This document shows positions 1 through 15,436 of a stretch of DNA of 15,436 nt, piece by piece. The first letter of the stretch is position 1, and every line of letters starts with the position of its first letter. Source of the stretch: Armatimonadia bacterium (lineage in GTDB: Bacteria > Armatimonadota > Zipacnadia > Zipacnadales > UBA11051); the NCBI GenBank assembly GCA_039683575.1, contig JBDKRC010000112.1, positions 1-15,436 of the forward strand, written 5' to 3'. A model generated the notes under the pieces. That model saw only the letters and a list, made by a program, of their open reading frames with translations, made no database searches and was not told the origin of the DNA. The translations under genes and the position numbers were made by a program.

Positions 1-996
1 GGTGCCACCACGACCGTCCCGGCCAGCCTCGTGGACGGCAAGGTTGTCTGCGACTTCAAGACCTTCGACGAGAAGATAAGCTGGGCACTTGGCGAACTCG
101 GCTTCAATGCCTTCTTCCTTGGCCCCATGTTTGGCGGCGGCACCAGCGAAGGCTGGGAGAAACACTCCAAGTGGCTCGGGATGGAGCCACTATCGGACGA
201 CTTCAACCGCCTCTTCCCCGACTACATGCGCCAGGTGGCCGCCCACCTCCGTGAGAAGGGCTGGCTCGACAAAGCGTACCTATATCTCTGGGATGAGCCC
301 GAGCCGGACTACTTCGACAAGGTCGTGGCCCTTCAGAAGCTCGCTCTTCAGGGCGATGCCGGCCTCAAGGTCTGGGAAACCACCAGCCCTGCCTACAAGG
401 AATTCTGGGGCGTGGTGAAGGCTTGGTCAGTACCCTTCGGACGGCCCCACTTCGACGAAAAGAGCGTTGACCTACGCCGGGCTGCCGGCGACGAGATCTG
501 GGTCTACAACATCCCCTGCAGCCTCGAAATCCCGTCGCAGGTACACCGTCTCTGGTTCTGGCAGGCTGCCCGCTACGGCGCCATTGGCGCGCAACTCTGG
601 AACGTTACCTTCTACAACGGCATCGATCCCTGGGAGGAGATCACCCCCAAGCCCTACAAAGTCGGACGTGGGGGCACTCAACTGTTCTACTATGACGCCG
701 GTGCCGCCATCATGCTGTACCCCAACCCACAGGGCGGCCGGCCCTACCCCAGCCTGCGCCTGAAGCTCCTGCAAAAGGGCCTCGACGACTTCGATTACCT
801 CAGCCTTCTCCAGCAACGCCTGCTGGAGTCCGCCAAGAAGCAACGAGCGAAAGACCCCGAGGGAATAGCCCGGGAGCGCACGCGTCAGGAAGCCGCCAAA
901 CTCGTCCGCGACATCGGCAAGTACAACATGGACTGCGATCTGCTCAGCCAGACCCGCGACCAGATAGCGCGGCAGATCGAGACTCTATCCAGGTAA
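1..996 (+). CDS. DUF4091 / glycoside hydrolase family 123-like protein, C-terminal part (5' truncated by window edge)
   Basis: Frame is open from base 1 (GATTTVPASLVDG...). It contains YLYLWDEP, EIWVYN and PSLRLKLLQKGLDDFDYL, which resembles the DUF4091 C-terminal S-x-R-L-x-L-L-x-x-G-x-x-D-x-x-Y-L motif. Stop TAA at 994-996. Confidence 0.7.
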   Translation, partial: GATTTVPASLVDGKVVCDFKTFDEKISWALGELGFNAFFLGPMFGGGTSEGWEKHSKWLGMEPLSDDFNRLFPDYMRQVAAHLREKGWLDKAYLYLWDEPEPDYFDKVVALQKLALQGDAGLKVWETTSPAYKEFWGVVKAWSVPFGRPHFDEKSVDLRRAAGDEIWVYNIPCSLEIPSQVHRLWFWQAARYGAIGAQLWNVTFYNGIDPWEEITPKPYKVGRGGTQLFYYDAGAAIMLYPNPQGGRPYPSLRLKLLQKGLDDFDYLSLLQQRLLESAKKQRAKDPEGIARERTRQEAAKLVRDIGKYNMDCDLLSQTRDQIARQIETLSR

Positions 997-1011
997 TCCG
1001 CTCTGGCAAAG

Positions 1012-1046
1012 AACAGGAGCGGCTCCCTATGGGAGCCGCTCCTGTT
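1012..1046. terminator. Bidirectional intrinsic terminator between convergent genes
   Basis: Perfect 16-bp inverted repeat AACAGGAGCGGCTCCC-TAT-GGGAGCCGCTCCTGTT with A/T-rich flanks, lying between the stops at 996 (+) and 1068 (-). Confidence 0.85.
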
Positions 1047-1067
1047 TGAACTCATCTCTGGCCAACG

Positions 1068-2000
1068 TCACTTATCCTCAGCCGGCCTGGCGGTAGCTGC
1101 GCCGAGCGGCGTAGCTTCCGGTTCCACCTTGATCAGGATCTCAACCTTCGCATCCTTCAGGATCTGATTCCGCTTCTCAGCAGCCAGCGCCGCCAACTGC
1201 CTCATCTCCAGATTGTCCCTCAGCGCCGCCTCAATCTCCGCATATGGCGGAATCCGAGTTTCCTTGTACGCCAGCCGCTTCAGGATATGCCACCCGGCCC
1301 CGGACATCACCGGTGCGCTGAGTTCACCGTTGGTCTTCAGTGCCATCGCGGCCTTCTGCACCGGGCTATCCCCTTCAGGAATGAACCCCAGATCTCCCGC
1401 TCGGTCCTTGGTAGCCGCATGCAGGGAGTACTGCTTCACAGCGTCCTCCCACGTAATCTTACCGGAACGGAGCTCTTCCCGAACCGCCTTCGCCGTGTTC
1501 TCATCCTTCACCAGGATATGCGCCACCTGCACCTGTGCCGGCTCGCGCAGATCTTCCTTGTGCTTCTGGTAGAAGTCGGCCACGTCCTCGTTGGTGACCT
1601 TCACCTGCTTCCCAACCATCTTCTCCAGCAGCATCCAATCATACAGATCAACCAGATGCGACTCGTATGTCAGCCCCCGCTTGAGCAGCCACATCTCATA
1701 CGTCTCCCCCGTCGTCGCCGCCATTGCGTCAATCCTCTGTCGCGCTGCAATCGCCTTCCGCTCAAGATCATCTTTGCTCACAGAGACCCCTGCAGCGGCA
1801 CCGGCCTGCCGGATCGCGGCATCCATGATCAGCGCCTTCATGGCCTGTCCGCCATACCGCGCCTTAAGCACTGACAAGAACTGGTCCTGACTGATCTTCT
1901 GACCATTGACCGTCGCAGCTGCCCCGCCAGCCGCCTGTCCATACGCCAGGGCCGCTGCAGCGATTGCTGCTACCAGCACGGCAGTCCTCAAAATGCGCAT
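1068..2000 (-). CDS. PrsA/SurA-like parvulin (PpiC-type) peptidyl-prolyl isomerase / foldase, exported
   Basis: Sec-type N-terminus MRILRTAVLVAAIAAAALAYG, then ATVNGQKIS, and parvulin motifs VAHILVKDE, GDLGFI and GWHILK. SD-like GGAAAGGA upstream. Confidence 0.9.
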   Translation of the reverse strand: MRILRTAVLVAAIAAAALAYGQAAGGAAATVNGQKISQDQFLSVLKARYGGQAMKALIMDAAIRQAGAAAGVSVSKDDLERKAIAARQRIDAMAATTGETYEMWLLKRGLTYESHLVDLYDWMLLEKMVGKQVKVTNEDVADFYQKHKEDLREPAQVQVAHILVKDENTAKAVREELRSGKITWEDAVKQYSLHAATKDRAGDLGFIPEGDSPVQKAAMALKTNGELSAPVMSGAGWHILKRLAYKETRIPPYAEIEAALRDNLEMRQLAALAAEKRNQILKDAKVEILIKVEPEATPLGAATARPAEDK

Positions 2001-2025
2001 CGTCGTTTCCTTTCCGCGTCGTAGA

Positions 2026-3165
2026 CTACTTCTCTGCTACTCGCAGCCACGCCTTGCCGTCCTTGACCTGCAGCGTCGTCCCCAATGGCTTTGAAATCTT
2101 CGTCAACCGGGCCAGAATTCTGTCTCGCCGCGCCGCTTCCGGATAGATCGGTCCCATTCGCGACCGCGGGATCCAGACTGGCTTGGCAAAGATCTGCCAG
2201 CCCCACCCCTGCACCCATTCCAGATGGAAGATAGCGCTCTCCATCCGTTCGCCCTCACGCTGATCGAAGACGAAGTTCCCCATGGAGTACAGTATCGGCT
2301 TGCCCTGATATACCTCAACGCCTTGGAGCGTATGTGGGTGGTGCCCCAGTACCAAGTCCGCCCCGGCGCGTACAGCAGCATGGGCCGTATTGCGTTGTCG
2401 CTGGTTCGGCAGTGACTGATACTCATCGCCCCAGTGGAACGAGACACACAGTATGTCGCACAGCGGCCTTGCCGCCTGTATCTGCGCTATCAGGTTCGCC
2501 CGGTCGGGGTCCACCTTATTGTACGACCCGTGGCCAAAACTGAGATCCGTCGCCGCTATGAACCCGACGGTAACCGGCCCCCGCCCCACTTTGAGATAGG
2601 TGGCCTCTCCCCCCTTAGTCCTGTCACGTCGCGCCCCGCAATACGGGATGCCCTGCTTGTCCAGTACCTCCAGCGTCTGTAGAACACCCTCCCGCCCGGC
2701 ATTCAGGGAGTGGTTGTTGGCCAGTGAGAGGATGTCAAACCCACCATCCTTCACCACCGCCACCGTCTCCGGGCGCGCCCTGAACACGCAATCCTTGGGC
2801 GCATGCGGGCCGCTCGTGGACAGCGGGCACTCAAGGTTGGCAAAGCTGACATCCGCTGACCGCGTCAGCTCGCGCACCTTCTCGAGTATGCTAAGCGACC
2901 CATTGCGCCGGATCGCGTCGCCTACATTGCGGTCTGTCATCATGTCGCCGACCGCAATCATGGTGAACTGCTTCTTGTCTGACTGCGCTTGTGGTGTGGG
3001 CTCGGCCGCCGCCGCCACCGTAAGCCCTGTCGGCGAGGCCGCCGGCCTCACCAGGGCACCCAGCGCTCCCGCCAGGACCACTACGGCCACAAACACCACC
3101 AAGACTGGCAACAATCGCCTCATGGGTCTGTTAGACCCCTGGTCCTGCGGGAGGTTCCTGTTCAT
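2026..3165 (-). CDS. CapA / poly-gamma-glutamate synthesis family metallophosphoesterase, membrane anchored
   Basis: Motifs VGDMM, ANLECP, SLANNHSLN, SFHWGDEY, GADLVLGHHPH and YSMGNFVFDQ, plus an N-terminal hydrophobic helix. Start placed at ATG 3165 (GGGAG upstream; 3123 is an alternative) because the ORF-track start at 3222 lies inside the -10 box. Confidence 0.9.
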   Translation of the reverse strand: MNRNLPQDQGSNRPMRRLLPVLVVFVAVVVLAGALGALVRPAASPTGLTVAAAAEPTPQAQSDKKQFTMIAVGDMMTDRNVGDAIRRNGSLSILEKVRELTRSADVSFANLECPLSTSGPHAPKDCVFRARPETVAVVKDGGFDILSLANNHSLNAGREGVLQTLEVLDKQGIPYCGARRDRTKGGEATYLKVGRGPVTVGFIAATDLSFGHGSYNKVDPDRANLIAQIQAARPLCDILCVSFHWGDEYQSLPNQRQRNTAHAAVRAGADLVLGHHPHTLQGVEVYQGKPILYSMGNFVFDQREGERMESAIFHLEWVQGWGWQIFAKPVWIPRSRMGPIYPEAARRDRILARLTKISKPLGTTLQVKDGKAWLRVAEK

Positions 3166-3217
3166 CCTGTCACACACTCCCTGGTGGAAGATGGTGGGAA
3201 AACGCAGCCTCAGCAGC

Positions 3218-3247
3218 ATCATAGGTCACGCAACAAGCCAGTGTCAA
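3218..3247 (-). promoter_or_regulatory. sigma70-type promoter for the capA-PPIase pair
   Basis: Minus strand TTGACA (3247-3242), 18 nt, TATGAT (3223-3218). Confidence 0.7.
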
Positions 3248-3319
3248 CGCACACACTTCTCACGCTTGGTCGCCAGACCGCCCGGTCGCTGTCCGGCCGA
3301 CCGTGCCGTCTGGGCCAGC

Positions 3320-3348
3320 TTGACGCTCCAAGAACCCCATGTTATCAT
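3320..3348 (+). promoter_or_regulatory. sigma70-type extended -10 promoter for moxR
   Basis: TTGACG (3320-3325), 17 nt, TG-n-TATCAT (3343-3348), ending 6 nt before the GTG at 3355. Confidence 0.7.
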
Positions 3349-3354
3349 CGCCGC

Positions 3355-4386
<1,032 letters not shown>

Positions 4387-4408
4387 AAAGCACGAGCACA
4401 AGCACGAC

Positions 4409-4440
4409 AAGCCGGGCGTCAACTGACGCCCGGCTTTTGT
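4409..4440. terminator. Intrinsic terminator after moxR, probably also serving the convergent rpsR
   Basis: AAGCCGGGCGTC-AACT-GACGCCCGGCTT hairpin followed by TTGT. Confidence 0.8.
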
Positions 4441-4501
4441 CATCCTCGGGTAAGACCCTTGCCATCCGGAGGCCCGGATTACTATCCGGAGACCCGGCTT
4501 C

Positions 4502-4759
4502 CTAGCCGGAGGTGTACGGAAGAAGCGCAATCTCGCGAGCGCGCTTGATCGCCCCGGCCAGCCGGTTCTGGTGCCGCCGGCACGTGCCCGTTTGCCGGGC
4601 CTTGCGGATGCGCTTGCGGTCATCTATGAACTGCTCGAGCATACGCACGTTCTTGTAGTCAATGACGCGAGCCTGCGGCTCTACGCAAAAGATGCAGACC
4701 TTCTTCTTGCGACGCCGCATCCCGCCGCGTTCGCCTCTGCCGCCGTAATCGTTCGCCAC
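4502..4759 (-). CDS. rpsR: 30S ribosomal protein S18, Zn-binding (C+) type
   Basis: RRRKKKVCIFC, IDYKNV, QTGTCRRHQ and AIKRAREIALLPY are S18 signatures. GTG start at 4759 follows GGAAGGA; 85 aa. Confidence 0.95.
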   Translation of the reverse strand: MANDYGGRGERGGMRRRKKKVCIFCVEPQARVIDYKNVRMLEQFIDDRKRIRKARQTGTCRRHQNRLAGAIKRAREIALLPYTSG

Positions 4760-4827
4760 GAATGCAACATTCCTTCCCACGAGCGGGCCTGGTGAAAGCT
4801 TGCGCCGCTCGGCAACTTGAGGCACAA

Positions 4828-4856
4828 ACTATAGCAGATTAGCCCGGGATGGTCAA
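4828..4856 (-). promoter_or_regulatory. sigma70-type extended -10 promoter for rpsR
   Basis: Minus strand TTGACC (4856-4851), 17 nt, TG-c-TATAGT (4833-4828). Confidence 0.75.
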
Positions 4857-4882
4857 CTAACACGACCTCTGTTTGGGTACAT

Positions 4883-5917
4883 CTATTCTTTGACCAGCGG
4901 CAGATCGATCTTGGCCCCGCCGTTCGCCACCGACATATCCAGCGCCAGGCAGACCTCGTGGGTCTTCACAGCATCCTCGATATCCACCTCGGGCCGCACA
5001 TCCTTGATGATGCAGTCGATCATGTGGTTGATCTCGCCCTCAAACGGGTGGTGCGCCACATCGCCGCTGTTCGGCGTGATCGCCGGCACTTCCGTCCAGT
5101 CATTGGCGTGGGGAGCCAGCACCTTCGACCACAGCAAGTTGTCGCGCACCGTCCCCTTGTCGCCCATGATGTCCACATTGAACTGGTACGGCATGATGCA
5201 GTCAACCGAGCAGGACAGCTTCCCCACTGCACCGTTGCTCCACGTCACGGCCCCGACCACCGTCGCCGGGTATTCATAGCGCTTGTCCCAGCCGCCGCCA
5301 AAGGCCGCTACCGACGTGACCTCCAGGCCCGTAATCCAGCGCACGGCATCCACTGCATGGCATCCGCCGAACAGGAAGCTGCTACCGCCCTCGGCCTTCG
5401 TCTTGGCCCATTCCCAGCCGCTATACCAGTCAGACACGCCATGCCAGTAGTCGCCCTCGACGTAGAAGATGTTGCCAATGGCGCCGCTCTGCACCAGGTT
5501 CCGGGCGTTCATGAGCGAGGGACACCAGTGCAGGACGAAGCTGACCACTGTCTTCACCCCGGCCTCACGCACCGCGTCGCGCAGCGCCTTCACGCCCGCG
5601 ACATCCAGCGCCATCGGCTTTTCCATGATGAAGTGCTTCCCGGCCGCCGCGGCCTGCACGCCATTCTCAACGTGATGCTGGTTTGGCGTGCAAATCGACA
5701 GGCACTGCACCCGCTCATCCTTGAGAAGCTCGCTGTAGTCAGTATAGATCGAGCAGCCTGAGGCGCCGCATTTGTCCGCCGCCCGCCGCGCCGAAGTCTC
5801 CTTGCGGCTTCCCACTGCGACTACTTCACAATTGGGATTCGCCATATAAGCGTTCAAGTGCTCGTCGGCAACCCAACCCGCGCCCCAGATCGCGCAGCCA
5901 ATCTTCTGATCAGACAT
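4883..5917 (-). CDS. Gfo/Idh/MocA-family NAD(P)-dependent oxidoreductase
   Basis: Rossmann motif IWGAGWVA, ICTPNQHH, GKHFIMEKP and GGSSFLFGGCHAVD. ATG at 5917 follows GGGAGG. Confidence 0.92.
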   Translation of the reverse strand: MSDQKIGCAIWGAGWVADEHLNAYMANPNCEVVAVGSRKETSARRAADKCGASGCSIYTDYSELLKDERVQCLSICTPNQHHVENGVQAAAAGKHFIMEKPMALDVAGVKALRDAVREAGVKTVVSFVLHWCPSLMNARNLVQSGAIGNIFYVEGDYWHGVSDWYSGWEWAKTKAEGGSSFLFGGCHAVDAVRWITGLEVTSVAAFGGGWDKRYEYPATVVGAVTWSNGAVGKLSCSVDCIMPYQFNVDIMGDKGTVRDNLLWSKVLAPHANDWTEVPAITPNSGDVAHHPFEGEINHMIDCIIKDVRPEVDIEDAVKTHEVCLALDMSVANGGAKIDLPLVKE

Positions 5918-6006
5918 CAAACGCACCTCCCGGTATGATCACCGCAGTCATCTCGTGCAAAAGCGCCTGTCTTCTCTGCTACACACCGTACCTCATCCAG
6001 GGCTTG

Positions 6007-6462
6007 TTAGCCCTGCGCCTTCTCCGCCTCGGCCTTGATCGCCGTGAGCATGTTGTCGCAGTTCTCCTGCATCTTGCGCAGCAACAGTCCCTTGATCAAG
6101 TTCCCGATCAGCGGCACATCGTACTCATATTCCAGTTCCAGCACCACTGTGGTCCCCGCGTCGCTCTCGCAGAAGCTCCACGTGCCCTGGTAGACCGCAA
6201 AGTCTCCCTCCACCTGGGAGAAGCGGCACTCATGCTCTACCTCGTCCCAGTAGTCCTCTTCCGTCCACGTGATGGTCCGTTTGAACTCCTTCACGATGCC
6301 GACCCAGCGGCTTATCTGCCGTCCCCCCTCCTCCTCCTGCTCCATGATCTCGACTTCCTGCACATCCGGCATGAACTCCGGAAAGGCCTCAATGTTCCTC
6401 GCCAGAGCAAACACTCGGTCCAAGGGTGCTGCCACGTCTACAACTGCTTTAACTACAGGCAT
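6007..6462 (-). CDS. SRPBCC/START-domain (polyketide cyclase/dehydrase, Coq10-like) protein
   Basis: VAAPLDRVFALARNIEAFPEFMPDV and FSQVEGDFAVYQGTWSF; 151 aa; GGAG upstream within the end of the DUF951 gene. Confidence 0.85.
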   Translation of the reverse strand: MPVVKAVVDVAAPLDRVFALARNIEAFPEFMPDVQEVEIMEQEEEGGRQISRWVGIVKEFKRTITWTEEDYWDEVEHECRFSQVEGDFAVYQGTWSFCESDAGTTVVLELEYEYDVPLIGNLIKGLLLRKMQENCDNMLTAIKAEAEKAQG

Positions 6463-6464
6463 TG

Positions 6465-6674
6465 TCACTCTCCGCTCTCGTTTTGCCGCCCCAAAACCCT
6501 GCGCAAGCGCCGCTCAAGCACTGGCCGCGTCAAGACCACGAACCGCCCGCACTCAACACAACGCAACTTGATGTCCATTCCCAACCTGATGATCTCCCAC
6601 TGGTTGGCGCCGCATGGATGTGGCTTCTTCAGCTCAACATGCAGCCCCGGCTCAAGCTTTACCGGCGTCTGCAT
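6465..6674 (-). CDS. DUF951 domain protein (YyzM-like)
   Basis: VELKKPHPCGANQWEIIRLGMDIKLRCVECGR is the DUF951 signature. ATG at 6674 follows AAGGAG and overlaps the kinase 3' end by 23 nt. Confidence 0.9.
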   Translation of the reverse strand: MQTPVKLEPGLHVELKKPHPCGANQWEIIRLGMDIKLRCVECGRFVVLTRPVLERRLRRVLGRQNESGE

Positions 6675-9522
6675 TTGCCCTAGTCTCCTTGTCCTGCCCA
6701 CGGTACACCGGGACGGTGAAGTAGAAGGTACTCCCCTTCCCGGGCGTGCTCTCCAGCCAAATCCGCCCGCCATGCGCCTCAATGAGCGCCTTGCAGACAA
6801 ACAACCCGAGCCCGGTGCCGCTGATCCGCCTCTGATCCGCCTGCGCTCGGGCAAAGCGCTGGAACAGCCGGCCTCGCTCTTCTTCCGATATCCCCAGGCC
6901 CATGTCTGCCACCGAGAACTGCATCATATCGCCCTGCTGCTCCGCCCGGATCGAGATGAGGCCGCCATCAGGGGAGTACTTGATCGCGTTGTTGACGAGA
7001 TTGATGAAGACTTCCTCGACCTTCCCACGGTCCGCCCACAGCGACGGAAGCTGAAGCGGCATATCAAGCGAGATCTCATGGTCTCGGCTGGCCCGCGCCT
7101 CGATATTGACTACCTCTTCAACGAAACCTCGCACATTGGTGATCTCATGCCAAAGCATGTCCAGCGGACGTCCCTGCTCGATCCGCGATACGTTAAGGAA
7201 ATCCTCAACCATATGCTTCATGCGAATCATCTGCCGGTCAATCGCCGCCGCCATGTCCTGCGCTTCGTCGATCTTCTGCTCCTTCAGCTTCTCTTTGAGC
7301 ATATGCCCGTACAGGCCGATGGAAGTCAGTGGCGTCTTCAACTCATGCGAGACAAACGAGACCAAGTCCGTCTTCATCTGGTCAAGCTGCTTGAAGTGCG
7401 TCACATCGGTCAGCACCGCGCACTTGCCGGCCTGCTCGCCCGCCGCCCCCTCGATCATCGCCACGGTCACCCGCACAACCTGTCCATCCTCTCCCCCGAG
7501 CCGCACTTCTTCGCTCACCGATGGTGCTTCCTGGCTCAGAGGAAGCGAGAACAGAGCCGCAATCTGTGGCTGTGCTACTACCACTTCCAGCCGTTCACCC
7601 TCCACCTCGCGCCCCTGCAGCCCCAACATCCTCCTCGCCACCGAATTCACCAGGACGATCTTGCCGGTCCCGTCAACCGACATCACGCCATCCACCATCT
7701 CCTCCACCAGTGTCTCTATCCGGGCCTTCTGCGCCCGCAACTCTCGCATCGCCGCTAGCAGTTCGGCGTTGGCATAGTCGACCCGGTCCTGCAGCACGCC
7801 ATAGAGCCGCGCGTTCTCCAGAAACATCGAAGCCTGTTGGGCAATCACCGTCAAAAGTGATGCGTCATGTAGAGTGAAATCGGCATTATGCCGCTTGTTC
7901 ATCGCCTCGATGACACCGATGACCTTGCCGTGCAGCGTCATCGGCACGCACAACACTTTCTCAAGCTGGTAGTCAATCGCCCTGGCGATATCTTGGTTCT
8001 TGCGCGGGTCTTGCCGGGCGTTGTTGATGATGATCGGCTCACCGCTCTTGGCCACCAACCCCACAATCCCCTCGCCGATCTCGAGCGTGAAGTCCTTTGC
8101 CTGGTCCCCCTTGGGCCCAAGCGCTACCTCAAACCGCAGCCGGTTTGTCTTCTCATCCAGGAGCAGCAGCGAACACGCTTCGACGTCCAGTTCGTCCTCA
8201 ACCCAGTGCATGGTCTGATCAAGCAACTGCTGACGATCGAGGCTGCTGTCAATCAACTTTCCAATGCCCGCGATGGCACCCAGCCGCGACTGCAGCCGCA
8301 GTTCCGCCTGGACTTTGTCCTGATCGGAAATGCCTGCCTGCCGCGCCAGCAGCGTCGCGCCGGTCAGCAGCACTCCCAGCAGCGCGCCTGACCACGAGGT
8401 CCAGATCCCGTGTCGGAAGAGCGCGAAAAGCGCGATCCAGACCACCACCGCCAGAATTGCCGTAATCAAAGCCGCGACACCGATGTTGCGGCCGGTAACG
8501 GCAATACCAGTCAGCAAGCACAGCGCCAGGACTATGACCAGCCAGACCAAAGCTGGCATCGGCCGCAGGTAATCGCCCCGGAGCAAGTTGCCCAGGGCAT
8601 TCGCCTGCACTTCCAGTCCCGGCAGCCGGGCCGCTGTCGGCGTCCGCAGGAAGACAGCGGTCTCACCATGCACGGGGCCGATGAGAACGTACTTGTCCCC
8701 AAAGCGCTCTTTGAGTTCCTCTCCACTCATCTCCAGGACACTGTAGAACGGCACCTGCGGATAGCACCTATACCCGCCGGCATAGTTGACCAGCATCTCG
8801 CCCGTGCTCAACGTCGGTATTCGCGCCTCGCCCATGGCCACGCCCGTCCCAGCCCAATTGGCACTGCGCGCTGGAAGCTTTTGTCCCACCCGCAGTGCCT
8901 CCAGCGCAAGTGACGGGAACACACTGTTCTTGTAGTTCACCAGCAGCGGAACCGACCGGACCACGCCATCGAGGTCTGGGTAGATGCTGATGCAGCCGAT
9001 GCCGCGTGCCTCCCGCAGCAATTCCACCGGGGCCACCGAAAGGTGCATCTGCTCAAGCGGCAGTTGCGGCAGTCCCCCTGCCTCCAGAGCAACACCCCCA
9101 AGCACTTCCATTACCTCGCGCCGCTCTCCCTCACCCTCGACCACTGCCAGTGACAGTACAATCGGCGAGTCCCGAAGCACCTGCGCGAGATCAGTCATCA
9201 GCCCGCTCTGCGGCGCGGCCAGGACCTCATCCCACTCCGGCACGTCCAGCGCGATGGCCGACGGCCGCGCACCGTTGATCCGCCGCAGAGCCTCCGCCCA
9301 CACCGCTTCACTCCAGGGCAGCGGCCGCAGATGATCTTCGCTGGGCCTGTCCACGGTCACCATCACCACGTGTGGCTCCGGCGGCAGTTCCCCGCGCAGC
9401 CGAAAAGCCAGGCTGCCCAGCCAGTTGTCGAGGCCGTTCAGCCACTGCAAAATGCCCAGTAGCGCCAGGAGGCCAAAGATGACCAGCCCGAAGCGAATTC
9501 CGGTGAGGCAGTTGCTTCTCAG
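6652..9522 (-). CDS. CHASE2-TM-GAF-PAS sensor histidine kinase (HisKA + HATPase_c)
   Basis: CHASE2 motifs (VVMVTVD, PDLDGVVRSVPL, PSLALEA, GKYVLIG-like, PGLEVQANAL), three TM helices, GAF (CVPM...VIGVIEAMNK), PAS (MVDGVMSVD...IVLVN), H-box SHELKTPL, N-box NLVNNAIKYS and G-boxes DMGLGI/GTGLGL. Start extended to CTG 9522 (see findings); the ORF track gives TTG 9450. Confidence 0.92.
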   Translation of the reverse strand: MRSNCLTGIRFGLVIFGLLALLGILQWLNGLDNWLGSLAFRLRGELPPEPHVVMVTVDRPSEDHLRPLPWSEAVWAEALRRINGARPSAIALDVPEWDEVLAAPQSGLMTDLAQVLRDSPIVLSLAVVEGEGERREVMEVLGGVALEAGGLPQLPLEQMHLSVAPVELLREARGIGCISIYPDLDGVVRSVPLLVNYKNSVFPSLALEALRVGQKLPARSANWAGTGVAMGEARIPTLSTGEMLVNYAGGYRCYPQVPFYSVLEMSGEELKERFGDKYVLIGPVHGETAVFLRTPTAARLPGLEVQANALGNLLRGDYLRPMPALVWLVIVLALCLLTGIAVTGRNIGVAALITAILAVVVWIALFALFRHGIWTSWSGALLGVLLTGATLLARQAGISDQDKVQAELRLQSRLGAIAGIGKLIDSSLDRQQLLDQTMHWVEDELDVEACSLLLLDEKTNRLRFEVALGPKGDQAKDFTLEIGEGIVGLVAKSGEPIIINNARQDPRKNQDIARAIDYQLEKVLCVPMTLHGKVIGVIEAMNKRHNADFTLHDASLLTVIAQQASMFLENARLYGVLQDRVDYANAELLAAMRELRAQKARIETLVEEMVDGVMSVDGTGKIVLVNSVARRMLGLQGREVEGERLEVVVAQPQIAALFSLPLSQEAPSVSEEVRLGGEDGQVVRVTVAMIEGAAGEQAGKCAVLTDVTHFKQLDQMKTDLVSFVSHELKTPLTSIGLYGHMLKEKLKEQKIDEAQDMAAAIDRQMIRMKHMVEDFLNVSRIEQGRPLDMLWHEITNVRGFVEEVVNIEARASRDHEISLDMPLQLPSLWADRGKVEEVFINLVNNAIKYSPDGGLISIRAEQQGDMMQFSVADMGLGISEEERGRLFQRFARAQADQRRISGTGLGLFVCKALIEAHGGRIWLESTPGKGSTFYFTVPVYRGQDKETRANADAGKA

Positions 9523-9561
9523 CGATCTTCCTCCGCTATCACACCCGTGACAGCCCTTCTG

Positions 9562-10671
9562 CTATTCGTCCAGCGTCTTCGGCGTCAGCCCGACCGGCAG
9601 CGCCGCCGGACGGTCCACCCGGCTCTGCAGGTCCACATACCGCCGCTCGCGCGACGCGTCATAGAGCGTGTGCATGATCTCCAGCACATGGTACGCCAGT
9701 TGTCCACTGGCCCGGTGCTGGCGGCCTGACCGCAACGCGTAAGCCATATCGGCCACGCCGATGCCACGGTTCTGCTCCGAGTACAGATGCGTCAGCGGCA
9801 CATCCATCCAACCCTCATGCTCCGCCCGCTTCACCCGCACGATCCCGCCAAACGTGTTCGGGTCCGGCACCTGCATGCTGCCCTCACTGCCATAGATCTC
9901 AATGGGGATATGCGTGCTGGCCCAGACATCAAAACTCGTGGTAAGCGTCCCAAGCGCGCCAGTCTCGAACTCCAGGATACCATTCACATGCGTCGGCGTG
10001 TTGACCTTGATGACTTCGCCGTAGTGCGGAGCGCTGCCGATCAACCGCTCGGGGAAGCTCGCGATGGCCGATGACGCCACGCTTTTGGTAGCGCCGATCA
10101 GGTTCGTCAGCGCCGTCAGGTAGTATGGCCCCATGTCAAACAGCGGTCCGGCTCCCGGCTGATAGAAGAAGTTCGGATCCGGATGCCACCGCTCCGGCCC
10201 ATGGCCCAGCATGTGAGCGCTGGCCCCAATCACATCGCCGATCCAGCCATCGTCAAGCAGCTTCCGCGCGGTCTGGATGCCCGCGCCCAGGAACGTGTCC
10301 GGCGCGCACCCCACCAGCAGCCCCTTCTCGGCCGCAAGCTTCAGGATCTTCTGTCCATCCTCGCGCGTCACCGCAAAGGGCTTTTCGCTATAGGCATTCT
10401 TCCCCGCTTCCAGCGTCGCCAGCGCAATCTCGGCATGCGCATGCGGCACCGTCAGGTTGACCACAATCTCAATCTCGGGGTCAGCCAGCAGTTCCTCGAT
10501 CCCACACGCCCGCCCGACACCATGCTCCTCCGCCTTGCACTTCGCCCGATCCGGCACCAGGTCCGCGCACGCCACGATGTCGAGAATATCGAACCTCTGT
10601 CCCGCCGTCATATATGCCGAAGCAATGTTGCCACAGCCGATAATGCCAACCTTCGTCTTCTTGATTGCCAT
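9562..10671 (-). CDS. Gfo/Idh/MocA-family oxidoreductase
   Basis: VGIIGCGNIA, VNLTVPHAH, GKNAYSEKP, GCAPDTFLG and GAGPLFDMGPYY; AGGAG SD upstream. Confidence 0.93.
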   Translation of the reverse strand: MAIKKTKVGIIGCGNIASAYMTAGQRFDILDIVACADLVPDRAKCKAEEHGVGRACGIEELLADPEIEIVVNLTVPHAHAEIALATLEAGKNAYSEKPFAVTREDGQKILKLAAEKGLLVGCAPDTFLGAGIQTARKLLDDGWIGDVIGASAHMLGHGPERWHPDPNFFYQPGAGPLFDMGPYYLTALTNLIGATKSVASSAIASFPERLIGSAPHYGEVIKVNTPTHVNGILEFETGALGTLTTSFDVWASTHIPIEIYGSEGSMQVPDPNTFGGIVRVKRAEHEGWMDVPLTHLYSEQNRGIGVADMAYALRSGRQHRASGQLAYHVLEIMHTLYDASRERRYVDLQSRVDRPAALPVGLTPKTLDE

Positions 10672-10705
10672 GATGCTCTCCTGATGCTCAAAATGTCTCT
10701 ATCGC

Positions 10706-10993
10706 GTAGTGCCGGGCCGCAGCCCTCCCCCTCTTCTTTGTAGGACGGGCGTCACGCCCGTCTCTTTCCTCTCCGCGTAGTGCGGGCGCCTCGCCCGCTC
10801 TTTCCCTCTCCGCGTAGTGCGGGCGCCTCGCCCGCTCTTTCCCTCTCCGCGTAGTGCGGGCGTCTCGCCCGCTCCTTCCCTCTCCGCGTAGTGCGGGCGT
10901 CTCGCCCGTCTCTTCCCCCTCCGCGTAGTGCGGGCGTCTCGCCCGCTCCTTCCCTCTCCGCGTAGTGCGGGCGTCTCGCCCGCTCTTCCCTTC
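10706..10993 (+). repeat. Head-to-tail tandem array of 37-bp GTAG-REP-like hairpin units (6 full, 1 truncated, 1 degenerate)
   Basis: GTAG at 10740, 10777, 10814, 10851, 10888, 10925 and 10962 (exact 37-nt period), plus a degenerate copy at 10706. Unit approximately GTAGTGCGGGCG(T/C)CTCGCCCGCTC(T/C)TTCCCTCTCCGC. Confidence 0.95.
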
Positions 10994-10998
10994 GTGAA

Positions 10999-11035
10999 GG
11001 CAGGAGTTTCGCCGCGACCTGCCGAATTTCCTGCC
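10999..11035. promoter_or_regulatory. Overlapping divergent SigH-like promoters (pseudo-palindrome)
   Basis: Plus strand GCAGGAGTT-12 nt-GCCGAAT; minus strand GCAGGAAAT-12 nt-GGCGAAA. Both fit the Bacillus SigH pattern RNAGGAWWW-N11/12-RNNGAAT with one mismatch each. Confidence 0.5.
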
Positions 11036-11057
11036 ACCACCCTAGGAGCCTACGCGG

Positions 11058-12317
11058 ATGACCCTTTCTGAACTGCTGGCCGACCTCCACCTCGACCTCG
11101 ATCCTGACCTTCTCGCACCCCATTGGGAAGACGACCTCGCTTCCCTCCCTGACGATCCCGATCTTCTCAGACCCGAGGTCTTCTTGCCGCTACGCGAACT
11201 CGTCGGCCTCGATCCCGCCGCCGACGAGCCGCTCGAAACCGCCGCCGCGGAAATCCGCCACAGCCGCTCCCTGCGCACGCTCTGGTGGCACTGCTATAAC
11301 CTGCTCTTCATCCATCTCGACTACCCCGGCGGCCAGATCCGCAACTGGCCCTCCCTTGAACACCTCTTCGGCGACCACCACGGCGTCTTCTACCTCCTCG
11401 CCTGCCTCGGTGCAGCTCCCCTCACCATCGCCAGGCACCGCCAACTCGGCGTTCCGGACTACGTAGCCCCCGAGGGGCTCACCGGCAACTTCCACGAGTG
11501 CGTGGGCAACTATCAGACCCTCAACCCCGGCCTGTGGGGAGTGGACCTCCGCGTCATCTACTGGCTCCGCAACGACACCGAGGGCCTGCTCTATCGTCTC
11601 GGGCGCATCGAGTACATGGCCAAGCCTTTCCATGGCCAAGTGCAGGCCTACCGGCACCGGCACTCCGGCCAGACCATCGCCCTCGCCGCCGACGGCATGG
11701 TCTACACCGCCGAAGGCTACGTCAGTGGCCGCGGCGGCGAGCCCCTCAACCCCAATGACTGGACTGCCTCTCTCACCCTCACCGACCACTTCGCCCGTGG
11801 CAACGTCATCTCGCCATTGGGCCACGCCACCGGGGAAGTAAGAGAGCTTCCCTTCACCGACTGGTACTGCGCCCTCAAGCCCGGCGACACCGTCCTGGAG
11901 ATGCACATTCCCGGCGGCGGCAACTTCACGCCCGACCTCTGCCGTGAGTCCATGGAACGCGCCGTGGACTTCTTCCCCCGCTACTTCCCAGACAAGCCCT
12001 TCGTCGGCCTCGGCTGCATGTCATGGATTCTCAACCCCCAGATTGCGCAGATCTACCGCCCGGACTCCAACATGGTCCTCTGGCAGCAGGAAATGTACCT
12101 CTACCCCATCGCTTCCAGCGGCAGAGATGGCCTACATTTCATCTTCGCCAGAGATGACATAGACCCAGCCACCGCCCCGCGCGATACCAGCATGCGCCGC
12201 GCCTATCTCGACTGGCTGGCCGCCGGCAAGCGTCTCATGGGCGGCGGCGCCTTCATCCTGACCGAAGACCTGCAGCATTACGGCACCCAGCCTTACCGCA
12301 GCCAGTTCTCCATCTGA
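11058..12317 (+). CDS. DUF5596 / N-acyltransferase N-terminal + GNAT-like C-terminal domain protein
   Basis: LYRLGRIEY, LEMHIPGGG, CRESMERAVDFFPRYFP and CMSWILNP...SN match the pattern I recall for this family; AGGAG SD upstream. Confidence 0.75.
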   Translation: MTLSELLADLHLDLDPDLLAPHWEDDLASLPDDPDLLRPEVFLPLRELVGLDPAADEPLETAAAEIRHSRSLRTLWWHCYNLLFIHLDYPGGQIRNWPSLEHLFGDHHGVFYLLACLGAAPLTIARHRQLGVPDYVAPEGLTGNFHECVGNYQTLNPGLWGVDLRVIYWLRNDTEGLLYRLGRIEYMAKPFHGQVQAYRHRHSGQTIALAADGMVYTAEGYVSGRGGEPLNPNDWTASLTLTDHFARGNVISPLGHATGEVRELPFTDWYCALKPGDTVLEMHIPGGGNFTPDLCRESMERAVDFFPRYFPDKPFVGLGCMSWILNPQIAQIYRPDSNMVLWQQEMYLYPIASSGRDGLHFIFARDDIDPATAPRDTSMRRAYLDWLAAGKRLMGGGAFILTEDLQHYGTQPYRSQFSI

Positions 12318-12325
12318 GGAGCACC

Positions 12326-13711
12326 ATGACCAGACACCTTCGCCTAATCATCATTGCGGCTCTCTTGCCGCTGCCGCTTCTCGCCCAGACCCGTTGCGAC
12401 ACGGTCCTGACGGCTGCACATGTACTAACCATGAACGACAGCCTCCAGGTTTTCTCCCCCGGCGCCGTCGCCATCTCCGGCGACAAGATCCTCGCGGTGG
12501 GCACACCGAAAGATGTTCTCTCCATATACGCAGGTCGGCAAGTCCGCGATTTCGGCCAAACAATTCTCATGCCCGGCCTCATCAACACCCATTGCCACCT
12601 CCCCATGGTCCTCCTGCGCGGCATGGCCGACGACATGGAACTGATGGATTGGCTCAACAGCTACATCTTCCCCCTCGAAGCCAAACTCGTAAACGCCCAG
12701 TTCTGCTATGACGCCACCCTCGTCGCCTGTGCCGAGCTAATCCGCCGCGGCGTGACAGGCGTCGCGGACATGTACTACTTCGAGGATAACGTCGCCCGCG
12801 CGGTCAAAGAGTCCGGCATGCGTGGCTGGCTCGGCGAAACCCTCATCGACTTTCCCTCCCCCGACTCCAAAACGCCCGCCGAATGCCTCGCCTACACCGA
12901 GAAATGCGTCCAGAAATGGTCCAACGACCCGCTGGTGAAGGTTGTGCCAGCCCCGCACTCCACCTACACCGTATCCCCGGACAACCTCCGAGCCTGCAAG
13001 GCTCTCGCCGACAAATACAACACCCTCCTCATCACCCACCTCTCTGAATCCGCCACCGAAGTCGAGACCGTGCGCCAGAAATCCGGCCAGACGCCCACCG
13101 AACTCGCCGCCAGTGTCGGCCTGCTCGGCCCCACAACCATCGCCGCCCACTGTGTCGTAATGACACCCCACGATATGGAACTGCTCAAGGCCTCCGGCGC
13201 TGCCGTTGCCCACAACCCCGACAGCAACCTCAAGCTCAACTGCGGCTTCGCCCGCATCACCAGCATGCGCGAACAGGGCCTCCGGGTGGGCCTCGGGACC
13301 GACGGCCCCGTCAGCAACAACCGCCTCGACCTCTTCGACGCCATGGATCTCGTCGCCAAAGAGCAGAAACTGTGCGAGAATGATCCCACCGCCATGAAAG
13401 CCGCCGAAGTCGTCCGCATGGCCACCCTCGGCGGCGCCGAAGCCCTCGGAGCCGCCGACCGCCTCGGCTCTCTCGAGCCCGGCAAACAGGCCGACCTCAT
13501 CGTCGTGGACCTCCAGGGCGCCAACTACGGCCCCGTCTACGATCCTTACTCTCATCTCGTCTACACCACCCACGGCGAAATGGTCACCTCAACCATGGTC
13601 GCCGGCAAGTGGCTGATGCTCAACAACAAGCTCCTCACCCTCAGCGAAAAGCGCCTGCGGCAGATCGTCAGCCATTACCAACCTCTCGCCAAAGCCGCCG
13701 TCTCCCGGTAG
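12326..13711 (+). CDS. Amidohydrolase, MtaD/TrzA-AtzA (MTA/SAH deaminase-like) family, with N-terminal signal peptide
   Basis: PGLINTHCH (HxH), APHSTYT, THLSES, AAHCV, AHNPDSNLKL, GTDGPVSNNRLD and GSLEPGKQAD; GAGGAG SD 8 nt after the previous stop region. Confidence 0.88.
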   Translation: MTRHLRLIIIAALLPLPLLAQTRCDTVLTAAHVLTMNDSLQVFSPGAVAISGDKILAVGTPKDVLSIYAGRQVRDFGQTILMPGLINTHCHLPMVLLRGMADDMELMDWLNSYIFPLEAKLVNAQFCYDATLVACAELIRRGVTGVADMYYFEDNVARAVKESGMRGWLGETLIDFPSPDSKTPAECLAYTEKCVQKWSNDPLVKVVPAPHSTYTVSPDNLRACKALADKYNTLLITHLSESATEVETVRQKSGQTPTELAASVGLLGPTTIAAHCVVMTPHDMELLKASGAAVAHNPDSNLKLNCGFARITSMREQGLRVGLGTDGPVSNNRLDLFDAMDLVAKEQKLCENDPTAMKAAEVVRMATLGGAEALGAADRLGSLEPGKQADLIVVDLQGANYGPVYDPYSHLVYTTHGEMVTSTMVAGKWLMLNNKLLTLSEKRLRQIVSHYQPLAKAAVSR

Positions 13712-13733
13712 GAGCGCTCCCCTGAGCGCGACC
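13708..13733 (+). repeat. Single GTAG-REP-like hairpin overlapping the amidohydrolase stop codon
   Basis: GTAGGA-GCGCTC-CCCT-GAGCGC-GACC; the TAG of GTAG is the stop codon at 13709-13711. Confidence 0.6.
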
Positions 13734-13779
13734 GCAGCACAACTGGCTACACCAGAACTCACACCTTGAGGCGCACAAC

Positions 13780-15087
13780 ATGAAACCCGTCCGCCCCCAG
13801 CACTTCTACATCACCGACTGGGCCGCCGCCGACCCTCGCTGCGTCGCCCGCATGGAAACCATGATGCAGGGCTTCGGCGTCCCCGTCAGCCACGTCCAGC
13901 TCCTGCGCGAAGATGACATCGAAGCCACCGTCCGCGCCAATGACTGGTTCCAGTTAGACGTCCGCCAGGGCGCCTCTGTCTTCCAGGGCGATCCCGACGT
14001 GGTCTTCAACAAGCTTCGCTGGCCCTCGGACGAGGAGCGCGCCAAGATCGAGCAGCGGCACTCGATGCTGCGCGAAAACCCCGGCGGCTTCTACACCCAC
14101 GGCTTCCTCCGCATGCTCTACGGCATCCACCAGGGCTACCACTTCGAGGACGGCACCCACAAGCGCAACAACGGCGCTACCTGCTGGTCGCTCTACGACC
14201 TCCACTCCGCCTACGGCTGCTTCCACAAATGCCGCTACTGCCGCCGTGGCCGCGTCACCACCCTCGCCCTCAACATCGAAGACTACCTCACCCATACCGA
14301 CCAGCTTATGGACGAAAACCCCTGGCAGACGGTCTTCCGCTACGATGTTGAGACCGACTGCCTCATTCTCGAACCCGAGTACGGCATGTGCCGCGCCCTC
14401 GTCGAGCACTACGCCGCCCTCCCGGACAAGTACCTGATTCTCTTCTCCAAGAGCGACAACGTGGACTTCCTGCTCGATCTCGAACACCGCGGCCACACCA
14501 TCATGCTCTGGACCCTGAGCACCCCCACCGTCAGCCGTCGCATCGAGGTAGATACGGCCACCACCGAACAGCGTCTCGAAGCCGCCCGCAAGTGCCAGCA
14601 GGCCGGCTACACCGTCCGCTTCAAGTTCAAGCCCATCGTCCCCATCGCCAACTGGCGCGAGGACGCCACCGACATGCTCGAAAAGCTCTTCAACGCCGTC
14701 GAGCCCGATAACCTCAGCATGGAAATGCTCTTCTTCGACAATGTCACCGAGTTCAAGGAGATCTTCGACCCGGAACTCTTCGACCCCGAACTGATACAAA
14801 TGATGGAGGACCTCGAAGCCTCCGGACAGATCACCGACCGCATGCACCCCTTCCCGATCGACCTCCGCGCCGAGGTCTACGAATACTACATCCGCGAGAT
14901 ACAGCGCCTCTCGCCCAACACCCGCGTCTCGCTCTGCGCCGAGACCAGGCCCATGTGGGAGCGTCTCGGCCCCCGCCTCGGCGCCACCGCCGAATCCTTC
15001 GCCTGCAACTGCGGCCCAGTGGCCATCCCCGGCGTCAGGCCCGATCAGATCAGCACAACGGAAGACGGCAAAGCCGCTATCAGATAA
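13780..15087 (+). CDS. Radical SAM protein, spore photoproduct lyase (SplB)-like, divergent
   Basis: CxxxCxxC motif GCFHKCRYC; SKSDNVDFLLDLEHRGHT, QRLEAARKCQQAGYTV and KPIV..WRE resemble SplB-family segments; GAGG SD upstream. Confidence 0.82.
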   Translation: MKPVRPQHFYITDWAAADPRCVARMETMMQGFGVPVSHVQLLREDDIEATVRANDWFQLDVRQGASVFQGDPDVVFNKLRWPSDEERAKIEQRHSMLRENPGGFYTHGFLRMLYGIHQGYHFEDGTHKRNNGATCWSLYDLHSAYGCFHKCRYCRRGRVTTLALNIEDYLTHTDQLMDENPWQTVFRYDVETDCLILEPEYGMCRALVEHYAALPDKYLILFSKSDNVDFLLDLEHRGHTIMLWTLSTPTVSRRIEVDTATTEQRLEAARKCQQAGYTVRFKFKPIVPIANWREDATDMLEKLFNAVEPDNLSMEMLFFDNVTEFKEIFDPELFDPELIQMMEDLEASGQITDRMHPFPIDLRAEVYEYYIREIQRLSPNTRVSLCAETRPMWERLGPRLGATAESFACNCGPVAIPGVRPDQISTTEDGKAAIR

Positions 15088-15102
15088 CCCGGACCGGTAG
15101 GA

Positions 15103-15436
15103 TAACATAGAACGGTCTGCTCCCCACTCAAGGCGAATAAGGTGTTAGCGATTCGTCCTTGAAAGGAGCAGACCGAAAATGAAACATGTTGGATTGGATG
15201 TACATCAGGCCAAGACGACGGTGGTTTTTGTGGACGACCAGACGGGGGAAGTCTCCCGCGCCCGCTCGGTGGCCAACGCCGAGTTGCCCGAGTATTTGCT
15301 TGGTTTGGAGGATGACCTCCGCGTGGTGATGGAAAGCTGTTTGCATAGTAAGTTTCTCGCCCGGCAGTTGCTTTCCTGCGGCCTTGAAGTGTGGGTTTTG
15401 GATGCTCGCAAAGTCGCCGCCCAGATGCCCGCTTTC
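15103..15436 (+). mobile_element. IS110-family (IS1111-like) insertion sequence, left end, truncated by window edge
   Basis: Short non-coding left end with inverted repeat CGGTCTGCTCC (15113-15123) / GGAGCAGACCG (15165-15175) just before a DEDD transposase, and an abrupt shift from C-rich to G/T-rich sequence. The left boundary is approximate (about 15103-15105). Confidence 0.8.
15179..15436 (+). CDS. IS110-family transposase/recombinase, N-terminal RuvC-like DEDD domain (3' truncated)
   Basis: Hand translation: MKHVGLDVHQAKTTVVFVDDQTGEVSRARSVANAELPEYLLGLEDDLRVVMESCLHSKFLARQLLSCGLEVWVLDARKVAAQMPAF. GLDVH and VVMES carry the first D and the E of DEDD. AAGGAG SD upstream. Absent from the ORF track because it has no stop in the window. 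Confidence 0.9.
   Translation, partial: MKHVGLDVHQAKTTVVFVDDQTGEVSRARSVANAELPEYLLGLEDDLRVVMESCLHSKFLARQLLSCGLEVWVLDARKVAAQMPAF

Follow-up and report, generated by a model that had tools for sequence, protein, structure and literature searches.

An uncatalogued IS1111-group element splitting a GTAG-headed REP of an Armatimonadia bacterium, with a predicted guide RNA

In a contig of an Armatimonadia bacterium, the same nine-base sequence occurs twice, 1.4 kb apart, first at the start of an intact hairpin and then shortly before a recombinase gene that runs off the contig end. Does this arrangement record the insertion of a mobile element into a host repeat, and what would direct the element to this site? 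The window, i.e., the whole stretch of 15,436 nucleotides that was analysed, is the entire contig C112 of a 6.23 Mb assembly (352 contigs, 63.5% G+C); the element is therefore cut short by the assembly. The features of the window described below are on the forward strand. The 9-mer CCGGTAGGA was found at positions 13705–13713 and 15094–15102, i.e., two matches compared to 0.06 expected by shuffling (0 of 200 shuffles reached two). The upstream copy heads the hairpin GTAGGAGCGCTCCCCTGAGCGCGACC (13708–13733), which has a 6-bp stem closed by a 4-nt loop, folds as DNA with −8.2 kcal/mol (z −2.2), and is the sole intact REP of this type within the window. An earlier sequence-only reading of this DNA had noted the repetition, the hairpin start, and the position of both copies at gene 3' ends, and all three observations were confirmed. 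An amidohydrolase ORF (12326–13711) has its stop codon, TAG (13709–13711), in the REP head, so that the REP provides the end of the reading frame. The downstream copy starts 7 nt past the TAA (15085–15087) of an SPL-like radical-SAM ORF (13780–15087).

The GTAG-headed repeat is a true REP family. The 12-mer GTAGGAGCGCTC is present in 100 element-free copies across both genome strands, 72 of them with the full hairpin pattern; 66 of the 100 are preceded by G and thus correspond to GGTAGGAGCGCTC. In the window, this 13-bp stretch, GGTAGG|AGCGCTC, occupies 13707–13719. A genome search with the 26-mer REP (≤4 mismatches) yielded 89 matches, including six tandem-array repeats (C155, C299) and two right junctions of the element, and revealed two sub-types with loops CCCT/CCCC and ACCA. 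Contig C218 (28219–28325) contains a 51-bp array of three REPs; units one and two are intact, and the third holds the element. Tandem arrays with an 18-nt unit built from the 3' part of the REP (GCGCGACCGCTCCCCTGA) were also observed on C299 (18620 to the end) and at the start of C155, both running into contig ends. None of the seven Y1 (IS200/RAYT-type, PF01797) genes of the genome (C168, C51, C331, C237, C102, C31, and C338) had this REP within 1.5 kb (≤2 mismatches).

Downstream of the second 9-mer and a 76-nt leader, positions 15179–15436 encode the first 86 codons of a DEDD transposase/recombinase. D7 and E52 are present; the contig stops short of D92, D95, and the C-terminal domain. The 86 codons matched the first half of DEDD_Tnp_IS110 with E 2e-4 and 21.6 bits, below the cut-off of 29 bits because the protein is truncated. 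A full-length relative, P0002 (346 aa, 97% identity over 86 aa), scored 66.5 bits with PF01548 and 82.9 bits with PF02371. A search aimed at longer proteins recovered 22 relatives, of which 20 were aligned (alignment A1); D7, E52, D92, D95, and the motif GLTP....SG were kept in all 20. The hallmarks of the IS110 family, an N-terminal RuvC-like DEDD domain (PF01548) together with a C-terminal PF02371 domain and the S/T-G motif, were thus found by way of P0002 and alignment A1, and the window itself contributes D7 and E52. The 86-aa query gave no close relative in 60 related genomes (best E 2.8e-6). Among 185,579 species genomes, the best 80 loci of 163 relatives had ≤36% identity, and plasmid-borne relatives had ≤33% identity among the matches listed (25 of at least 5,000 records). 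IS4321/IS5075 aligned with 29% identity (E 4e-20) over residues 49–339, i.e., 84% of the protein length. Alignment with IS621 and ISCro4 from the PDB (8wt6 is IS621) was limited to residues 190–287, with E 1.7e-11 for IS621. Two other IS110-family transposase genes of the genome, on C253 (~11.8–12.6 kb) and C71 (1269–1685), proved not to be related to the element (tblastn).

The element's ends and its layout follow the IS1111 group. Perfect 9-bp subterminal inverted repeats are formed by ATAGAACGG (15107–15115) and its partner CCGTTCTAT on contigs C32, C65, and C110, where it lies 3 nt from the right end. This length is inside the 7–17 bp given for IS1111 repeats by Durrant et al. (2024, PMC11208160) and below the 11–13 bp that are usual according to Siddiquee et al. 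(2024, PMC11187229). The terminal extensions, with the core counted on the left, are GGATAAC (7) and AGC (3) and equal the published IS1111 lengths of 7 (or 6) bp on the left and 3 bp on the right (Siddiquee et al., 2024, PMC11187229). The same report describes a long non-coding region downstream of tnp and transposases of 330–350 aa; relatives of the element have 282–322 nt of non-coding sequence downstream vs. 76 nt upstream and a protein of 346 aa. By these features, the element is an uncatalogued IS110-family member of the IS1111 group. The assignment to an IS110/IS1111-type recombinase, first proposed from the window only, is borne out by both Pfam domains of P0002, the repeats, the 7/3 extensions, the protein length of 346 aa, and the order of the guides described below.

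The left end of the element was found at four contig ends: C112, C218 (100% identity over 107 nt), C207 (99.1% over 341 nt), and C24 (97.4% over 117 nt). In C112, it comprises positions 15102–15436, the first 335 of ~1,400 bases, up to the contig end. GTAGG precedes all four assembled left ends. Contigs C32, C65, and C110 start with a common sequence of 92–104 nt ending with CCGTTCTATAGC-GG, followed at all three right ends by AGCGCTCCCCTGAGCGCGA(C/T). The sequence farther out from the junctions differs among the copies. Since the four left ends follow GTAGG and the three right ends precede AGCGCTCCCCTGAGCGCGA, insertion splits GTAGG|AGCGCTC in one orientation. The sequence-only reading had predicted a REP half in the right flank and implied that further copies share the site; the former was seen on C32, C65, and C110, and the latter at all four left ends, including the occupied unit of the C218 array. 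Comparison of the junctions identifies CCGGTAGG (15094–15101) as the left half of the interrupted REP. The hairpin at 13708, which had been taken for an empty target, carries GGTAGG|AGCGCTC in the joined state and is such an empty site.

The right flank of the copy in C112 was also sought by synteny, using orthologues of the radical-SAM gene in two same-genus genomes (80% and 79% identity), but neither a REP nor a match to the flanks of C32, C65, or C110 was present there. In genome G002, the gene downstream of the radical-SAM orthologue maps inside contig C333. The interior of the element is missing from the assembly; the smallest contigs are ~1.5 kb, and an interior repeat contig would be below that size. 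For annotation of the genome, the element accounts for at least seven contig breaks, and 66 intact potential landing sites are marked.

Six metagenome elements were recovered with both ends. Their protein identity to the element was 78% (L089), 79% (L090), 71% (L091), and 46% (L092–L094). All six start with (GG)ATAA(C/T)ATA.GAACGG and end with CCGTTCTA(T/G)AGC(GG), and their lengths are 1,402–1,510 nt. The ends are alike, and the target flanks are of five different kinds: GTGGG|AGGGGCTTCCAGCCCC in L089 and L090, TGTAGG|AGCGCTCTCCAGAGCGCGA in L091, GTATGG|TGTCCCCGG in L092, CGTAGG|GGCGGCATGG in L093, and GCGGG|GTGTCCGCC in L094. These flanks define the core. In the genome studied, GG(A) is all that both junctions have in common; in the right flanks of the relatives, the base after GG varies (GG followed by T or G), so that GG (15100–15101) is the core shared by target and element, and the element itself starts with A. 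The sequence-only reading had let the element begin immediately after CCGGTAGGA. The adjoining position of the 9-mer was correct and the boundary was not, because its GGA tail consists of the shared GG core and the first element base at 15102. Under the IS1111 convention with a 7-base left extension, the element would be numbered from 15100.

The identity of the left ends, 97.4–100% over 107–341 nt, argues against the possibility that the copy in the window is a truncated or dead remnant, i.e., a lone left end or an interrupted gene. Such a remnant would agree with the 335 assembled bases, with the lack of an assigned right partner contig, and with the count of four left vs. three right ends; it would also fit the transposase-free orphan module of guide and right end in genome G023 and the disrupted transposase frame of L092. 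However, a contig of 1,423 nt from a public DNA run (X1), which is approximately full length, was found, and P0002 represents a complete frame of 346 aa. Short-read assembly breaks contigs at repeats, and breaks at the copies of this element are expected. We consider a remnant unlikely, and an intact element of ~1.4 kb that may be active at present is the preferred reading.

The six relatives also suggest how the target is chosen. In their 3' non-coding region, a first segment of 9–10 nt reads as the reverse complement of the right flank of the same element, counted from the core. The longest antisense match to the own right flank was 9, 9, 9, 8, 9, and 7 nt, vs. 4–8 nt to the flanks of the other elements. 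In the alignment, the matches all fall at one place, flanked by conserved GAC(U/C)C(U/G)CC and CUG(A/G), and in five of six relatives the segment tracks the flank at this one fixed position over 8–9 nt and through four unrelated sequences. A second segment, just 5' of AAUGAG, equals the own left flank up to the core over 6, 7, 5, 6, 6, and 4 nt (by eye). When the whole non-coding region was searched, own left-flank matches (5–7 nt) did not separate from foreign ones (4–7 nt); discrimination of the left flanks comes from the by-eye reading at the fixed position. L094 had the poorest fit (7 nt and 4 nt), and a segment for its left donor end was not evident. Farther 3', the relatives carry candidate donor segments: AUGU(U/C)(C/A)UCC, which with one mismatch is antisense to the left end GGATAACAT, and AUAGCGG(A/G), which has the sequence of the right end. 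As all ends are alike, covariation has no bearing on these putative donor guides.

The guide segments are enclosed by a closing stem, GGGCGGACUCUC/GAGAGCCGCCC, with 10 pairs, 5 of which show compensatory changes in the six relatives, and are separated from each other by a covarying 3-bp helix (GAA/UUC, GGA/UCC, or GGC/GCC, by eye). Folding of the whole region of L091 was no better than that of shuffled sequences (z −0.2), and RNAalifold produced spurious pairs inside the palindromic guide. A search of Rfam gave no relevant family, only six chance-level matches far under the gathering scores. A covariance model of the guide region (R1) matched only its six training sequences among 160 loci, had no match in the genome of the window (G000), where the region is unassembled, and, across a further 150 genomes of the phylum, picked up a single orphan module. 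This module, L179 (G023:C27, ~3007–3225), scored 64 bits with R1 and comprises the guide-RNA region and a right end, and its surroundings contain neither a transposase gene nor a left end; G023 is a genome of the same order. A guide RNA in the 3' non-coding region, anticipated by the sequence-only reading, is thus supported by flank-matched segments in the six relatives, arranged in the IS1111 seekRNA order, and the same two guides were found in the X1 contig.

For the guides of the element itself, Logan contigs of four public runs were aligned to L091:1200-1495 at 80% likeness. The X1 contig aligns to L091:1276-1485 with 29 substitutions and 12 gaps. It does not differ from L091 in the first guide (1288–1296, AGAGCGCTC); in the second, a single change, C>A at 1314, gives AGGTAGG. 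Changes at 1349/1350 and 1355/1356 give AUGUUCUCC, after which the contig continues with the exact start of C65. The element's own guides are thus GAGCGCTC, which spans 8 nt of the right flank, and the left-flank guide GGTAGG. They were read in a DNA run that is possibly the source sample and may therefore stem from a different copy or strain. The latter guide matches C112 and C218 over 6 nt, C207 over 7 nt, and C24 over 5 nt. Both guides together specify a site of 13 bp, and the genome retains 66 intact copies of it. For this target, sense and antisense are indistinguishable because GAGCGCTC is palindromic; the non-palindromic flanks of the relatives settle the direction. Two metatranscriptome runs of the same study (X2 and X4) also contain this sequence, in contigs (488 and 442 nt) that cover the guide region and pass through the right end into two different flanks. 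One of these is the flank of C110; the flank in run X2 was not found in the G000 assembly. These contigs may be read-through transcripts or DNA carry-over, and their presence in RNA libraries is not proof of transcription.

We conclude with high confidence that the locus represents an IS1111-group element of ~1.4 kb, present in at least four copies in the genome, which inserts into the host REP, under the guidance of a predicted RNA. In the proposed mechanism, the DEDD recombinase would insert a circular form of the element at GTA-GG^AGCGCTC of the REP, in constant orientation and without target duplication, leaving the GG core as the only sequence present at both junctions. The site would be picked by a predicted seek/bridge RNA encoded in the ~280–320-nt non-coding region behind the transposase gene, whose target guides would lie within an internal loop closed by the conserved 10-bp stem. 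Farther 3', AUGUUCUCC and AUAGCGGA match the element's own left and right ends and would specify the donor.

Before 2024, REP-targeting insertion sequences were proposed to recognise their targets by protein–DNA contacts. Applied to this element, such recognition would mean that the recombinase finds the REP hairpin itself and that the matching non-coding segments are incidental. It would be in keeping with a target that is a structured palindrome, with left matches that are short (4–7 nt) and do not discriminate when the whole region is searched, and with a guide RNA that was predicted here from sequence alone. It does not account for a right-flank segment that follows the flank over 8–9 nt at a fixed position in five of six relatives, nor for L089 and L090, whose proteins are 78–79% identical to that of the element and which use a quite different repeat, GTGGG|AGGGGCTTCC. 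Dependence on seekRNA is, moreover, reported from experiments with ISPa11, ISEc11, and ISKpn4 (Siddiquee et al., 2024, PMC11187229), and we regard recognition by protein contacts only as very improbable. Even less credible, to the point of being dismissed, is the reading of GTAGG and AGCGCTCCCCTGAGCGCGA as a REP-like terminal repeat of the element itself, which would explain why these sequences are common to all copies in the genome but is refuted by the 100 element-free joined copies (one of them 1.4 kb upstream in the window), by outer sequences that vary from copy to copy, and by relatives that share the element ends ATAACATAGAACGG...CCGTTCTATAGC and bear other flanks. The sequence-only reading had likewise placed GTAGGA outside the element, in agreement with the 100 element-free GTAGGAGCGCTC copies and with relatives that have the same ends behind GTGGG, TATGG, CGTAGG, and GCGGG.

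A speculative and improbable extension concerns the state of the target. In this clade, the right guide is in essence a copy of the 3' arm of the REP and must displace this arm to pair with the 5' arm; the REP might then be recognised only when unpaired or extruded, during replication or transcription. If this is true, changes of guides between close relatives with 78–79% identical proteins (GTAGG|AGCGCTC vs. GTGGG|AGGGGCTTCC) would track the REP family of each new host, and metagenomic guide sequences might serve to link such elements to their hosts.

In seven of seven sequences, TTGAC keeps the same spacing to the right end. A circle would set TTGACG exactly 17 nt (hand-counted) before TAACAT (15103–15108), a candidate −10 hexamer, and would thereby form a putative junction promoter; the inserted state gave no promoter-like site. 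Junction promoters are described for ISEc11 and ISPpu10 (PMC11187229; PMC12288879). The 5'-UTR contains a hairpin (15113–15175; −34.9 kcal/mol, z −4.9, reached by 0 of 200 shuffles), which is kept in eight sequences with 16 pairs, 2 of them with compensatory changes. Its 3' arm includes the Shine-Dalgarno sequence AGGAG (15164–15168). According to this folding model, the hairpin buries the Shine-Dalgarno sequence and probably limits translation of transcripts read in from outside the element.

The mechanism and the targeting of REPs by this family are already published (PMC1525189, PMC11208160, PMC11187229, PMC12288879), and the element leaves the known mechanism unchanged. It adds to the RNA-guided IS1111 recombinases an uncatalogued clade with a GG core and a compact guide scaffold, and its natural retargeting across five targets could be raw material for the engineering of bridge recombinases. 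The nearest counterpart described is ISPa11 of P. aeruginosa, which according to Tobes and Pareja (2006, PMC1525189) occupies one fixed position near the 5' edge of the REP, in one orientation and with no direct repeats, and whose seekRNA is encoded downstream of tnp and co-purifies with the transposase (Siddiquee et al., 2024, PMC11187229). In IS1111 seekRNAs, the complement of the top strand is reported to lie 5' of the complement of the bottom strand (Siddiquee et al., 2024, PMC11187229). The element resembles ISPa11, as described in these sources, in the fixed REP position, single orientation, lack of direct repeats, predicted downstream guide, and guide order; it differs in host and in REP sequence, and ISPa11 was studied at the bench, whereas the element is known from sequence.

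IS4321/IS5075 are similar to the element in their subterminal inverted repeats and asymmetric 7/3 extensions as given by Partridge and Hall (2003). They are unlike it in their target, terminal repeats of Tn21-family transposons instead of REPs, and in the protein, with the 29% identity mentioned above. IS621 has a bridge RNA whose left guide is reported to pair with the bottom strand and whose right guide pairs with the top strand; the 2-nt core is part of each guide (Durrant et al., 2024, PMC11208160). On that description, IS621 shares with the element a REP-associated target, the logic of two loops, a core inside the guides, and analogous donor guides; in contrast, its RNA is encoded in the left end and its guide order is reversed. 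The core is CT in IS621 vs. GG in the element, and the subterminal repeats are 2–3 bp vs. 9 bp.

ISPpu9 and ISPpu10 of P. putida are also comparable: all their copies are described as located in REPs at a fixed position, with a small-RNA gene downstream of tnp (PMC12288879; PMC1525189). For ISPpu9, Pares-Guillen (2025, PMC12288879) reports that Ssr9 is not required and that there is no hybrid junction promoter, whereas a junction promoter is predicted for the element, as for ISPpu10. Solo ssr9 RNA modules of ISPpu9 are reported elsewhere in its genome (PMC12288879) and recall the orphan module of G023.
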